Shown here: positions 1-64,000 of the stretch, piece by piece | How the letters are laid out: each line of letters starts with the position of its first letter | How positions within the stretch are numbered: position 1 is the first letter of the stretch | Virus record (IMG/VR): IMGVR_UViG_3300015607_002134 | Location: 1-64,000 of that record | From: an uncultured virus (IMG/VR IMGVR_UViG_3300015607_002134) | Lineage: Duplodnaviria; Heunggongvirae; Uroviricota; Caudoviricetes | DNA: 64,000 nt | Direction: 5' to 3' (one strand) | Notes under the pieces: model-generated | Databases searched by the model: none | Told to the model about the DNA's origin: nothing | The model's input: only the letters and a program-made list of their open reading frames with translations | Made by a program: the position numbers and the translations under genes

Positions 1-1
1 T

Positions 2-3000
2 ATTATCATCTATTTGAGATTCATAAATTTTTCCGTAATAGATAACCTTATCACCTGAGTTGTAAGTCGTAAATGGCGCCCATTCTTTATATGTCTTATA
101 TGTTCTAACTGTTATATCAAAGTAATCTGGTAATTCAATATTATATCCATTAAATGGTTTAGGTGGTGTCACTAATCCAGTTGGGTTTTTATCAGAACCT
201 ACGCCTGGTAAAATAGAATAGAAATCCAACACACAGTTATAAACAGTGGATCCACTATTTACCGGCATTAAGTAAGCCTCATTTAATTTAAATGAAATAG
301 GACTCATATTTTGTCTTATGTTGAATATCTGAGTATCATAAGAAGTATGAACTATTTGATTTTCATTTTTGAAATAAGCTCTACCTGTTATGTCTAGTAT
401 TTTATGTGTTAAAGGTATAATATTTCTCTTTAACCAGTATTTTAAGCCTTGTAGCTTTATTATAACTTCGTCTATACTATAGTTTAAAGTTATGTTTCCT
501 TCTTTGTCTGTAATGTTGTATGTTAAGTTAAACATATTAGTTTCCTCGTAATCATCATTTGGAAAATTATTAGTTATAAAGTCACTTTCTGTCCATCCTT
601 CCACCGTGTTGTCGAATATATCTGGAATCTCCAATTTGAATAATTTCAAGAACTTTTCAGACTGAGGGTTTATGTTTTTATAGTATTCATTTAATTGAAG
701 GTCGTTATATCCAAAGAAGTTGATAGCGTTGATAATAGACTTATAAGCTCCGATATATGGATATATCAAGTGCTTCATCATTAACATTTCTTTTCTTTTC
801 TTGTTTAGATATTTCCAATCTATACCACCTTCTAATATATCATAATCTTTGAATATAAATACTTCATTAGGCGCTATTAATTTACCTACGTTACCAAGTT
901 CTGTCTTGAATCGTATGTCTTCTATTTCTGTTTGACCATATACTTTAAATCTACCAATCTCTCTATCAATTACTTTAATATCAAATTTACAATATGTTGT
1001 ATCACCTGATTTTGGGTAGTCACTTATAACTGTATTTTCTAAAAATAAGTAGTCATCACTCTTTAGGAAATCTACAATTAGTGTTTTATAGAAAACATCT
1101 CTTATTTTAACAACTGTTCCGTTATTACTTGATAAAAATTGATTCTTTTTATTTGATGTGTCTTTTATATACAAAGCTATCAGCTGACCAGATTTCAAGC
1201 CTTTTTCTGTAAAGTGCTGAGATGAGTTAGAATTAATTTGAATTAACCCCCTCTTATTAGATGTGTCTTGGTCTAACGTTTCAAATGAAATTGAAGTGTT
1301 GTTTGTAGATGTTGATTCAAATGTTAAAGATATATCTTCTTTTTTATAAAGTTGAAGTGTTGTCTTAATTGCACCTTCTTCTTCCGCCTTAAATCCAAGA
1401 AATACTTCTAATGCTTCTGGTGCGGTCGATATATCAGTGTCATCGTCTATATAACTTAAAGGATAATAAACCTCATCAAAAATAGTTTGTTGATATTCAG
1501 GTAAGCTACATTTAGTTAAATCTTTATTTGCGTTTTTATTAAGTATAGCAGTTGTTAAAGGTTTTGGACCTGTATAAGCATATGAGCCAGTTATTGGTAA
1601 CTGAGTTCCTGAAAAATCATATAAGAAGAATTCAGGGGAAATATCCGAGTACCAACTCCAGTAGTATTCAACTTGAACATCACCTTGGAAGTTTTCTCTA
1701 GGTCTTCTTAAATACTCTTTAGATTTCAACCATAAATCTACATGTGGTTTATAGTCGGGATCTAAAGTACCGTATTGATTATCTTCTGAAATTTGATTAT
1801 TTCCGGTTGTTGGTGTAATCGTGCCGTTTAGTGTAACCTCAACCTCTATAATAGAATTTATACTTGGTTGTATAGTCCAAACTGAATTCCTTTCAGGATT
1901 ATAAACAATTCTTTCAGTACCTGCTGACATTGGTATGTTTTTAATAACAGTCCCAGTTACTGGGTTTATAACAAGTACGGAGTTACTAAACAATGATGAC
2001 ATATAGATACTACCATCATATTGGTTTAATGCTAAATATCCATAGTTACCGATTGATGTGTTGAAACTAACGGTGTTATTGTTTAAATTTAATCCTCTGA
2101 ATAGAGTAGATGAGTCTGATATATTCATCTCACCGGTTAAGTTATTAAATATAATATCATCAAATGTTCCGGTAGATATTGATGTTATAGAATATGTCAC
2201 ACCGTTGTCAATTTTATATAGATTGTTATTACCAAATACATAAATTGACTCATTTACTGGTTCATAGAACATAGAACCTGTAGCACCAGGAACACCATAA
2301 GATGTTTGAACATCTCTTGTTGATCCATTTACTCTAACAACTGTATTTGTAGCTGAATTTGTAATTATATACATATCAGACTCAAATACATTAAATGTCA
2401 TTTTACCGATTGATGTTGCGTCATTAGGGAAATTTAATGAAGAAGATGTTAAGTTAGTTGAAACTATATTATTTGAATTTCTTATCTCAACTTTTGCTAA
2501 GTTTTCAAAAGATATGTAGGTATCACCATTTACTGGATTTATCGCAACATCTTTAATTACATCTGTATATGACCAGTTATTAACAACTGTGTTTAGTAAA
2601 GGATCAACTACATATATTTTTTGTTTAGATACGCAGTATAGGTAGTTATTAAATGTATTAAATCTTAAAAGCTGACTTTGTGTATTTCCAACTAATGCTA
2701 TATTGTTTATATATGTTCCACTATAAGCATCTAAAACAATTAGGTCATCACCTAATGCAAATATTGAGTTAGATAGTTGTACATATACTATATCTACTAA
2801 ATTACTTGTACCGTTATACTGTTGTAGGTTGTATGTGTTAGTATTGTATATATTTGGGTTATAAGCCAAGCTAAACGCTGAGTTAAACTCGTCTTTATTA
2901 AATGGACCACCTACGCCTGATGATGTCGGTCCTACTATTATACCACAAGCTGTTTGACCAAAACCTACCTCAAATGCTAATGTTATAAAAGCTGACGAGT

Positions 3001-5344
3001 TACAAAGATTATCTGTTGTTCCCCAAAATGGTCCTTGATAACTTAGATTCATCACACCTGGGTCTAAGAATTGAATATTAAATTCAGTATTATTCCAAGT
3101 ATGAAATGCATTATTAATTGAAAATGCCATTCCAGTTGCAAATCCGGCATCTTCGAATGAGTATGTCCCGGTAGCTGAGCCTGTTAGTTTAACCTCATTT
3201 GAGGTTATTAATACTCCGTGATTTCCTTTTATTTTTTTAGTAATAATGAAATCTTCTGTTCCAGGTAGATAACTCTTACCAGTTTTAACCGTGTATTCTA
3301 ATCTTCTGTCTAAGTGCTTTGTATCAATTTTTAATAAGTTATTTATACTTGATACTACTATACCAAAAGTCTCTAAGTATGATGCATGTTCATCTACCCA
3401 AGCTTGAATTGTTGATGGTATGTCTGGTGATTGTGGAGACGGACCAGCTAAGTATATAGTTGGTTGGTCATATGGTTCGTCATTTATAGTTATTGATAAG
3501 TAGCTACCTAAGTCATTGAATAAAATTCTTGAATGTTCAACATAAAAATTAGCGGTTGTTCCTACCTTAATATCATTGACAACCATATCTACGTTTGGGT
3601 ATTCAGTTCTCAATCTTATAGAGTTGTAAAATGGTGATACAAATGAACCTATGTATTGTAGGTCTGCTATTATACCTAACTTTTGTAATAGTACATAGTT
3701 TCTTTTTAACCAGGCTCTAAGTGTTCTATCTATAGTTCTATCCATATCAGGAGCAGCACCACTATAAACCCAGGCTATTTCTTCTTCATAGACTTGTTTG
3801 TTTATTTTTATTTTAAATCCATACTCATCTAAATCGGTAAATACAATATTTACTGAGTGATTTGATGAAAAGTCATAGTTTAACTCTCTTGTTAAACTTT
3901 CAGAGACTTGTATAAGTCTTTCATTTGTTTCTTTTTTACTACCTATTGAGTAAGTTGGTCCTACGGAACCATTGTAGAAATTAACTTCAACATATTTACT
4001 TGGATACATTAGGTCAGCCTTCAATGTGTCACTTTCAAAATATAGTTCTACATTAAATGTGCTTAAATCACTTGAGTATTTTTGAGCAGCAGAGGCTAAA
4101 GTTACTTTACCACTTTGTGTGAAACCGTGTTGAAAGTATAATTTATCTGTTGTTAAATATAATTGACAGTTTGATAAAGATTCATTTGTTACATCTTCTT
4201 CAACGTCTATGTGTGTTAAAGTACTTGTCCAGTAAGTTGTATTTTCGGGAGTAACAAACTGAGTTGATTGTGCCGCAAAGCTCTGTGTATATGCTAATAC
4301 ACACTCATAAATCATGTTATTATATAAAACCTGTGATTGTGTTGCATAGAAAGTCTGCTGAGTATTTCCATAAAATGAAGGTATATTAGCTATTGTAAGA
4401 AAGTTTTGATTAGCATTTGAGCCAACTATTTTAAATTCTCTACCAGGTTTTAGTATTTTTGGTACTACACCACCAAACGTTAATCTATTTACAGCTGGTA
4501 CTGACCAAGTTCCTTGTATATACTGAATTGTCAATGAACCATCATATATTTTAGGCAAGTCGGTTTTTGTAGATACTTCTATTATAATATCAGATGTACT
4601 TAAAGAAGATGTTGTATAGTATTCAAAGAACTTATTATCCGTTATTTCTTCCTCTTTAACAGTTACTATTTTATTATTACTTTTTGACTTTATGATATTT
4701 AACTTCTTATTCTTATAAAGTTTATCATAGAAGTTAGGCTCATTCCAAAATGATAAGTTATTATTATAACTTGTGTTTATGTAGTTATAAATACCTATTG
4801 CGTTGATTGCTGATAATGTCTTATTGATATATGTTAGTTCATCAGTATATTGTGTATAAAAATTAGTTTCAAATGTAGCATTATCAACTGAGCTTATAAT
4901 CATTATTGCGCCTTTTTTAACCGCAACTACTGTATATGTTTGTAGTAAATTTGTAAATTCTAAAAATGTTTGGTCAAATCTTATTATTGTGCCAACTGGA
5001 AATTTAGTATCAAATGAGTCACCATATATCCATTTAGAATAAAAATTAGGGTCATTATTAATCGGCTCAATTGATGTTATTGATTGAGTTGAGTAATTAC
5101 CGCCATAAAAGTCAAATCCATATTCATTGAATAATTGAAATTTATTTAATGTTAGCTCTCCAGGATATTCAAACTCAAAAGAAGGTATCTTTTCAAGAAC
5201 GTATAATCCTACAGTCTTGAAAGTATCTGATGAATTTTCATGAAATATAATATCCCCTTCAAACCTATCATTTATATCACTATAATTAAAATTTAAATTG
5301 TCTCCTTCTTTATTGAAAAATAATAAGTTCTTATGATTTGACAT
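2..5344 (-). CDS. Very large virion/baseplate-type protein, 3' end beyond the window (over 1780 aa)
   Basis: Not in the ORF track because no stop lies in the window. ATG at 5344 (MSNHKNLLFFNKEGDNLNF); the same frame reads WAPFTTYNSGDKVIYYGKIYES at the edge; beta-propeller-like repeats around 1850-2850; late motif at 5366-5374. Confidence 0.75.
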   Translation of the reverse strand, partial: MSNHKNLLFFNKEGDNLNFNYSDINDRFEGDIIFHENSSDTFKTVGLYVLEKIPSFEFEYPGELTLNKFQLFNEYGFDFYGGNYSTQSITSIEPINNDPNFYSKWIYGDSFDTKFPVGTIIRFDQTFLEFTNLLQTYTVVAVKKGAIMIISSVDNATFETNFYTQYTDELTYINKTLSAINAIGIYNYINTSYNNNLSFWNEPNFYDKLYKNKKLNIIKSKSNNKIVTVKEEEITDNKFFEYYTTSSLSTSDIIIEVSTKTDLPKIYDGSLTIQYIQGTWSVPAVNRLTFGGVVPKILKPGREFKIVGSNANQNFLTIANIPSFYGNTQQTFYATQSQVLYNNMIYECVLAYTQSFAAQSTQFVTPENTTYWTSTLTHIDVEEDVTNESLSNCQLYLTTDKLYFQHGFTQSGKVTLASAAQKYSSDLSTFNVELYFESDTLKADLMYPSKYVEVNFYNGSVGPTYSIGSKKETNERLIQVSESLTRELNYDFSSNHSVNIVFTDLDEYGFKIKINKQVYEEEIAWVYSGAAPDMDRTIDRTLRAWLKRNYVLLQKLGIIADLQYIGSFVSPFYNSIRLRTEYPNVDMVVNDIKVGTTANFYVEHSRILFNDLGSYLSITINDEPYDQPTIYLAGPSPQSPDIPSTIQAWVDEHASYLETFGIVVSSINNLLKIDTKHLDRRLEYTVKTGKSYLPGTEDFIITKKIKGNHGVLITSNEVKLTGSATGTYSFEDAGFATGMAFSINNAFHTWNNTEFNIQFLDPGVMNLSYQGPFWGTTDNLCNSSAFITLAFEVGFGQTACGIIVGPTSSGVGGPFNKDEFNSAFSLAYNPNIYNTNTYNLQQYNGTSNLVDIVYVQLSNSIFALGDDLIVLDAYSGTYINNIALVGNTQSQLLRFNTFNNYLYCVSKQKIYVVDPLLNTVVNNWSYTDVIKDVAINPVNGDTYISFENLAKVEIRNSNNIVSTNLTSSSLNFPNDATSIGKMTFNVFESDMYIITNSATNTVVRVNGSTRDVQTSYGVPGATGSMFYEPVNESIYVFGNNNLYKIDNGVTYSITSISTGTFDDIIFNNLTGEMNISDSSTLFRGLNLNNNTVSFNTSIGNYGYLALNQYDGSIYMSSLFSNSVLVINPVTGTVIKNIPMSAGTERIVYNPERNSVWTIQPSINSIIEVEVTLNGTITPTTGNNQISEDNQYGTLDPDYKPHVDLWLKSKEYLRRPRENFQGDVQVEYYWSWYSDISPEFFLYDFSGTQLPITGSYAYTGPKPLTTAILNKNANKDLTKCSLPEYQQTIFDEVYYPLSYIDDDTDISTAPEALEVFLGFKAEEEGAIKTTLQLYKKEDISLTFESTSTNNTSISFETLDQDTSNKRGLIQINSNSSQHFTEKGLKSGQLIALYIKDTSNKKNQFLSSNNGTVVKIRDVFYKTLIVDFLKSDDYLFLENTVISDYPKSGDTTYCKFDIKVIDREIGRFKVYGQTEIEDIRFKTELGNVGKLIAPNEVFIFKDYDILEGGIDWKYLNKKRKEMLMMKHLIYPYIGAYKSIINAINFFGYNDLQLNEYYKNINPQSEKFLKLFKLEIPDIFDNTVEGWTESDFITNNFPNDDYEETNMFNLTYNITDKEGNITLNYSIDEVIIKLQGLKYWLKRNIIPLTHKILDITGRAYFKNENQIVHTSYDTQIFNIRQNMSPISFKLNEAYLMPVNSGSTVYNCVLDFYSILPGVGSDKNPTGLVTPPKPFNGYNIELPDYFDITVRTYKTYKEWAPFTTYNSGDKVIYYGKIYESQIDDN

Positions 5345-5413
5345 CTACTGTTAATAACTTTTACATATATATTAATTTATACTTTCTTAGTAGATGATTT
5401 TAATATATATGAT

Positions 5414-5785
5414 ATGAAAATTAATGACTATAGTGAATTTATAAACGAGGAATTCTTTAAGAGAATATTTAATAATTCAAAGAAAAAGACTACCAAGGTA
5501 TTAAATAGAGTGGATTCCTGTGTTGAGAATATATTAAATTTTTTAGCAGAGAATGATATCTATAATTGGGATAAATTTGTATCAATGTCCCCCTTTGATA
5601 GAAGTGTTATAGATAAACTAATAGATAGCGATGTTAAAAACATGAGTGAATTGAAAGAAGTCAGATTTAGATTAAAATTAGAATTAATGAACAGAAAACA
5701 GCTAATTGATCTAAAAAACGATTTAGAGCAAGAAGAGGAGTATGAAAAATGCGCACTTGTTGTTAAAAAAATGAATCAAAAATAA
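5414..5785 (+). CDS. Hypothetical protein with N-terminal FINE motif and C-terminal UVR-like helix
   Basis: MKINDYSEFINE start; LKNDLEQEEEYEKCALVVKKM resembles the UvrB/UvrC motif. Confidence 0.6.
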   Translation: MKINDYSEFINEEFFKRIFNNSKKKTTKVLNRVDSCVENILNFLAENDIYNWDKFVSMSPFDRSVIDKLIDSDVKNMSELKEVRFRLKLELMNRKQLIDLKNDLEQEEEYEKCALVVKKMNQK

Positions 5786-5796
5786 AAAAGAAACAT

Positions 5797-6750
5797 ATGA
5801 AACACATTAAAAAATTTAATGAAACCAAAAAAGAAGATAAGGTAAAAGATCAAGAAGTTCTTTTTAATGTTGAGGTTTTAGCGGACAAGGATGAAAAACC
5901 TTCGTTCAAAACTGATATAGAAGACCAAGAAAAGGTTCAAAAAGAGTTTGATAAACTAAAAGATAAGGTTGAAAAATTTGAAGCTTTTATTGATATTCAT
6001 ATAGATAACATTGAAAATGTTGAAGTTGAACACGAGTTTGGACATGATGATTCTGATGATGATTTTGATGCCGAGTATGAAGAAGATCCAGGTTGTGGAT
6101 GTTGTCAAGATTGTACTGGACAGCCAGGATGTGATTGTGGTTGTCAAGATTGTAGCTGTGGTGAAGTTGAAGTTGAGGTTATTCCAGCTTCTCAATTTGT
6201 TTCTAATGTTGTTTCTGAGAGTTTAAAGTATCATTTACAAAATAATAAACCAATTACTGAAAATATTTATAGACCAGGTTCTGAAGCCTTCTTTGAAGTT
6301 ATCAAAGAAGCAAGACAAATGTTTGATTTAGGAAAAATTCAACTGTGTGATATTGATAAAGATATTTTTGAATCAACTGAAATTGGTAAGTTTGGAATGT
6401 TCAAAGGTCAATTAGTTCCTTTAGATTTACCGATGGAAAGTGTTATTGATATAAATGAGGCTGAATATAAAGGTAAAGAAGTTAAGCTAAATTATCCTAT
6501 GCGTGGCGGTTCTAAAAAGTACTATGTGTATGTTAAAAATCCTAAAACAGGTAAAGTTAAAAAAATTTCATTTGGTGATGTACACGGTGGCTTAACAGCT
6601 AAAGTAAGCGATCCTAAAGCAAGAAAAGCATTTGCAGCTAGACATAATTGCGATATGAAAAAAGATAAAACTAAAGCAGGGTATTGGGCGTGCAGAATTA
6701 ACAAATTTGGACATCTCTGGAATGGCCAAACTTATCCAGGATACTGGTAG
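5797..6750 (+). CDS. Putative head-associated protein with Cys cluster and basic C-terminal domain
   Basis: MKHIKKFNE start; 9-Cys stretch; C-terminal KKISFGD...ARKAFAARHNC...AGYWACR block recognised from large-virus proteins. Confidence 0.65.
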   Translation: MKHIKKFNETKKEDKVKDQEVLFNVEVLADKDEKPSFKTDIEDQEKVQKEFDKLKDKVEKFEAFIDIHIDNIENVEVEHEFGHDDSDDDFDAEYEEDPGCGCCQDCTGQPGCDCGCQDCSCGEVEVEVIPASQFVSNVVSESLKYHLQNNKPITENIYRPGSEAFFEVIKEARQMFDLGKIQLCDIDKDIFESTEIGKFGMFKGQLVPLDLPMESVIDINEAEYKGKEVKLNYPMRGGSKKYYVYVKNPKTGKVKKISFGDVHGGLTAKVSDPKARKAFAARHNCDMKKDKTKAGYWACRINKFGHLWNGQTYPGYW

Positions 6751-6798
6751 TTATTAGGGGGAAAGATTATTTTAATATATACATAAAAAATAATTTTT

Positions 6799-7755
6799 AT
6801 GCAAATATATAAAATAACCAATCTAATAAACAACAAAATATATATTGGAAAAGATACAACTTCTGATCCTAATTACTTTGGTTCTGGATTACTTATAAAC
6901 AGAGCCAAACAAAAATATGGACTATCAAAATTCATAAAAGAAATTATTGATGAAACAAATGATTATAATGAATTATCAGTGAAAGAAATTTACTGGATAA
7001 ATTTTTATAAATCAAATGATAGGAGTATTGGATATAATATCTCAAGTGGTGGAGATGGTGGAGATACTTTATCAAACCATCCTGATTTAGAATTAATAAG
7101 AGAAAAAATATCCAATAATAGTAAAACCAAAGGTAAAACTTATGAAGAAGTATTTGGTATTGAAAATGCAAAGATATATAAAGATAAATTATCAAAATCA
7201 AATAAAAGAATTTTACTTGGTAAAACATTTGATGAATTATATGGTGTTGATGACTCAAAAAGGATAAAAGAAATTATTAGTCTTAATAGTAAGAAAAGTT
7301 GGACCAATGAGAGAAAACAAAAACACTCAGAAAACTCTAAATTAAATATACATAAGTCTTTATTATCAGAAAAATCCATAGAAAACAATAGAAAATATCT
7401 AGAAGAAAGATGGAATAAATGGAAATATGATGAGGAAAGCTTAATTAAAAAAATGATTAGTGATAATTCAATAAATGATTTAATTGAATATACTAAAAAA
7501 ATACCAAATACCTTATTTAATAATAGAAAAGAGTTTTATAAATTTATTGGAAAAGATTTACAAAAAATAATAAAATATGAATTTATTAAAAGAAGAAAAC
7601 CTAATTCATTGAATGAAGAAAATAAAGTTAAAATTTATATTGATGGTAAAGAGTATGAATCAATTACATATGCTGCTAAAGTTCTTGACATAGAAAGGTC
7701 TTTAATAAGATATAGATTAAAATCAAAAAATTATCCTGAGTATTTTTATATATAG
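6799..7755 (+). mobile_element. GIY-YIG homing endonuclease
   Basis: IYKITNLINNKIYIGK, YFGSG, GYNISSGGDGG, repeated GKT(Y/F)(E/D)E(V/L)(F/Y)G units and a NUMOD1-like C-terminus. Confidence 0.9.
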
Positions 7756-7758
7756 AAT

Positions 7759-8184
7759 ATGAGATATTTAAGAAAATTTTATGAGAATAAAGAAACAAAC
7801 ACCTACAGGGTTGAAAAAGAACCTAGTAGAAATTCAATAACATGGTATAATGGTGATAAAAGATGTGGATTATTTGACTATTTTACTAATCATAAAAGAG
7901 AGAATGATACTGCTTATATAATGGGTTATATGAAAGATGATAAATCTGTTGATGGTTATCAATTTATTAAAATGTCAATTGATTATTTACTTAATAATGG
8001 AATGAAAGCTGTTGTATCAAGTGGTTGTAGATCACCACAAGCAGCTATTGTTTGGCGAAGATTAGCTAAGGAAGATAAGTATAATGTTGAAACTATTGAA
8101 CGCAATTATTATCCTGGTTATATATCAGATAGACATAGTGAAAAAATAAATAAAATATGTTACCATTTCAAGAAACTAAATTAA
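7759..8184 (+). CDS. Hypothetical protein, possibly GNAT-like
   Basis: MRYLRKFYE start; VVSSGCRSPQAAIVWRRL resembles phage GNAT-like folds (weak). Confidence 0.45.
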   Translation: MRYLRKFYENKETNTYRVEKEPSRNSITWYNGDKRCGLFDYFTNHKRENDTAYIMGYMKDDKSVDGYQFIKMSIDYLLNNGMKAVVSSGCRSPQAAIVWRRLAKEDKYNVETIERNYYPGYISDRHSEKINKICYHFKKLN

Positions 8185-8441
8185 GCGATAATGAATTTAT
8201 AAGAGTATTCAGTCAAGATACTGATTCTGGTGAATTTATGTGGCATCGTGATAGAGAAGATAGAATAATTGAGTCTATTGGTGAGACAGATTGGATGATT
8301 CAAATTGATAATGAGTTACCTAAAAAGATTGAAGAAAAAGTATTTATACCAATGGGTGTTTATCATCGTGTTATAAAAGGAACAGGTGATTTGAAAATAA
8401 AATTAATAAAAACCCATCTTAAAAGATGGGTTTTTATTTAG
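8157..8441 (+). CDS. Small cupin-like protein
   Basis: WHRDREDR and FIPMGVYHRVIKG motifs. Confidence 0.6.
   Translation: MLPFQETKLSDNEFIRVFSQDTDSGEFMWHRDREDRIIESIGETDWMIQIDNELPKKIEEKVFIPMGVYHRVIKGTGDLKIKLIKTHLKRWVFI
8408..8435. terminator. Bidirectional intrinsic terminator (AAACCCATC family)
   Basis: AAAAACCCATCTT-AA-AAGATGGGTTTTT at the junction of convergent genes. Confidence 0.75.
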
Positions 8442-9571
8442 TCAGCTTTGACTTTATAGTTTTCATTGTATATTCTAATGACTTCATCAAATTCATTTAC
8501 TATTCCTGACTTGAATTTATCATTATCGTACTTTTGTTTTAGAATATACTCTTTTATATAGTCTTCATATTCTAACTGAACAGATATTTCCATTCCATTC
8601 TCATCTAGTTCTATCTCATTGGACTCGTTAACTTCCTCACCATCAACTAATTCCTTAGTTATATCATCAATATATTCAACTGATGCAAAGTTTCCTTTTT
8701 CTAACATAACTTCCAGCTTTCTACGAAGTTTTCTATTACTGATTAGTAAGTTGTTTGATATAGCTAAATCAATATAGTCTTTTGTATCTTTTAAATCATC
8801 TAGCTTATCAATATCTTCTTCAGAAACAACTCTAAATTTTCTAAAAACGGGTGAAACATTATTTGGAAAAAAATCTTCAGTGTCATTATCAGTGTCTATT
8901 ACAAAAATTCCTTTTTGATCACCTGTGTCGTTTCTATCCATTTGAAAAATAGATCCTACAAATGTAAATTGTTTATTAGATTGGACTAGATGTATATGTC
9001 CAGACCTAACTTTTGAAAATGACTTAAAGTCATTTATATCTATCTTATCTGCATTTTTATGAGCAACAGATGTTAGGTGCATTTTACAACCATTAAGATC
9101 AGAATGACAAAATAAATAATCACAGTTTTTATTTTCCTCTATTGATTTTATTTGTTCTAGTCTCTTTTCGATAAATGGCATCATCAATATTTTTAGACCG
9201 TTATATTCTAATACCTCTGTTGAATTGTATATTTTAACATTTGGTATATACCTAAATGGTCTAACAGAGTTAATTTCTGATGCACTTTTTGACCAAAGGT
9301 CATGGTTACCTACTATTATATGTAGAGGTGCTATTTTTGATATCTCTTCTACAACATCCATGCCATAGTTAAGTAAATTTATTGGAATAATATTCCTGTT
9401 ATCAAATAAATCACCAAGATGAACTATTATATCACCTGGTTTTACTTCTTTTTTGAGAAGAGGGATTAGAAAATCACTAAAGTATTGTTGGTGAACTTTG
9501 AACCATTTATCAACACTGTTTGGATATCCAAGTCCTATGTGTGTGTCACCTATTAAAAATATTTTACTCAT
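8438..9571 (-). CDS. Mre11/SbcD-like recombination nuclease (T4 gp47-like)
   Basis: Metallophosphoesterase motifs GDTHIG, LGDLFD, VGNHD, SGHIH. Confidence 0.9.
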   Translation of the reverse strand: MSKIFLIGDTHIGLGYPNSVDKWFKVHQQYFSDFLIPLLKKEVKPGDIIVHLGDLFDNRNIIPINLLNYGMDVVEEISKIAPLHIIVGNHDLWSKSASEINSVRPFRYIPNVKIYNSTEVLEYNGLKILMMPFIEKRLEQIKSIEENKNCDYLFCHSDLNGCKMHLTSVAHKNADKIDINDFKSFSKVRSGHIHLVQSNKQFTFVGSIFQMDRNDTGDQKGIFVIDTDNDTEDFFPNNVSPVFRKFRVVSEEDIDKLDDLKDTKDYIDLAISNNLLISNRKLRRKLEVMLEKGNFASVEYIDDITKELVDGEEVNESNEIELDENGMEISVQLEYEDYIKEYILKQKYDNDKFKSGIVNEFDEVIRIYNENYKVKAD

Positions 9572-9642
9572 GTGTAAAAGGACGGAATTATTTTTTAATA
9601 TATAGAGATATATACTGTTATATAAAAAAAATAAGAATAGTT

Positions 9643-10443
9643 ATGATATACACTAATAATTTCGCCTATTTTCTTGGGTTTTTATGGTCTGATGGTTCTA
9701 TTGAGAGATATAGAACAATATTAGAGATAGTTGAAGATGATGCTTTGGATATAGTTGAAGATATAAAAAGTATCAATTTTCTCAATGTTTGTACCATGAG
9801 AAGAACTAGAAAGAATAGAAGACCTCAAATGTCTATATATTTTTGTGATTCTAAATTTTATGATGATTATCAATCAAAATACTTTATAGATAAGAGTTTT
9901 AAATCACCTATGGATTTACTAAATGATATACCAGTTGATTTAGTTAGATACTTTTATCTTGGTCTTATTGATGGTGATGGTTGTTTTTATTTTAATGAAA
10001 AGAATAAATCAAGACAGTTTTATGTCACTTCTTGTTATGACCAAGATTGGTCACATATAGAGAGTCTATTTAAATCTTTGAATATTAGTCAATATGAGAT
10101 TAGAAGAGTGGTTAGTAAAAAAGGTAATAAGAGTTCTTATATAAGAATTAAAAAGCACCAAGAGATAGTAAATCTTTATGAATATTTATATCCAAATGGA
10201 TATGAGTTGGGATTAAAACGAAAATTTAATAAATGTAAAAGTATTATTGATAATAAACCTAGAAACTCATCTAATAAATCCAAGATTGATATTGATATGT
10301 TGGTATCTAAGATAAATGAGGGATTGGATATTGTTGATATAGCTGAGTATTTTAATTGTAATTGGCGTAAGGTATATAACTTTTGTAAGATTAATGAGAT
10401 ATCTTATAGCAGGGGATTTTTCAAGAGAACTAGAAAGAATTAA
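9643..10443 (+). mobile_element. LAGLIDADG homing endonuclease (start moved to 9643)
   Basis: Two motifs, YFLGFLWSDG and FYLGLIDGDG; late motif at 9596-9604 precedes ATG 9643. Confidence 0.85.
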
Positions 10444-10775
10444 TCTTTTCTTCTGGCTTCTCTAGCACATTTCTCACAACCACTTCCCGCGTATAGATGA
10501 GCATTTGGTGTTTGTTCAAATTCACCGTGTATAGGACATATAATTTTTACCTTACTTCTGCAGTTTTCATAAATAACTAAATCATAGTTATATTTATAAT
10601 TATGTTTTATTTTAGACTTATCAACAAAGTCTTTGCTTTTTTTACTTCTTCTTTTAAGTGACTTTAGTTCTTTTATGATTGCATTTTCTTTTGACTTACA
10701 GTTTTTATTACAAAATTTCCTATCAGGTCTTCCCCAAACAATCTCTTTATTACAATATCTATAGTTGCAGTTCAT
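10440..10775 (-). CDS. Zn-binding DUF723-like module without a nuclease domain
   Basis: HNYKYNYDLVIYENCRSKVKIICPIHGEFEQTPNAHL...GCEKC plus an N-terminal Cys motif. Confidence 0.65.
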   Translation of the reverse strand: MNCNYRYCNKEIVWGRPDRKFCNKNCKSKENAIIKELKSLKRRSKKSKDFVDKSKIKHNYKYNYDLVIYENCRSKVKIICPIHGEFEQTPNAHLYAGSGCEKCAREARRKD

Positions 10776-10888
10776 ATTGTATTTATTAAAAAGTGGAAAT
10801 GGCATTTTTTACAACATAATATTTTAAAATGAGGCTAAAGAGGAAAAGAAGAAAAATATATAATTTATAAAAAATAATTTAAAAACAT

Positions 10889-11509
10889 ATGCCATTACCA
10901 CATTTTACTCAATTGTTGAATACAGGTTCTCCGGGTGGTCCAGGTACCTTACCTGATGAAGTAGTGTATCTTAACTTGTTTGAGACTACATTTGTATTAC
11001 CTGTTATATTACAAGCTCAGGGTAGAAACCCGATTTTGTTATTACAAAATGCATTGAATATAGATTTTAACTTAACACAGTTTGATATCGGTGTTAAAGA
11101 ACAAAGATTCAAGTATTCAACTCGTCAGTTCTTGACAACTCCAACTAAAACCGCTGGTGAATTTAACATTAAATTCAATGTTAACGTAAATCAACAAGGT
11201 TCTATGGAGACTTGGAATACATTGAAAGCTTGGTACGATTTAGTATTCAACTCACAAAACGGTTCTCTTCATTACAAGAGTGATATCATCGGTACAGTTA
11301 TCGTTAATCAACATGATAAAAAGGGTGTTGTTTTAAGACGTGTGACTTTCCAAAACGTTCAAATTAAACAATTAGCAGGTTATGCTCTTGACTGGTCTTC
11401 AAATAACATTATTGAATCAGTTCAGGCTGACTTTATCTACGATTACTTCATTGATGAGTATATTGATAATAACTTTACTATCAATCCTCCAATTGTATCT
11501 GGATATTAA
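10889..11509 (+). CDS. Tail tube protein (T4 gp19-like)
   Basis: AWYDLVFN, YKSDIIG, LDWSSNN...ADFIYDY pattern, size and proximity to the sheath. Confidence 0.75.
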   Translation: MPLPHFTQLLNTGSPGGPGTLPDEVVYLNLFETTFVLPVILQAQGRNPILLLQNALNIDFNLTQFDIGVKEQRFKYSTRQFLTTPTKTAGEFNIKFNVNVNQQGSMETWNTLKAWYDLVFNSQNGSLHYKSDIIGTVIVNQHDKKGVVLRRVTFQNVQIKQLAGYALDWSSNNIIESVQADFIYDYFIDEYIDNNFTINPPIVSGY

Positions 11510-11527
11510 TAATAAGTATTTAAAATT

Positions 11528-11557
11528 AAAAACCCATCTTTTCAGATGGGTTTTTTT
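11528..11557. terminator. Bidirectional terminator (AAACCCATC family)
   Basis: AAAAACCCATCT-TTTC-AGATGGGTTTTTTT. Confidence 0.8.
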
Positions 11558-11578
11558 ATTTCTAAAGTTTGGCGTCAA

Positions 11579-11833
11579 TTAGTATTTAGGTATGCTATTT
11601 GCCATACTTGAGGCGTTTCTCATCATAGAGTTTGGATCGAAATTTGGCATTCCTTTTTGTTGTTCGCTTTCTTGCTTCTTACGAGAGCTTTCTTCTTCTT
11701 CAACAATCTCATTTACGAGTTTAATGTTTTCTTCAAACATCCAGAAGGGCCAATCATCCATTGAAGCTTCTTGAGTATGGAAGTGCTTTTGTAAAAGAAG
11801 TTTATTCTTTAATATATGCTTCAAAGGCATCAT
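11579..11833 (-). CDS. Baseplate hub assembly chaperone (T4 gp51-like)
   Basis: QKHFH...MDDWPFWMFEENIKLV pattern; follows the gp26-like gene; probable start MMPLKH at 11833. Confidence 0.5.
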   Translation of the reverse strand: MMPLKHILKNKLLLQKHFHTQEASMDDWPFWMFEENIKLVNEIVEEEESSRKKQESEQQKGMPNFDPNSMMRNASSMANSIPKY

Positions 11834-12749
11834 GAACAACGAAAATACCTGACGCTCCGTTGGGAAATTGCATCTCTGTGTGGACCTCCTCACCACACGA
11901 ACACATCTTCTTCAATTCCTTGATACCAAATGTCATTTTACCAACAGCAGCATTCAAGAACTGGAACGAAATATCATCAATTTGTTCAAATTCTTTAAGC
12001 TTAGCTTTGATACCTTCATATGTTATAGATGATCTACCCGCTAACATAAAAGGAATAATTTTTAAGAACGAAAGGTTTGGAGTTCTTTTTTCATTATTTT
12101 CTTTAAGAATATAATCAGTAAAAGCTTTTTGAAGTCCAATATTTGGTGGAGTTAATTCAAATTCTTTTCCATTTACTGTAGTAAAATGGTATGATCTTGA
12201 AGATGCACTAAAGAATCTATCAAGTTTTTCATCAATTGTGTGGAATTCAAATGAATCTCTTTTTAGTTCTATACTTAGTTCTTCTCCACATCCGCATTTA
12301 GCAGACACGGCTAATGAATTACCTTGTTGGAATGTTAATTCTCTAATTAAGAATACTAAGAATAATCTATCTTGGTCTTTTATTTCAAGATAAGATCCAA
12401 CTTTACCATCTGAGTATTTTATTCTAATACACGCTTGTAGAATATCATTCATTTTTTCTACAATGTCATAGAAATTTTGATCATCAACCATTGAGTAAGA
12501 TTGGATCTCTTTTACTTGAGCTGGTCTTACCATTACGACAGTTCCTGCTGGATAAAATTGACCACAAGGTAATTCTTTAACATCAAAGTTAAAATACTGA
12601 AGATCTGTAGTTCTTGTATTATCCATTTTTGGCTGTTCCACAAATGGAATATCGCTATTGGTAGTAGGTTTTTTTGTTGATTCCAAAGAACCTAAATGTT
12701 TCTTTAAGTACTCTTCTTCACTCATATTATTTTTTTGTTCATCAGACAT
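11802..12749 (-). CDS. Baseplate hub subunit (T4 gp26-like)
   Basis: LPCGQFY...VRPAQVKE, DRLFLVFLIRELTF, two CxCG motifs. Confidence 0.65.
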   Translation of the reverse strand: MSDEQKNNMSEEEYLKKHLGSLESTKKPTTNSDIPFVEQPKMDNTRTTDLQYFNFDVKELPCGQFYPAGTVVMVRPAQVKEIQSYSMVDDQNFYDIVEKMNDILQACIRIKYSDGKVGSYLEIKDQDRLFLVFLIRELTFQQGNSLAVSAKCGCGEELSIELKRDSFEFHTIDEKLDRFFSASSRSYHFTTVNGKEFELTPPNIGLQKAFTDYILKENNEKRTPNLSFLKIIPFMLAGRSSITYEGIKAKLKEFEQIDDISFQFLNAAVGKMTFGIKELKKMCSCGEEVHTEMQFPNGASGIFVVHDAFEAYIKE

Positions 12750-12820
12750 AAAAAGTGTATTATTTTTTATTATATATTCATGGTGTTATTTTCCCTTGAA
12801 TTTTCCCTTATTGTTATAAT

Positions 12821-12857
12821 AAAAAAAAAGAGGAAAGTTTTCACTTTCCTCTTTTTC
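12821..12857. terminator. Terminator after the sheath gene
   Basis: AAAAAGAGGAAAGT-TTTC-ACTTTCCTCTTTTT. Confidence 0.75.
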
Positions 12858-12879
12858 AATAGTATATTTTAGAATTTTA

Positions 12880-15800
12880 TTAACCATTGATGAATCCACC
12901 TGCTGCGATAGCACCAGTTCTCAAGATTGTGATATTATTTACTATAATACCCATACCCTTGATTGCCTCAACATATGTATCAAGAACACCGATTTGGTTA
13001 TCTATGATATCATTAGTGTTGTTTTCTTCATCCATTTTGTTAAAGTAGTTATATAAACCATTCTTACTTACATAAGTTTCACAGATAACATCTGCTCTAA
13101 GTTTAATTTCTGCTCTAACATCAGGTGTATTAAATTTCCATTGGAAGTCTAATAACATTCTTGATAACTCTCTTTCAAGTTCGATAAGAACTTCTCTAAC
13201 GTGTAAGTATGAAAGAGCTGATTTGTAAAGTGTTTGACCAGTATTCTCAGTCTCAATTACATTTCCTCTATTTCTCTTGAACACGATTGGGTTCATTTGA
13301 GCTTGATTGATCCATTCGATATCAGTTTGAGTGAAGTCCATTTCAGTTGATACTATATTAGTAATTCTACCATTAGTAACACCTGCTGCGATTGTCCATG
13401 GAGTCACACCACTTACATTTGAAGTATGTTTTCTCATATAAGTTGTTGCTACCCAAGCCGCTGGTGGAACTTCGATTGGTCTTCCATTATCATTTACAGT
13501 TAAGTAAGGTAAGAAATAACCAACTGATGTTGTACCTGGGCCATCACCGAATGAGTAAAGGAATGCTGGAGAACTTTCAGGGTCACCTCCCTTAGCAACA
13601 TATTCTAATTGAAGAACACCTTCAGAATTTACGAAGCTTGGAGAAGATGAATTCTTGAATGACTTCATAGAAGGCATATTTATAATTCCAAGAGCATCTA
13701 ATCTTTCACCACATATATCTACTAATTGTTGTTTAGATCTTTCAGTTAAACCAAGACCAAATGAGTCAATTAAGTATCTGAAGTCAATTGCTTCTTTGTT
13801 AGTAATTGCTTTGAATAAAGGAGTTCCTTTAGCAACAAGATTTAAGATAGAGTTTTGTCTTGTCTCAGTACCATCAGGTAAAGAAGCTTGTCTAATTCTA
13901 AATCCTTTCATAACAATACCTTTGTAAGTAGTTGCGTATGTATCTATAGATGTATATCTTGTTGTTTGTAAGTCTCCGCTGTAATTTACTTTATCAATTG
14001 CAGCATCACAAGTAACTTCTACTAAAGTTGAGTCACCAGAATAAGCCTTCTTAGAAAGAATTCTTGTAAGTTTTCTTGGCACTTCACCTACTTGTAGAGT
14101 AGTATTTGGATTTACATAAGCTGATAAATAATCACCAACTTTAACTTCTGTATATCTTGAACCCTTTATAAGGATTTTGTTAGGAACTTGAGTGTATCCA
14201 GTTGGAACCTCAATTTCTACAGTTTGCTTAAAGTTTGATTTAGCAGACTGAATATAGAAAGTATTGCTAGTTATTAAATTAACTGCCTCAGTAGCTGTAA
14301 ATGCTTCATCCATGAAAGCAACTTCCAAGTTACCACTGCTTGTTAAGTACATTTTTAAGTAATGTTTCTTTAAGAAGTCGTATATCATAGATACACCAGT
14401 AACTTCTTCATAAACAACCTCTTCAGTAACTTCATATGCCCAGTACCAAGCACTACCACCGCTTGTGTAACCCATAGCTGTAGCTAAATTTTTAGGGTTA
14501 GCAGCATCTATGATTGTAAATGAACCTGTGTTCTTAGATACAACTTGTGTATCTGTAGTTGGAACTAATATTTGGTCATATACTGAGAAGTTTGGATTTG
14601 TATTTGTTGTAGTTTCTATGATAACATAGTTTTTACCAGAGTATGAAGAAGTAGAACCCATATTTGGTGCTCCATCAACATTATCTTCACCATCAATAAA
14701 TATTACATTTACTGTATCACCAGCACTGATAATAGAATCTGGCAATTTATTAGCATAGAAGTAGTCTCCAGTGTTTATAACACCATCGTAGAACTTTCCG
14801 TAGAACTTAGAGTATTTTGCAACCACACCTTGTGCAGTATCACTTACAGTGTTTTTAGTTACTACTGTATCAGTTCCTAAGAAGAACTCATTATCTACTG
14901 TGTAAATTACAAATAAACCATTTAACACATTTGATAATTGACTATCTGTTAAGCCTGTGTGTAGAACAAATGACTTATTAGATGTTGATGAAGTAACAAT
15001 GTTAGAGATAGAAATTGAAGAAAGACTAACTTTTTCACCAGTAACTCCATTATCGTCTAATAGTAAAGTCATTTTATCTTTATTAGGTGAATCAATTAGA
15101 TTAACCAATCTATTAAACATTTTATATCTTCTATATTGAGCATAGTTAGATACTGAAGGAACTGTATTAGTGTCGATGAATTCAACTTTAATTATACCAG
15201 AGTCTGGAGCACTTTGTGTAGCAATGTAAAAATCATTACCAGTTGTTGAACCAAAACTGAAATCAACATAACCAGCAGGATCAACACTTACCGGTGTTAC
15301 ATTAATACTAGATGTTATGAAATAACCATCCTTCATATCAAATTCGATATATCCTAATACGATATCACTTGCTGCTACACTTGGTTTAGCTGGTGTTGAA
15401 CCATAAGCTACGCCAGTAGTGTTATTTACTACATAGATAGTACCAGTTGAGTCTAATGCAAAAGCTGATACAAAAGATACAGTACCGTATGATGCTGCAT
15501 AATCTGTGTTGTTTATAGTTAAAGTTTTACCAACTACTGGAACTTTAGTATCACCAATTATCGCAAAAGCATCAGATGTAGTCATATATGTTTGAGATAT
15601 AGAGACTGTAGATGTATTAAGAGAATCTTGTGTTAAATCAAAAGTAAATCCTTCACCGAACCAAGCAGTTCTATAATTAGCATTGTTTGCTATACCTGAT
15701 TCCATTGGAACACCAGAACCATCATCAAAAGCATGAGGTGCGGCACTTCCATTGACGTGACCAGAGTAGTTAAATGAACCACCTAACATCGCTGTTACGT

Positions 15801-16836
15801 TTCCTGGTAAGTCAAGAGGGTTAGCAGTAACACTTATTGATTCTGCTATTGTTTCTTTATAAGATAAGAACTCAATAGATGCTTCGTTTATACCAGCAAC
15901 TGTTTGACCTACTAAATCTAATAGACCATTATAGTAATCTGTTTCAACTAAATCTGAGTTGAATGAGCAGAATACTCCAGTTCTGTCTGTGTCTCTGTTA
16001 ATTGTTGTTTCAATAAAAATATTAGTGCCGTTGGCATCTCTAAAATATGGTATCAATGACAATCCTTCATAGTAAGCTAATAACGTAACATTTCTGTCAT
16101 TAGCAAAACTTCTAATTTGATTCTTAATTAAACCAGAAGTATTAAAATAAGCGTTCCATCTGCTATCCATAGCTAATGTTTGGTAGTCAGTCCAGTCCCC
16201 GCCTACTATAACAACATCTACTAAGTAATCAGATGCCCAATCGTTAGCATTAACGTATGGTGGTAATTTTTCTTGAGAACCATACCATTCGATTAATGTT
16301 CTATCAAAACCAGATTTGGCACTTTTAACAATAAATACTGTTACATATTTATCTGAAAGGTTAGTAATACTAAATGCTCTCTCAGTGTAACCAGTGTTAG
16401 TTTTTGTTAAATTCATGAAAGATTCAGTATCTCTCTTCCAAAAACCTGTTGTATCGAAGAATCTTCTATAAGGTCCAGTTCTTTCTATATCATTAACATA
16501 ACCAGATGATGCTGATAATGATTTATACTCGATAGTGTCTAATGTATCATCTGTACTAAGTAAGTTGATAGCATACACTGGAGATGATTCCAACATTTTT
16601 TGAATAGTTCTGTGGAAAAATGAACCTTTTCTTTCCAATCCTCTATCAAGTTGACCAAAGATAGACTCTAAGTCGTTAAGAGTGGTAAGTCTAATAGGAG
16701 TGTTTACTGGTCCCTTTTTAGAAACACCAATAACCATATTAGTAATACCTTCAACCACTGGAGTTGTTATGATTGAATTATCAAACTCTTCTATGAAGAT
16801 TCCTGGTCTTTTGTATTTTCCAATTTGAATTGCCAT
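12880..16836 (-). CDS. Contractile tail sheath protein (T4 gp18-like), 1318 aa
   Basis: RPGIFIEEFD, KGPVNTP, WTIAAG...G, LSYLHVREVL, MDEENNTNDIIDN. Confidence 0.93.
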   Translation of the reverse strand: MAIQIGKYKRPGIFIEEFDNSIITTPVVEGITNMVIGVSKKGPVNTPIRLTTLNDLESIFGQLDRGLERKGSFFHRTIQKMLESSPVYAINLLSTDDTLDTIEYKSLSASSGYVNDIERTGPYRRFFDTTGFWKRDTESFMNLTKTNTGYTERAFSITNLSDKYVTVFIVKSAKSGFDRTLIEWYGSQEKLPPYVNANDWASDYLVDVVIVGGDWTDYQTLAMDSRWNAYFNTSGLIKNQIRSFANDRNVTLLAYYEGLSLIPYFRDANGTNIFIETTINRDTDRTGVFCSFNSDLVETDYYNGLLDLVGQTVAGINEASIEFLSYKETIAESISVTANPLDLPGNVTAMLGGSFNYSGHVNGSAAPHAFDDGSGVPMESGIANNANYRTAWFGEGFTFDLTQDSLNTSTVSISQTYMTTSDAFAIIGDTKVPVVGKTLTINNTDYAASYGTVSFVSAFALDSTGTIYVVNNTTGVAYGSTPAKPSVAASDIVLGYIEFDMKDGYFITSSINVTPVSVDPAGYVDFSFGSTTGNDFYIATQSAPDSGIIKVEFIDTNTVPSVSNYAQYRRYKMFNRLVNLIDSPNKDKMTLLLDDNGVTGEKVSLSSISISNIVTSSTSNKSFVLHTGLTDSQLSNVLNGLFVIYTVDNEFFLGTDTVVTKNTVSDTAQGVVAKYSKFYGKFYDGVINTGDYFYANKLPDSIISAGDTVNVIFIDGEDNVDGAPNMGSTSSYSGKNYVIIETTTNTNPNFSVYDQILVPTTDTQVVSKNTGSFTIIDAANPKNLATAMGYTSGGSAWYWAYEVTEEVVYEEVTGVSMIYDFLKKHYLKMYLTSSGNLEVAFMDEAFTATEAVNLITSNTFYIQSAKSNFKQTVEIEVPTGYTQVPNKILIKGSRYTEVKVGDYLSAYVNPNTTLQVGEVPRKLTRILSKKAYSGDSTLVEVTCDAAIDKVNYSGDLQTTRYTSIDTYATTYKGIVMKGFRIRQASLPDGTETRQNSILNLVAKGTPLFKAITNKEAIDFRYLIDSFGLGLTERSKQQLVDICGERLDALGIINMPSMKSFKNSSSPSFVNSEGVLQLEYVAKGGDPESSPAFLYSFGDGPGTTSVGYFLPYLTVNDNGRPIEVPPAAWVATTYMRKHTSNVSGVTPWTIAAGVTNGRITNIVSTEMDFTQTDIEWINQAQMNPIVFKRNRGNVIETENTGQTLYKSALSYLHVREVLIELERELSRMLLDFQWKFNTPDVRAEIKLRADVICETYVSKNGLYNYFNKMDEENNTNDIIDNQIGVLDTYVEAIKGMGIIVNNITILRTGAIAAGGFING

Positions 16837-16896
16837 ATTTTTAATATTTTTTTTATGTTATAGAGTATATATAAAATGTAAAAAATGATATTTTTT

Positions 16897-17445
16897 CTAT
16901 TTTTGTGATTTACTTGATAACTTCTTTATGTTATCCATCATATCTTTTTCTATATTTACCATTTTTTTATCTAAGGCTGTTTTGGCATCTGATATCTCTT
17001 TTGATAGAGAAGCTATTTCTGCTGTTTTTGTGGATATTCTATTAGATATATCTGTTATTTTAGCATTTACAGCCTGTTTTGTGCTATCATCCTTTGATAG
17101 TTTTAATTCTTGCGAGAAATCATCTTTTTTTAGTTTGTCTAATGTTATGTCTTTTTGTATATTATTTATTTTTCTACTCAAAGAAGCAACATGTAAGTAC
17201 TCAACTAAAAAGGGATTTTTATTCTCTTTACCTACTATATTATCTATTTGACTTTTAATATCTTCATCAGTTTTAGCTTTAAGATAAAGATTGTCTATTA
17301 AAGGCTTTTTTTGTTTATATTCTTTAATATTCTTTTCTAAATCACCAAACTGTTCCTTTGATGCCTTTATATCTGGTTCGTCTGTAACTTGTACATCAAA
17401 CTCTGCTTCTTCTAAGAAGACTTTGTAATATTTAAGATGTCTCAT
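16897..17445 (-). CDS. Coiled-coil protein with N-terminal FLEE motif
   Basis: MRHLKYYKVFLEE start; heptad-rich C-terminal half. Confidence 0.6.
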   Translation of the reverse strand: MRHLKYYKVFLEEAEFDVQVTDEPDIKASKEQFGDLEKNIKEYKQKKPLIDNLYLKAKTDEDIKSQIDNIVGKENKNPFLVEYLHVASLSRKINNIQKDITLDKLKKDDFSQELKLSKDDSTKQAVNAKITDISNRISTKTAEIASLSKEISDAKTALDKKMVNIEKDMMDNIKKLSSKSQK

Positions 17446-20243
17446 TATTGTCTCTTCATATTAGTTTTAGATATGTTATCAGAGGCAGAAACCTTTCTAA
17501 ATCCACCATTTTTATTTATAGCGGTTGATAAATCTTTATCTAATACAAATCTTGTTTTTCCTTCTTTGGTTTCTACATCTCTTGATAGTTGAAACAGTGT
17601 GTAACAGTTTGTGAAGAAAACAATCTCTGGCTTCTCTGATAGAGCAGTTTTAGCATCCGGACTATTTTTCTTAGACTCATACTTTGTTATATATGTAATC
17701 TCATAACCACTACCGTTTATTTTGAACTTACCATCTTTATCAATTAAGTCATCAATTTTCTTTTTAACCGCTTTTAATTGATATTGACCAGCTTCCTCAG
17801 TTCCAGCATTTTGTGTTAATTCTATATTTGGTTGTCTTCCAAGATCACCAGCTTCCATTTTACTAGAAATAGATTGCTTGATATACTTATCAAAGAAGCC
17901 AAAAGTTCTTGAATAGACCATGTAAGCAGTATCACCAACTACCTCTTGTATAAAGAAGTAGTATATTGATCCATTCTTTCCAACTGCAGCAAAGAAAGTT
18001 TTTGCCAAATTATCGTATGACTCATATTTAATTGGATCTTTTGTGAATTTTAATTTCACAGTATTAATTTCATTTGCCACATCTCTTATTTTCTCAGCCT
18101 CGTCAGAACCTCCAAAGTTTGTTTGGTCCGCTATTTTATTAGGGTCATTTTCTTTATATCCAAAATATTTATCTAAGAACTGAGCCTGCATACCTTTTGC
18201 ATCTTTACCTGTTTTGTAAAGCTCATCACCGTCTATCATATCAGTCATGAATTTACGCAAATTAGCGCCCGCTTTTGGTATATCTTCATTTCCAACTTTC
18301 ATTGATGTTGAAATATCAAATATTGGTTGATATTTTTTATCTCTCATTATATCCAATACAGCATTTTCCCATTGATTGAAAATAACATTATTTCTATATG
18401 GACCACCACCTGAACCCGCATTTTCTGGTGAGCCACTACCAAAGCAAGTATATTCCATAAATGTCTTGTTAGATACTCTACCACCTCTTCTCCCTGAAGG
18501 AATTACTTGAGTTGTGTGTAGTTTATAAGCTCTGTTAAAACATTTTACTATGTCTAGTACAGGGTCTATTCCATTAATCACAATGGATTTTTTATTTTTT
18601 TCAGCGATGTCTTCTATCTTATCTTTCATTTTCACAACCTCAGTCTTTTCAACTACAAAAGATTTAACATCGATGTTTTTATCCCAGTAGTCTTTTATCT
18701 TCTGAGATGCTGTTGGGACATCAGGAGCACCAACTCCTTCTTTATCACCTTCAGTCTTTTCAGTATCATCTGCCTCATTTAATTTAATAAAACTATCATA
18801 TCTGTATAAAAGAGATTCTTTTTTAACCTCTTCTTTTTTAGGCTCACCTGGAACCATTTGCATTAATTGCTTAATACTCTCAACATAATCTTGTAAAGGT
18901 TTTGTTAAATCACCCAAACCTCCATAAAGACCTTCCTTGTCAAATTGTAAAGCTCTCTTAGTAAATCTTGCCATTTTTTCAGCAACTACTATTCTTTTGT
19001 TTTTATCTGATATAATCTCAAGACTCTCTTTATATAAAGGGTCTTTTTCTTGAATTGTAGATTTCTTATCACCTACTAAATATCTGTTTATCTCTGTGTA
19101 AAGAGCTTTAATTTGATTTTTAGTATTTGTATCAACCGCTTTAGAAGTTATTTCTTTAATAAAGTTAGTATCAACACCAATTCCTTTTTCTTTAGATGAT
19201 ATTAAAACTTCTATATCTTTTTTTAGTTTAGTAAAGGCTTGTGTTAAATGGTCTTCTCCACCTTTTATATTTCCTCTATCTTGAGAGCCGCCAGGTTGAT
19301 TATTTGTACCTGGTACACCTTCAAGTATCATATTTTTTTCCATAACAAGTACTAATCCTGCTTTAAGAGGTTGGTCATTTTTAGGAAAAGGAGTTAATAC
19401 CTTTTGGTTTTTCTTACGAAGAATATCAGCTGTGAGTTTTTTGAAGTTAATAGTAACATTTGCTATTATTTTATCAACGGTGTCACCTTCTTTTGTTGTG
19501 TATTTTTTTACATCTGCTGATACCTGAGTAGTATTACTCTTATCATTAACACCAATAATTTTAACATTCTTATAGTTTGCTAATATTAAACCTAAAGATT
19601 TTAGGTTTTTAACCATTACTGGATATAAAGTTTCTGCTGTTTTTTTACCAGCAACTCCTTCTTCGCCTTCACCTTTTTCACCTTTACTATCTTCACCTTC
19701 TTCTTTATCTTCATCTGCCTCTGATTTACCACCTTCATCATCTTTAAATTGTTCTAAGAATTTTAGAAAATCTTCTAATTGCTTTATTAGATTATCTTTA
19801 TTTTCAATATCTTCAAACGCTTTAATATCTGATATAGCAGATCTTGTTAGATTTTTAATATCACCTACTCTTGCTCCTTCTTCAACAGCTTTTTCTAGAT
19901 TTTCAATAAAAGAAAATACAATTATTCTATTAAGCTCTTTTTGATCTTCTTCAGATAACTTTGATTTAAGTGATCCTCCTAATAAGTCATCAAATGCATA
20001 TTTTAATCTTCTAACTACACCTTTTATTCTAACAAGGTTTGCACCAATCTTGGCTTTTCTTATAGTAGAGTTTATTAATCTACCTAATAAAGAGTCGCCC
20101 CAAGGTATATCATTTGCAAAAGGACCGCTGTTTTCAACATCTTCGTTTATTTTATAAAGTTCATTATTTTCTAAAGATTTGTATTCGTCTATTTTTGTAA
20201 TACTTCTTTTAAGGAACTCATCTCTGTTATCAAGATACTTCAT
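17445..20243 (-). CDS. Large putative internal virion protein with LysM-like module
   Basis: YTTKEGDTVDKII...LRKKN...LKAGLVLV; late motif at 20277-20285. Confidence 0.55.
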   Translation of the reverse strand: MKYLDNRDEFLKRSITKIDEYKSLENNELYKINEDVENSGPFANDIPWGDSLLGRLINSTIRKAKIGANLVRIKGVVRRLKYAFDDLLGGSLKSKLSEEDQKELNRIIVFSFIENLEKAVEEGARVGDIKNLTRSAISDIKAFEDIENKDNLIKQLEDFLKFLEQFKDDEGGKSEADEDKEEGEDSKGEKGEGEEGVAGKKTAETLYPVMVKNLKSLGLILANYKNVKIIGVNDKSNTTQVSADVKKYTTKEGDTVDKIIANVTINFKKLTADILRKKNQKVLTPFPKNDQPLKAGLVLVMEKNMILEGVPGTNNQPGGSQDRGNIKGGEDHLTQAFTKLKKDIEVLISSKEKGIGVDTNFIKEITSKAVDTNTKNQIKALYTEINRYLVGDKKSTIQEKDPLYKESLEIISDKNKRIVVAEKMARFTKRALQFDKEGLYGGLGDLTKPLQDYVESIKQLMQMVPGEPKKEEVKKESLLYRYDSFIKLNEADDTEKTEGDKEGVGAPDVPTASQKIKDYWDKNIDVKSFVVEKTEVVKMKDKIEDIAEKNKKSIVINGIDPVLDIVKCFNRAYKLHTTQVIPSGRRGGRVSNKTFMEYTCFGSGSPENAGSGGGPYRNNVIFNQWENAVLDIMRDKKYQPIFDISTSMKVGNEDIPKAGANLRKFMTDMIDGDELYKTGKDAKGMQAQFLDKYFGYKENDPNKIADQTNFGGSDEAEKIRDVANEINTVKLKFTKDPIKYESYDNLAKTFFAAVGKNGSIYYFFIQEVVGDTAYMVYSRTFGFFDKYIKQSISSKMEAGDLGRQPNIELTQNAGTEEAGQYQLKAVKKKIDDLIDKDGKFKINGSGYEITYITKYESKKNSPDAKTALSEKPEIVFFTNCYTLFQLSRDVETKEGKTRFVLDKDLSTAINKNGGFRKVSASDNISKTNMKRQ

Positions 20244-20376
20244 AATTTTAAGTTATTTTATGATATTTTTTCACATTATATATTAAATAATATTAGTCAA
20301 AATTAGATAGTATTGAAAATTATTAGTATATTTGTATTGAAGGTATATGAGAAATAATCTAAAAATAAAAATAAAT

Positions 20377-20407
20377 TTTGCAGATTAGATATTTATTCGT
20401 ATATTTG
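20377..20407 (+). promoter_or_regulatory. Bacteroidota-type housekeeping promoter
   Basis: TTTG-N19-TATATTTG matches the -33/-7 TTTG/TAnnTTTG consensus. Confidence 0.7.
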
Positions 20408-20446
20408 TATAACAAATAAGAAACAACCACTATAAAAACAAAAAAT

Positions 20447-20917
20447 ATGGCAACTGTAAATCTAAATAAAGTAATCTGTATCAGTTTGAAATCTCATAGT
20501 GATGCTCAACTTGATGCAATTGGTGCTACTTACGACATAAGTCATGAGTATTTGCTTAAAGCAAAAAGTGAGGGTTGTAAAAAAGTATGGCTTCACATTG
20601 GTGGTGGTGTTGTTATCGCTGGTCTTGATACTGACAATATGGAAGATGTTTATTTTTCACCTGAGTATTTGCCAATGACTGCTAAAATTCGTAAGGCTGT
20701 TTTAGCAATCAAGCCTGTTAAGACTCCTAAAATGCCTACTTGGGCTAAGACTAAATCTACTAATGTGAAAGTTGCTAACAATGTAGAAGTTGTAGAAGTT
20801 GTAGAGACCGCTGAAGTAGAATTAGAACTTGATACTATTCTTGATAAAATCAGCGCGAGTGGTATGGCATCTTTGACTAAAAAAGAGCTTGAGTTCTTGA
20901 AAGAATGTAGTAAATAA
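20447..20917 (+). CDS. Early protein with C-terminal DUF6576-like motif
   Basis: LDTILDKISASGMASLTKKELEFL; own promoter and a terminator at 20938-20966. Confidence 0.65.
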   Translation: MATVNLNKVICISLKSHSDAQLDAIGATYDISHEYLLKAKSEGCKKVWLHIGGGVVIAGLDTDNMEDVYFSPEYLPMTAKIRKAVLAIKPVKTPKMPTWAKTKSTNVKVANNVEVVEVVETAEVELELDTILDKISASGMASLTKKELEFLKECSK

Positions 20918-21075
20918 TCATTTTTTTCCAATAATGTAAAAAACCGGCTTAAATGTCGGTTTTTTTATTTTAAAATAAATTTATTTTTTTAATCTTTGAA
21001 ATCTTTAAAAAATCCTCGATTTGATTTTTGACATAAAAAATATAGAATATATAAGTTATTAAAATCATATTTGAT

Positions 21076-21363
21076 ATGAGATATTCTGAATTAAACTTTC
21101 GTGGCAAGACTTATACGAGTCAATCGGAGATAAACGATATTCTAATTAGTGAAAAATTCTACTGGCTAATTGACTCCGAAATTGAAAATGCACAATTAGA
21201 AATAAAAAATAACACAGTTATATGGCACAATGGTAGTTTCTATACCGGTGACTGGCATTATGGTATTTTTAAGGCTGGTAACTTTTATGGGAACTGGGAA
21301 AACGGTATCTGGGAAAGCGGACATTTTGGCGGGAAATGGCAAAGTGGTATTAATCTAACATAG
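21076..21363 (+). CDS. Trp/Gly repeat protein
   Basis: WHNGSFYTGDWHYGIFKAGNFYGNWENGIWESG 5-residue periodicity. Confidence 0.6.
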   Translation: MRYSELNFRGKTYTSQSEINDILISEKFYWLIDSEIENAQLEIKNNTVIWHNGSFYTGDWHYGIFKAGNFYGNWENGIWESGHFGGKWQSGINLT

Positions 21364-21386
21364 ATATAAAAAATTAAAAATTTACT

Positions 21387-21854
21387 ATGAAAAGAAAAAG
21401 AATTACTCTTGATGAAAATGAAAAAAAACAAGAGAAGGAAATTTTCAATCAGAGGGTACTAGCGGTTACAAAAGAAGGCAATGAGTATTTTTTTGAAATT
21501 GGCACAGAAACAACAACAGATGTTGCCGAGGCAGTTTCAATATTGATGAGAACAGTAGATTGGAACGACCCAATATGGAAAACAATGATAGATAAAAAGA
21601 TGATTTACGAAAATATAACACCTGAAAAATCACTATACTGGTTATCAGGGGGAAACAAAGAATGGAATTCGCTAGACCACTATAATAGACCTTGGTGTGA
21701 TTGCTATTTAGAGTTTCAAGAAGAATTTGGGTTTTTAATAGTAAATATAGTTCAAAAGTCAAAAACTTTATTAGATATAAGAAACGCATTTATGAAGTAT
21801 TTAAATTTACCAACACTTTATAACTTTGCTATAAGTAAAAATATGATTAGATAA
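21387..21854 (+). CDS. Hypothetical protein
   Basis: ORF followed by an AAACCCATC-type terminator at 21878-21903. Confidence 0.6.
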   Translation: MKRKRITLDENEKKQEKEIFNQRVLAVTKEGNEYFFEIGTETTTDVAEAVSILMRTVDWNDPIWKTMIDKKMIYENITPEKSLYWLSGGNKEWNSLDHYNRPWCDCYLEFQEEFGFLIVNIVQKSKTLLDIRNAFMKYLNLPTLYNFAISKNMIR

Positions 21855-21921
21855 ATTAAAAATTAAAAAGATAAAATAAACCCATCAGAAATGATGGGTT
21901 TTTGTTTTTAATATATAAGAT

Positions 21922-22206
21922 ATGGAACAAGAATTAAAGACAGTTTGTAAAAATCCTTGGTGTAAATCAACTTTTTTCTATAAAGAGGCTGATATGATAC
22001 CAATAGAAACTGACAAACGAATGTCAAACTTAGACAATGTTTTAGGTGAGATTCCTATGATGCCACCTCCAGTTTGTCCAAAATGTAAAAGTTTTGACAC
22101 TGAATTAAGTGGTGGTGTTAATTGGAAAACAAAAGATTATGAAGGCCCAAGGTTTGATGGTGTTCCACATGAATTTAGATATAAAGTTACAAACTATAGA
22201 TTATGA
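21922..22206 (+). CDS. Small Zn-ribbon protein
   Basis: CKNPWC and CPKC; late motif at 21909-21917. Confidence 0.6.
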   Translation: MEQELKTVCKNPWCKSTFFYKEADMIPIETDKRMSNLDNVLGEIPMMPPPVCPKCKSFDTELSGGVNWKTKDYEGPRFDGVPHEFRYKVTNYRL

Positions 22207-23048
22207 TAGCTCATTTTTTTGACTTAGATTCAATTTTAATTACGAATGCTAAAGTTTGGATAGTAGATAAAACTATTCCTAATATCCCTATTATGAAAAT
22301 ATCACAGTCAGATTTTAATTTAATTAAAAGTGGTGTTTATAGAAGTCAGGGTAATAATATAGAATTTGGTGGTCACACATATTGGATATCAACAGATTTA
22401 TTTGAAAAAATAAAAATTAAATCAAAAAATCATAGATCTGATATATCAAATTTAGCATTTTCAATGCAAGAGTTCATGAACAAAGAATTGATAGAGAATT
22501 TAGACTATGATATAAACCTTGATAATGTTTTACATCTGAAAAATTCAGATGATGATATTTATGTTATTTGTTCTAAGAATACTCAAAGGAATCATGAGTT
22601 GATGATTTCTAAAATAGAAGATAAGTTAAATGATAATGGATTAAAGATTAAGAAATTTTACTACATATCTGAAACTTTTTACAATAGAAATCAAGATGAT
22701 ATTGCTCATAAAAAAGTTAGATTATTATTACAGCATCTAATTGGTTTGAAAACGGAAGGTGATAGATTCTCTGATGAAAAACTTGAAAAATATGATCAGG
22801 TTCATTTTTACGATGATGAAGATAACTCTATAAAATTAGCTTGTGATGCTAATAAATTACTTATGTCATTGCTATCAAATACAGAGTCTTCTATAAGAGA
22901 TATAGTAAAGCAAGATTTAAAATCTAAAAAAGTTTTATTGTGTGTTAATAAAATTACCGGAAATAAAGTAAATAAGTTTGTAACAACTGAGGTTTTGATA
23001 CAGTCAAGTAATCTTATTAAGACGTTTGAGAGTTTTAAATGGAGATAG
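22203..23048 (+). CDS. HAD-superfamily-like protein
   Basis: FFDLDS and HFYDD motifs. Confidence 0.5.
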   Translation: MIAHFFDLDSILITNAKVWIVDKTIPNIPIMKISQSDFNLIKSGVYRSQGNNIEFGGHTYWISTDLFEKIKIKSKNHRSDISNLAFSMQEFMNKELIENLDYDINLDNVLHLKNSDDDIYVICSKNTQRNHELMISKIEDKLNDNGLKIKKFYYISETFYNRNQDDIAHKKVRLLLQHLIGLKTEGDRFSDEKLEKYDQVHFYDDEDNSIKLACDANKLLMSLLSNTESSIRDIVKQDLKSKKVLLCVNKITGNKVNKFVTTEVLIQSSNLIKTFESFKWR

Positions 23049-23690
23049 TTATTTATCTTTATCTCTATCTTTATTTATCATTGCATTCTTAATTAAATCA
23101 TTAAGTTTTCTGTTATCCATAATAGCACCTGATTGATCATCTGATCCAGTTTCTTCTGATGCGGCATTTTGAGCTTTTATAACATCTGGATTTTCAATCT
23201 CATTTAAACCTAAGTCTTTTCTTAGATTTTTATAAAACTTTTCAAGGTCTGTTCTTTGTGTTGATGAGAATTTAGAGTTTTCTCTAATTTGACCAATCGT
23301 TTGGTTAACAACTTCATGCATACGAGCTGAATTATCACCGTTATCAACTTGTCTTAGTTGAGATAGAAAGTTCTTTCTTGTCATTTTTTGTAAGAATATA
23401 GTCTCAGCATATACCTTAGCATCTTCCTTCATTTTATTTCTAATATAAGGATGTTCTTTTAATTGAGGCACATCACTTAGATATAAATCAATAAGTGACT
23501 CTAGTACATCCATAGATTGCTGTGTAGCAACCGTCATGTCGGAGTCATAATCATATATTTCAATTTCACCTAAATCTGGTAAATCTTCAGGTCTTGCTAA
23601 GTGTTTACTGATATCAAAATCACTATTTTCTGACTGAATCTCATCAAATTCATCTTTGATTCTATTCTTTTCGTTTTCGGTTTTTGACAT
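23049..23690 (-). CDS. Probable terminase small subunit
   Basis: ARMHEVVNQTI resembles the gp16 PRxxEV motif; helical; divergent from the large subunit. Confidence 0.5.
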   Translation of the reverse strand: MSKTENEKNRIKDEFDEIQSENSDFDISKHLARPEDLPDLGEIEIYDYDSDMTVATQQSMDVLESLIDLYLSDVPQLKEHPYIRNKMKEDAKVYAETIFLQKMTRKNFLSQLRQVDNGDNSARMHEVVNQTIGQIRENSKFSSTQRTDLEKFYKNLRKDLGLNEIENPDVIKAQNAASEETGSDDQSGAIMDNRKLNDLIKNAMINKDRDKDK

Positions 23691-23737
23691 AGAAGACGGT
23701 TTTTACAATATATATTAAAAAATATCTTTTCCTAAAA

Positions 23738-24286
23738 ATGGCTTTTACAAAAGACAACTCACAAGAAAGACAAATGGTCTTTACAACAAGACTAGTTGAT
23801 GAGGCAACAGATAAGATAAATGATGGTGTAGTCGTAAAGAGATATCAGAATCCTTGGTTGAAATCAGAGGTTGGTCTTAGAAGAGCAGGTGTTACTTTTA
23901 AGATGACACCGGAAGAACAACAAGAGTATGTTAGATGTGCTCTTGATGTGCATTATTTTACAGAGAAATATTGTAAAGTTAAAACAGAGGATGGTTCTAT
24001 TAATAATATCAGACTTAGAGATTACCAGGTAGAAATACTTGATAATTTTGTTAATAATAGATTTAACATATTGATGGCATCTCGTCAGGTTGGAAAATGT
24101 TTTTCTTTTAATACTATAATATCTATTGAAAGAGATGGTTTTCAATACGACATTAGATTTGGAAAGCTTTATTATACAATGATTTCCAAAGAAAGAAAGT
24201 TAACTTTTTTAGAAAAAATAAAGATTAAATTATATGATTATCTATATATATTGGAAACCGCTTACCGACTTGATAGGAAGCCGTGA
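23738..24286 (+). CDS. terL: Terminase large subunit N-fragment (aa 1-120) plus split intein N-part (aa 121-182)
   Basis: LRDYQ, ASRQVGK Walker A immediately followed by intein block A CFSFNTII at 24098. Confidence 0.9.
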   Translation: MAFTKDNSQERQMVFTTRLVDEATDKINDGVVVKRYQNPWLKSEVGLRRAGVTFKMTPEEQQEYVRCALDVHYFTEKYCKVKTEDGSINNIRLRDYQVEILDNFVNNRFNILMASRQVGKCFSFNTIISIERDGFQYDIRFGKLYYTMISKERKLTFLEKIKIKLYDYLYILETAYRLDRKP

Positions 24287-24320
24287 ATATAATATATATA
24301 TAAATAAAAGATAAATTTTT

Positions 24321-25292
24321 ATGAAAATAGATGATAATATAGAAACGGTTACATGTAGGATATGTGGTGAACAATGTAAGCGAATATATGGTAAACACTT
24401 AAAATATAAACATAATAATATGACCACTGAGGTTTATAAGAAATTATTTCCTGGCGCACCTATAATGGCCCTTTCTGATGTTAAGAATACAACCAAGAAC
24501 GGTGGGATTCATATGAAACAGGAAAAATATAAAAAAATGTTTTCAGAAAAAATAAAAGGAGAAAAAAATCCTAACCATAAATCTAAAACAATTGAGTTAG
24601 AGAGAAAATCAAGAAGCCCATTTTCAAAAGAATTTATAAAGTATAAGGGTGTAGATAATGTTGAAGAATATATAAGTGAATTCGCTAAAGAAGCTATTAA
24701 AGAGAGAATACACCCTACCACGTTGGGATATTATATCAATAAGGGATATTCAATTGATGAATCTAAAAATCTATTGAAAGAGAGACAAAGAACATTTACG
24801 TTAGATAAGTGTATTGATAAACTTGGTAAAGAAATTGGTTATAGTAGATGGTTAGATAGACAAGAGAAATGGCTTAGTAATTATAAAAAAGTTAATTATA
24901 GCGCTATAAGTCAGGAGATGTTTATATCAATATATAATGAGTTGGTTAAATTAGGTTTTGATAATAAAGTTTATTTTGCTAGGTTAGATGATAATAACCA
25001 AATACATGATACAAATAGAAATTATGAGTTTAGGTTAAAGTTAAATAATTCGTATATACTTCCTGACTTTTTTATACCTGATTTGAAATTAATTTTAGAA
25101 TTTGATGGGACATATTATCATAGAGATAATCCAGAGAATAAAGAAAGAGAGAGAAAAAGAGACCAAAATATATTAAGATCTGGTTATAAAGTAATGCATA
25201 TAAGTGAAAAGGAATATATAAATAATAAGGAATTGACTGTCTTAAAAATGGTAAACTTTATATTAAAAGCAAAACAATTGAAAAATGTTTAA
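24321..25292 (+). mobile_element. Free-standing Vsr/DUF559-like endonuclease between the intein halves
   Basis: N-terminal CRICG...H...H finger; PDFFIPDLKLILEFDGTYYH...RDQNILRSGYKVMHISE. Confidence 0.85.
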
Positions 25293-27507
25293 ATTTTTTA
25301 CAAATTTCTTAATAGTAATTATCAAGGGTTTAATACAATTAATAGAAAAAATAGAATATAAAAATCTATCATTAGATGAAGATGATATTAATAAAAAAAT
25401 ATTAAATTCTATTAGTGTGTTAGATATAAGAGTAAAAACTGATACCGGTTATGAAAAGCTAACAGATTTATATTTAACACAACCATATAGAAATTATGTT
25501 CTAACAACAGATAGATATGAATTACGGTGTGCAGATAATCATATAGTATTTGATAAAAACTATAATGAAGTTTTTGTTAAAGATTTAAAAATTGACGATT
25601 TAATATGGACAGAATCTGGTTTAGAAAAAGTTAAATCTTTAAGTTTAGATAGTTTTAAATCATCTATGTTTGATGTTACAGTAGATCATCCAAATCATAG
25701 ATTATACACAAATGGTATACTATCACATAATACAATATCGTCATCTATTTTCATGTTGCATACTATTTTGTTTAATAATGATAAGAATATAATGATTGTT
25801 GCGAACAAAGGAGATACAGCTGTTGAGATTGTTGATAAAATCAAATCAATTTATACATTACTTCCTTTCTTTTTGAAACCCGGTATTAAAACTTGGAACC
25901 AAAAATCATTAACATTTGAAAACGGTTGTAGAATTAAAACTTCTGCTAGAACAAAAACTCCAGCTATCGGTTTTACTATTGACGTTCTTTATCTTGATGA
26001 GTTTGCGCATATTCCTTCAAATATTATTGAACCATATTACACCGCGGCTTTTCCAACCGTATCCGCTGTTCAGAATTCAAAAATTATTATTACTTCTACC
26101 CCTAATGGTATGAATTTATTTCATAAGCTACTTACTGATGCTGAAAGACCTGATGGTGACCCTTTGAAGAATAACTATAAACCGATGAGGGTTTACTGGT
26201 ATCAGGTTCCTGGTAGATTCGTTACTTATATAAGGTTAAATCAGCATAAACTATATGAACATGGTGTTACTAAAGAAGATATATTCAAGATCGTAAACGA
26301 TACATTTGGTGAAATTACTAAAGTTGAGATGAAGTTTATAATGGACTTACAAAAGGATGTAATATATGTCTATAATAGTGAACTTTGTTCTGATGAAGAT
26401 GTTAAATCATTGAAGTTTATAGATAAAGATGATAGAGAGATATCTTTCCTTTCAATAGCTGAGATGACAACTTGGAAAGAGGAAGCAATAAAAGATATTG
26501 GTGGTGAGGATGCCTTTAACCAAGAGTATGGTCTAAGATTTATTAACTCAAGTAAGTCATTGTTGAATGAAAAAATAATCGATGAGTTACTAAAGAGTAA
26601 AAAGAACTATGTGTTTGAACAGATACCTGAATTCGATAGAAAGCTTAGATTCAGTTATAGTGACTTGAAATGGGTTGATGATGACGATGTATTTATGCTT
26701 ATTCAGAGAAAAGACTTAAAAGTTGTACTTTCTGTCGATATTTCAGAAGGACTTGGTCAGGATTACTCTATAATAAACATATTCAAAGTGTCTCCTAAGC
26801 CTAAGGATCTTTGCGAATTACAAAGACCTTCTTATAAGAGTATTGTTGACTTTTTCAGATTGGAACAAATTGGAATATTCAGAAGTAACTTCGTTTCAGT
26901 TAAACAATTAGCTGAGTTATTATATATGATTGTTTTTGAATACTTTAACTATGAGAATGTTAAAGTGGTTCTTGAGTTGAATAACTATGGTAATGCCTTA
27001 TTGGCTGAAATGCCACACGTTTTTGATGGCAATAATAACTATGGTTCTTCTGTTTTCTTCAGATATAAGCACAGAGCTGATTCAACTGAAGAGAAAGTAG
27101 GTCTGAAAGTTGGTGATAATAAGAACTTAATGGTTAAGGATTATCAAGATTTAATGTTAAGTAAAGGGTTTGTTATAACCAATGAGGATAATATCAGAGA
27201 AATAACAACATTTGTTAAGCACGTTACATCATCTGGTAATGTTAGATACGCTGCTGATGTTGGGCACGATGATACTGTAATGACCGTTGTCAACGCAACT
27301 ACTGTTTTTGTTAGAAATGACTTTAGAGAGATGATAGAAGAGTTCTCTACGAAGATGAATGATAAAGGATTTGTTAATTATGTTAATGAGTGCTTGAAAA
27401 ACATGGAATATGTTGAGGGTGTTGATTATGGTCAAGTTCTTAGGATAAGAAGGCAACAAATGACTAGATATAAGGGAAGTAAGAATTCCTGGTTTGGTGG
27501 GCAATAA
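25285..27507 (+). CDS. terL: Split intein C-part (aa 1-149) plus terminase large subunit C-fragment
   Basis: LRCADNH (block B), MFDVTV...YTNGILSHN|T junction at 25731/25732; then LYLDEFAH, ITSTPNG, VDISEGLGQDYS, HDDTVM. Confidence 0.92.
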   Translation: MFKFFTNFLIVIIKGLIQLIEKIEYKNLSLDEDDINKKILNSISVLDIRVKTDTGYEKLTDLYLTQPYRNYVLTTDRYELRCADNHIVFDKNYNEVFVKDLKIDDLIWTESGLEKVKSLSLDSFKSSMFDVTVDHPNHRLYTNGILSHNTISSSIFMLHTILFNNDKNIMIVANKGDTAVEIVDKIKSIYTLLPFFLKPGIKTWNQKSLTFENGCRIKTSARTKTPAIGFTIDVLYLDEFAHIPSNIIEPYYTAAFPTVSAVQNSKIIITSTPNGMNLFHKLLTDAERPDGDPLKNNYKPMRVYWYQVPGRFVTYIRLNQHKLYEHGVTKEDIFKIVNDTFGEITKVEMKFIMDLQKDVIYVYNSELCSDEDVKSLKFIDKDDREISFLSIAEMTTWKEEAIKDIGGEDAFNQEYGLRFINSSKSLLNEKIIDELLKSKKNYVFEQIPEFDRKLRFSYSDLKWVDDDDVFMLIQRKDLKVVLSVDISEGLGQDYSIINIFKVSPKPKDLCELQRPSYKSIVDFFRLEQIGIFRSNFVSVKQLAELLYMIVFEYFNYENVKVVLELNNYGNALLAEMPHVFDGNNNYGSSVFFRYKHRADSTEEKVGLKVGDNKNLMVKDYQDLMLSKGFVITNEDNIREITTFVKHVTSSGNVRYAADVGHDDTVMTVVNATTVFVRNDFREMIEEFSTKMNDKGFVNYVNECLKNMEYVEGVDYGQVLRIRRQQMTRYKGSKNSWFGGQ

Positions 27508-27535
27508 GAAAGTCCTATTTTTCAATAGGACTTTC
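27508..27535. terminator. Perfect hairpin between convergent terL and clpS
   Basis: GAAAGTCCTATT-TTTC-AATAGGACTTTC. Confidence 0.7.
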
Positions 27536-27537
27536 TA

Positions 27538-27591
27538 AGACTTGTCAGGTTCAACCCCTGTCATAGACTTATCAGGTTTGACCCCTGTCTT
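27538..27591. repeat. Two imperfect 27-nt direct repeats
   Basis: AGACTTGTCAGGTTCAACCCCTGTCAT / AGACTTATCAGGTTTGACCCCTGTCTT. Confidence 0.8.
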
Positions 27592-27871
27592 AGTTAATTT
27601 CCATCGTTACAGATAGACCAGCTGAAGCTAATTTCTCTTTCATTTCAGAGATAGTCTCAAGGTCTCCATACTTTACGTCACATTTACCATTAAAATGAAC
27701 GATGTGTGCACATTGAGATGCTTGTTCATACTCATGTTTGCAAATCTGCATTAGACAAGTGATTACCCAGACAAATGAATTCCAATCATCGTTATGTAAT
27801 GTTAAACGATAAGGCTTTGAAAGAATTTCTTCCACTTTTGACTCAGTTTTCTCTTTAGTAATAGTCGACAT
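27590..27871 (-). CDS. clpS: ClpS N-degron adaptor
   Basis: LTLHNDDWNSFVWVITCL...QASQCAHIVHFNGKCDVKYG. Confidence 0.88.
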   Translation of the reverse strand: MSTITKEKTESKVEEILSKPYRLTLHNDDWNSFVWVITCLMQICKHEYEQASQCAHIVHFNGKCDVKYGDLETISEMKEKLASAGLSVTMEIN

Positions 27872-27903
27872 ATTTTTTCTATTTTTTTTGTATATATTAT
27901 AAT

Positions 27904-28428
27904 TTATAAGTTTTCAATTGTTGTTATTTTCTTATTTACAACATCAACAATGTTGATGTCTGCTCTTTGACCAACTGCCCATTGTTTGAATTTCACCAAA
28001 TGTTCGTGTCTGTCGTCATACATTGTTAACTCCTTAACCTTCAACTCTTTCATCTTTTGTTCAAAAAGTCTTGTCTTGAAGTTATATGTATCACCACCCC
28101 AGTTTAGCCAAATTTCATCGAAAGTTATGTTATTTTGTTCAAGGATTTTATCAATGTTCTTTCTCATACCTTGAGACTTCTGTAATCTACCAGTAGCCAT
28201 TATTACATAAGCATCTGGGTCAGCCATAGCTTCTTTATATCTTGCTAAAACCCACTCATTTGCAGGGATATAGAAAACTTCTGTGTTTAAGCTTTCTGCT
28301 TTACCCCACCATCCTGTGTGTGGGAACTCGAACCCGGTCTTTTCTCTCCAGACTCTTCTACCTTCGTGTGGTTCAGGTGTGTGAAACATAGTTCCATCGA
28401 AGTCAAAAACTATTAATTTAGTGTACAT
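27904..28428 (-). CDS. HAD-family phosphatase (RNA-repair-associated type)
   Basis: FDFDGTMFHTP, MATGR, MYDDRHEH; host-type promoter at 28454-28485 supports a start at 28428. Confidence 0.75.
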   Translation of the reverse strand: MYTKLIVFDFDGTMFHTPEPHEGRRVWREKTGFEFPHTGWWGKAESLNTEVFYIPANEWVLARYKEAMADPDAYVIMATGRLQKSQGMRKNIDKILEQNNITFDEIWLNWGGDTYNFKTRLFEQKMKELKVKELTMYDDRHEHLVKFKQWAVGQRADINIVDVVNKKITTIENL

Positions 28429-28538
28429 TGTGATATCTATTAATTCTAAAATACAAATATATGAAAAATATGGTAAATTTCCAAAAATATAAGGAAAAGA
28501 ACACTTATCTAATATATAAACCAAAAGAAAAAGTTTTT

Positions 28539-28955
28539 ATGAATTTAAAATTGGATATTAAATCTATACTAATTCTGGTACTTTTGGGGTTCTCTATTGT
28601 GTTTTTTGCACTTTGGTACTTTAAGGGAGATGATACTAAAAGTAGAATAAAGGAGTTAGAGAACATCAATAAGAATATTGAAATACAAAGAGATTCTTTG
28701 AAGAATGTAAATAAAGTACTTAAGGTCGATTTTGATGACAGACAAAAGGATATTGAGGAGAGAGATAATCAAATCAAGTCAATTGAATTAGAACTATCTA
28801 AGACCAAAAAAGATTTAGTTGTTGCTAATGGTAAGGTAAAAGAGAAAGAAAAAGAATTAGCAGATACTAAAAAGAAAATAGAAGAATTAAAAAAGAATCC
28901 TATTAAGAGAGATGATGATGATTTAATTAAATCTCTTAAAGACAAATTAAAGTAA
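28539..28955 (+). CDS. N-terminal TM plus coiled coil (i-spanin-like)
   Basis: SILILVLLGFSIVFFALWYF then long heptads; late motif at 28510-28518. Confidence 0.55.
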   Translation: MNLKLDIKSILILVLLGFSIVFFALWYFKGDDTKSRIKELENINKNIEIQRDSLKNVNKVLKVDFDDRQKDIEERDNQIKSIELELSKTKKDLVVANGKVKEKEKELADTKKKIEELKKNPIKRDDDDLIKSLKDKLK

Positions 28956-28958
28956 TTT

Positions 28959-29456
28959 ATGAAGAAATTTATATTATTGATGATGTTGATTATGACCTCA
29001 TTAGTGTCATTTTCACAAACAGACTATCCTAAGATAGAAACAGACTCATCAGGCCATAAGATAGTTATTATGACTATTGAACAGGCTCAAAAAGTAGACA
29101 ATAATCTGGAAATATTGAAATTGTTACAAATACAAGGTAGTGAGTGTGATAGTCTTAATACTGCTTACCTAAAGGTCATTGATAAAATGGGTAACCAAAT
29201 ATCACTATTGGAATTGGATGTTAAAAAACTTAAGGAACAATTAGCTGATAAAGATGCTCAGATTGTTAATCTTCAAACAAGACTATCTAATATGGAGGAG
29301 GCTAATAAGTTATGTGAGCAACAAAAGAGTAATAAAGATGAGGAGATTAAACTCTTAAAGAAAGAGGTTAGAAAACAAAAGCTACAAAAGGTCGTTGGAT
29401 TCGCTGTTGGTGTGGTTGGAGTAGTTGGTGGAATATTGATTATGTTAGTTCATTAA
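28959..29456 (+). CDS. Signal peptide, coiled coil and C-terminal hydrophobic helix (candidate lysis protein)
   Basis: MKKFILLMMLIMTSLVSFS|Q; VVGFAVGVVGVVGGILIMLV. Confidence 0.55.
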   Translation: MKKFILLMMLIMTSLVSFSQTDYPKIETDSSGHKIVIMTIEQAQKVDNNLEILKLLQIQGSECDSLNTAYLKVIDKMGNQISLLELDVKKLKEQLADKDAQIVNLQTRLSNMEEANKLCEQQKSNKDEEIKLLKKEVRKQKLQKVVGFAVGVVGVVGGILIMLVH

Positions 29457-29514
29457 ATGTAAAAAAATCACTTTTTGGGATTAATATATAAAGTACAAAA
29501 AATATTTTAGTATA

Positions 29515-30135
29515 ATGAAGCATATTAGAAAATTTGAAAGCTATCGTGTTAAAAAACATAGAGAAGAGATAATTAAAGAATCTGTTCTACAAGTTAACGA
29601 TATCTACAAAGTAAAGACAATGATTGATATTCCTCAATCATTAATCAATGCTTATGTTAAAAAGGTTAAAGATACAACTGGTAAGAATTTAAGACAATTC
29701 TTCGGGGATGTTGATATTGCTGAAGAAATTGTTAAGTATATAAACTTAAACAACCTTGATGTTGATAAAATTCCTGGTGGTGCGTTAATGGGTGGTCAAA
29801 CTCAGACACAAGGTCAGGGTCAAATGGCTCCACAGGCTCAAACTGAACCAATGGCTCAAACTCAACCACAAGCGCAAGGTCAAGCACAACCACAGGCACA
29901 AGGTCAAGCACAACCTCAAGCACAAGCTCAGGGACAAGCTCAAGCTCCTCAAGTACAAGTACAAGGAGAAGAAGGAGCTCAGTCTTTTGAAGAACCACAA
30001 GCACAAGCTCAACCAGCTCAAGGACAAGCACAAGCTCCTGCACAAGGACAAGCTCAGGCTCCTGCTGAAGGTGAGGAAGAAGAGGCTCAAGGTGAGGGAG
30101 AAGGTGAAGAAGGTGAAGAAGAACTTCCACTTTAA
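29515..30135 (+). CDS. Putative head-internal protein with Gln/Ala/Pro and acidic tail
   Basis: MKHIRKFES start; QAQGQAQP repeats 29790-30060; terminator 30154-30180. Confidence 0.65.
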
Positions 30136-30217
30136 TTATAAGATAAGATTTAGAAACCCATCAAATTTTGATGGGTTTTTAATGAAATGAAATTACCATC
30201 AAAATGATTATCAAGTT

Positions 30218-30907
30218 ATGAAAAAATGTTGTAGATGTAAAGAGGAAAAAGACTTTTCTCAGTTTGGGAGACTGAAGAGTAGTAAGGATGGATATAGACA
30301 TGATTGTAGGTTATGTAGAAGGGAGTTTTCGATGATAAATCGGGATAAGATTACTGAGTATAAAAAATCACACTACGCTATTAACAGGGATGATATTCTC
30401 TCTAAGAATAGAGAATATTATATAAAAAATAAAGAAAAAATGGATTCCTATATAAGGGAGTATTGGAAAGATGAGGATAATTCGCAAAGGAGAAGTAGGA
30501 ATTATCAAAAGTGGAAAAAATTAAATATTGACCATGTGAGGGAGTATAAGAGAGGATACTATAAAGATGTTACAATGATGGATCCATTGAAGAGACTTAA
30601 ATGTAGTTTAAGAAGTTCAATTAGAAGATTTCTGAAAAATAAAAATGAATCAAGTGAGTCTATTTTGGGTTGTTCCTATGGTGATTTTATAGTTTATATA
30701 GAGTCAAGGTTTGAATCATGGATGAATTGGGATAATTATGGTCTATATAATGGGGAAGAAAACTATGGATGGGATATAGATCATATAGTTCCGCTATCCT
30801 CCGCAAAAAACGAGGAAGATATAATCAAGTTAAACCATTATAGCAATTTACAGCCACTTTGTAGTAAAGTAAACAGAGATATTAAAAATAATAGAACGGA
30901 TTACTAA
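30218..30907 (+). mobile_element. HNH endonuclease
   Basis: CxxC finger; WDIDHIVPLS...NHYSNLQPL...N. Confidence 0.85.
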
Positions 30908-30917
30908 TATATAATAT

Positions 30918-31526
30918 ATGTATATAAAAAGATTCGAGAGTTTTTCAGATGTTGATACTTTGATGATTGTAGATGTTCAAAAAAGTTTCCGTAAATTTTT
31001 TACAGAAATGTATGTTAATGAATTAAAAAAGTATTGTCATAATTTTAAAAATGTTTATCAGATTTTTGATAACCACGTAGATGGTAAACAGGTTGATAAA
31101 GACTATTTGTACCAAAGTTCACCTGACGTCCCAGTTCATGATGATTTGTATCATTTCCCGAATCAAAGGGACATTATAGAAAAGAGATATAATTATGATG
31201 TTGATATCGACTTTTATAAGAAAATACTAAGTAAAAATGTCTATGATGAGATAAAATCCAAGGAAGGCAAACTACAAAAAGGTAATTATTTTCTAACAAA
31301 TGAAGGAACTATTATCGTATTCATTGGTAATAGGCATCAATGGTTCCATTGTCCAATTAAGCTATATAAACTACTAAGTGGTATGAGTGGAAAGGAAATA
31401 ACGATAGTGGGTGGGGCTGATTCAGAATGTCTGGAGGATGTTGTTACGACAGCTGAATCACTTGGTGTTAAAGTGAAGAGGGACCATAAATATATATACT
31501 CCGCTAATCATTGTCCTATAAAATAA
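30918..31526 (+). CDS. Isochorismatase/cysteine-hydrolase-like protein
   Basis: LMIVDVQ and IVGGADSECL motifs; MYIKRFES start. Confidence 0.65.
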   Translation: MYIKRFESFSDVDTLMIVDVQKSFRKFFTEMYVNELKKYCHNFKNVYQIFDNHVDGKQVDKDYLYQSSPDVPVHDDLYHFPNQRDIIEKRYNYDVDIDFYKKILSKNVYDEIKSKEGKLQKGNYFLTNEGTIIVFIGNRHQWFHCPIKLYKLLSGMSGKEITIVGGADSECLEDVVTTAESLGVKVKRDHKYIYSANHCPIK

Positions 31527-31537
31527 CTATATAGTAT

Positions 31538-31996
31538 ATGAAATATTTGAAGAAATTTAATGAGAAATTTATCGATGATCCAGAACCAATGGACATACCA
31601 GAGTCGGCTTACCTCTACACTGACTTTTCACAGATAGAAAATGCTGGCATGGGGTTATATACTGCTATAGATATAAATAAGGGAGAAATAATTGCAGTTT
31701 ATCATGGTGAGATACTAAGCGATGAAGAGGCAGATGAGAGGGTGGAGAACGATGATGATCAATATTTTATGGAATTACCAAGTGGTGAAATTTTAGACTG
31801 TAAATTTACAGATGGATTTGCTAAATATGCTAATGATGCTGAGGGTGTTCCCACTAATTTTAAAAACAACTCTTATATTGGAATTGATGATGACGATAAT
31901 GTTGTATTAATTGCTAAGAGAAATATTAAAGCTGATGAAGAGATATTTACTGGATACGGTAAGGCATATTGGAAAAAACACGCCAGTGGTTTATAA
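31538..31996 (+). CDS. SET-domain methyltransferase
   Basis: AGMGLYT...KGEII, AKYANDA, IAKRNIKADEEIFTGYG...YW. Confidence 0.9.
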   Translation: MKYLKKFNEKFIDDPEPMDIPESAYLYTDFSQIENAGMGLYTAIDINKGEIIAVYHGEILSDEEADERVENDDDQYFMELPSGEILDCKFTDGFAKYANDAEGVPTNFKNNSYIGIDDDDNVVLIAKRNIKADEEIFTGYGKAYWKKHASGL

Positions 31997-33088
31997 GTTA
32001 TCTACAAATTTATATAACTTCTTAAGATACTCATTTTTCTTATAATTATCATTTGTCATTGCGTAAACAACAAAACAGAAGTATTTTAACTTCTCTATCA
32101 AAGTATTCTTATCAATCTCACCACCTACATATCTAAATTCAACATAGTTGTGTTCTAACTTTAATAGATTGAATCCGAAGTTCTTCATTCCCCAATCTTT
32201 TATTTTCCTTGTTAGGAACTCACTGAATATTAATTCGACTGAATTGACATCCTTCATATCTAATGACTTCTTTAGTTCTTCTTTTTCTTCGGGATTCATT
32301 TTATTTATTTCAGTCATAACTGATCCACAGAAATTATTATTATATCTCCAATCCATATTCTTAAATACGAATGGTAGACTATTATCAGATTTGAAGTCAT
32401 TTATCATTAATATACCCTTTATAGGATTCCAATCTACCTTTTCAGAATTAACACCAATGTTTATGTGTAGTCCAGTTCTTGATGAAAACTCCCAGTAGTT
32501 CTGCTTTGATAAGTCATCATAGAAGTCATTTATCATCTCTATACCTTTTGATATACCAACGACAAATGTTTTTGGTTTTATTTCTATTCCTCTTTCAAGA
32601 GTTGCATCTTCAACAAAGTCCATATAGTCTCCCCATTTCTTTGTGAAATTCGGAAGTTCTTGTTTGGCTTTCTCTATTAGGTATTCCAAGTCTTCTCCGG
32701 ATATATGACTAAGTAGTATTGACTTTGTGAATCCAGCTATTTCCATCTCTTCTATATTATCATATGCGCCCTCGTCAAATAAATGATAGAAGTCTTCATT
32801 TGAGACAATCCCATCATTAGTCATCTCAAGTAAACTGTCTATTAAGTCATCAACTAATTGTTTTGACTTTCTTTTTCTTAATCTAAGTTCAGTTTTAACT
32901 ATACTCTTAATGTCTTCTACGATGTCATCATCCTCTAATATGGTGAAGTCTAGGTGTATATTACTTTTATCCTGAGTCTCTATCTCAAATTCAAACGAGA
33001 TTGTAAAATAGTCATTTTTGGATTCTATTTCTGATATGTCTCTTGGATTTACTTCCTCGAATAGATTATACCTGGATATATGTCTCAT
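31991..33088 (-). CDS. Putative amidoligase (COOH-NH2 ligase family)
   Basis: ISFEFEIE, DATL, GIEI, TGLHINIG, YVEFRYVGG. Confidence 0.75.
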   Translation of the reverse strand: MRHISRYNLFEEVNPRDISEIESKNDYFTISFEFEIETQDKSNIHLDFTILEDDDIVEDIKSIVKTELRLRKRKSKQLVDDLIDSLLEMTNDGIVSNEDFYHLFDEGAYDNIEEMEIAGFTKSILLSHISGEDLEYLIEKAKQELPNFTKKWGDYMDFVEDATLERGIEIKPKTFVVGISKGIEMINDFYDDLSKQNYWEFSSRTGLHINIGVNSEKVDWNPIKGILMINDFKSDNSLPFVFKNMDWRYNNNFCGSVMTEINKMNPEEKEELKKSLDMKDVNSVELIFSEFLTRKIKDWGMKNFGFNLLKLEHNYVEFRYVGGEIDKNTLIEKLKYFCFVVYAMTNDNYKKNEYLKKLYKFVDNL

Positions 33089-33120
33089 TATCTATATATA
33101 AAAAATAATATATACCAATT

Positions 33121-33759
33121 ATGAGTCAATTTTCGAGTATAGAAAAAGGATGTGAGTGTTGTGGTAATAAACTTATTATTAAATCAAATAGGGATATAAC
33201 TAGAAAGAGATTTTGCTCTACATTTTGTAGAAACTCACAAACACAGAAAATAAAATGGGAAAATATATTATATCGAGAAAAAATGATATTATTGAACTCT
33301 ATCCCAAACCCAAAGAAAGGTAGACCAGGTATTAAAAGAGTTCAAGTGATTCAAAAGTGTATCAATTGTGATAATCACATTATCAAGACAAATGCTGAAA
33401 TAAGAACTGGTCATAAAAAATATTGTTCGAAACAATGTAAAATTGACTACTTCAGCAATGTTAAATATGTGAATTTGGATAAATTTAAAATTTATAGGAG
33501 AAAAGTAGATAGATTAACGAAGAAAATTAAGTCTATATTACTTGAGAAATGGAATGGATATGATTATTATGATGGTGAATATATCTTAGATAATTTTAAT
33601 TTAAAATATACACATGGTGATTATCCAACTGTTGATCATAAAGTTTCTGTGTATTATGGGTTTATAAATAATATACCACCGGAAGAAATATGCCAAATAG
33701 ATAATCTATGTTTTACTAAGAGGAGAATAAACTATAACAAATCCAAGTATGAAAATTAA
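33121..33759 (+). mobile_element. Zn-finger plus HNH-like endonuclease
   Basis: Two Cys fingers; PTVDHKVSV...NLCFTKRRIN. Confidence 0.7.
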
Positions 33760-34411
33760 TGAAGTCGCAAAAAGTCAACAACAAATGAAGTACATATATG
33801 CAATGAGACATAAATATGGTACTAAGAGAAAGGCTCCCAAAAATATGAAGTGGGTTTTTGACGAAGAGTGGACAAGTGGGGTTAAAATGAAAAAATTACC
33901 AAAAAAAGTGAAAAAGAAAAATGAATCACGTATAATGAATTTCAATTCATTTGTTAATGAATCGAGAGGTCATGATGAATTTACTATGTCTGATATGGAG
34001 TTTGTAAAAGACCTATATGATGAAGGAATGACAGACATTAAAGATATCGCAAGAGAATGTGAAGGTATACTATCCAATAGAAGTGTTGGAACGGATTGTG
34101 AAGACACAGTTAAGGATATATTATTTGCATTAAAAAGATCAGGTGAGATAAATGAATCTGAACATTTTGATGAACATGATGATGAGCATTCTGGGTGTGG
34201 ATGTCATATCTGTAATTGTGTAGGTGGGTGTAATTGTGGATGTTGTTGTTCTGATAATACTGAAAAGGAAGAAAAAGATGAACCTTGGTATGACCCAGAA
34301 GATTGTGAAGATTGTAGATCAAGTATGGAAGAAAGTGATATTGAATATACACCGGATTTCACTTGGAAAGACGGATGTTGGCATTGTGACCACTGTAATA
34401 GACCATTATAA
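33749..34411 (+). CDS. Hypothetical protein with His/Cys-rich cluster and Zn ribbon
   Basis: RIMNFNSFVNES internal motif; GCGCHICNCVGGCNCGCCC; CEDC and CDHC. Confidence 0.6.
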   Translation: MKINEVAKSQQQMKYIYAMRHKYGTKRKAPKNMKWVFDEEWTSGVKMKKLPKKVKKKNESRIMNFNSFVNESRGHDEFTMSDMEFVKDLYDEGMTDIKDIARECEGILSNRSVGTDCEDTVKDILFALKRSGEINESEHFDEHDDEHSGCGCHICNCVGGCNCGCCCSDNTEKEEKDEPWYDPEDCEDCRSSMEESDIEYTPDFTWKDGCWHCDHCNRPL

Positions 34412-34426
34412 TAAAAAAGAGTCAGA

Positions 34427-34906
34427 TTATTCTGACTCTTTTTCTTTTAGTATATTACTAATCAATTCATCTCTGTGTTCTTCCGTGTAGTCGAGAAATG
34501 TACCAAGAGAATCCTCCATGACATTTGCAGACCTTCTCTCTCCCTCTTTCTCATTTCTGTATTCTAACTTCCACTCTGAAATAGGGTTCATTTTGATTAC
34601 CCATAGGTATTTTGGATCACCGAGATCTTCTACTTTTGTTCCTTCTTTTAGAATGAATGAGTTTTCATATAGTGACTCATCTGGTGTGAAATATCCTAGT
34701 TTAGCATTATTGTATTTTTCGTAAACCGCCTCAAACATATCCTCGTATATATTATATGGAAAGATTGATTGAAGCCAATCTTTTAGTTCACTCATTCGGT
34801 CATTTGAGTATATCTTAGTATTTCTAGGATTTTCTGATTTAGACCAAAATGTATCACATTTGAAGTATTTAACCCCTTTTATTTCTACAAATAATACCGC
34901 TCTCAT
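34427..34906 (-). CDS. Hypothetical protein with C-terminal RDELISNIL motif
   Basis: Coupled to the upstream ORF; last gene of the minus-strand operon. Confidence 0.6.
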   Translation of the reverse strand: MRAVLFVEIKGVKYFKCDTFWSKSENPRNTKIYSNDRMSELKDWLQSIFPYNIYEDMFEAVYEKYNNAKLGYFTPDESLYENSFILKEGTKVEDLGDPKYLWVIKMNPISEWKLEYRNEKEGERRSANVMEDSLGTFLDYTEEHRDELISNILKEKESE

Positions 34907-35304
34907 TATTTCAACTCATTTAATTTATTAGTTACAATGTTCTTTATTTCCGTTTTATCTGTTTTTCCGGAAATAGCCTCACTAATTTTATTAAATTTTT
35001 CTCTCATTGTTTTGAAGTTCTTAATAGATTTCAGCTTATTTGAGTTAGTCGCTGGGTAATTCAATGATGTGTAGCTAGGTATTAAAAACAATTGGTGTTT
35101 GATAACACATTTTGTATTATTACCATAGTACGAAATCATATCATTAACATTGGTCACTGATACTTTGTCTCCATTGATTACGATGTAGTTATCACCTTCT
35201 ACTAATACTTTGTAGAATTCTTCCTTAGTTGTTTGGAATAAGTGATTTGATGTTTTTGTTAAGTAGTTAATTACTTCTGATTTGATTTGTTCTGTTGTTT
35301 TCAT
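34906..35304 (-). CDS. Hypothetical protein
   Basis: ORF in the minus-strand operon. Confidence 0.55.
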   Translation of the reverse strand: MKTTEQIKSEVINYLTKTSNHLFQTTKEEFYKVLVEGDNYIVINGDKVSVTNVNDMISYYGNNTKCVIKHQLFLIPSYTSLNYPATNSNKLKSIKNFKTMREKFNKISEAISGKTDKTEIKNIVTNKLNELK

Positions 35305-35314
35305 AATTGTAAGT

Positions 35315-35899
35315 TTATTTTTTGGTTGTTAATTTAATTATTTGTTTACCTCTTTGATTGATATTTTTCCATTTGATCTTGAAAGAGGTTGAATCAAGAC
35401 CACCGAACATTTTGGCATTTGAGTGTATCTCCGCTAATCCGACTAATAATAATGTTAAGTGATGTGGATTTTGGCAAAATTCTTCCACTCCTTCTGATTT
35501 TAACAGATGGATATCCATGTCATGTTTAATTAATTCGGATGCTATTTTATCATCGAAAATCTCACTGAATACTTTGTGTGATACTTCAGCATGACTTGGG
35601 AAATGTTTTTTTCCATCCTTATCCACCTCTACACAATATGGTTTCCCACAATCGTGTAATACTGTGTAATATTTGATAGTTTTATCAGATGGTAGATTGT
35701 TAATGAATAAATCTTTATTTTCATATAACCAATCTGGTAATTTCCAGTCGTATTTTAATGGTGTGTTATACTTTAAGTGATTTATTAAATCAAAAGTATA
35801 GTTTTTAACGGATATACCGTGCTCTAATACAGACTGACCTTGAGTCTGTTCACATGATTTCATGTCTTTAATTAGATTCTTGAATTTAATCTACTTCAT
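35315..35899 (-). CDS. HD-domain phosphohydrolase with in-frame TAG at codon 3
   Basis: VLEHG, LHDCGKP, HF..HAEVS; ATG AAG TAG ATT at 35899-35888, in frame, starting 1 nt after the upstream stop. Confidence 0.75.
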
Positions 35900-35900
35900 A

Positions 35901-36539
35901 TTATTTTATTTTTTCTTTAACTACTTTTAATAAATGTGGATATAACCACTTTTCGTCTTTTAATTCAACTTCATCTACTAATCCACCATCAATCATTTTT
36001 TTCAGTTTTCCTCTATCTATCTGAGATGTTGGATCAATTGAGTTGCTTTTCTTAATGATGTTTCCATTTTCTAATTGAATAAAAACTGTATTTTTTGGAA
36101 AAGTGACTGAATTATTTTGGTAATTATACCATTCATATTCTTCTTTTAATTTCCAAGCTTTCAATTCATATTTTTTTGGCTCTTCTTTTTCACTAAAAAT
36201 TCTTTCTATTTTACACTGTCTTTCATATTCTTTATCCAATCTATACAGTGGTATTATTCTGTATTCCCAATTTTGGGATTTATACATTTTGAGATATGCG
36301 CCCATTGCTGAATCTTTACTATTGTAGATTCTGTGGTTCCAGTGATTGTACCACTCTGTCCAATTTCCATTGTAGTTTGTTCTTGATTCAATAGCCCATC
36401 CATATGGTTTTATATCTGCTGATGTATGTTGTATCTTTACATCTAATGAATCATCGATGATATACTCTTTACTATCAACAGTTACGATATTTGGTTTGTT
36501 GAATATTTTTTTGATTTTATTTGCTATTTTCATTTCCAA
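35901..36539 (-). CDS. Hypothetical protein
   Basis: Overlaps the PTH2-like gene end; internal RQCKIERIF motif. Confidence 0.6.
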   Translation of the reverse strand: MEMKIANKIKKIFNKPNIVTVDSKEYIIDDSLDVKIQHTSADIKPYGWAIESRTNYNGNWTEWYNHWNHRIYNSKDSAMGAYLKMYKSQNWEYRIIPLYRLDKEYERQCKIERIFSEKEEPKKYELKAWKLKEEYEWYNYQNNSVTFPKNTVFIQLENGNIIKKSNSIDPTSQIDRGKLKKMIDGGLVDEVELKDEKWLYPHLLKVVKEKIK

Positions 36540-36885
36540 TCTCCTTATTTTTTAATAAAAGTGGTAAGCTTCTTAATTTTTTTCTAATTTCTGGTGTTCC
36601 GTAGAGGCAAAGAGATGTCATCTCATCTACGTCAGGTTCATAGAAGATTACACTTGGTGTTAATTCTTTAAATTTTTCGTAAAGTTTTTTTAACTCAAAC
36701 TCGTTTTTGACACCTAAGCAGATGATAGAGTTTGATTCCAGTTTCCATTTAGCAAATGTTTCTGGGAATTCAAATGCGAAGTCGGCGATTGAATGTGTTG
36801 ATTGTACCGCTTGGTACCCTGGTGATATATCCTCTCTTGTGATAATCACTAGTTTTGTTTCCTCGTTGTTAATCTAGTTTTTCAT
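36517..36885 (-). CDS. PTH2-like peptidyl-tRNA hydrolase with in-frame TAG at codon 4
   Basis: KLVIITREDISPGYQAVQSTHS, W, IICLGV, FYEPD...TSLCL, LRSLPLL; ATG AAA AAC TAG ATT at 36885-36871. Confidence 0.75.
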
Positions 36886-36913
36886 ATTGTTTGTTTTTTT
36901 GTTTAAAATAAAA

Positions 36914-37009
36914 AATCTCCTTATCTGTGACCTGTCAATACTTGACAATTAACTCATTAAACTTAATGCATCGAGGCAAATAAGTTGAGTAGTCCCAGTT
37001 AAGGAGATT
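36914..37009 (-). ncRNA. Structured cis-regulatory leader RNA (three-way junction then U-tract)
   Basis: AATCTCCTTA/TAAGGAGATT, CTG/CAG and GACT/GGTC outer stem; ACTCA/TGAGT and ACTTA/TAAGT arm; TGTCAA/TTGACA arm; then TTTTATTTT. Confidence 0.6.
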
Positions 37010-37045
37010 CCGAATTTTATATGTGTTAATCTACATCATTTTCAT
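36935..37045 (-). CDS. Leader peptide MKMM-amber with in-frame continuation to TGA
   Basis: ATG AAA ATG ATG TAG ATT AAC, then open to TGA at 36937-36935. Confidence 0.55.
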
Positions 37046-37048
37046 TTT

Positions 37049-37089
37049 ATTATAGTACAAATATATATTAAAAGTTTTATACCTCCAAA
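37049..37089 (-). promoter_or_regulatory. Stacked promoter motifs for the amber operon
   Basis: TTTG-N20-TATATTTG (37089-37058), TAATATATA (37070-37062) and AAACTT-N17-TATAAT (37077-37049). Confidence 0.6.
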
Positions 37090-37100
37090 TTTTTTCAAAA

Positions 37101-37478
37101 TTATTTTATGATAGCATAAACTTCATAGTCTGTTATTTGGAATTTTATTTCCATCATCTCTTGATAATTTTCTGGATCAGAAAAAAATTCAACAGTTAGC
37201 TCAAAACTTGTATTTGTTAATTCGGGTATGTACTCATATATCTGTTCTAGTAAATTTCTCTCTACTGCTTCTGCTGAAACTCTTGTTTGATGTAATAGTT
37301 TGGGTAAATCGCCACCAAAGTTCGGTTCACCCAATACTTCACCTTTATTTGTGAATATTATCATCTCATACTTCTGTACAATTACCCTAACTAAATCATC
37401 TTCAATTAACTTCTTATCGGTGAATCTTGGATGACCTTTATATCCTATGTAAAAATCTATGAAATTAAAATTTGCCAT
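37101..37478 (-). CDS. Baseplate wedge subunit (gp25/GpW-like)
   Basis: IIFTNKGEVLGEPNFGGDLPKLL, IYEYIP. Confidence 0.8.
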   Translation of the reverse strand: MANFNFIDFYIGYKGHPRFTDKKLIEDDLVRVIVQKYEMIIFTNKGEVLGEPNFGGDLPKLLHQTRVSAEAVERNLLEQIYEYIPELTNTSFELTVEFFSDPENYQEMMEIKFQITDYEVYAIIK

Positions 37479-37508
37479 AAATTATATATTAATTTAATAT
37501 ATACTTGT

Positions 37509-38105
37509 ATGAAATACATCCGAAAATATAATGAATCTGAGAGTGCATATGGTGCCAAAGAGAAGATTGAGAAGTGGAGAAATGATATAATAAAGAAGTT
37601 GGTATATTATCATAATAACTTTAGTGATAATTTATCAAAGGAAATAGAACAATTCACTTGGGAATATGAAGACACAAATACTTATACTGAAGTTGATGGT
37701 GTGATTGATGCGGAATGTGTTTCTATGTTAATTGATAATGTTCTTCAAGACTGGGTTAGAAACCAGGATAAGTTTTTGGAGTTATATTATGATATTCATC
37801 AAACTTTGAAGAACAGGGGAGAAGACTTAACTGAACAATTGAAAGAGATATTTGCTGATTATTTAGATGATGACTCTTTAAGAGTTCGTATTTATAGAAC
37901 TGCTGATAGCTCAGACGATAGATATGAAATTAGTATAAGTGGTGAAGATAATATGTTCAATAAGATTTCATTCAATGAAATTGTGAATAGAACAAAAGAT
38001 ATTGGGTTATCTAAGTTTAGATATTCTGGAGATGACAGTAGTATTTCTTTCTCTTTTTGGAAAGAAGTGGATGATAACTACGATGATGTTGAAATTGATG
38101 ATTAA
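37509..38105 (+). CDS. Acidic hypothetical protein (start moved to 37509)
   Basis: MKYIRKYNESE directly after the late motif at 37495-37503. Confidence 0.6.
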   Translation: MKYIRKYNESESAYGAKEKIEKWRNDIIKKLVYYHNNFSDNLSKEIEQFTWEYEDTNTYTEVDGVIDAECVSMLIDNVLQDWVRNQDKFLELYYDIHQTLKNRGEDLTEQLKEIFADYLDDDSLRVRIYRTADSSDDRYEISISGEDNMFNKISFNEIVNRTKDIGLSKFRYSGDDSSISFSFWKEVDDNYDDVEIDD

Positions 38106-39067
38106 ATCAATATATCCCTAAGTTTACCAATTATTGTCATTCCCAATACTATTGGGTCTGTATTTGTTTCCAATTTAGAGGTGTAGTCAGCAATAACATA
38201 ATTACATTCAAATAACTTGTCTATATTTTTACCTTCTGATATAGACCAATCTATAAATGGCTTACCTAATATAGAGACCATTGAATCTATCTTCTCGGCT
38301 CCAAAATTACTCATTAGGAAGTGGTATGTTTTTTCATAGTCAACATCTTTATCATATAATAGACTATATAATTCCAATTTAAGTTTATTGGATACATTAG
38401 AAGATGATTGTATAAGTCCACCAGTGTTCATGAAATTCTGGATACTTACCATTATTCCTCTGAAGTCGGGAAACTTTTTATTTATAATCGATACCAAGTC
38501 TTCTTTAGATATTGTTACTTCTTCTTTAGGTAGAATTGTATTTTGTATTCTTTTATACATCTCTGTCTTCAAGAATTTTTCTTCTTCAACATCTTGACAA
38601 TCAAAGTTAACTTCTATGAATCTTGATCTAATTCCTGGTGTTATCTTATTTAAGTGATTGGTTGTTAATATGAACCTAACATTCTTGTGATACTTTTCAA
38701 TAAATGCTTTGAACGCATCTTGAAATTGTGTAGATACTCTCTCGAACTCATCTAAAAATACATATTTAATATCCGAATCTGAATCCATCATCGGAGTCAC
38801 TTTACAGAAATTTTCTATCTCTGATCTTAAGACATCAATAGATGTAAACAATGAACTATTCAATTCTAAAAATGCTTTGTCCTTTGTGTACTTACCGATT
38901 AATACTCTCGCAAGAGTCGTTTTTCCTGTTCCATAGTGACCATGAAATATGTAGTTACTATTTACACCTTTTTCAAATTGTTTTTTTATTCTAGGTAATA
39001 GGATTGTATCGTCTATTGATTTTGGACGCCATTTTTCCCATAAAAGAAGTTCGTTTGTATTTGACAT
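38102..39067 (-). CDS. Clamp loader AAA+ subunit (T4 gp44/RFC-like)
   Basis: LWEKWRPK, GHYGTGKTT, FLDEFE, IRSRF, FPDFR. Confidence 0.92.
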   Translation of the reverse strand: MSNTNELLLWEKWRPKSIDDTILLPRIKKQFEKGVNSNYIFHGHYGTGKTTLARVLIGKYTKDKAFLELNSSLFTSIDVLRSEIENFCKVTPMMDSDSDIKYVFLDEFERVSTQFQDAFKAFIEKYHKNVRFILTTNHLNKITPGIRSRFIEVNFDCQDVEEEKFLKTEMYKRIQNTILPKEEVTISKEDLVSIINKKFPDFRGIMVSIQNFMNTGGLIQSSSNVSNKLKLELYSLLYDKDVDYEKTYHFLMSNFGAEKIDSMVSILGKPFIDWSISEGKNIDKLFECNYVIADYTSKLETNTDPIVLGMTIIGKLRDILI

Positions 39068-39117
39068 AGTTAATATATTGTTGATCGGAGGGAAAGTTTA
39101 ATTTTTATATATACAGT

Positions 39118-39987
39118 ATGATTGGTGAAAGGTTTAATTTTGAAGACGTATTTTTCCGTGATTTGACAGTGTGTGTATTGGATACACTTGAAGGTCAAGT
39201 TAAATGGTTAAATAGGTTTGCGGCGGGAGATAACTATGTTAATGTCCCATTTTACTACTCTTTAACTGGAGATGAGAGGTTTCTATTAGATTCTTTTCAA
39301 GATGATGTTGTTTCACAAAACAGATTTGTTGAGTTAAACACAGATATTGTCCCAAGAGGTCACTTAACTATGACCGGATTTAATATAAAGTCAGATGAAT
39401 TTGCTAATCCAAATGTTTGGCTTAGAATGGTTATTGAAAATGAAGTTGAAATAAGAAAGGTTTTGGCAAAAGTTAGAGCTATTCCTATTTCAGTTAATTT
39501 CGACTTAGCTATTATGGTAAATAGTGAAATCGATGTTTTTAAGTGTAGTCAGGCTATAATGGATACGTTGTGGCTTTATAGATATATGTATTTTGAACAT
39601 AACTTCATGAACATAGATGCTATAATGATAATGCCAGATACAGAGCAAATTGAGATAACAAGGGAGAAGAATATGTCGAGTGATAATGCTATAAAGTTAT
39701 CATTATCATTTGAAGTTCATACATATTATCCAGCTTTGAGAAAAGACAGAATGGGATCAAATGGAACTGGACCAGCGACTGGGCCTGGTGGAACAGGTGG
39801 ACCAGGAGACTACTTAAATACACAGTCTGGTGTAACTCCTTCTGACCAGCAGGGTTCTTACTTGAATCCTTCGTATGCTATAGTTCCTAAAAGAACAAGA
39901 TGGTTCAACAATATATTGAAATCTAGAGAGAGTTCTACCGCTAGACCAAGTAACCCAAATTCAGAAAATGACAATACTAATCAGTAA
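39118..39987 (+). CDS. Tail terminator/sheath stabiliser (T4 gp15-like)
   Basis: VNVPFYY...ERFL, PRG, IPISVNFDLAI pattern. Confidence 0.6.
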   Translation: MIGERFNFEDVFFRDLTVCVLDTLEGQVKWLNRFAAGDNYVNVPFYYSLTGDERFLLDSFQDDVVSQNRFVELNTDIVPRGHLTMTGFNIKSDEFANPNVWLRMVIENEVEIRKVLAKVRAIPISVNFDLAIMVNSEIDVFKCSQAIMDTLWLYRYMYFEHNFMNIDAIMIMPDTEQIEITREKNMSSDNAIKLSLSFEVHTYYPALRKDRMGSNGTGPATGPGGTGGPGDYLNTQSGVTPSDQQGSYLNPSYAIVPKRTRWFNNILKSRESSTARPSNPNSENDNTNQ

Positions 39988-40056
39988 AAGAAAAATGGTA
40001 AAAATTGACATTTTGGAACTAATATATAGTTTATATAAAAAATAACATTTTAAAGT

Positions 40057-41340
40057 ATGAAGAATCTTAAACTAGAGCTGTTTAACTTCAAAAAGAACCT
40101 TTCTCTTGATCAAGAAGAAGTTTCAAGAATAGTTGAGGCACATTTAAATTCATGTAATGACTTATCGGAAAAGACTATTGTGCTTTCGCTAAACGAAAGA
40201 CTTAAGCCATATACATATGATAAGGATGTTAAATCTTTGCTAGAAGGTTTAAATGATGATATGAAAAATTACGAACTTGTTTATGAATTAAAGAACCTAT
40301 ACAGCGTTCTTAGCTCAAAAAACCAGGGAGAACTTTACAGACAACCTATCAATGTTTTGTTACAAACAATTAATCTTGAGTCAGATCAAGATAGAATGTC
40401 TAAGATTCTTAATGAATTGGCAGTATATGACTGGGTTCCAGAAATAAAATTATTTGTTCATAACTTAACAAAATCTCCTGAACAAAGATCAAACCTTTTA
40501 AGTGGTGGTAAAGGAGAGTCAATCTTCACTATTGTTGAACAAGTTGAAGATGGTCACATAGCTCTTGTAAAAGATTCTTGGTTCATTTTAAATGAAAATA
40601 CAATTGAGAAGACATTACTTGAGACTCATGTTAAGGATGAAGAAACTCTTAGAACTTTAAGAATGTTAGAAACAGCTATGAAGTATGCTTATGTTACTGA
40701 AGATAGAGTTAATTTCAGAATTTCTGAATATTTAACCATCGGTCTTGCAGTTAATGAGAAAGGTGGTATCTTCATTAATGATGATGAAATGAACGAAGAG
40801 ACAACTCTTGAAAGTTTATTCTCATCTCCAATTGTTCCTATCGTGAACAAAAACTTCTACCCATTATTAGTTGAAGTTTCTAAAAATTTATCTAACTTCG
40901 TTGAATTAGACGTTGTTAAGAGAATTTCTAACTTAATTAACCCATACTTAGAAGTATTTGCATTTAATTATAAAAACAGTACATACTTATACAGATGTGA
41001 TGAGAGATATGGTAACTCATTCTTCAAATATGAGTCAGCTCTTGAATTAGTTAACGAAGTAAGAAACGAGTTAAACTATGATTTAACATATTTCTATGAG
41101 AATAGATTAGATAAAGAAGTAGTTGCTAAGAAAAAACTTGAAGACAAAGAAAGAGAAATTTCTCTTAAATTAGAAGATGTGAACTTTAACATTTCAAAAG
41201 TTAAAGGTTCTATTCAAATGATTGGAGAATCTCAAGTATTATCACAAGCATTAGGTAATCTTGAAAAGAGAAAAAATTCTTTAGAGACTGAACTACAAGC
41301 TGTGAAAGAATTACAATATAAAGAAAGAATTAAACTTTAA
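40057..41340 (+). CDS. Probable virion/core protein of unknown function
   Basis: Late motif at 40020-40028; C-terminal coiled coil; terminator 41366-41391. Confidence 0.55.
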   Translation: MKNLKLELFNFKKNLSLDQEEVSRIVEAHLNSCNDLSEKTIVLSLNERLKPYTYDKDVKSLLEGLNDDMKNYELVYELKNLYSVLSSKNQGELYRQPINVLLQTINLESDQDRMSKILNELAVYDWVPEIKLFVHNLTKSPEQRSNLLSGGKGESIFTIVEQVEDGHIALVKDSWFILNENTIEKTLLETHVKDEETLRTLRMLETAMKYAYVTEDRVNFRISEYLTIGLAVNEKGGIFINDDEMNEETTLESLFSSPIVPIVNKNFYPLLVEVSKNLSNFVELDVVKRISNLINPYLEVFAFNYKNSTYLYRCDERYGNSFFKYESALELVNEVRNELNYDLTYFYENRLDKEVVAKKKLEDKEREISLKLEDVNFNISKVKGSIQMIGESQVLSQALGNLEKRKNSLETELQAVKELQYKERIKL

Positions 41341-41467
41341 TTTATTATTTTAATATCATGAAATTAAACCCTGATTTTTTAATCGGGGTTTAATCTTTTT
41401 AAAAAATACTAATATAATGATTAAAGCATTCCACATAGGGGAACCCTAAAAAAATAAATGCTTAATA

Positions 41468-41833
41468 ATGTATCTTAATAATAAAGATTTGTATGTTGAA
41501 ATAATAGTATCAAAGGCACAAGGAAAACTTACCAGAAACGCTGAGAAAATGTTAGAGTTGTTGGCTAAAAAAACAATTAAAAAGATGAGATATTGGTCTA
41601 ACGATGATAAACTTGATTGTTATCAAAGTGGACTCTTAGATATGTTTCAAAACTGGTATAACTTTAATGAAGAAAAATCTGTAAATGCTTTCGCATACTT
41701 CACAGAAGTCTTTAAGAGAGGTATCGCTAAAGGATATAACGAACTCTATAAGAAGAAAGGTGACAACGAACATCTAATAAAACTAATTTCAATAGAAGGT
41801 TCAAATGAAGGTCAAGGATTACACTCACTCTAG
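41468..41833 (+). CDS. Late-transcription sigma factor (T4 gp55-like), compact
   Basis: YLNNKDL start and NFNEEKSVNAFAYFTEV motif. Confidence 0.8.
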   Translation: MYLNNKDLYVEIIVSKAQGKLTRNAEKMLELLAKKTIKKMRYWSNDDKLDCYQSGLLDMFQNWYNFNEEKSVNAFAYFTEVFKRGIAKGYNELYKKKGDNEHLIKLISIEGSNEGQGLHSL

Positions 41834-41837
41834 TGTT

Positions 41838-41996
41838 ATGGTCACTGACCTATTTACTTATGATATGGTTACTGATCCGGGATTTTCCGACTCTAAATTA
41901 GAGATGCCTTATGAACTTTGGATTAAACTTAGAAATAATGAGAGAAAGAGATTAATTTCAAATATTTTAGACAAAATAAAAAAACCACTCGATTGA
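41838..41996 (+). CDS. Small hypothetical protein with RKRLISNIL motif
   Basis: ATG 41838 just after the sigma stop; terminator near 41978-42004. Confidence 0.45.
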   Translation: MVTDLFTYDMVTDPGFSDSKLEMPYELWIKLRNNERKRLISNILDKIKKPLD

Positions 41997-42008
41997 GTGG
42001 TTTTCTTT

Positions 42009-42314
42009 TTATTTCTTTTTGTATCTTTTACTTTCCATTGTTTCTGATGAGGCTACATTTCTAACAGCTGGTTCTTCTACACCAACCATTCTGCTTTTAC
42101 CTCCTTCAGTTGCGTAACTTAAAGAGTAAACACCAAGTTCAACATCTTCATTTTGATTAGCAATGAATTCCATTTTATCTTCAGCTTCTTCTTGAGAATT
42201 AGCTCTTACAGTGATATCACAAGTGAATGTGTAATAGTTATTCACATCTGTATCTTCACCCCAATTTTGTTTAGGTTTTTGTTCATATAGTTCGTTGAAC
42301 TTCTTAATCTTCAT
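42009..42314 (-). CDS. Hypothetical protein with MKIKKFNELYE start
   Basis: Late motif at 42340-42348. Confidence 0.6.
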   Translation of the reverse strand: MKIKKFNELYEQKPKQNWGEDTDVNNYYTFTCDITVRANSQEEAEDKMEFIANQNEDVELGVYSLSYATEGGKSRMVGVEEPAVRNVASSETMESKRYKKK

Positions 42315-42408
42315 AATAATGAATTATTTTTTAATAATGTATATATTATTTTTTATAACGTAATTTATATATAAAAAACAAAAACCCACTTTTCAGTGGG
42401 TTTTTTTA

Positions 42409-43494
42409 TTATGCCAATTCATTTATTTCACTGAATACTGTTTCAAGCATTCTATTTGATACTAAATAAGGGTCGCAGTTTGAGGCAGGTCTCCTATCTT
42501 CAAAATATCCTTTCTTATCAACTATTGCCTGAGCTGGTATTCTGATTGATGTGTCTCTTGTGCTATATCCATAGCTAAAGTCATGTATACCTGATGTTTC
42601 ATGTTCACCGGTTAATCTTTGTTCATTGTGTAATCCATATACATCAATGTGATTTTGATGATTTTTTTCAAGTTTAATCATCGATTCTTTTATTATATCG
42701 ATACCACCTTCAGATCTCATTTCTTTAGTCGAGAAGTTAACATGACATCCTGTTCCATTCCAATCACCTTTGATAGGTTTTGGGTGAAGAGATACATTGA
42801 CATTATGTTTTTCTGCCACTCTTTGTAATAGATATCTAGATATCCATAATTGATCTGAACCATTTAATGCGGTTACTGGTCCAATTTGATACTCCCATTG
42901 TCCTAAAAGAACTTCTGCATTTATACCAGATATTTCTAAACCTATATTTAAACATAGATTCATATGTTCTTCTACTATTTCTCTACCAACAACAGTATCA
43001 GCTCCTATTCCACAGTAATAATCACCTTGTGGTCTTGGAGTTTGACCTATTGTAAATCCTAATGGTAAACCAACTCCCTCAGAAAATGGTGAAACTGGTT
43101 TGTGTGTCAGTGTGTATTCTTGTTCCCATCCAAACCAAGGTAATTCTGATTTTGGTGAGTTTTCATTTATTCCTAGTTCTTTTAATCTATTTACTAGTTT
43201 GTGTCTGTTATTTGATTCGTGTGGTGTTCCATCTGGACTCATAACTTCACATAAAACTAATTTAGAACCATTATTTCTAAATGGGTCGTTTACTACAAAT
43301 ACTGGTTTTAATAAACAGTCAGTATTTTTGCCTTTTCCAGATAAAGCTTGTTTTGTTGAACTTCCATCAAATGACCAAATTGAATAGTTTGATGGGTCAT
43401 TGTTTTCAATGGGTTCAGATATTTTTGTCTTACTTCTCAGTTGTTGTGGGTTATTCCCATCCAACCAAATGTACTCTAACATGATTTTATTCAT
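42409..43494 (-). CDS. glnII: Glutamine synthetase type II
   Basis: EYIWLDG, WSFDGSST, EQEYT, INAEV...QWEYQIGP, DWNGTGCH, YFEDRRPASNCDPY. Confidence 0.93.
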   Translation of the reverse strand: MNKIMLEYIWLDGNNPQQLRSKTKISEPIENNDPSNYSIWSFDGSSTKQALSGKGKNTDCLLKPVFVVNDPFRNNGSKLVLCEVMSPDGTPHESNNRHKLVNRLKELGINENSPKSELPWFGWEQEYTLTHKPVSPFSEGVGLPLGFTIGQTPRPQGDYYCGIGADTVVGREIVEEHMNLCLNIGLEISGINAEVLLGQWEYQIGPVTALNGSDQLWISRYLLQRVAEKHNVNVSLHPKPIKGDWNGTGCHVNFSTKEMRSEGGIDIIKESMIKLEKNHQNHIDVYGLHNEQRLTGEHETSGIHDFSYGYSTRDTSIRIPAQAIVDKKGYFEDRRPASNCDPYLVSNRMLETVFSEINELA

Positions 43495-43569
43495 ATGTAT
43501 GGTTTTATTTTTGTTTATTATATTAATTTTTAAAACTTAGTTTCTTCCAAAACATACAATTTTTATAAA

Positions 43570-43881
43570 ATGAGATCGATGAATAAAGTAATTTTACAAT
43601 TTTGGGAAGAGTCCGAAAGAGGATGGGGAACTAGACCTGATGGGTGTTCACTTCATTTAGACATTAATAGTAGAAACTCATATGTTGAGAAAATATATGA
43701 AGATAGAAAGTCATCTGATGTTCCAGATGAGTATGATAGAATTGTAGGTGAACCAATAGACGCTTTTATAAGTGATGTTATGTTTGCTAGAGTTAAGTTG
43801 AAAACTAATGTTAGAATACACGAGCATGAGTTAAATAATTTAATGAATATGGCAGAAATAATAGTTAAAGATGATAAATAG
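43570..43881 (+). CDS. Hypothetical phage protein
   Basis: WEESERGWGTRPDGCSLH block. Confidence 0.6.
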   Translation: MRSMNKVILQFWEESERGWGTRPDGCSLHLDINSRNSYVEKIYEDRKSSDVPDEYDRIVGEPIDAFISDVMFARVKLKTNVRIHEHELNNLMNMAEIIVKDDK

Positions 43882-44218
43882 TATTTTCTATATTCTATTG
43901 TTTCTATTCATTTGGAATGAATTCTATTATGTTAGAAATAGAAACAAATTAGCTACTAAATTTAGGGATAGGGCAATTGAGTCTTATACTTTATTTGACG
44001 TAGTATATTACCTAACTAGAGTTTTTTATTGGTTTTGGTTAATCATTGGTTGTTTTTCACATTTACAGCATTATTTTCAGATAATAATACTGTTATCATT
44101 GGGTAAATTTATATTATACCACTTAAATAAGAAAATATACGATGTATATGACTTAATAATAGCTATTGTGTCAATAGTTACTTTAATATTATTATTTGTT
44201 GATAGGTTTATAAGTTAA
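43871..44218 (+). CDS. Membrane protein (3-4 TM)
   Basis: Multiple hydrophobic segments. Confidence 0.6.
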   Translation: MINSIFYILLFLFIWNEFYYVRNRNKLATKFRDRAIESYTLFDVVYYLTRVFYWFWLIIGCFSHLQHYFQIIILLSLGKFILYHLNKKIYDVYDLIIAIVSIVTLILLFVDRFIS

Positions 44219-44738
44219 ACCTTTTTAATGTATCTTCGGTTATAACAATGAACTTATAACCCTTTTTCTCACACCATTTAATCATTGTTTGCCACTTTTC
44301 TGCATTCTTTTGAGCCATTTTGAATTTATATTCAAGTGATTGTAGTTTCTTTAATGATGTTTTTTCTGGTGTTTGAAATTTACCTTCTGTGAATAACACC
44401 GCGTCATTATATTCTGCTTTTGGTTTTACCTCAGCTATAACAGTCTGAATGCTACCATCTGGCATTTTTAGTTCATAGTAGAAATCTGGATAATATGAGT
44501 GTTCTTTTATTTTTAACTCACCATTTACAACGTGTGTCATTTGATAAGGTATTCTTATACATTCGGATCCCCATTTTACAATCTCCTTTTTATTATCCAA
44601 CCAAGTTATTATTTTCTTTTCCCAAGAGCTTCTAAAGAAAACTCCACCTTTGGCATTTAACTTAATAACTTTGTCTTTATGTTTTGGGATATAATTCCCT
44701 TGATTATACTTGGAGTTATTTGGTGCTGAATTTAACAT
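44208..44738 (-). CDS. Head completion nuclease (T4 gp4/TnsA-like)
   Basis: FRSSWE, WGSE...IPY, YYPDFY, EVKP, F.VITE. Confidence 0.88.
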   Translation of the reverse strand: MLNSAPNNSKYNQGNYIPKHKDKVIKLNAKGGVFFRSSWEKKIITWLDNKKEIVKWGSECIRIPYQMTHVVNGELKIKEHSYYPDFYYELKMPDGSIQTVIAEVKPKAEYNDAVLFTEGKFQTPEKTSLKKLQSLEYKFKMAQKNAEKWQTMIKWCEKKGYKFIVITEDTLKRFNL

Positions 44739-44787
44739 ATTTATATATGTGACGTTTTTTTATATATAAAAAAACTCTTTTTTCGAT

Positions 44788-45483
44788 ATGGGTGCATTAC
44801 AAGACAAAGTTGATTTGAGTCTATTGGTATATGGCAATGGAGTAGCTGATAATTTTAAAAATAACTCACTATACTTTTATGATAAGTATCAAAAGAGTGA
44901 TAAGGAAATAACAAGCATAAATGTAAAGGATATTAAACTCGGTGGTTTTTATTTCCTTCACTATCTGGATGATTCTAATTGGATGAGATGGTCACCTATT
45001 TTTGCTTGTGATTATAGAAAGTTCTCTAATCAAGTTATTTTATTTGGTGTGAACTTTAACTTTATTCCTTTGGAGGTTAGAGTATCTATTTTTGATAAGT
45101 TTATCACGGAAGAAGATTTTGAGAAAGACACCTTACTTAAGGTTGATTATGCAGGTGTTTATAGAGAGCTTTTAAAATATGGATTTGAGTATGCTATAAC
45201 TGAGTATAATTTGATACAGGTTAAATTTGTACACAAAATATCTATGAATATGGTTCCTAGATTTTTATATTCACAACATCCTCAAAATAAATATGATCCA
45301 AATAAATTAGTTCAAATATGGAATGCTAAATTGGACTCAAGAGATAAGAGACATAAAGAGATGATGTCATCACTATTATCTGATTTCTATGATGTTAATG
45401 GTGAGATAAAGGATAAATATAAAAAACTCAAAGAACACATACAAAGACTGCAAAATAGTGCAGAAAAATATGGTGGAAAATAA
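44788..45483 (+). CDS. DNA end protector-like protein (T4 gp2-like)
   Basis: GGFYFLHY...PI...FGVNFNFIPLEVR resembles gp2 GLNLHYLP; adjacent to gp4. Confidence 0.55.
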   Translation: MGALQDKVDLSLLVYGNGVADNFKNNSLYFYDKYQKSDKEITSINVKDIKLGGFYFLHYLDDSNWMRWSPIFACDYRKFSNQVILFGVNFNFIPLEVRVSIFDKFITEEDFEKDTLLKVDYAGVYRELLKYGFEYAITEYNLIQVKFVHKISMNMVPRFLYSQHPQNKYDPNKLVQIWNAKLDSRDKRHKEMMSSLLSDFYDVNGEIKDKYKKLKEHIQRLQNSAEKYGGK

Positions 45484-45499
45484 TTAATATATAGTTAAT

Positions 45500-45973
45500 A
45501 TGAAACATCTTAGAAAATTCGAAGAACTTGACTACTCTACATATAGTAGTGCTGCTGCAAAACTTAAGCAACATGGTCAAAAGGCAAGAGCTGCAAAATT
45601 ATCATCTCACGCTGAAGAGATGGAGATGAAAAGAATAAATCAAATGTCATTTGATATTCTTGTTGGTGAAACTAGACCATTTAATGATGCTAAATATAAA
45701 TCAGTAAATGTTTTAAGAGAGAGTGGCGCTAAGGGTATTGTTTGTATTTTCGAGTCAGGTAATAACACACACAGAGTATTGTCTACTATCAACGCTGATG
45801 GTTCTGTTATTTGGAGAGACTATAATAAATTTGCTAATAGAAAATCAGTTAATGAATATCAGAAATTACTAAGAATGTTGGGTGAATTTCAACCAGAAGT
45901 TAAGAAACTTTTAGAGGAGATGAATTTAACTCCTGACTCATTAAAAGTTGTTCCTAGAACATTTTATATTTAA
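45500..45973 (+). CDS. Hypothetical protein with MKHLRKFEE start
   Basis: Late motif at 45485-45493. Confidence 0.6.
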   Translation: MKHLRKFEELDYSTYSSAAAKLKQHGQKARAAKLSSHAEEMEMKRINQMSFDILVGETRPFNDAKYKSVNVLRESGAKGIVCIFESGNNTHRVLSTINADGSVIWRDYNKFANRKSVNEYQKLLRMLGEFQPEVKKLLEEMNLTPDSLKVVPRTFYI

Positions 45974-46040
45974 TTGGCCTACCCTGGGTTTGGAGGGGCA
46001 TCATATTTTTAATATATACCATTAAATTTTAATTTTTTAA

Positions 46041-47732
46041 ATGGCTTCATATAACCCATCAAACACACAGGGAAATTTTCAATATATTAATTCTGCAGTT
46101 GAGAACAAGGGATTGTTTTCGAGAATTTTAAGAAACTTATCATCTCATGGTATGAACTATGATGACATGATAGTTAGAAACCAAGTTGGTGTTGGTATAA
46201 ATGAAGATCCATATGCTGCTAGAGGTAATAGCATGTATGATTTCTTCTCACAGAGAGCTGTTGCCTCTGTCCTTAATAAGAAGTCTATTCCATATTTAGA
46301 TAAATCATACGGTGATAAAAGAAGAATTTTAAGAGAATATTCTATAAAGGATGAGATAAGAGATTTCGTTAGTACTATATGTGATGAATCAATTATCTAT
46401 AATGATAAGGATTTCTGTCAACCAAAGCCATTATCAAATGATTACCCACAAGAAGTTAGAGATAAGTATCAAGAGTATTTTGAGAAAGTTTATAATAAGT
46501 TTGGATTCTCCGATAACATTAGTGCTTGGAATATGATGAGAGATTTTTTAATTGATGGGTATGTTGCGGTTGAGATAATCTATGATGATAAGAAAAAGAA
46601 TATAATTGGATTTAATAGACTAAGACCCGAAACATTAGTTCCCGCATATGAGCCATCTATTGGTCATTTGTGGATTCAATTTCCTGAAGATCCTCAATTG
46701 AGAAGGATATTTTTAGATTCTCAGATTATTTATATTTCATATTCAACGCAAAATGACTATTCTGAAACTTCATATGTTGAAGGTTTGATTAAGCCTTATA
46801 ACCAATTAAAGATAATTGAACAAACAAGAATAATGTTCAACATCATTAATGCTACTGTTTATCAAAAGTTTACTATACCAATTAAGGGATTACCTAGACA
46901 AAGAGCTGAAGAGCAAATTGGTCAGTTAATACATGACTATTCTGAAGAAGTTGAGTGGGATGATTCACTTGGTACTTTAACTATAAATGGAGCTAAACAC
47001 TTACCTTACAATAAACAAGTTTGGTTTCCTGAGGGAGATGCTGGTACTCCAAATATGGAGTTAGTTTCACCAGAAGGACACAACTTAAATGAGAGTGATA
47101 TACTAACTTGGTTCTATAATGCATTAAAAAGGGCATCTAAGATTCCTTTCCAGAGATTTGAAAAGGAAAATGGTGGTGGTAATATATTTACCGATGCTGC
47201 TGAGATGACAAGAGATGAGGTTAAGTTTTCTAACTTCATTGGGAGATTAAGAGCTAACTTTAAAGAATTAGTAGTTAAGCCAATAAAATTACAAATGATG
47301 ATAGAGTTCCCTGAGTTAAAAGAAGATGAGATATTTATTAATCAAGTGGATATATCATTTAACTCCAATCAGTTATTTGAAGAGTGGAAGAAGATCGGAA
47401 ACATGGAGAAGAAAGCCGGTGTTCTATCAACGTTACTTGGTATTCAAAAGGCTGATGGTAATCCATACTTCCACATTGAGTACTTAATAGATCACGTATT
47501 TAAGTTATCTCCAGAGGAGAAAGAAGAAAATAAGAAATATTGGACTAAAGAGGGTGCTGGTGGTGGATCTGCTACAGAAGGTGGTGGAGGCGCTGAAGGT
47601 GGCGGTGAAATGGGTGGTCCTGAAGGTGGTGGAGAAGCCGGAGGTCCTGAAATGGGTGGTCCTGAACCGGGTGGTGAAGCTGGTGGAGGTGCTGAAGGTG
47701 GCGGTGAAGCTGGTAGTGAATTTGAATTTTAA
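46041..47732 (+). CDS. Portal protein (T4 gp20-like) with Gly/Glu-rich tail
   Basis: FLIDG, KPYNQLKIIE, WFP, ASKIPFQR, EMTRDEVKFSNFI.RLR. Confidence 0.93.
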   Translation: MASYNPSNTQGNFQYINSAVENKGLFSRILRNLSSHGMNYDDMIVRNQVGVGINEDPYAARGNSMYDFFSQRAVASVLNKKSIPYLDKSYGDKRRILREYSIKDEIRDFVSTICDESIIYNDKDFCQPKPLSNDYPQEVRDKYQEYFEKVYNKFGFSDNISAWNMMRDFLIDGYVAVEIIYDDKKKNIIGFNRLRPETLVPAYEPSIGHLWIQFPEDPQLRRIFLDSQIIYISYSTQNDYSETSYVEGLIKPYNQLKIIEQTRIMFNIINATVYQKFTIPIKGLPRQRAEEQIGQLIHDYSEEVEWDDSLGTLTINGAKHLPYNKQVWFPEGDAGTPNMELVSPEGHNLNESDILTWFYNALKRASKIPFQRFEKENGGGNIFTDAAEMTRDEVKFSNFIGRLRANFKELVVKPIKLQMMIEFPELKEDEIFINQVDISFNSNQLFEEWKKIGNMEKKAGVLSTLLGIQKADGNPYFHIEYLIDHVFKLSPEEKEENKKYWTKEGAGGGSATEGGGGAEGGGEMGGPEGGGEAGGPEMGGPEPGGEAGGGAEGGGEAGSEFEF

Positions 47733-47761
47733 CAAAAAATCCTCTCAAATGAGAGGATTTT

Positions 47762-48184
47762 TTAATTATCTATATAAAACACTACTTTATTTCTTTTTTC
47801 GAGTTTCATGACTTTTATCTCTAAGTCTATTTCATTTGAGATTATTTCTTTTAATATCTTACCATTAGGAGTTGTCATTGTTTCTATTGTGACTTTCAAT
47901 CTTTCTACCGTATCATCCTTTATTATGAAGTTCATTGATACTATCTTAAATGCAAATTTGGTAATACTTATTTCCTCATTTTCGGGTTTACCGAGTAGTC
48001 CAAGAAACTCCCATGATCCTGATGATATCTCATCTATTGCGAATTCAACTTTCTTGCCCTCTAATAGAGTATTTAGTTTTACCTCTCTAAGGTATGACTT
48101 GAATTCTGGTAATGGTTCTAAAAGATGGTTAAATGATGAGAACACCAATTCGCTTTCTAAATTAACTATAAAATCTTTTCTCAA
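47762..48184 (-). CDS. Degenerate prohead-protease-like protein
   Basis: GLLGKP...ISITKFAFKI...TIETMTTPNGKILKEII parallels the gp21 GELxHP...TPxGKI pattern. Confidence 0.5.
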   Translation of the reverse strand: MRKDFIVNLESELVFSSFNHLLEPLPEFKSYLREVKLNTLLEGKKVEFAIDEISSGSWEFLGLLGKPENEEISITKFAFKIVSMNFIIKDDTVERLKVTIETMTTPNGKILKEIISNEIDLEIKVMKLEKRNKVVFYIDN

Positions 48185-48576
48185 TTTTCAATTTCCTTTT
48201 TTGATATGTTGTCAACTCCGTACTTATCGACTAATGTTTTCTTCATCTTAGCCAATACTTTTCTATTTTGAATTGGGTAATCAACACCATGTGTCTTTTG
48301 TAGTGAATTTTTTCTTTTTGTTTCAGAACATTTTCTACAATAGTATTCACCCCATTTGTTATTGTACTTTACATAGTTTTTGAATATGACTTCTTTTTCT
48401 TTATCACATCCTTCTCCGTCACATTTACATTTTATTTTAAAATGAGAACCTTTTGATAGTAATTCAATTGGTATTACCAAATCATCACCTATTGAAACAT
48501 CGTCATATCCCATATCCTCATAATATTGGAAATTGGATTCAGTTATTCTTATAGTTATCTCCCTGGTTAGTATCAT
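48181..48576 (-). CDS. Orphan homing-endonuclease-type N-terminal DNA-binding module
   Basis: LSKGSH.KIKCKCD, YCRKC, KYGVDN repeats; no nuclease motif. Confidence 0.55.
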   Translation of the reverse strand: MILTREITIRITESNFQYYEDMGYDDVSIGDDLVIPIELLSKGSHFKIKCKCDGEGCDKEKEVIFKNYVKYNNKWGEYYCRKCSETKRKNSLQKTHGVDYPIQNRKVLAKMKKTLVDKYGVDNISKKEIEN

Positions 48577-48733
48577 GGATTTTTTACAATTTTACTTATT
48601 TATTAAAAAATACACGCTTCTTCCATGATTATTATAGGTATTTGGAAAATAAGTACTATAAAAAATCCACCTCTGGAAAAAAAGGGTTCTGGTCGACAAT
48701 ATATACTTTACCTTAAAAAATAAGATATTTTAA

Positions 48734-50851
48734 ATGAAACCAGTTTTAATCGTAGAAAACTCGACAAATTCCCTGGTAAAAGAGAGCACTTCTGGTAAGA
48801 AGGATTATATCTTGGGTGGTATATTCACTGAATTCGGTGTTAAAAATCGTAATGAAAGAATTTATACTGCTGACAAGTTTCTTCCTTGTTTAGAAGAGTT
48901 AAACGATCGTATGAATACGTTCGGTACTGTTTACGGAGAGTTTGATCATCCTGATGTATTTGATACATCCCTATCTAGATCATCACATATTATCACAAAA
49001 GCTGAATATATGAAAGAGTCTAATAGAGTTGAGGGTGAAATTAGATTATTGAGCACTTATTGGGGTAAAGAAGCAAGGGCATTAGTTGATGACGGATGTC
49101 CAATTTTCGTTTCCTCTAGAGCTGCAGGTATTACTGAGTCTGACGGTACCGTAACATTGAAGAAGTTATTTACTTATGATATTGTTGCTGACCCAGGATT
49201 TGCATCTGCAAAAATGAGTGTAAAAGTACTTAATGAATCATTCGGTTACTCAAATAACACAAACTTCAGGATATATGAAATGTCCGATGAGTCAAAAATT
49301 AATGAATTATTCAATATGAACAAAAATGACTTTGTCACTAAAAAACAATTGACTGATTACTCTCAGTATCTAATTAAAGAATTAGCTACTACTAAGAAAG
49401 AAGTTAAGAATGCTTTAACTAAAGGTAATCTAAGTCCAAAGAAGTTAGAAACTCTTCTAGAATACTATGAAGAATTACAATCAACTAACTCACAAATCGT
49501 TAAGTATCTTGACTACCTTGCTGAAAAGGTACAAGTTGTTGTTAACGAGAACTCATCATTAAAAAAGACAGCTGATAAGCTTATCAAACATAATGATTAT
49601 TTAGCAGAAAATTTAGAAAAAGCTATTAACTATACTGAATATCTTGCTGAAAATCTTGATAAGAATATTGACTACTCTGAATATTTAGCAGAAAACTTAG
49701 ATAAGAATATTTCTTACGCTGAGTATTTAGCTGAAAATCTTGATAGAAACATTTCATATTCAGAATATATCGCTGAGAATCTTGATAAAAACATTCAATA
49801 CTCTGAATATTTAGCTGAGAATTTAGATAATAATATCGCTTATTCAGAATATATCGCTGAGAATTTAGATAAGAACATTTCTTACTCTGAATATTTAGCT
49901 GAACATTTAGATAATTCTATCGCTTACTCTGAATATTTAGCAGAGCATGTTGAAGGAAATATCGCTTATTCAGAATATATCGCTGAACATTTAGATGATA
50001 ACATCGCTTATTCAGAATATATCGCTGAAAATCTTGACAAATCAATTTCTTACCAAGGAATGATCGTTGAGAAATTAAATGGTGGTAAACTATTCGAAAG
50101 TAATGGTGAAATGTTACCATCTCTAGATGCTGCTGGTTTTGAATCAGTTGGTGAAGAAGAGGAAGAAGAAGAGTGTGGTCCATGTAATGATGAACTACCT
50201 CAAGAGGAAGAAGAAATGGCACCAGCTATGGAAAATGCTTCTCAAGAAGAAGAGGAAGAAGAAAACGCTGAAGTAAATGCTTCAGAAGAGGAAGAAGAGG
50301 AAGAAGTACACGAACAAATCAGTGGTAGCTCTGACACAGAATTATCACAATCTATTGATAAATTAATTGAAGAGGCTAAAAAACGTAAAGTCTCTGAATC
50401 AACTGACTTGAATTTCTTAAAGTTCTTAAACAAGTCACAAGTTGATAGCTTCTATGCATTAAATCCGGAAGAACAGGAAACTGTTAAACTTCACATAAAC
50501 GAAAGAAGTTATTTCACACAAAAGGATGTATTAGCATTAATTAGTGAAGCGTTATCTGCAAAGAATGAATCTCTTGAAGAAAGAGTAATCAGATTGATGC
50601 CTGAAAACGTTAAGCCAATCTGGAATCAGTTAAATGAATCTTCTAAGAAATCTATCTTATCACAAGCTAGATTATATCCAGAAGATGTATTAAAAACTGA
50701 AAGTCAAATTGAGCATTTCTGGTTGACCAGAAATCTTAAGAAAAATGAATCTGTAACTAAGCAGTTAGTATCTCACGAAAGTTTAATTCAAGAAGATAGA
50801 CTTTCTGATAAAGATGTACAAGCTATAATGGAAAGATTCAAAAACATTTAA
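48734..50851 (+). CDS. Prohead protease (gp21-like) fused to scaffold
   Basis: KNRNERIY, GEFDHP, SH, VSSRAAG, YDIVADPGFASA, followed by a long helical repeat region. Confidence 0.92.
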   Translation: MKPVLIVENSTNSLVKESTSGKKDYILGGIFTEFGVKNRNERIYTADKFLPCLEELNDRMNTFGTVYGEFDHPDVFDTSLSRSSHIITKAEYMKESNRVEGEIRLLSTYWGKEARALVDDGCPIFVSSRAAGITESDGTVTLKKLFTYDIVADPGFASAKMSVKVLNESFGYSNNTNFRIYEMSDESKINELFNMNKNDFVTKKQLTDYSQYLIKELATTKKEVKNALTKGNLSPKKLETLLEYYEELQSTNSQIVKYLDYLAEKVQVVVNENSSLKKTADKLIKHNDYLAENLEKAINYTEYLAENLDKNIDYSEYLAENLDKNISYAEYLAENLDRNISYSEYIAENLDKNIQYSEYLAENLDNNIAYSEYIAENLDKNISYSEYLAEHLDNSIAYSEYLAEHVEGNIAYSEYIAEHLDDNIAYSEYIAENLDKSISYQGMIVEKLNGGKLFESNGEMLPSLDAAGFESVGEEEEEEECGPCNDELPQEEEEMAPAMENASQEEEEEENAEVNASEEEEEEEVHEQISGSSDTELSQSIDKLIEEAKKRKVSESTDLNFLKFLNKSQVDSFYALNPEEQETVKLHINERSYFTQKDVLALISEALSAKNESLEERVIRLMPENVKPIWNQLNESSKKSILSQARLYPEDVLKTESQIEHFWLTRNLKKNESVTKQLVSHESLIQEDRLSDKDVQAIMERFKNI
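49598..50059 (+). repeat. 11 tandem 42-nt (14-aa) repeats, consensus Y(L/I)AE(N/H)LDxNIxYSE
   Basis: Counted from the translation. Confidence 0.92.
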
Positions 50852-50933
50852 TCTGTATATAAAAAATCCACCCTTGAAAAATATAGGTTTAGGACACATA
50901 TATATAGATATACAAAAAAGAAAAAATTAAATT

Positions 50934-52631
50934 ATGTCACACATTAGAATAGACAAACAAAAAGCAGTTAAGAAGTGGGCACCTGTTCTTGAGAACATGG
51001 GTATCACTGGCGACAGAGTTGATTGGATGGCTGAGTACGCTGAGTTTCACCAAATCAATGAGAACGCTTATGTAAACGCTTCTAACGTAGCAGGTATGGG
51101 TTCAGTAGTTGCTGCTCAACCTTCTTCATTAGCTGGTAATACAATCACATCATTTGCAGGCCAAGTTGGTTCTGGTGATGTTGGTCAAAACCTTTTACCA
51201 GTAGCTATGAAAATCGCGGCTCAAACAATCGGTCTTGATTTAGTAGCAGTAAAACCATCTCCAGGTCCAAAAATCGATTTATTGTACATCGACTTCCAGT
51301 ATGATGATACACAAATGGGTGACCAAGATGAGAGACCACAAGTTTTCAAATTAAACGTTACTGAGTTATCAACAGTTCAAACAGCTTTAAGAGCTTTCAT
51401 GACTGCTAACTCTATCAACGAGACAACTGGTGGTATGAACGGAAGAATTTGGGTAAGACTTAACGCTAACTCAGCAGTACCTTCTTTCACTACAACTGAC
51501 CAATCTGCTAACTCTAAATATGGTACAGCTGAATTCTTAGGATTCTCTCGTATCGATGGTTATCCAATGTTCAGAGCTTACAGACAGTTTAACACTGCTC
51601 ACACAGCTGTTAGTTCAGCAAGTACTCTTTGGTCATTCGATCAAACTAGAAACACATTTAACCCAACTCAATCAATGGTTGCTCAAATCACTGCTATTGG
51701 TACTTACTCAGTAACAGGAGTTGACGTTCAATTAGTATCAGCACTTGAAGATCATATCCCTGGTTTCTCTGCAAACTGGAATGGTTCATCTTCTGCAGCT
51801 TTCGCTGGTAACTATCCAATGGACAGAGCAATGGACGATAAGACTTACGCTGGTGTTATCGGTCCTAAGATTTCTTCTAAAACAATCGCAGTTGGTACTA
51901 TCGAAGTAACTTCAGCATTGAGAAGAACTGAAATCGAAGATATTAAAGCTAACACAGGTATGGATATCGTTCAAAAGATGGAATCTATCCTTGTTAACGA
52001 ATTATCTCAAACAATATCTAAGCAAATCGTTGCTAAGATATTCGAAATGGGTGATCTTAACAGAACATCTGCTCCTTTATTCGGAGGTACTCCAACTATC
52101 ACTGGTCAAACTATATTTGACTTAGATACTGACTACGTTGGTACAGGTGGTCCTGGTGGAGAAACAACACACGCTATTCAACGTAAGTTAATTACTAAGA
52201 TAGCACACGCTTCTAACTTCATTGCAACAGAAGGTCGTGTTGGTCCAGCTCAGTACTTAATCACTAATGGAGGTCTTGCAGCAGCTTTACAAGATATCGC
52301 TGGTTATACAATTAACCCAGTTAAATCTAAGATGAACTCTCAAGGTCAATTATACCCAGTAGGTACAATTGGAGATATTTCAATATATGTTGACCCATAT
52401 ATGAAGTATAACGATAACAGAATCGTTCTTGGTAGAAAGAACAATCCTGACCAACCAGGTATCATCTTCGTTCCATACTTAATGGCACAATCAATATCTA
52501 TCATCTCTGAAGCTACATTCGCTCCGCGTATGTTACTAAGAAGTAGATATGCAGTTGCTGAAGTAGGTTGGTTCCCACAAAAGCAGTTCATGACTATCAA
52601 AGTTAAGGATACTAAACAATTCTTAAACTAA
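50934..52631 (+). CDS. Major capsid protein (T4 gp23-like)
   Basis: KKWAPVLE, IGLDLVAVKP, LVNELSQTISKQI, IYVDPY, FVPY, TFAPR...SRY; terminator 52652-52679. Confidence 0.95.
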   Translation: MSHIRIDKQKAVKKWAPVLENMGITGDRVDWMAEYAEFHQINENAYVNASNVAGMGSVVAAQPSSLAGNTITSFAGQVGSGDVGQNLLPVAMKIAAQTIGLDLVAVKPSPGPKIDLLYIDFQYDDTQMGDQDERPQVFKLNVTELSTVQTALRAFMTANSINETTGGMNGRIWVRLNANSAVPSFTTTDQSANSKYGTAEFLGFSRIDGYPMFRAYRQFNTAHTAVSSASTLWSFDQTRNTFNPTQSMVAQITAIGTYSVTGVDVQLVSALEDHIPGFSANWNGSSSAAFAGNYPMDRAMDDKTYAGVIGPKISSKTIAVGTIEVTSALRRTEIEDIKANTGMDIVQKMESILVNELSQTISKQIVAKIFEMGDLNRTSAPLFGGTPTITGQTIFDLDTDYVGTGGPGGETTHAIQRKLITKIAHASNFIATEGRVGPAQYLITNGGLAAALQDIAGYTINPVKSKMNSQGQLYPVGTIGDISIYVDPYMKYNDNRIVLGRKNNPDQPGIIFVPYLMAQSISIISEATFAPRMLLRSRYAVAEVGWFPQKQFMTIKVKDTKQFLN

Positions 52632-52713
52632 GAAGTCTCACTGAGATATCGAAAAAAGTCCCTTCATTGGGACTTTTTTCATTTTAAATAGTTTGTAAAT
52701 TAATATATACACT

Positions 52714-53403
52714 ATGGAAGCAAAGAAGTATATACTTGCTGTTGATTACCCAAGTAATGGTAATATTAAACTTTGGTACTATGATACTATTGGTGAAATA
52801 TTAGATGAGATAAAATGCTGGATATTAGATGATGATGAGGATCATGATTTGTTAAGTGTTAGTGATGAATATGTTGAAGATAGATTATCCGAAATGGAAA
52901 TTACATTTTCTATCTATAAGTATGGTGAGGAAGATCCTATTTCTGAATTATATTCAAATCCAGATGATAAATTTAGTGATTGGTTGGATGAGATGACATC
53001 TATTGTAGAAAATAATGTTATTAAATATGACCAGTTTATTACTGAAGGTAAAAAAGATAAATTCCCTAATATTAAAAAGGTTGTGATTGATGACTTTGTT
53101 GTCTATGTAGGTAGAGATTCATTATCAAACGACCATTTAACATTTAATATGTCACATCCAGAAGATATATGGATGCATGCGAAAGGTGTTCCAGGTAGTC
53201 ATGTTGTTATAAGAGTTAGAGAGAATTTACCTACGAAAGAGGTTATAAGAAAGGCAGCAGAGTTAGCTGTTAAGAATAGTAAGGCAAAAGATGATAAAAC
53301 CACAGTAGTTTATTGTCAAAGAAAATTTGTAAAGAAAGAAAAAGATATGAAACCAGGACAAGTTAAGGTTGATTATGTCAATTCTGAGGAAATTACTATT
53401 TAA
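52714..53403 (+). CDS. NFACT RNA-binding domain protein (RqcH C-terminal-like) with acidic N-terminus
   Basis: YVGRDSLSNDHLTF...DIWMHAKGVPGSHVVI...KPGQV. Confidence 0.85.
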   Translation: MEAKKYILAVDYPSNGNIKLWYYDTIGEILDEIKCWILDDDEDHDLLSVSDEYVEDRLSEMEITFSIYKYGEEDPISELYSNPDDKFSDWLDEMTSIVENNVIKYDQFITEGKKDKFPNIKKVVIDDFVVYVGRDSLSNDHLTFNMSHPEDIWMHAKGVPGSHVVIRVRENLPTKEVIRKAAELAVKNSKAKDDKTTVVYCQRKFVKKEKDMKPGQVKVDYVNSEEITI

Positions 53404-53441
53404 AATTAATATATACATAAGTAAAATAAATTTATTTATTA

Positions 53442-54800
53442 ATGGCAGAGAAAGAAAAGGGTACACCAAGACTAAAGTTCACACAAGAACTTATTGATAT
53501 ACTTAAGCAAATTGAAGGAGAGAATGATTATTTAGCCTTTGAATTGTTGGGTATGGAGGAAGAAGATGCTAGATACCACAATGGTTTAGGTATAACACTT
53601 GTTGGGACATCCAAACAAGATTGGTGTTTCGATGTTGTTATAAAGAACAAAATACATCCTATGAAAATAGGAAAGTTTGTTAGATACTTTATCGGTAACA
53701 AAGGAATTGTTGATGATAAAGAGATATACAAATTTGCAGACTTATATAATAAGATTAAAAATGGAGAGCCTGAAAAGCACGAATATGAACCTATAAAAGT
53801 TCCTCCTTTTTCTTATAATCCAAAGGATGTTAGAGCTACATTCCTTTCAATGGTTACTAAAACGTATCCACATGGACACGAAGAAGAAGTTCTTCAGTTT
53901 TTACCAGAATTACAGAAAGATTCTGTTGGTAATTATTACCTAATAGTTGGTAAATCAGAAACAATGTTCACTAGTCACTTAGATACTGCTGATAGAAAAC
54001 AAGAAGATACCGTTTTATATGACGCAGAAGAAAAGGGAGAGTCTTATATTATAACTGATGGTAATACTATATTGGGTGCGGATGATAAGTCCGGAGTTAC
54101 TGTTATGTTGTATATGATTGCTCACAATATTCCTGGATTGTATTATTTCTTCGTTGGTGAAGAGAGAGGTGGTATTGGTTCTGGTAAGTTAGCCGCTATA
54201 TTTGATACTGTACCTTATCTAAAGAGTATTAAGAGATGTATATCATTCGATAGAAGAAGTTATCACTCTGTCATTACTGAGCAATTAGGTAGAAAGTGTT
54301 GTTCAAATGAGTTTGGTACAGCTTTATGTAAGGAATTTAATAAGAGTGGATTGGTTAAATTATCACTAGATCCAACGGGTATTTATACTGACTCTGCATC
54401 ATTTATTGATGATATTCCGGAATGTACTAATATTTCAGTTGGATATATGCATGAACATACTGGTGATGAATATCAAAATATAACATTCTTAGAAAATTTA
54501 TGTAAAGCATCTTTATCAGTTAATTGGGAATCATTACCTACTGTTAGAAAAGTTGGAATTGACCAAGAAATAGTTAAGAAATATAGAAATTTCCTTAATG
54601 AAGTTAAGGCGTCTGCTTTTGCATTGGATATGAAACTGTATGGATATGAAGGTGAAGTATTTTTAAGAGTTGATTTAGATGAAACTGACATTGATCTTAT
54701 ACACAATGATTTAGTTTCATTGAGTGTTTTATTAAAGAAATATAAGATGGATCCTAATATAAGGTTCAGTGGAACCTATTTAAAAATAGAACTAAAGTAA
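53442..54800 (+). CDS. M20/M28-family Zn peptidase
   Basis: SHLDT, LGADDKSG, GEERG, FDRR, NISVGY.HEH. Confidence 0.85.
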   Translation: MAEKEKGTPRLKFTQELIDILKQIEGENDYLAFELLGMEEEDARYHNGLGITLVGTSKQDWCFDVVIKNKIHPMKIGKFVRYFIGNKGIVDDKEIYKFADLYNKIKNGEPEKHEYEPIKVPPFSYNPKDVRATFLSMVTKTYPHGHEEEVLQFLPELQKDSVGNYYLIVGKSETMFTSHLDTADRKQEDTVLYDAEEKGESYIITDGNTILGADDKSGVTVMLYMIAHNIPGLYYFFVGEERGGIGSGKLAAIFDTVPYLKSIKRCISFDRRSYHSVITEQLGRKCCSNEFGTALCKEFNKSGLVKLSLDPTGIYTDSASFIDDIPECTNISVGYMHEHTGDEYQNITFLENLCKASLSVNWESLPTVRKVGIDQEIVKKYRNFLNEVKASAFALDMKLYGYEGEVFLRVDLDETDIDLIHNDLVSLSVLLKKYKMDPNIRFSGTYLKIELK

Positions 54801-54801
54801 T

Positions 54802-55359
54802 ATGAAGTTAAAGAATTATAAAGAGCTATTTGAAGAAGTAGATCCTAAAGACTGGGGAGAAGATGATGATGATCTTTATGGAAGACCACATTATGGAAGT
54901 AAGAATGATGACTATGAAGAGTTAAAGAAGAAATTCAAAGAGCAAATGGGTGAATCATTTGATGACGATGATGATAATGAAGATACTTCTGCATCAGATG
55001 AAATGGATAACTTATTATATTTACTTAGAACTCTATTTAAGAATGGTGGTGTAGAAGCTGAATTTGAAAGTAAAGGATTAGATATAATGGTTTATGTTGT
55101 TCTTAATAAGAGAGAGAAAATGTCCTCTATACTTAAAGTATTCGATTTAGTTAAGAAACTAAAGAGAGATATATTACCTCAATATGATTCAGAATTTGAA
55201 ATGTGGGAAACTAAATCAGGACTACCAATGTTAACATTTAACTTTGAATATGAAGGTTCTGATGGTGATCCTAACCACGATGGTACTAAGCCATTTGATG
55301 ACCACGAAGGTTCAATTGACTTCGATGAAGATATTGATGATGAAGATCCATTTGTATAA
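54802..55359 (+). CDS. Acidic protein with MKLKNYKELFEE start
   Basis: Begins 1 nt after the peptidase stop. Confidence 0.6.
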   Translation: MKLKNYKELFEEVDPKDWGEDDDDLYGRPHYGSKNDDYEELKKKFKEQMGESFDDDDDNEDTSASDEMDNLLYLLRTLFKNGGVEAEFESKGLDIMVYVVLNKREKMSSILKVFDLVKKLKRDILPQYDSEFEMWETKSGLPMLTFNFEYEGSDGDPNHDGTKPFDDHEGSIDFDEDIDDEDPFV

Positions 55360-55410
55360 AATGGAAAAAAGTCTGTTTTTTCTTGAAATATATAATATTC
55401 ACAAAACCAT

Positions 55411-55441
55411 TTTGTATTTTTAAAATATAAATGTATATTTG
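55411..55441 (+). promoter_or_regulatory. Bacteroidota-type promoter of the tmRNA
   Basis: TTTG-N19-TATATTTG. Confidence 0.7.
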
Positions 55442-55462
55442 TGATATAATTACAAAACACTT

Positions 55463-55843
55463 GGGGATGTCATAGAATTGATTCGCAGAGTAAAGGTAGT
55501 TATGCAGGTATCGGGTGGTAAGATGTCCGATTAATAAATTATCAGACAAAATTGTAAACGGAAACGTAACAGAAGTAGGAACTCGTGAAGATTTAGTAGC
55601 GGCACTACAAAACAACATGCTCTTGGTAGAAGAGCCAGCAACTGTCTAACAGCGGTTACTGACAAAAAAATTCTCCACTGATTCACAACAGACCAAAAGG
55701 TGAGATTTTTTGTTGTTACTCGTTTGAGTCTTTCAAAATCAAGTAACTATTTTGTGAGTTTAGAAAAATTTAACAAGCCTGTGAATGAATAAATGCAATT
55801 AACTGAGGAAGACACGTTGGGCAGTGCAACGTCATCTCCACAA
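55463..55843 (+). ncRNA. ssrA: tmRNA
   Basis: Acceptor GGGGATG/CATCTCC-A with G3:U70; about 380 nt; internal reading frame 55560-55649 GNVTEVGTREDLVAALQNNMLLVEEPATV; terminator-like hairpin 55851-55896. Confidence 0.85.
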
Positions 55844-55964
55844 AGAAATTATCCACTCCGCTTCCAGTAGAACAGCGCGCTCAGAGTGGATTTTTTATTA
55901 TATTTAATTATGAAAAAAAGAAGAGACAGATCAGATATGTAAGTACAAAAAATAACTTACGTAT

Positions 55965-56285
55965 ATGTCAAAACATACAAACAAACATTGGTTAAGAGAG
56001 AAAGAATTTATCTCTCTTAAAAGAGAATTGGATGAACTTTGGGACACTATTCCTGTCGTTAGATGGAGAAGAATTCCACACACAAGAGTTCATGAGATAA
56101 ACGCTAGATTGCGTCATAAATTCTATAATGAATATCATGGTTGGTGTCATACTGCCCCAAAACATTATAGAAAAACATTAAATAGAATACAAAGAGCTAA
56201 GTCTAAACAAGTTCTTTATAAAGTCCTAAATGGTAAAGAAGTTTCTTTCGAGGATTGTTATAAAGGATGTAACTGGTATTGGTAA
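55965..56285 (+). CDS. Small basic hypothetical protein
   Basis: Arg/Lys/His-rich ORF ending WYW. Confidence 0.6.
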   Translation: MSKHTNKHWLREKEFISLKRELDELWDTIPVVRWRRIPHTRVHEINARLRHKFYNEYHGWCHTAPKHYRKTLNRIQRAKSKQVLYKVLNGKEVSFEDCYKGCNWYW

Positions 56286-56566
56286 TGAAATTAATAATTA
56301 TAAATAGTGGCAATAGAATTTCTATTGACTTTGATTCAAAGGTTAAGATTAACTCTGGTACCTTACACTCTCTTAAAGAACTAGTAACTCTCAAAGATAT
56401 TGAGAAAGAAGTTCGAGAGTATCTTGGAGTTGAAAATTGGAGAACTAGAGTTATGCCTGGTTTCGATTCAACAACTATACATACTGGTAGTGACGAGGAA
56501 TATAATCGTATTAAAACTATTGTTAGAAGGGATAATATAATTGAAAAACTATTAGAAAATGATTGA
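56279..56566 (+). CDS. Hypothetical protein with C-terminal RDNIIEKLL motif
   Basis: Overlapping operon arrangement. Confidence 0.55.
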   Translation: MVMKLIIINSGNRISIDFDSKVKINSGTLHSLKELVTLKDIEKEVREYLGVENWRTRVMPGFDSTTIHTGSDEEYNRIKTIVRRDNIIEKLLEND

Positions 56567-57035
56567 TAAATTTGAGGGAGAAAATAGATTTTTATCTAAT
56601 TTTTACCCATCTGAAATAACACACGAAGGTATTGTTTATCCAACAAATGAACACTACTATGTTGCCATGAAAATTAATGAACCACAGTATATTACAATAG
56701 ATGGTGAATTGAAAAATCTAGATATAAAAAGATCTAGAGTTTATGTCTCAAAAATTAAAACCGCAGGTGATGTTAAGAGACTTGGTAGAAAGTTAAAGGT
56801 CAGAGATGATTGGGATGATGTTAAATTATCCGTTATGGAATATGGGGTTAGACAAAAGTTTAACAAACATGAGGATCTTAAAAATATGTTACTCGATACG
56901 GGTGATGAAGAGTTAATTGAAGGTAACTGGTGGGGTGACACTTACTGGGGAGTATGTAATGGTAAGGGGGAAAATCACCTAGGTAAAATACTAATGAGAG
57001 TTAGAGAAGAGATTAGATGTCCAACCTCTGTGTGA
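56559..57035 (+). CDS. NADAR (YbiA-like) family protein
   Basis: FLSNFY, EHYY.A.K, KF...LL.TG...LIEGNWWGDTYWG...GENHLGKILM.VR. Confidence 0.9.
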   Translation: MIDKFEGENRFLSNFYPSEITHEGIVYPTNEHYYVAMKINEPQYITIDGELKNLDIKRSRVYVSKIKTAGDVKRLGRKLKVRDDWDDVKLSVMEYGVRQKFNKHEDLKNMLLDTGDEELIEGNWWGDTYWGVCNGKGENHLGKILMRVREEIRCPTSV

Positions 57036-57157
57036 TTTTCTTTTACCACTAGCTACCAGGCATAGTTTTGAGTTACAAATTTATTATCTTTGTATAGAAA
57101 TGGACGACAATAAACTTAGTCATATATTAGTTATATAACCAATAAAATATTTTTTAA

Positions 57158-58138
57158 ATGAGTATAATTTCCTATTTTGGTGGTAAGTCAAGTAATGTGT
57201 TTATGAATTTTATAAACACTCGAATACCAAAAGATGGTAGTATTAAAACCTATGTTGAACCATTTAGTGGAGCAATGGGTACATTCATGGATGATGATTC
57301 ATTGAAATTTGATACTGTCATTTATAATGATAAGAACAGACACCAAGTTAATCTATTTAAGTGTTGTTCAGAACCCGATAAGTTTATTCCCTATCTTGAA
57401 AATATAAAAAACGGTCTACTAAAGACATCTGAGACTGATCCACTTAAGAAGTGGGATTTCTATAAATCTATTTATAAAGATTATACTAAAAATGATTTTT
57501 TAGATAATAATAATTTCCAAATTGGTGATTTTGAAAAGGCTGCAATTTATGCTTTCCTTATTACATCTTCACATAATTCTGTTTATCCGAGAGGGGCAGG
57601 ATTTAATGGATATAAAAAGGATAGAGATAAGTTAAAGTTGGAAGTACTTATTAATAAACTTAAAAAGAACACCTATACACAAAAGCTAAAATCTATTACA
57701 GAGTTCTCAAATATTGATTTTGAGGAACTAATTAAAAAGTATGACTCTGAAGATACATTTATGTATCTTGATCCTCCTTATGCTAGATTTAATGAAGATA
57801 AGGGAGATGATGATGCGAAGCGTTTATTTTGGTATGGTGCTGACTCTGATGGAGTTTTTGGTCCATCTTCACATAGAAGATTAATAGAATTATTGAAGAA
57901 TACTAAGTGCAGATGGTCTCTATCATACTACTATTTCCCATTATTGGATGAATTACTTCCTCGTGGTGAATATTACTGGGAACAGAAAGAAGTATTTAGA
58001 AGTTCTGCTCAAGGTGGTAATAATCACCAATTAAAGGGTAAACAAGAAAAGGGTGTCGAACTTTTGATAATGAACTACGATCCATCTACTGGTAAGAAAA
58101 CAAATTTAGCGCATGTGGATAGACGAGTTGAAATCTAG
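57158..58138 (+). CDS. Dam-family DNA adenine methyltransferase
   Basis: YFGGKS, YVEPFSG, IYND, YLDPPY, ELLIMNY. Confidence 0.9.
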   Translation: MSIISYFGGKSSNVFMNFINTRIPKDGSIKTYVEPFSGAMGTFMDDDSLKFDTVIYNDKNRHQVNLFKCCSEPDKFIPYLENIKNGLLKTSETDPLKKWDFYKSIYKDYTKNDFLDNNNFQIGDFEKAAIYAFLITSSHNSVYPRGAGFNGYKKDRDKLKLEVLINKLKKNTYTQKLKSITEFSNIDFEELIKKYDSEDTFMYLDPPYARFNEDKGDDDAKRLFWYGADSDGVFGPSSHRRLIELLKNTKCRWSLSYYYFPLLDELLPRGEYYWEQKEVFRSSAQGGNNHQLKGKQEKGVELLIMNYDPSTGKKTNLAHVDRRVEI

Positions 58139-58835
58139 TGATTTAGTCAATGTAATGCCTTACATGACTTTGAATAAGAATCTTAATAACTTTATTAAGA
58201 TTCAATTTAGTATGGCTTACCATGAACCGGATGAACTATTGAATAGAGATAAATTGATACATCTCGTTTCAAATGAGTTTAATATGGCAATATCGAATAA
58301 AATAATGAAAGAGTTTAATTCAGTAAATGTCTTTGATTATATCGATAAAAGTGGTATTGGTGATATTCAAGTTTTACCATTAAATGATGTTATTAAAATA
58401 GCTGAGGAGTTTTACCATAAGACAGATTCTTATAAGTATCTAATCACCAATGGTAATTTGGGTAGCTTTCTACAAGATTCTTCAAGATTTACCATTACAC
58501 CAGTCACTAATAGTATATCAAATTGGTCATCACTTACATATAATATTGGTAAGTTTGGAGATTTGGATGTTTGGATTGATCCAGTTCTTGAATGGAAAGA
58601 TACAACAGGCTATCTTTTCGATGGAATCAACATTAACATTGGTGATTTCACAGCAACGATCAGTAATCAAGCAACATTTACACCAAGATTGATATTTGAC
58701 TTAGAGATTGATTTTAGGATTATTAATCCTAAATTATTTTTTGTAGTAACTGATAAGACATCAAAGTCATATTCAAGATACAAATCTCTACTAAGAGATA
58801 TTAAAATTAATGATGTTTTAGATGAAGAAAATTAG
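58113..58835 (+). CDS. Truncated paralog of the major capsid protein
   Basis: YLITNG.L...LQD, IGKFGDLDVWIDP and ATFTPR are colinear with the MCP. Confidence 0.75.
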   Translation: MWIDELKSSDLVNVMPYMTLNKNLNNFIKIQFSMAYHEPDELLNRDKLIHLVSNEFNMAISNKIMKEFNSVNVFDYIDKSGIGDIQVLPLNDVIKIAEEFYHKTDSYKYLITNGNLGSFLQDSSRFTITPVTNSISNWSSLTYNIGKFGDLDVWIDPVLEWKDTTGYLFDGININIGDFTATISNQATFTPRLIFDLEIDFRIINPKLFFVVTDKTSKSYSRYKSLLRDIKINDVLDEEN

Positions 58836-59079
58836 AAATTCATATTTAAGAATAAAACAGAGTGGTGATAATGACCCGAATTCCGGAGTATTTGACCCAG
58901 ATGTATCTGCTGATATTGATGGTAATGTGAGGGTTGATGGATTGGTATTGGTTGATCGTAAAACTGGAAAAGATTGGCAAATCTCTATATATGATGGTGA
59001 AATAATGATAGAACCACTTGAGAAAGAGGAGAGAAGAGATTATAGAATTAAAAAGATAATAACAGATGGAAGTAAGTAA
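58822..59079 (+). CDS. Small hypothetical protein with C-terminal RDYRIKKII motif
   Basis: Operon overlap. Confidence 0.55.
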   Translation: MKKIRNSYLRIKQSGDNDPNSGVFDPDVSADIDGNVRVDGLVLVDRKTGKDWQISIYDGEIMIEPLEKEERRDYRIKKIITDGSK

Positions 59080-59449
59080 GCATTTGGATAAAATTAAATC
59101 AATGGGATTTGATATATCAATTGATTGGAATAGTGAAATTAATATTTGGTATAATGCTAATGATATTTACCCAGCTACTGCTTATTCTGCTGAGATATTA
59201 CATTGTGCATTCTATCAGAGTAAAACATCGGGATATTCATTTGAACAAGTTATAGAGTCTTGTTGCGATGCTTTCTATGCTTGGTATAATAAAAATGTTG
59301 ATACTATTAAGTATTTTGATAAAAACTATAATGCAGATGCACTTGAAAAGTTAGAAAGTTGTACACTTGGTGATATTACTAAACAAATTGCAAGAGATTT
59401 GAATCTTGTTGATGTGTTGGAAGTATTTGCTAAATACGATAGAGATTAA
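59066..59449 (+). CDS. Hypothetical protein
   Basis: Operon overlap. Confidence 0.55.
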   Translation: MEVSKHLDKIKSMGFDISIDWNSEINIWYNANDIYPATAYSAEILHCAFYQSKTSGYSFEQVIESCCDAFYAWYNKNVDTIKYFDKNYNADALEKLESCTLGDITKQIARDLNLVDVLEVFAKYDRD

Positions 59450-59928
59450 TGTTCTCCACTTCTTGTTACATTTATATCTTGTGTTATATCCTCTACTGAC
59501 CAGTATCCTGTTTCAGATTTAACTTTTTTAGATGTTTTCTCTAAGACATTTTCAATTTCCTCTTCTAAGATTTGCATATCATATGTGAATTGATTTGCAA
59601 TTTCTTCAGCGATGAATCTTAATTCATCTAACTTTTCTGCCTCGTCTGTGATAGCTCTTGATTCTTGAATTCTTGATTGAAGCCAACTTGTATGTTCATG
59701 TTCATTTGATTCTTTGATACTATCAATTGCATCGATCTTATCATCAATCATATCACGACTAATATCTGTCCATTTACGAGTGTTTTTATCGAATTTAGAC
59801 TTCATGACATTTGGTAAGTTACCTACTTTATTCTCATTATCAGAATAACCCCTTCTATCTTTTTGTAATTCCTTCTTCTCTATATCTTTTGAGAAGTCGT
59901 CAAATGTTTTTACTTTCTTACCTGCCAT
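59446..59928 (-). CDS. Hypothetical protein (KKVKTFDDF start)
   Basis: Late motif at 59951-59959. Confidence 0.55.
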   Translation of the reverse strand: MAGKKVKTFDDFSKDIEKKELQKDRRGYSDNENKVGNLPNVMKSKFDKNTRKWTDISRDMIDDKIDAIDSIKESNEHEHTSWLQSRIQESRAITDEAEKLDELRFIAEEIANQFTYDMQILEEEIENVLEKTSKKVKSETGYWSVEDITQDINVTRSGEH

Positions 59929-59962
59929 AATTTGTAGTAATTTTATAATCTATATATTAAGA

Positions 59963-60655
59963 TTAGGATTTGATTTTTTCATCTAAAATCCTTGCAATGT
60001 TTGATCCTATAAAGAAGTGTATATTTCTTAAAGTATCTGATTCAACAGTTTGAATATCATCCATGAACTTGAATTGGAATTTGTATTTGTCTTGCTCTTC
60101 ATCAGTCTCTCTATCAACCTTTGATACAGATACATCCATTTTATAGTTGTTATTGACATCAACTTCAAAGTCGAATGTGGTTTTATCACAAGGGGTTGTT
60201 TTGAACTTTGGTTCATATTTTACATCAAAGATTGAATAATCAGTAATCTTTTCTCTTCTCATATAATAGTTTAAGAACATAGCGGGTGCCTCGATGAAAT
60301 CACTTAAAATTTGAAGGTCCTCTCCAAAGTTTCTTGATTCTATTATATCTTCAATTTTCTGTTTCATATCAATAATATTATCAAAGTCTATTCTATGGTA
60401 AACACAGTTTATGTCATATAGATATAAGAATGATTCTTCAATTATGTATCTCTTTTCTAAGTCGGATTTGAATATGAACTTAGTATGTATTATAGATGAG
60501 TCTTCAACAGATAATCCATGTATTGAAATAACAAGTTTGTAAAAGTCTTCATCCTCAGATAGCTCATATACTGTTTCTACTGATTTAACGACACCTTCTT
60601 CCTCTTCAAATACTTCCTTAAAAGCTTGCTCTATTTCCGATATTTTTATTTTCAT
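59963..60655 (-). CDS. Hypothetical protein
   Basis: ATGA-coupled to the upstream gene. Confidence 0.6.
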   Translation of the reverse strand: MKIKISEIEQAFKEVFEEEEGVVKSVETVYELSEDEDFYKLVISIHGLSVEDSSIIHTKFIFKSDLEKRYIIEESFLYLYDINCVYHRIDFDNIIDMKQKIEDIIESRNFGEDLQILSDFIEAPAMFLNYYMRREKITDYSIFDVKYEPKFKTTPCDKTTFDFEVDVNNNYKMDVSVSKVDRETDEEQDKYKFQFKFMDDIQTVESDTLRNIHFFIGSNIARILDEKIKS

Positions 60656-61734
60656 ATTCCAAAATCATCTTTTATATCTTTTGTAACATCACCTAGTGTG
60701 TTAAAAGTTTCAGTTCTATTATTCTCAAAGTCACCGAAAACTGTATTGCCATAGTTTTGTCTTTCTACTCTAATTGGTGATTCCTTATAATATACCTTTA
60801 TAAAGTCAGAAAATCCTTCTGAATAACCACAAGAACCATATTCTATATCTATATAGTCTTTATTCTCATCGTAATTATATCTTAAGCTCGTAGACCAACT
60901 TTCGTCACTTTGTTTATCTAACTCTTTACTTATATTATCTAATGTGTATAGAAACTCAAGCAACTCGTCTGTATTTGATTCAAATTGCTTATCATATGCG
61001 TATTTCTTTAACTCCATTATTTTACCAATATATCCATTTCTTCTTAGTAGTTTGAAAACCAAATTACCAATTGAGTACTCACCACTCTCACTTTCCAATC
61101 CACTCTTTCTAAGGTCTTTTATTTTCTTCCAAACCTTATCGATTTTTTCTTTGAACGACTCATATTTATCCTCATCTACTTGTTCTTCTATATCATCAAC
61201 CTTATCCATTATGGATGTTGCTTTTTTAGAAATCATCTTTTCGTCTGGTTCGAAGTCCACTTTTTCTGGCTTTTTAATCCACTTGTTCTTCATCAATGAG
61301 AATACACCACCCATTCTTCCAGACTTTATACCTTCTTTCAAGTCATCTTCGTTCTGAATTGCCACTTCAACTTCATATCCCTTAATTGTTATGTCATGTC
61401 CTGAATTCCACATCTTCTTGGCATAGTCACATAGTTGTTCAACTAGTTCTAGGTTTTCATCAACATCTCTATAATCGATTATGATGTGTAAATCGTAGTC
61501 AGAGTATTGTTCTGACCAGTTATAGTTACATAATGATCCACATAGTGCAATATCAATAACATCTGCTTCTATATCAGTTGATTCATAGAAGTCTTGTGCT
61601 ATTTGTAATAAGTCTGTTCTAACCTCTTCTGATAATTCAAAGTTATCCCATAACTTAGGATTTAAGTTGTCTTTAATATAAAATGACTTTATAGGATCTA
61701 AGTCAGATTCCTTGAATTCGTAGAATTTTAACAT
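60652..61734 (-). CDS. Pol-beta-superfamily nucleotidyltransferase
   Basis: GSLCNYNWS..SDYDLH, YEVEV, NLVFKLLRRNGY; late motif at 61739-61747. Confidence 0.75.
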   Translation of the reverse strand: MLKFYEFKESDLDPIKSFYIKDNLNPKLWDNFELSEEVRTDLLQIAQDFYESTDIEADVIDIALCGSLCNYNWSEQYSDYDLHIIIDYRDVDENLELVEQLCDYAKKMWNSGHDITIKGYEVEVAIQNEDDLKEGIKSGRMGGVFSLMKNKWIKKPEKVDFEPDEKMISKKATSIMDKVDDIEEQVDEDKYESFKEKIDKVWKKIKDLRKSGLESESGEYSIGNLVFKLLRRNGYIGKIMELKKYAYDKQFESNTDELLEFLYTLDNISKELDKQSDESWSTSLRYNYDENKDYIDIEYGSCGYSEGFSDFIKVYYKESPIRVERQNYGNTVFGDFENNRTETFNTLGDVTKDIKDDFGI

Positions 61735-61757
61735 AGAGTATATATTAAAATGTTAAT

Positions 61758-62231
61758 TTATTTCTTGGTGAAGTATTTCTCTCTTAGCTCTTTTTTAGCT
61801 TTTGTGTAATACCAAGCATCAATAGCGTGTTGCTTTTGACCAAAGAAAAAGTTTAATAATTTGCTAAACTTCAAACCAAATTTATTTAACTTACCATCTA
61901 TTTGTAGTTTACCAACACTTGCTGATACTGACATATTTTTCTCAGTGAATGTTGTATTCTCCTCTGCTGTTAACATATCTTCCAATATTTCACCATTTAC
62001 ATTCCAAGCCAAATCAAGTGAGTATGCAATTTCATAAAACGCATGTCCTATTGCAGCTGAGAATCCATCTATTAGTCTCCACCAAAATTGGAAAAACGCA
62101 TACCATTTTTTGAAAGTTATTGATAACCATATCGAATAACCTAGTGAGTAAGCAGTACCTATTGTAAGCATTAAACAACTTACTATAATTGCCCATATTA
62201 GAGCCCATAAACCTTGAAATAGTTCTTTCAT
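61758..62231 (-). CDS. Membrane protein (start moved to 62231)
   Basis: MKELFQGLWALIWAIIVSCLML follows the upstream stop at 62233. Confidence 0.6.
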   Translation of the reverse strand: MKELFQGLWALIWAIIVSCLMLTIGTAYSLGYSIWLSITFKKWYAFFQFWWRLIDGFSAAIGHAFYEIAYSLDLAWNVNGEILEDMLTAEENTTFTEKNMSVSASVGKLQIDGKLNKFGLKFSKLLNFFFGQKQHAIDAWYYTKAKKELREKYFTKK

Positions 62232-62232
62232 A

Positions 62233-62490
62233 TTATTTATTTTTAAATTTTTTTGATGTTCCCGGAATAACTCTATCAGATGACATTGTTCCGGTGAACT
62301 CATAGTCAAAGTAGTCATCTACCTTTATTTTGAATTTTTTATTACCATCTGTTACATAAGCGCACCTAACGGTTGGGTCATAGTTTAGCTCTTTTATGAT
62401 TAATGGATCACCATCTTTGTCATATATGGTTTCACCAACTAATGTTTCTCTAAGAACCATTTCGAATATATTTGTCTTATACTTTGCCAT
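62233..62490 (-). CDS. Hypothetical protein
   Basis: ORF track. Confidence 0.55.
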   Translation of the reverse strand: MAKYKTNIFEMVLRETLVGETIYDKDGDPLIIKELNYDPTVRCAYVTDGNKKFKIKVDDYFDYEFTGTMSSDRVIPGTSKKFKNK

Positions 62491-62555
62491 AATTTATTAA
62501 GTCATATTTTGTAGATGTGTTTTAATCTCTGGCCAGAAATATTATCTATATATTT

Positions 62556-63263
62556 TTAGTTCAATCTTAAACTTTCTATTATACCATCTTTAATTGCCTG
62601 ATTTAAATATGGTTTTGTACTATTTGCTATCACATCTCTAAGTGGTTGTGTGTATCCATCTATAAATAGGCTAATCTCACTTTTAACGGATGTTAATAAG
62701 TCGAATGAATATAATTGACCTATATTAATTAATACATATGACTTTGCTTTAGATATAATATTAGTTCGTCTATCAATTCCTTCTTGTATTGATTCTTCTA
62801 ATGTGTAATACTTTACTGTATTTTTTATAAGACCAATACTATTATCACTAAGGTACCATCTAGATGATTGATTTCTATACTGCACTAAACCATTCGAATC
62901 TCTTATATATTCTCTGGTTTCATCTAATATTAAATTTGAATATGTGTGACCATCATAGAACTCATAATATTCAACTTTTGTTAATTCCCCAAATATTATT
63001 GTTCTTTTTTTGTGAAATCCAAGTATATCATAATCTATAATTGATGGATCTATGTAGGATCCTATCTTAAATTTCTTTTCAGTTATTTCCTCTCCATAAT
63101 TATACCCATTACTTATATAAAAAGCTTGATACTTATAAAGTGGTAAATTTGGATTATTAATATCACAAACAAGTACTAAATCGTCTTCATTGTAGGAACC
63201 ACCTTCAAAAACAATTAAGTTTGGATTACTCATCATTTGTTGATTTTTAGTTAAATTTATCAT
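62556..63263 (-). CDS. Hypothetical protein, possibly tail-associated
   Basis: Contiguous with the upstream minus-strand structural-type ORFs. Confidence 0.5.
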   Translation of the reverse strand: MINLTKNQQMMSNPNLIVFEGGSYNEDDLVLVCDINNPNLPLYKYQAFYISNGYNYGEEITEKKFKIGSYIDPSIIDYDILGFHKKRTIIFGELTKVEYYEFYDGHTYSNLILDETREYIRDSNGLVQYRNQSSRWYLSDNSIGLIKNTVKYYTLEESIQEGIDRRTNIISKAKSYVLINIGQLYSFDLLTSVKSEISLFIDGYTQPLRDVIANSTKPYLNQAIKDGIIESLRLN

Positions 63264-63265
63264 AA

Positions 63266-63433
63266 TTAGCTAATTATAATTGTTATTGATTCACCTCCAG
63301 CGGATGTGAAATCATAGTTAGGTCCATCAAGTGAATATGATATTATACTACCATTTACTGTCTGTGGAGTTTCTAATATAAATTCAGTTGTATCACCTGA
63401 AGCTGTTCCTCCGAAAATTATATCATCTATCAT
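63266..63433 (-). CDS. 55-aa ORF below the track cutoff
   Basis: MIDDIIFGGTASGDTTEFILETPQ...ITIIIS*, ATGA overlap with the upstream stop, fills the gap exactly. Confidence 0.55.
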   Translation of the reverse strand: MIDDIIFGGTASGDTTEFILETPQTVNGSIISYSLDGPNYDFTSAGGESITIIIS

Positions 63434-63999
63434 TGTTGAGTCAATAAAGCTTTTATTCTTACCCCACCAGGTAAAGATGATGCTGTATATCTAATGTAGT
63501 TTCCAACTGTGTCTTCTGTATCTAACCAAGCATTCCAAGAAGAACCATTATCAGAAGAATATTCCCATGTTCCGAAGGATGATGATGTTACATTGTCGTC
63601 TAGTATTAAAGATCCGGTTGTTGCGTTATATAGTCTAATTCTCATATTAGGAATGTTTGATCCCCATAATATTGATTGTCTCCATGCAAATATGTTTGAT
63701 GTAATACTTGAATTAGCTACTGATGGTTGATAATGACCATCAGTTGATTGATCCTCATATATTAGACTCAATCCCATTATCCTGGATGGTATACAAGTTG
63801 TTCCAATCACCTTAAATGATATAGCAAACTGTATTTCAGTTCCATTTACGCCAGATAAATCACCACTATCATCTAATAGATTCCAAGATCCTGAATTATC
63901 AGATATACCAGATGTTCTATAATAGACTCTATATGGTTCCGTCGCTAGTGAAAATGTATCTGTTCCTAATCTCTCAATATCATTTATATAAATATTATA
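63430..63999 (-). CDS. C-terminus of a Ser/Thr/Gly-rich virion-type protein, 5' end beyond the window
   Basis: Frame open to the window end; WEYSSDNGSSW Asp-box-like motif. Confidence 0.6.
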   Translation of the reverse strand, partial: YNIYINDIERLGTDTFSLATEPYRVYYRTSGISDNSGSWNLLDDSGDLSGVNGTEIQFAISFKVIGTTCIPSRIMGLSLIYEDQSTDGHYQPSVANSSITSNIFAWRQSILWGSNIPNMRIRLYNATTGSLILDDNVTSSSFGTWEYSSDNGSSWNAWLDTEDTVGNYIRYTASSLPGGVRIKALLTQQ

Positions 64000-64000
64000 T

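Follow-up and report, generated by a model that had tools for sequence, protein, structure and literature searches.

A probable suppressor-tRNA-gated operon for putative tRNA 3′-end enzymes in large phages

How can a phage gene be expressed when an in-frame stop codon stands only a few codons behind its start? This question is raised by a minus-strand locus in the window, the whole 64,000-nucleotide stretch of DNA from an uncultured member of the Caudoviricetes that was analysed here. The original prediction held that the tRNA-related enzymes of this locus are made only upon read-through of UAG, for example by a suppressor tRNA. Comparison with related phages supports this proposal through the conservation of TAG, the lack of an alternative start and the linkage to a tRNA with the anticodon CUA, tRNA(CUA). 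On these comparative grounds, the locus is likely to be a suppressor-tRNA-gated operon for enzymes acting on tRNA 3′ ends. Since the UAG is kept in dozens of large phages that carry tRNA(CUA), the leader and the two tRNA-end enzymes are probably switched on only when this tRNA works. A search of the literature found no paper describing an amber-gated operon of this kind.

Three reading frames with an early UAG

On the minus strand, the leader ORF (36935..37045) opens with ATG AAA ATG ATG TAG ATT AAC (ATG 37045-37043, TAG 37033-37031), the PTH2-like gene (36517..36885) with ATG AAA AAC TAG ATT AAC (ATG 36885, TAG 36876-36874) and the HD-domain gene (35315..35899) with ATG AAG TAG ATT AAA (ATG 35899, TAG 35893-35891). 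Behind the TAG, the frame stays open and in phase for 31, 118 and 191 codons, respectively, and the PTH2-like frame ends at a stop at 36519-36517. These three openings, at 37045, 36885 and 35899, are as originally predicted, as is the placement of the HD ATG 1 nt past the preceding stop, which is the TAA of the preceding ORF. It had also been argued that the tracked GTG start would clip the first strand of the PTH2-like protein. This GTG (36849) does lie inside the first β-strand (model residues 7-13), and the Pfam PTH2 match begins at residue 7.

The two enzyme genes are separated by an ORF of 212 codons without an early TAG (35901..36539, minus strand), which occurs in locus L002 at 33% identity and has no Pfam match. 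Two further same-strand ORFs of 132 and 159 codons, taken from the ORF list (34427..35304), probably complete the transcription unit. The 132-codon ORF likewise has no Pfam match, with homologs found in L001 and L002. A palindromic terminator-like hairpin picked up by the terminator scan (34414..34443) lies at the end of the unit.

The TAGs are genuine. Assembly error was checked against independent sequencing runs of 2015, 2019 and 2021, which are identical over the locus: record 28 of X8 (2015) spans 35827-37150, and records 3 and 7 of X10 (2021) span 35736-35942 and 36572-37076, all with 0 differences to the window. Among the runs listed as containing the locus, none was an RNA run.

The shared UAG-AUU-AA context is a real habit of the window's lineage, but it is not the defining signal. 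Family-wide, the TAG is kept in the homologs, whereas ATT is the next codon in only 29 of 77 cases, the others being AAC, GTT, CTT, ATC, ATA and further codons. The survey rules out ATT as the defining signal and leaves TAG as the conserved element. The eight ordinary TAG stops named for comparison are all present (seven on the plus strand, 16897 on the minus strand) and none is followed by ATT; one more gene-end TAG, at 22197, does have ATT after it. At 13 copies against 11.6 expected, the 8-mer TAGATTAA shows no enrichment in the window and was dropped as a DNA motif or promoter. A short ribosome hop over TAG-ATT was also discarded, as the codon before TAG equals the codon after ATT at only some of seven sites inspected by eye. 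The invariable ATT behind the TAG in the window's lineage would also fit initiation at AUU.

Conservation of the UAG and the two proteins

Relatives with 40-100% protein identity keep an in-frame TAG in both gene families, and it almost always falls at codons 3-6. The pattern spans about 60 distinct loci and seven cultured jumbo phages (XacN1, RsoM2USA, GAP32, fHe-Yen9-03, pT24, ME3 and Arash). Among IMG/VR loci, the early TAG is present in HD homologs from approximately 50 of 53, which range from 40 to 100% in identity and differ widely in GC content. The PTH2-like genes keep it as well, and all seven cultured phages have it in the PTH2-like gene or a fusion. Within the window's lineage, the HD gene opens with ATG-x-TAG-ATT in each of the seven metagenome loci that have the gene. 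The HD genes of GAP32 and fHe-Yen9-03 begin at a normal ATG, with N-terminal residues equal to those after the TAG in locus L051; their TAG stands at codon 47, beyond the first conserved His. Those of ME3 and Arash are without a TAG.

An ATG, GTG or TTG between the TAG and the first strand is absent in 36 of 37 PTH2-like genes; the first canonical start in many of them lies 14-62 codons in. Among ORFs of at least 80 codons in the contig and in related loci totalling 430 kb, an ATG falls within five codons before the upstream in-frame stop in 107/322 cases for TAG, 22/412 for TAA and 28/418 for TGA. It is this arrangement of an ATG followed by an early TAG, not the 8-mer, that exceeds chance. 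The base following the gated TAG is A in 54, G in 14, C in 5 and T in none of 73 cases, and that following ordinary TAG stops of the same loci is T in 22, A in 23, C in 15 and G in 14.

The PTH2-like protein of the window scores 21.8 bits against PF01981, just below the cutoff of 23, and 21 of 26 family members match this model (best E 4.1e-11). A family profile matches solved Pth2 chains, with 2zv3 at E 1.7e-9 and four more at E 1.2e-5 or better. The AF2 model (pLDDT 90.9) has the Pth2 α/β fold. Foldseek places Pth2/Bit1-family chains at each of the first 14 ranks (E 7.6e-7 to 6.5e-4, TM 0.61-0.77), with TM 0.71-0.77 to archaeal Pth2 and human Bit1. The catalytic residues of Pth2 are Lys, Asp and Thr. 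Invariant in the phage family are R13, D15, Q24, H27, E79, P80 and T86; in the alignment to 2zv3 (M. jannaschii Pth2), the protein has E79 at the Asp of RDAG and T86 opposite a Thr, and it lacks the GKGK lysines. The protein thus resembles Pth2 (PF01981; 2zv3, 1wn2, 3erj, human Bit1 1q7s) in fold, sequence homology and the R-x-D-L and Q..H motifs, but differs from the archaeal and eukaryotic enzymes in being phage-borne and highly diverged. Its activity is uncertain because of the Glu in place of the RDAG Asp and the missing GKGK lysines; hydrolysis of peptidyl- or acyl-tRNA esters is its putative role.

The HD protein matches Pfam HD (PF01966) weakly: the window copy scores 15.2 bits where the cutoff is 22, and nine of the 33 members reach E 0.1 or better, the lowest value being 4.9e-4. 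Across 33 sequences, the metal-motif residues H79, D80, H100, D124 and H128 are invariant, H24 and H96 are nearly so, and Met10 is invariant. The AF2 model (pLDDT 97.3) has an HD fold, with a helix at residues 3-12 that begins before Met10. In both protein models, the residues encoded after the TAG lie within ordered structure. The best structural match of the HD model is a class II CC-adding enzyme in its C-terminal part (3wfo/3wfr, residues 250-448; Z 13.3-14.6, VIA-align). PhnZ, PgpH-HD, PPX, YfbR and others follow at Z 8-10.7; chance alone can give helical folds Z values such as these. The HD protein may act in the healing of tRNA 3′ ends. The invariant Met10 could allow a slightly shorter HD protein without read-through.

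Suppressor tRNA and leader region

In 30 of 41 distinct IMG/VR loci, a tRNA(CUA) lies within 3 kb of the module; in the other 11 it is not found there. It also stands beside the module in GAP32, fHe-Yen9-03, pT24, ME3 and Arash. No tRNA(CUA) was detected in the window, in its 74.8-kb contig or in a 103-kb twin contig, all of which are fragments; the window's own genome is 13% complete, and no tRNA of any kind was found in it. The lineage's two complete relatives, W02 and W01, have an odd GC-rich tRNA(CUA) away from the module, whose acceptor, D and T stems measure 8, 6 and 4 bp, respectively. Between the two, compensatory changes occur in the acceptor and D stems, along with a 1-nt indel, and a TAnnTTTG motif stands just upstream in both. 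The tRNA falls below Rfam cut-offs (28.5 bits against 47 for the tRNA-Sec model), and aragorn called it in W02 only at a relaxed threshold and missed it in W01. Searching IMG/VR with a 15-mer from it returned 20 matches, all judged by eye to be chance. Its neighbours in W02 are a DNA methylase and unknowns, with no synthetase or elongation factor nearby. It appears that the tRNA(CUA) of the lineage has moved from the module, and the odd tRNA(CUA) of W02 and W01 is probably the lineage's suppressor. This candidate comes from two relatives only.

Upstream of the leader lies a promoter-like element (37058..37089, minus strand), made up of TTTG at 37089-37086, a 20-nt spacer and TATATTTG at 37065-37058. 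We take it to fit the Bacteroidetes-type -33/-7 consensus TTTG...TAnnTTTG. The string TATATTTGT has eight occurrences in the contig. Relatives keep the promoter-like motif ahead of the leader, and it recurs upstream of the odd tRNA(CUA) in W02 and W01.

What the original prediction called a leader is indeed a conserved leader peptide. The ORF is kept in all 20 distinct lineage leaders, each with UAG at codon 3 or 5, and 19 of the 20 share the pattern M-x-UAG-I-x-T-Y-(5-8 codons)-Pro-Pro-stop, ending on a terminator-like hairpin. The second Pro is encoded by all four Pro codons across the 19 members, and the leader stop sits 5-8 nt inside the 5′ arm of the hairpin. In the window, the leader reads ATG AAA ATG ATG TAG ATT AAC ACA TAT and runs to a TGA at 36937-36935, its 31 codons beyond the TAG entering the hairpin. 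Alignment shows its spacer to be shorter than in all 19 Pro-Pro-stop members, and the window copy is out of frame with Pro-Pro-stop as a result.

The hairpin itself is long and imperfect (36916..37007, minus strand) and is closed by UCUCCUUA/UAAGGAGA; the U-tract TTTTTTATTTT (36905..36915, minus strand) follows directly 3′ of its 3′ arm. In the window, the fold reaches -39.3 kcal/mol over 146 nt (z -4.74), and 0 of 200 shuffles were equally stable; dinucleotide shuffles of three sequences gave z of -4.2 to -4.7. The geometry is common to 17 of 20 folded lineage sequences (-24 to -35 kcal/mol, z -3 to -8.4), where the hairpin ends 0-2 nt before UUUUUAUUUU. Among the other three, the script did not find the U-tract in two and mis-assigned it in one. 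Leaders were folded one by one because RNAalifold on a MAFFT alignment, in which the 3′ arms were misaligned, gave inner pairs only. A simple terminator scan, which permits loops of 3-8 nt only, did not flag the leader hairpin, its sole find being the one at 34414-34443. A degenerate tRNA or known RNA family was rejected, as region 35200-37300 gave no Rfam match at E up to 10 and no aragorn call, even with a relaxed threshold and introns allowed. A pattern search of IMG/VR for further leaders gave at least 119 matches; of the 80 fetched, six passed the first filter and none was a relative. No alternative antiterminator hairpin was identified in the leader region. The arrangement of hairpin and U-tract is that of an intrinsic terminator, and termination at this site may be expected from it. 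Together, leader and hairpin fit an attenuator that would sense amber suppression.

Based on these features, expression could proceed as follows. A host-type promoter would drive the short leader ORF with its UAG at codon 3-5. Should this UAG be read, the ribosome would enter the 5′ arm of the terminator-like hairpin and, in the relatives, park on Pro-Pro-stop. The parked ribosome would block the hairpin and let transcription proceed into the operon. Should the leader UAG terminate translation, the hairpin would form and transcription would end at the U-tract. Translation of the PTH2-like and HD genes would then begin at the normal ATG and meet a UAG after 1-3 codons. The complete protein would be made only when the UAG is decoded by a CUA-anticodon tRNA, which inserts an amino acid, and a peptide of a mere 2-4 residues would otherwise be released. 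The tRNA concerned would be the one encoded beside both genes in most related phages and apparently relocated in the lineage of the window. Read-through of UAG, with insertion of some amino acid, is presumed in this scheme.

Competing explanations and known systems

Wholesale recoding (code 15), with TAG read as sense in the entire phage and the present genes no more than normal recoded ones, is highly improbable. Phages with a reassigned TAG and suppressor tRNAs are known (10.1101/2021.08.26.457843), and the nearest relatives of the window are huge phages with many tRNAs. Against this, the claim that the genome is not globally recoded holds: coding under table 11 is dense, TAG ends 20 of the 106 long ORFs in the contig, and ORFs split by TAG are not enriched. 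The contig has 4 of these (TAA 4, TGA 5), W02 has 13 (TAA 98, TGA 24), and the 26 loci with tRNA(CUA) have 8 (TAA 18, TGA 28). The TAGs occupy one position in two gene families, and in a 635-kb relative only the PTH2-like and HD genes show the early-TAG pattern cleanly among 31 places read by eye. Chance, assembly error or decaying pseudogenes have next to no probability as an explanation. The lack of enrichment of TAGATTAA would fit chance, but this reading is already refuted by the identical independent runs, the enrichment of ATG before TAG, the conservation across loci and cultured phages, and the high-confidence folds of both proteins.

It is also unlikely that the three openings are start-stop mini-ORFs, with termination at UAG after 2-4 codons followed by re-initiation on the adjacent AUU, a weak start codon, no part for a suppressor tRNA and mini-ORFs that serve just to bring in ribosomes. 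Such a route draws support from the ATT that stands behind the TAG in the three window openings, in every listed PTH2-like start of the lineage and in the HD genes of the seven metagenome loci, and from a canonical or near-cognate start (ATT, ATC, ATA or ATG) as the next codon in 28 of 41 PTH2-like genes. Against it stand the remaining 13 of 41 and 25 of 36 HD genes, in which the codon after the TAG (AAC, GTT, CTT, GGC, ACA, ACC, AAA) cannot initiate, and the codon-47 TAG of GAP32 and fHe-Yen9-03, which lies past the first conserved His. Re-initiation also leaves the tRNA(CUA) linkage at 30 of 41 loci unexplained, as well as the use of TAG and never TAA or TGA. Minigenes are toxic in Pth-deficient cells, as established for lambda bar. 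By analogy, ATG-x-UAG could form regulatory minigenes whose drop-off peptidyl-tRNAs report the demand for Pth, with the enzymes starting at GTG 36849 and ATG 35863. That one gated gene is PTH2-like, that the window has these downstream starts and that Met10 of the HD protein is invariant would all suit this idea, which is nevertheless improbable: 36 of 37 PTH2-like genes are without a canonical start before the first strand, and the stretch from the TAG to the downstream starts shows conservation at the protein level, is modelled as ordered and follows a plain ATG in GAP32.

Gating by a suppressor tRNA has parallels among known systems. The bldA tRNA-Leu(UAA) gates TTA-containing genes in Streptomyces, and prfB is autoregulated by an early in-frame UGA. 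As here, the level of one tRNA or termination factor gates a few genes via an early rare or stop codon. However, bldA reads a sense codon, whereas prfB depends on a +1 frameshift and responds to its own product; here, neither gated enzyme gene encodes a release factor, the frame continues in phase and no frameshift site was seen. Leader-peptide attenuators include those of trp and his and the pyrBI type, in which the translating ribosome physically prevents the terminator hairpin. The promoter-proximal short ORF, the terminator-like hairpin with U-tract and the leader frame entering the hairpin are shared with these, but the sensing codon would be a UAG stop in place of codons for a scarce amino acid, with Pro-Pro-stop on the 5′ arm. 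In the synthetic "Uaa transcriptional switch", amber suppression of a TAG built into a leader peptide governs downstream transcription (PMC6412442). The logic is the same, as leader translation past UAG is required for downstream transcription. That switch is engineered and masks a Rho site in tna-type leaders (PMC6412442), whereas the present one would be natural, phage-borne and of intrinsic-terminator geometry.

For stop-codon-recoded phages (TAG = Gln, code 15; crAss-like, Lak and others), a function in the timing of gene expression was proposed by the authors (10.1101/2021.08.26.457843). Those phages likewise need a phage tRNA(CUA) for phage genes with in-frame TAG. Here, in contrast, the standard code is kept and TAG still ends genes, the TAGs are confined to two gene families and a leader with one each at codons 3-6, and the gated genes would encode tRNA-end enzymes rather than lysis or structural proteins. 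The suppressor tRNAs known from XacN1, RsoM2USA and the GAP32 group are the very tRNA(CUA) genes considered here, in the very phages that carry the module, whose homologs lie at XacN1 ORF364, at RsoM2USA_91 and the region upstream of _92, and at GAP32_396-399. In the accessible sections of the XacN1 paper, 18 TAG stops were read through, nothing was found and the targets were described as not identifiable (PMC5852040); those of the RsoM2USA paper name no suppressor-tRNA target (PMC8504454). A search at gene ends could not see the early TAGs because they lie upstream of annotated starts or split annotated ORFs. For the PTH2-like and HD families, gene prediction ought to tolerate an in-frame TAG near the start.

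The probable suppressor-tRNA-gated operon provides concrete conserved targets for the amber suppressor tRNAs of large standard-code phages, cultured ones such as XacN1, RsoM2USA and the GAP32 group among them; the purpose of these tRNAs is described as unknown in the published accounts (PMC5852040; PMC8504454). It also gives a naturally occurring case in which a dedicated tRNA that reads a stop codon controls genes while the code as a whole stays unchanged, and it may add a new sensing codon to leader-peptide attenuation, a design until now only engineered. Since phages with the module grow on laboratory hosts, direct tests of the idea are feasible. A fuller proposal, put forward tentatively and at somewhat less than even chances, is that of a natural three-lock amber-suppression sensor, in which a UAG leader attenuator, its Pro-Pro-stop parking the ribosome on the terminator, is followed by two tRNA 3′-end enzymes that each recheck UAG, with the non-canonical tRNA(CUA) reading all three in the lineage. 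If this is true, the phage would gauge its own suppressor tRNA against host RF1 and adjust how much peptidyl-tRNA it can hydrolyse and how many tRNA ends it can repair to suppressor activity. The long-missing targets of the suppressor tRNAs of standard-code jumbo phages would thereby be supplied.

Early amber codons in the PTH2-like and HD genes

The early-TAG arrangement of the PTH2-like and HD-domain genes is real and non-random. All three minus-strand openings of the form ATG-x-TAG-ATT in the original prediction are present: the leader from 37045 (ATG AAA ATG ATG TAG ATT AAC; open 31 codons), the PTH2-like gene from 36885 (ATG AAA AAC TAG ATT AAC; open 118 codons) and the HD gene from 35899 (ATG AAG TAG ATT AAA; open 191 codons), whose ATG does lie 1 nt past the preceding stop. 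The TAGs are not assembly errors, since independent assemblies from 2015 and 2021 match the stretch with zero differences. The 8-mer TAGATTAA alone is not enriched (13 observed, 11.6 expected). Between the two genes, in the window's lineage only, there is a 212-codon ORF (35901-36539, minus strand); it lacks both an early TAG and any Pfam match, and its counterpart in the related locus L002 is 33% identical.

The relatives comprise 53 IMG/VR loci that carry an HD homolog, of which 41 are distinct when judged by eye, 20 metagenome sequences closely related to the PTH2-like gene, the two huge-phage records (W01 and W02, below) and, through tblastn, seven cultured jumbo phages. An ATG, one to four codons and a TAG immediately precede the conserved N-terminus in approximately 50 of the 53 HD loci. 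The PTH2-like gene stands next to the HD gene, before or after it, or the two form a fusion; it shows the same early-TAG pattern, and the TAG is kept in both families across IMG/VR loci and cultured phages. The PTH2-like gene or fusion has it in 7/7 of the latter (asterisk, TAG): XacN1 (MK*TIKAM), RsoM2USA (KML*ISDK), GAP32 (MAQ*NEK), fHe-Yen9-03 (MSH*IDK), pT24 (IMK*ITKN), ME3 (LMT*IHEN) and Arash (IML*NKHW). The HD genes of ME3 and Arash are without a TAG. In GAP32 and fHe-Yen9-03, the HD gene opens with an ordinary ATG and IYPNTFEEL, matching the IYPQNFDEL found behind the TAG of the related locus L051, and its TAG stands at codon 47. In the records, what is one HD gene with a single TAG appears divided into two or three small ORFs (L122:2983-3549 in GAP32; L127:2983-3549 in fHe-Yen9-03). 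At L121:2413-2973 (RsoM2USA_92), the ATG AAA TCG TAG ahead of the RsoM2USA HD gene doubles as the final four codons of the gene annotated upstream; therefore, read-through could also give a fusion protein.

Every ORF of at least 80 codons in 430 kb was inspected for an upstream in-frame stop with an ATG at most five codons before it. Such an ATG preceded 107 of 322 TAG stops, 22 of 412 TAA and 28 of 418 TGA, and nearly all of the TAG cases belong to the PTH2-like and HD families. The ATT, part of the context originally noted, is not the signal, because many other codons come after the gated TAG (the early in-frame TAG of these genes). It follows in only 29 of 77 distinct cases, the others being AAC, GTT, CTT, ATC, ATA, GTA, AAT, ACA, ACC, ACG, AAA, GGC, CTA and ATG. 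Judged by sequence comparison, the conserved element is the TAG. The next base is A in 54, G in 14, C in 5 and T in none of 73 gated sites, and T 22, A 23, C 15 and G 14 after ordinary TAG stops of the same loci, these counts being phylogenetically non-independent. In E. coli, UAG suppression is favoured by a purine 3′ of the UAG. The codon before the gated TAG encodes leucine at 31 of 73 sites (CTA in 15), and a leucine codon before and never a T after may form a termination-weakening context.

Genetic code and decoding of the TAG

The window is AT-rich (31% G+C), and the 74.8-kb contig that bears it is 13% complete by CheckV. The closest records, at approximately 72% nucleotide identity, are those of two uncultured huge phages, LR756502.1 (642 kb, W01) and LR745206.1 (635 kb, W02). 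Among the neighbouring genes is one for a gp25-like baseplate protein, and the next neighbour, ORF 38102-39067, looked by eye like a clamp-loader subunit. As had been supposed, the genome is not globally recoded. Table 11 suits the contig, where 106 ORFs of at least 100 codons end in TAA (70), TAG (20) or TGA (16). TAG-split ORFs are not enriched in the contig (TAG 4 vs TAA 4, TGA 5), in W02 (13 vs 98, 24) or in 26 loci with a tRNA(CUA) (8 vs 18, 28). In the whole 635 kb of W02, 31 ORFs of at least 60 codons open behind a TAG that itself has an ATG no more than five codons ahead of it; judged by eye, the clean early-TAG pattern is seen only at the PTH2-like and HD genes.

It could be envisaged that synthesis starts downstream of the TAG. 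The GTG start of the PTH2-like gene lies inside the first beta-strand (model residues 7-13) and would clip it, as predicted, and 36 of 37 PTH2-like genes have no ATG, GTG or TTG from the TAG to that strand. In the HD protein, an invariant Met10 is available, and the residues from the TAG to this methionine are part of a confidently modelled helix (residues 3-12, pLDDT ~95). Re-initiation after the stop is unable to explain the TAG at codon 47 in GAP32 and fHe-Yen9-03. The reading in which the TAG is decoded to make both proteins, the main inference of the original prediction, holds on comparative grounds.

With aragorn, a same-strand tRNA(CUA) was found no more than 3 kb away from the module in 30 of the 41 distinct IMG/VR loci and not in the other 11, often as two copies of different build. 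It is also annotated near the module in the records of GAP32, fHe-Yen9-03, pT24 and ME3. Related genomes carry 34-61 tRNAs across 450-640 kb; by a rough estimate, the one or two CUA tRNAs would fall into a 6.5-kb interval picked at random in no more than a few percent of draws. Neighbouring pairs of tRNA(CUA) genes that differ in structure occur in many phages, namely in L011, L012, L017 (4050-4204), L020, L022, L045 and L055. G1:C72 with A73 marks one type; the other has G73 with U1:A72 (Gln-like by identity rules) or C1:G72, and the amino acid inserted at UAG may differ between the two. In Arash, aragorn reads the anticodon CTA in an annotated tRNA-Phe (L130:3985-4059), and the adjoining “peptidyl-tRNA hydrolase” CDS is annotated as 153 nt only. 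L048 (321-646) and L050 encode a phage tmRNA (Rfam beta_tmRNA, 130.9 bits), in L048 preceding the tRNA(CUA), PTH2-like and HD genes by ~1.1 kb; the whole set has the look of a translation-rescue cluster. Immediately before a PTH2-HD fusion, an ORF of 311-322 codons opens with ATG..TAG ATT AAG (L019:1687-2655; L029, L030:1682-2620). By eye its tail is endonuclease-like, and the ORF may represent a homing-endonuclease cassette bearing a copy of the amber start.

In the window's own lineage, there is no tRNA in the window, its contig or a 103-kb twin contig, no tRNA(CUA) beside the module in 20 close relatives, and none with CUA among the 59 tRNAs of W02 at the default aragorn threshold. At a relaxed threshold, W02:507340-507419 is a tRNA-like gene of 59% G+C with the anticodon loop UUCUAAC, scoring 28.5 bits (E 0.002, under the cutoff) with the Rfam tRNA-Sec model. 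Its W01 homolog (75% identity) has the same anticodon and T arms, and the differences in the 8-bp acceptor stem (G3:C to A3:U) and at four positions of the 6-bp D stem are compensatory. The two also differ by a 1-nt indel, not tolerable in a coding region, and a TAnnTTTG motif is present 10 nt ahead of the gene. This gene resembles tRNA-Sec or the “allo-tRNAs”; it is read as a real non-canonical suppressor tRNA, a candidate from two genomes only. Two further tRNA-like genes lie in tRNA clusters of W02 (407364-407437, L107; 419836-419923, L108), where aragorn reads an 8-nt (“gtag”) or 6-nt (“gt”) anticodon loop.

The leader and its hairpin

On the minus strand, the elements in order are a promoter-like TTTG-N20-TATATTTG (37089-37058), then the leader ORF, a long hairpin (37007-36916) and finally a U-tract (36915-36905), with the PTH2-like ATG ~20 A-rich bases further on. 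The host-type TATATTTG motif occurs eight times in the contig. Distinct from it is a motif like TTAATATATAC found 3-10 nt upstream of many ATG starts in the window, e.g., before ORFs starting near 52711 (+), 61737 (-), 70662 (+) and 42317 (-); it may serve as a promoter specific to the phage, from which very short leaders would result.

The leader UAG stands at codon 3 or 5 in 20/20 distinct lineage sequences, and 19 of these encode I-x-T-Y, 5-8 codons and Pro-Pro-stop, the second Pro being CCT, CCA, CCG or CCC and the stop TAA (18) or TGA (1). Pro-Pro-stop slows termination. Among 17 sequences with the U-tract correctly located by script, the 5′ arm of the hairpin begins 23-32 nt past the UAG, the stop of the leader falls 5-8 nt into this arm, and the 3′ arm ends 0-2 nt ahead of UUUUUAUUUU. 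Folding energies are far lower than those of shuffles. The window's leader has, by alignment, a shorter spacer, and its frame misses Pro-Pro-stop and ends at a TGA inside the hairpin; even so, translation to this TGA would open the hairpin. In sequencing run X13, a ~90% relative has an in-frame +3 insertion in a window-type leader. On sequence grounds, leader, hairpin and U-tract share the geometry of a translation-coupled attenuator in which UAG is the sensing codon. A ribosome released at the leader UAG would leave the hairpin free, and one reading past it would sit on the 5′ arm.

Gene products and place among suppressor-dependent systems

Profile and fold both place the PTH2-like protein in the Pth2 family, as a diverged member; aligned with M. 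jannaschii Pth2, it has Glu for Asp and the GKGK lysines are absent. In the HD protein, the H, HD, H and D residues are invariant and the fold is the HD fold. Its best structural match (Z 13.3-14.6) is to residues 250-448 of a class II CC-adding enzyme solved with tRNA (3wfo-3wfs), an entry identified from Table 1 of PMC4810234 and from a preprint. Family membership and this match point both proteins to the tRNA 3′ end, where their activities are presumed to lie. Two rationales fit the gating. In a feed-forward scheme, more suppression would give more aberrant read-through and short peptidyl-tRNA, and so a greater need for salvage. Under negative feedback, the suppressor tRNA would itself be the target of the enzymes, which would keep its activity at a set level.

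The known framework is suppressor-tRNA-dependent phage gene expression, and the early-TAG module belongs to such a kind. The proposed leader switch has an engineered counterpart (PMC6412442, section 6 and a figure legend). Full-text literature searches listed no description of a natural amber-sensing attenuator, or of early amber codons in PTH2-like or HD genes. For XacN1, two CUA tRNAs are reported, and reading through 18 TAG stops is stated to have revealed no target (PMC5852040); the corresponding passage of the RsoM2USA paper names none (PMC8504454). A 2026 jumbo-phage survey, in the sections available, ties suppressor tRNAs only to recoding (PMC13037316), and excerpts of a recoding preprint propose suppressor-dependent timing for the lysis genes of recoded phages (10.1101/2021.08.26.457843). 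Through the PTH2-like/HD module, orphan suppressor tRNAs gain candidate targets that are testable in cultured phages.

Follow-up and report, generated by a model that had tools for sequence, protein, structure and literature searches.

Introduction

In the trpL, hisL and pheL leaders, a short ORF follows the promoter, its regulatory codons are read by charged tRNA, and an intrinsic terminator stands before the structural genes. In pyrBI of E. coli, the leader ORF overlaps the terminator hairpin itself and a ribosome close behind the polymerase blocks that hairpin, such that UTP-dependent pausing is sensed. The tnaC leader acts through Rho-dependent termination at a masked rut site, and the signal sensed is free tryptophan. 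To our knowledge, the signal in every known natural leader-peptide attenuator is a sense-codon tRNA, a small molecule or the pausing of the polymerase.

Several published observations concern ribosomes close to stop codons and terminators. A Rho-independent terminator placed a few bp after a translated gene is almost completely repressed (PMC4824070); the greatest drop in termination efficiency in E. coli comes with poly-Pro C-termini, and RF1 is sensitive to the base on the 3' side of UAG (PMC6412442). The same source describes an engineered 'Uaa transcriptional switch', in which a TAG was inserted in the trp/tna leader peptide. RAPP/RGPP arrest peptides such as ApdA and ApdP carry a basic-...-Pro-Pro end situated on an mRNA hairpin before the next gene, and the known cases expose an SD sequence and monitor protein localisation (PMC10951233, PMC7897499, PMC12992588). 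In stop-codon-recoded phages, a phage suppressor tRNA combined with an in-frame TAG has been proposed to gate expression (Borges et al., 10.1101/2021.08.26.457843).

Here we describe a phage leader that resembles each of these systems in part. Like trpL, hisL and pheL, it has a leader ORF near a promoter-like box, a putative regulatory codon, and a terminator-like hairpin ahead of genes; unlike them, the regulatory codon would be the stop codon UAG, and no conserved antiterminator hairpin is predicted. Its logic would be the inverse of that of trp, since passage over the regulatory codon would prevent termination here, whereas stalling does so in trp. As in pyrBI, the leader ORF overlaps the terminator hairpin, but the signal would be UAG read-through. 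The tnaC leader differs in being Rho/rut-based, in sensing tryptophan and in having no internal stop codon; it is similar in that a ribosome held at the stop after a C-terminal Pro prevents downstream termination (PMC6412442). The logic matches that of the Uaa switch, which is synthetic, operates in E. coli with an orthogonal tRNA/synthetase and is Rho-dependent (PMC6412442), whereas the phage leader is natural and consists of a hairpin and a U-tract. We favour, with moderate confidence, the view that the leader is a ribosome-mediated transcription attenuator which senses amber suppression and has UAG as its regulatory codon.

Results

A terminator-like leader precedes an amber-gated gene in a huge-phage fragment

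The window, by which we mean the whole 64-kb stretch of DNA that was analysed, is part of a 74,823-base virus record whose completeness was estimated at 13% (CheckV). The window is a fragment of a ~0.6-Mb standard-code huge phage; among named records, the closest are two genomes of uncultured phages (642,428 and 634,780 bases), referred to below as the 642-kb and 635-kb relatives. The window is AT-rich (~30% G+C), and annotation identified T4-like phage functions, among them:

25285-27507: large terminase
Elsewhere in the window: sheath-like giant protein, gp15-like sheath stabiliser and clamp-loader ATPase
37478-37101, minus strand: gp25-like baseplate wedge gene (phrog_261, E = 4.8e-8), the upstream neighbour of the leader

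The leader element sits on the minus strand, between the gp25-like baseplate wedge gene and a small gene at 36885-36517. The leader, the operon that follows it and one further hairpin comprise:

37056-37077, minus strand: promoter-like box AAACTTTTAATATATATTTGTA, with TAnnTTTG and ATATATA motifs
37045-37031, minus strand: leader mini-ORF ATG AAA ATG ATG TAG by direct reading, with the amber codon TAG at 37033-37031
36935-37030, minus strand: stretch by which read-through would extend the leader ORF, closed after 31 sense codons by TGA at 36937-36935 (codon 37)
37009-36914, minus strand: terminator-like hairpin, a 96-nt three-way junction with two inner arms
37009-36991, minus strand: 5' strand of the outer stem, AATCTCCTTAACTGGGACT
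36932-36914, minus strand: 3' strand of the outer stem, GGTCACAGATAAGGAGATT
36905-36915, minus strand: U-rich tract TTTTTTATTTT, its first two T paired in the stem
36886-36904, minus strand: A-rich spacer from terminator to gene start, with no promoter motif
36517-36885, minus strand: gene for a predicted PTH2-fold (peptidyl-tRNA hydrolase 2-like) protein, starting ATG AAA AAC TAG ATT, amber codon at 36876-36874
35901-36539, minus strand: 212-aa ORF between the two amber-gated genes
35315-35899, minus strand: HD-domain gene, starting ATG AAG TAG ATT, amber codon at 35893-35891
34414-34443, no strand assigned: simple 13-bp hairpin with A and T runs at its flanks, between convergent genes at the end of the minus-strand gene row

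The sequence-only reading had described a 96-nt three-way junction beginning 21 nt after the leader UAG, with a 17-bp outer stem containing two mismatches, two inner arms, a U-rich tract immediately behind it, and a read-through frame that crosses the 5' strand and ends at TGA within the last arm. Direct reading confirmed the position and length of the junction to the base, including the 21-nt gap between TAG and hairpin; the outer stem (strands of 19 nt each, pairing with two mismatches) and both inner arms are present, TTTTATTTT lies directly after the outer stem, and the U-rich tract is in its place. The read-through frame crosses the 5' strand and both inner arms, and its TGA falls inside the last arm, with 2 nt left between it and the 3' strand of the stem.

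Only one copy of the element is present in the 74.8-kb record, on which ground its interpretation as a repeat or mobile element was dropped; an identical leader sequence is present in a second IMG/VR record. The 10-mer TAGATTAACA occurs exactly twice, in the leader and at the gene start, and was not enriched when one mismatch was allowed (18 found vs 16.7 expected). The simple 13-bp hairpin at 34414-34443 shows that the phage uses ordinary hairpin-plus-U terminators. The 96-nt branched hairpin was not flagged in a simple terminator scan, because that scan permits loops of 3-8 nt only.

A stable hairpin on a covarying base is conserved

When positions 36900-37050 (minus strand) were folded with RNAfold, the three-way junction was reproduced with an MFE of -39.3 kcal/mol, compared with -22.5 +/- 3.4 kcal/mol for 200 dinucleotide shuffles; the resulting z-score is -4.96, and 0/200 shuffles folded as well. 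The complementary strand folds too (z = -5.72), as any inverted repeat does. A search of Rfam with positions 36400-37600 at E <= 10 returned just two weak chance matches, which did not overlap, and a search with the loci of seven relatives at E <= 0.1 returned tRNAs and a weak YrlA match overlapping them, with nothing at the leaders; by these searches, the leader belongs to no known RNA family and is neither an HDV-like nor a theta ribozyme. A tRNA reading of the hairpin was ruled out with ARAGORN, which found no tRNA in the window or in the 74.8-kb record.

To collect homologues of the locus, an alignment of the downstream protein served as query against viral and metagenome contigs (44 and 80 loci, 124 in total). 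The leader was sought in 126 loci with at least 40 nt of upstream sequence, loci with less being left out, and identical leaders were collapsed. It was present in 35 of the 126 loci, representing 31 distinct sequences, and absent from the other 91; counted over distinct homologue loci, it is lacking at 63/90. Both the 642-kb and the 635-kb phage genomes carry a syntenic leader ahead of the same gene. On a neighbour-joining tree, built without support values, the 31 leaders form one large clade and one pair, so that the number of independent events is far smaller than 31.

All 31 hairpins are stable, with dG ranging from -18.8 to -37.7 kcal/mol, and the base of the hairpin in the homologous leaders is CCUCC paired with GGRGG. 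The interiors are unrelated in sequence and in length (56-95 nt), and 28/31 hairpins are unbranched, the three branched ones being those of the window and of leaders L007 and L056. Because the interior is unconserved, the three-way junction that the sequence-only reading had described is a local form of the window rather than a conserved one; a riboswitch- or ribozyme-like three-way junction was ruled out by the same counts, the variable interiors and the lack of an Rfam match. What is conserved is any strong hairpin on a CCUCC/GGRGG base, followed by U's: the first 10 bases after the stem include 6-9 T in 31/31 leaders. Unrelated interiors in combination with a stable hairpin and a U-tract are as expected if only hairpin formation matters. 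At 56-95 nt, these hairpins are much longer than textbook terminators.

RNAalifold of the 31 leaders predicted a 10-pair basal stem, in which 5 pairs show double changes and 93.5% of cells in the alignment pair. The covariation score of the basal stem was 0.356 vs 0.170 +/- 0.018 in shuffles, 0/500 of which reached 0.356, and slid controls scored 0.014-0.082. The basal terminator stem was the sole structure predicted in this alignment, and no conserved upstream hairpin of the trp antiterminator type was found; the leader for this reason fits the ribosome-occlusion (pyrBI-like) subtype rather than the trp subtype. Retention of a covarying basal stem in the homologous leaders shows that the structure exceeds what chance would give.

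The read-through frame meets the hairpin base in register

The ATG..TAG mini-ORF is kept in 31/31 distinct leaders, usually as ATG ATG TAG ATT; the TAG is invariant (31/31), a sense-codon replacement never being seen, and ATT follows it directly in 30/31. In 30 of the 31 leaders, the frame past the TAG runs 9, 10 or 11 codons to a Pro-Pro-stop (CCT CCN TAA/TGA), and these Pro-Pro-stop nucleotides double as the 5' strand of the hairpin base, with the stop codon at stem positions 7-9. The spacer is 27 nt long in 21 leaders, 30 nt in 8 and 33 nt in one, all multiples of three, and the distance from TAG to stem is 23-33 nt. There are just three spacer-length classes. Summed entropies at codon positions 1, 2 and 3 of the spacer were 5.97, 3.90 and 7.76 for one class, compared with 5.24, 6.39 and 6.90 for the other, a pattern that is only weakly coding-like. 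The window leader alone departs from the Pro-Pro-stop register; it has ATCTCCTTAA as its 5' strand and the 31-codon extension instead.

Pairing and coding are both retained at the second Pro codon, which appears in all four synonymous forms (CCT, CCA, CCG and CCC); covariation links its third base to the partner in the stem, the combinations being AU 11, UA 9, CG 1, GU 1 and UG 1. The residues before the stop are RPP in 18 leaders, KPP in 7, VPP in 3, NPP in 1 and DPP in 1 (n = 30), so that Arg or Lys stands just ahead of Pro-Pro in 25/30 in-frame leaders. The RAPP/RGPP peptides share the basic residue and the Pro-Pro end on a hairpin; the phage leaders differ in that Pro-Pro directly precedes the stop and in that the Arg-Ala/Gly-Pro-Pro motif expected of RAPP-type arrest peptides occurs in 0/30.

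These patterns bear on another account, in which the hairpin is an ordinary constitutive terminator or a processing hairpin (e.g. an RNase III site) and the mini-ORF is a non-functional duplicate of the gene start region. A dead duplicate would not keep its TAG in 31/31 leaders or its Pro-Pro-stop frame in 30/31, nor would it confine spacer indels to multiples of a triplet or retain four synonymous Pro codons with compensating partners. Long imperfect hairpins do resemble phage RNase III sites, and the folding of both strands is compatible with this account; the leader start (ATATATA ... ATG x TAG ATT AAC) also closely resembles the gene start in leaderless relatives, a resemblance that suggests origin by duplication. 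However, the element stays with the downstream gene and not with the upstream one, and a constitutive terminator without a promoter after it would silence a conserved operon. We consider this account very unlikely.

The leader belongs to the downstream gene

Upstream of the leader, the box at 37056-37077 is a putative promoter. The TAnnTTTG that it contains we take to be a -7 type promoter motif of Bacteroidota, and the pattern AAACTTTN{4,10}TTTGTA matches once in the window, at this box. The form AAACTTT..TATATTTGTA, likewise found once in the window, is also situated ahead of two tRNA arrays in the 635-kb relative, in which the shorter motif TTATATTTGTA precedes the tRNA(CUA)-like gene. In the 70 nt that come before each of the 31 leaders, TAnnTTTG was found in 24 and ATATATA in 30; the exception, leader L094, directly follows a tRNA gene. 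In a simple promoter scan of the window, sigma-70-like sites were at chance level (30 found vs 30.3 expected).

Between the U-tail and the gene ATG, the homologous leaders have an A-rich spacer, and neither TAnnTTTG nor ATATATA was found in the hairpin-to-gene spacers (0/31); because these carry no promoter motif, the downstream gene must be reached through the hairpin. The neighbour upstream of the leader varies: a baseplate gene holds this place in the window and in L002, and different genes do so in L003, L006 and L007. Since the leader always precedes the same gene while its upstream neighbour changes, it belongs to the downstream gene.

In an alternative reading, it is translation of the downstream gene that is controlled, not its transcription. 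The 3' strand of the hairpin base, TAAGGAG(G/A), is SD-like and the 5' strand is its complement, from which a post-transcriptional switch can be constructed: a ribosome that has read through would stall on a basic-Pro-Pro-stop arrest peptide and open the hairpin, thereby freeing the SD-like 3' strand UAAGGAGG or changing mRNA processing or stability, as in the model for the SecM, MifM, ErmC and RAPP leaders. The Arg or Lys before Pro-Pro in 25/30 in-frame leaders speaks for such a peptide, and arrest peptides of the RAPP type are established regulators (PMC10951233, PMC7897499). The SD-like strand, however, lies about 28-50 nt from the gene ATG, a variable distance and too far for an SD, and the phage makes no use of SD sequences, which were found at 2/71 genes vs a background of 6.4%. 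Gene starts are instead preceded by A-rich regions without SD motifs; such starts fit a Bacteroidota-type host and argue against the SD-like strand as a ribosome-binding site. Spacing and lack of SD use together make SD sequestration unlikely as the main mechanism. The arrest-peptide model, moreover, leaves unexplained both the invariant U-tract right after the stem and the promoterless spacer, and the R-A/G-P-P sequence is found in 0/30 leaders. It is in our estimation unlikely.

UAG serves as a stop codon, and candidate suppressor tRNAs adjoin the locus in relatives

Whole-genome recoding (TAG = Gln, code 15) was ruled out: TAG ends 10/71 long ORFs in the window phage and 45/599 in the 635-kb relative, long genes have no in-frame TAG, and treating TAG as sense adds 4-8% to ORF length. 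Because the genome otherwise uses TAG as a stop, the leader TAG is a meaningful signal. Herein lies the difference from the recoded phages of Borges et al. (10.1101/2021.08.26.457843): the code is standard here, and in the 635-kb relative the gated start is found only in the leader and two genes of one operon.

ARAGORN identified canonical tRNA(CUA) genes adjoining the PTH2-like gene in 15 loci. In a stricter scan that accepted an atypical form, a tRNA(CUA) or tRNA(CUA)-like gene was located within 700 nt upstream in 28/102 distinct loci, and under a looser rule in 33/90. In relatives, tRNA(CUA) genes take the slot of the leader; two leader-bearing loci have them as well, L094, with 22 nt from the end of the tRNA to the leader, and L033, with a pair of tRNAs. 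In the atypical form, ~26 nt separate the acceptor stem from the anticodon stem, CTAA is invariant in the loop, and within the family these two stems covary; it reached the Rfam tRNA threshold in only 1/20 loci examined.

A single atypical tRNA(CUA)-like gene is present in each of the two complete relatives, the 635-kb and the 642-kb genome, and lies far from the leader. None of the 59 tRNAs that ARAGORN predicted in the 635-kb relative has the anticodon CUA, and a BLAST search of this genome with canonical tRNA(CUA) genes from other loci gave short unrelated matches only; the atypical gene is thus its sole candidate suppressor. On the window's 74.8-kb record, which is 13% complete, ARAGORN found no tRNA(CUA).

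Two genes of the operon have amber-gated starts

The product of the gene behind the leader is predicted to be hydrolase-like, and modelling gives it a PTH2 fold. Its profile matched 2zv3 in the PDB (E = 1.5e-6) and six further PTH2 chains, and its AlphaFold model (pLDDT 90.9) was matched by Foldseek to 1wn2, 2zv3 and 3erj with TM 0.70-0.74. The TAG at about codon 4 of this gene, which had been proposed earlier as a first gate, proved to be widely conserved: an amber-gated start, defined as ATG, 0-8 codons and an in-frame TAG just ahead of the conserved core, is present in 82/90 distinct homologues, a set from which loci with <330 nt upstream or a cut ORF were left out. Two more homologues, with a longer N-terminus, were judged by eye to be gated, and the most distant homologues (25-50% identity) have a plain ATG start. 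The codon after the gene's TAG is ATT, ATA, GTA, GTT or ACA, encoding Ile, Val or Thr only, as expected of a translated codon.

This last observation weighs on a third explanation, in which the 2-4-codon ORF works as a minigene that senses peptidyl-tRNA hydrolase activity. Whether release is slow or the peptidyl-tRNA drops off at UAG would then depend on this activity and autoregulate the PTH2-like gene, re-initiation would occur at the invariant AUU, and amber suppression would play no part. The model for this is the bar minigenes of lambda. The mini-ORF is indeed very short, the regulated gene has a predicted PTH2 fold, and ATT, present after TAG in 30/31 leaders, corresponds to AUU, a known rare start codon. 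In distant homologues, however, the gene's TAG is followed by GTA, ATA, ACA or GTT, which are not starts but conservative exchanges among Ile, Val and Thr, and it is those very loci that have canonical tRNA(CUA) genes next door; the linkage to tRNA(CUA) is given no role at all in this explanation. Of the alternatives weighed here, it is the one to which we give the least credence.

The second gated gene, encoding the HD-domain protein, is separated from the first by the 212-aa ORF at 35901-36539, which had no Pfam or PHROG match. PF01966 (HD) matched 21/22 members of the HD-domain family (best E = 3.9e-6), and a profile search also pointed, weakly, to the structures 3wfp-3wfs of class-II tRNA nucleotidyltransferase (E = 0.003). 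A conserved Met is found ~10 codons after the TAG of this gene. A gated HD-domain start lies downstream of the PTH2-like gene in 43/94 distinct loci with enough downstream sequence. Of 32 pattern matches in the 635-kb relative, none apart from the PTH2-like and HD genes was convincing as a gated start; this genome has the leader signature a single time, and no amber leader was found there besides the homologous one.

Discussion

The leader is a real and conserved feature. It presents the combination by which an attenuator is recognised: a short ORF between promoter-like motifs and a terminator, an invariant TAG, a hairpin with a U-tract, and an ORF that reaches the terminator. According to the sequence-only reading, the stem stays folded when the ribosome stops at UAG and is melted by a ribosome that reads through. 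The comparison of leaders lends this suggestion stronger support than the window by itself, by the TAG (31/31), the register (30/31), the covariation of the stem, the U-tract and the promoterless spacer.

In the attenuator model, transcription would start at the promoter-like box just upstream of the leader, and a ribosome would initiate on the 2-4-codon mini-ORF. Where UAG acts as a stop, the ribosome would leave 21-33 nt before the hairpin with the stem undisturbed; hairpin and U-tract would form, and RNA polymerase would terminate ahead of the operon. Where a phage tRNA with the anticodon CUA decodes UAG, the ribosome would continue and, in the relatives (30/31), arrive at the Pro-Pro-stop on the 5' strand of the hairpin base. 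There the stop at stem positions 7-9 would be in its A site, the ribosome would cover the G-C pairs of the base, and slow termination, as described for Pro-Pro ahead of a stop (PMC6412442), would hold it in place while the polymerase crosses the U-tract. The window variant may reach the same end by translation through the whole hairpin, to the TGA 2 nt before the 3' strand. In either case the stem would be occupied or unwound as the polymerase passes the U-tract, and the operon would be transcribed. As the PTH2-like gene and the later HD-domain gene would require read-through again at about codon 4, the arrangement would constitute a two-level AND gate. Five steps of this model we infer from the compared sequences: that the box acts as a promoter, that the polymerase terminates at the U-tract, that UAG is decoded, that a slow Pro-Pro-stop holds the ribosome, and that translation is coupled to transcription in the host.

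A broader and more speculative idea, which we regard as rather improbable though worth stating, is that the leader is one part of a closed circuit which both measures and sets how much amber suppression takes place, in a phage whose genes still end with TAG in 7-14% of cases. The atypical tRNA(CUA) would give partial read-through, the attenuator and the codon-4 TAGs would scale the output of PTH2-like and HD proteins to that read-through, and the enzymes would in turn target the suppressor tRNA itself or its peptidyl or aminoacyl form. Suppressor tRNAs of standard-code phages would then drive 'code-state' switches, transcriptional as well as translational, and not genome recoding.

Full-text literature searches found no paper describing a natural attenuator based on stop-codon read-through, and the available text of the Borges et al. 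preprint (10.1101/2021.08.26.457843) contains 0 occurrences of 'attenuat', 'leader', 'terminator' and 'hydrolase'. Leader-peptide attenuation itself is already textbook; judging from the leaders compared here, the phage element is most likely an amber-read-through version of it. If the model is correct, the leader would be a natural counterpart of the unnatural-amino-acid switches of synthetic biology (PMC6412442), and would provide a compact ~130-nt part for measuring suppression in vivo. It would mean that phages have made transcription, and not translation alone, depend on whether UAG is read, and it would give suppressor tRNAs in standard-code phages a concrete purpose. The link of suppression to predicted tRNA-handling enzymes, with a PTH2 fold and an HD domain, suggests phages that manage the cost of partial read-through.

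Conserved amber codons at the starts of PTH2-fold and HD-domain genes

In standard-code huge phages, an in-frame TAG is conserved at approximately codon 3-5 of a PTH2-fold gene and of an HD-domain gene; this gated start is present in the window and in about 80 related loci.

36885-36517, minus strand: PTH2-fold gene, in-frame TAG
35899-35315, minus strand: HD-domain gene, in-frame TAG

A gene for tRNA(CUA), a candidate amber suppressor, often lies directly upstream of such genes, and the two domains appear to be combined in a single protein in PHROG 14850.

Relatives carry an ATATATA(A) motif 5-25 nt upstream of the gated gene, and in many window genes (T)ATATAG lies only 3 nt upstream of the ATG (for example at 7746-7761, 31525-31540, 22190-22205 and 33088-33100, the last on the minus strand); these motifs possibly represent a promoter or initiator of the phage, which would yield very short 5' leaders.

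The window also contains three homing endonuclease-like ORFs as well as three auxiliary genes. Among these ORFs there are matches to the I-TevI DNA-binding domain, weakly to LAGLIDADG, and to a DUF559/REase-like domain, the ORF with the last adjoining the large terminase gene.

6799-7755, plus strand: homing endonuclease-like ORF
9520-10443, plus strand: homing endonuclease-like ORF
24321-25292: homing endonuclease-like ORF
42409-43494, minus strand: glutamine synthetase-like protein
31538-31996, plus strand: SET-domain protein
27904-28524, minus strand: HAD domain, 'Swiss Army Knife' RNA repair type

An atypical tRNA(CUA)-like gene family

Several loci of related phages and metagenome contigs (L numbers) share an atypical tRNA-like gene with a CUA anticodon.

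L199:12340-12421 (LR745206 507340-507421)
L207 (LR756502 609681-609761), minus strand
Copies preceding the PTH2-fold gene: L027, L074, L078, L084, L107, L109, L111, L116, L128, L129 and others

In place of the normal D-arm of an ordinary tRNA, these genes have approximately 26 nt between the acceptor and anticodon stems. ARAGORN did not detect these genes, and the Rfam tRNA score was attained in only one of 20 loci; the acceptor and anticodon stems covary, with double changes in 11 of 17 pairs.

LR745206 holds further unusual tRNA-like genes, two of them seemingly lacking a D-arm and bearing long variable arms, with anticodon loops read by eye.

388064-388143: tRNA-like gene, UCU
344211-344291: tRNA-like gene, UCG
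407364-407437: tRNA with a 4-base anticodon (gtag), per ARAGORN

A compact arrangement in one relative

In the relative L094 (933-1168), a canonical tRNA(CUA) gene, an amber leader (an ATG..TAG mini-ORF), a terminator and the gated gene follow one another within 250 nt; in this arrangement the hairpin would have a second role as conditional terminator of the tRNA(CUA) gene itself.
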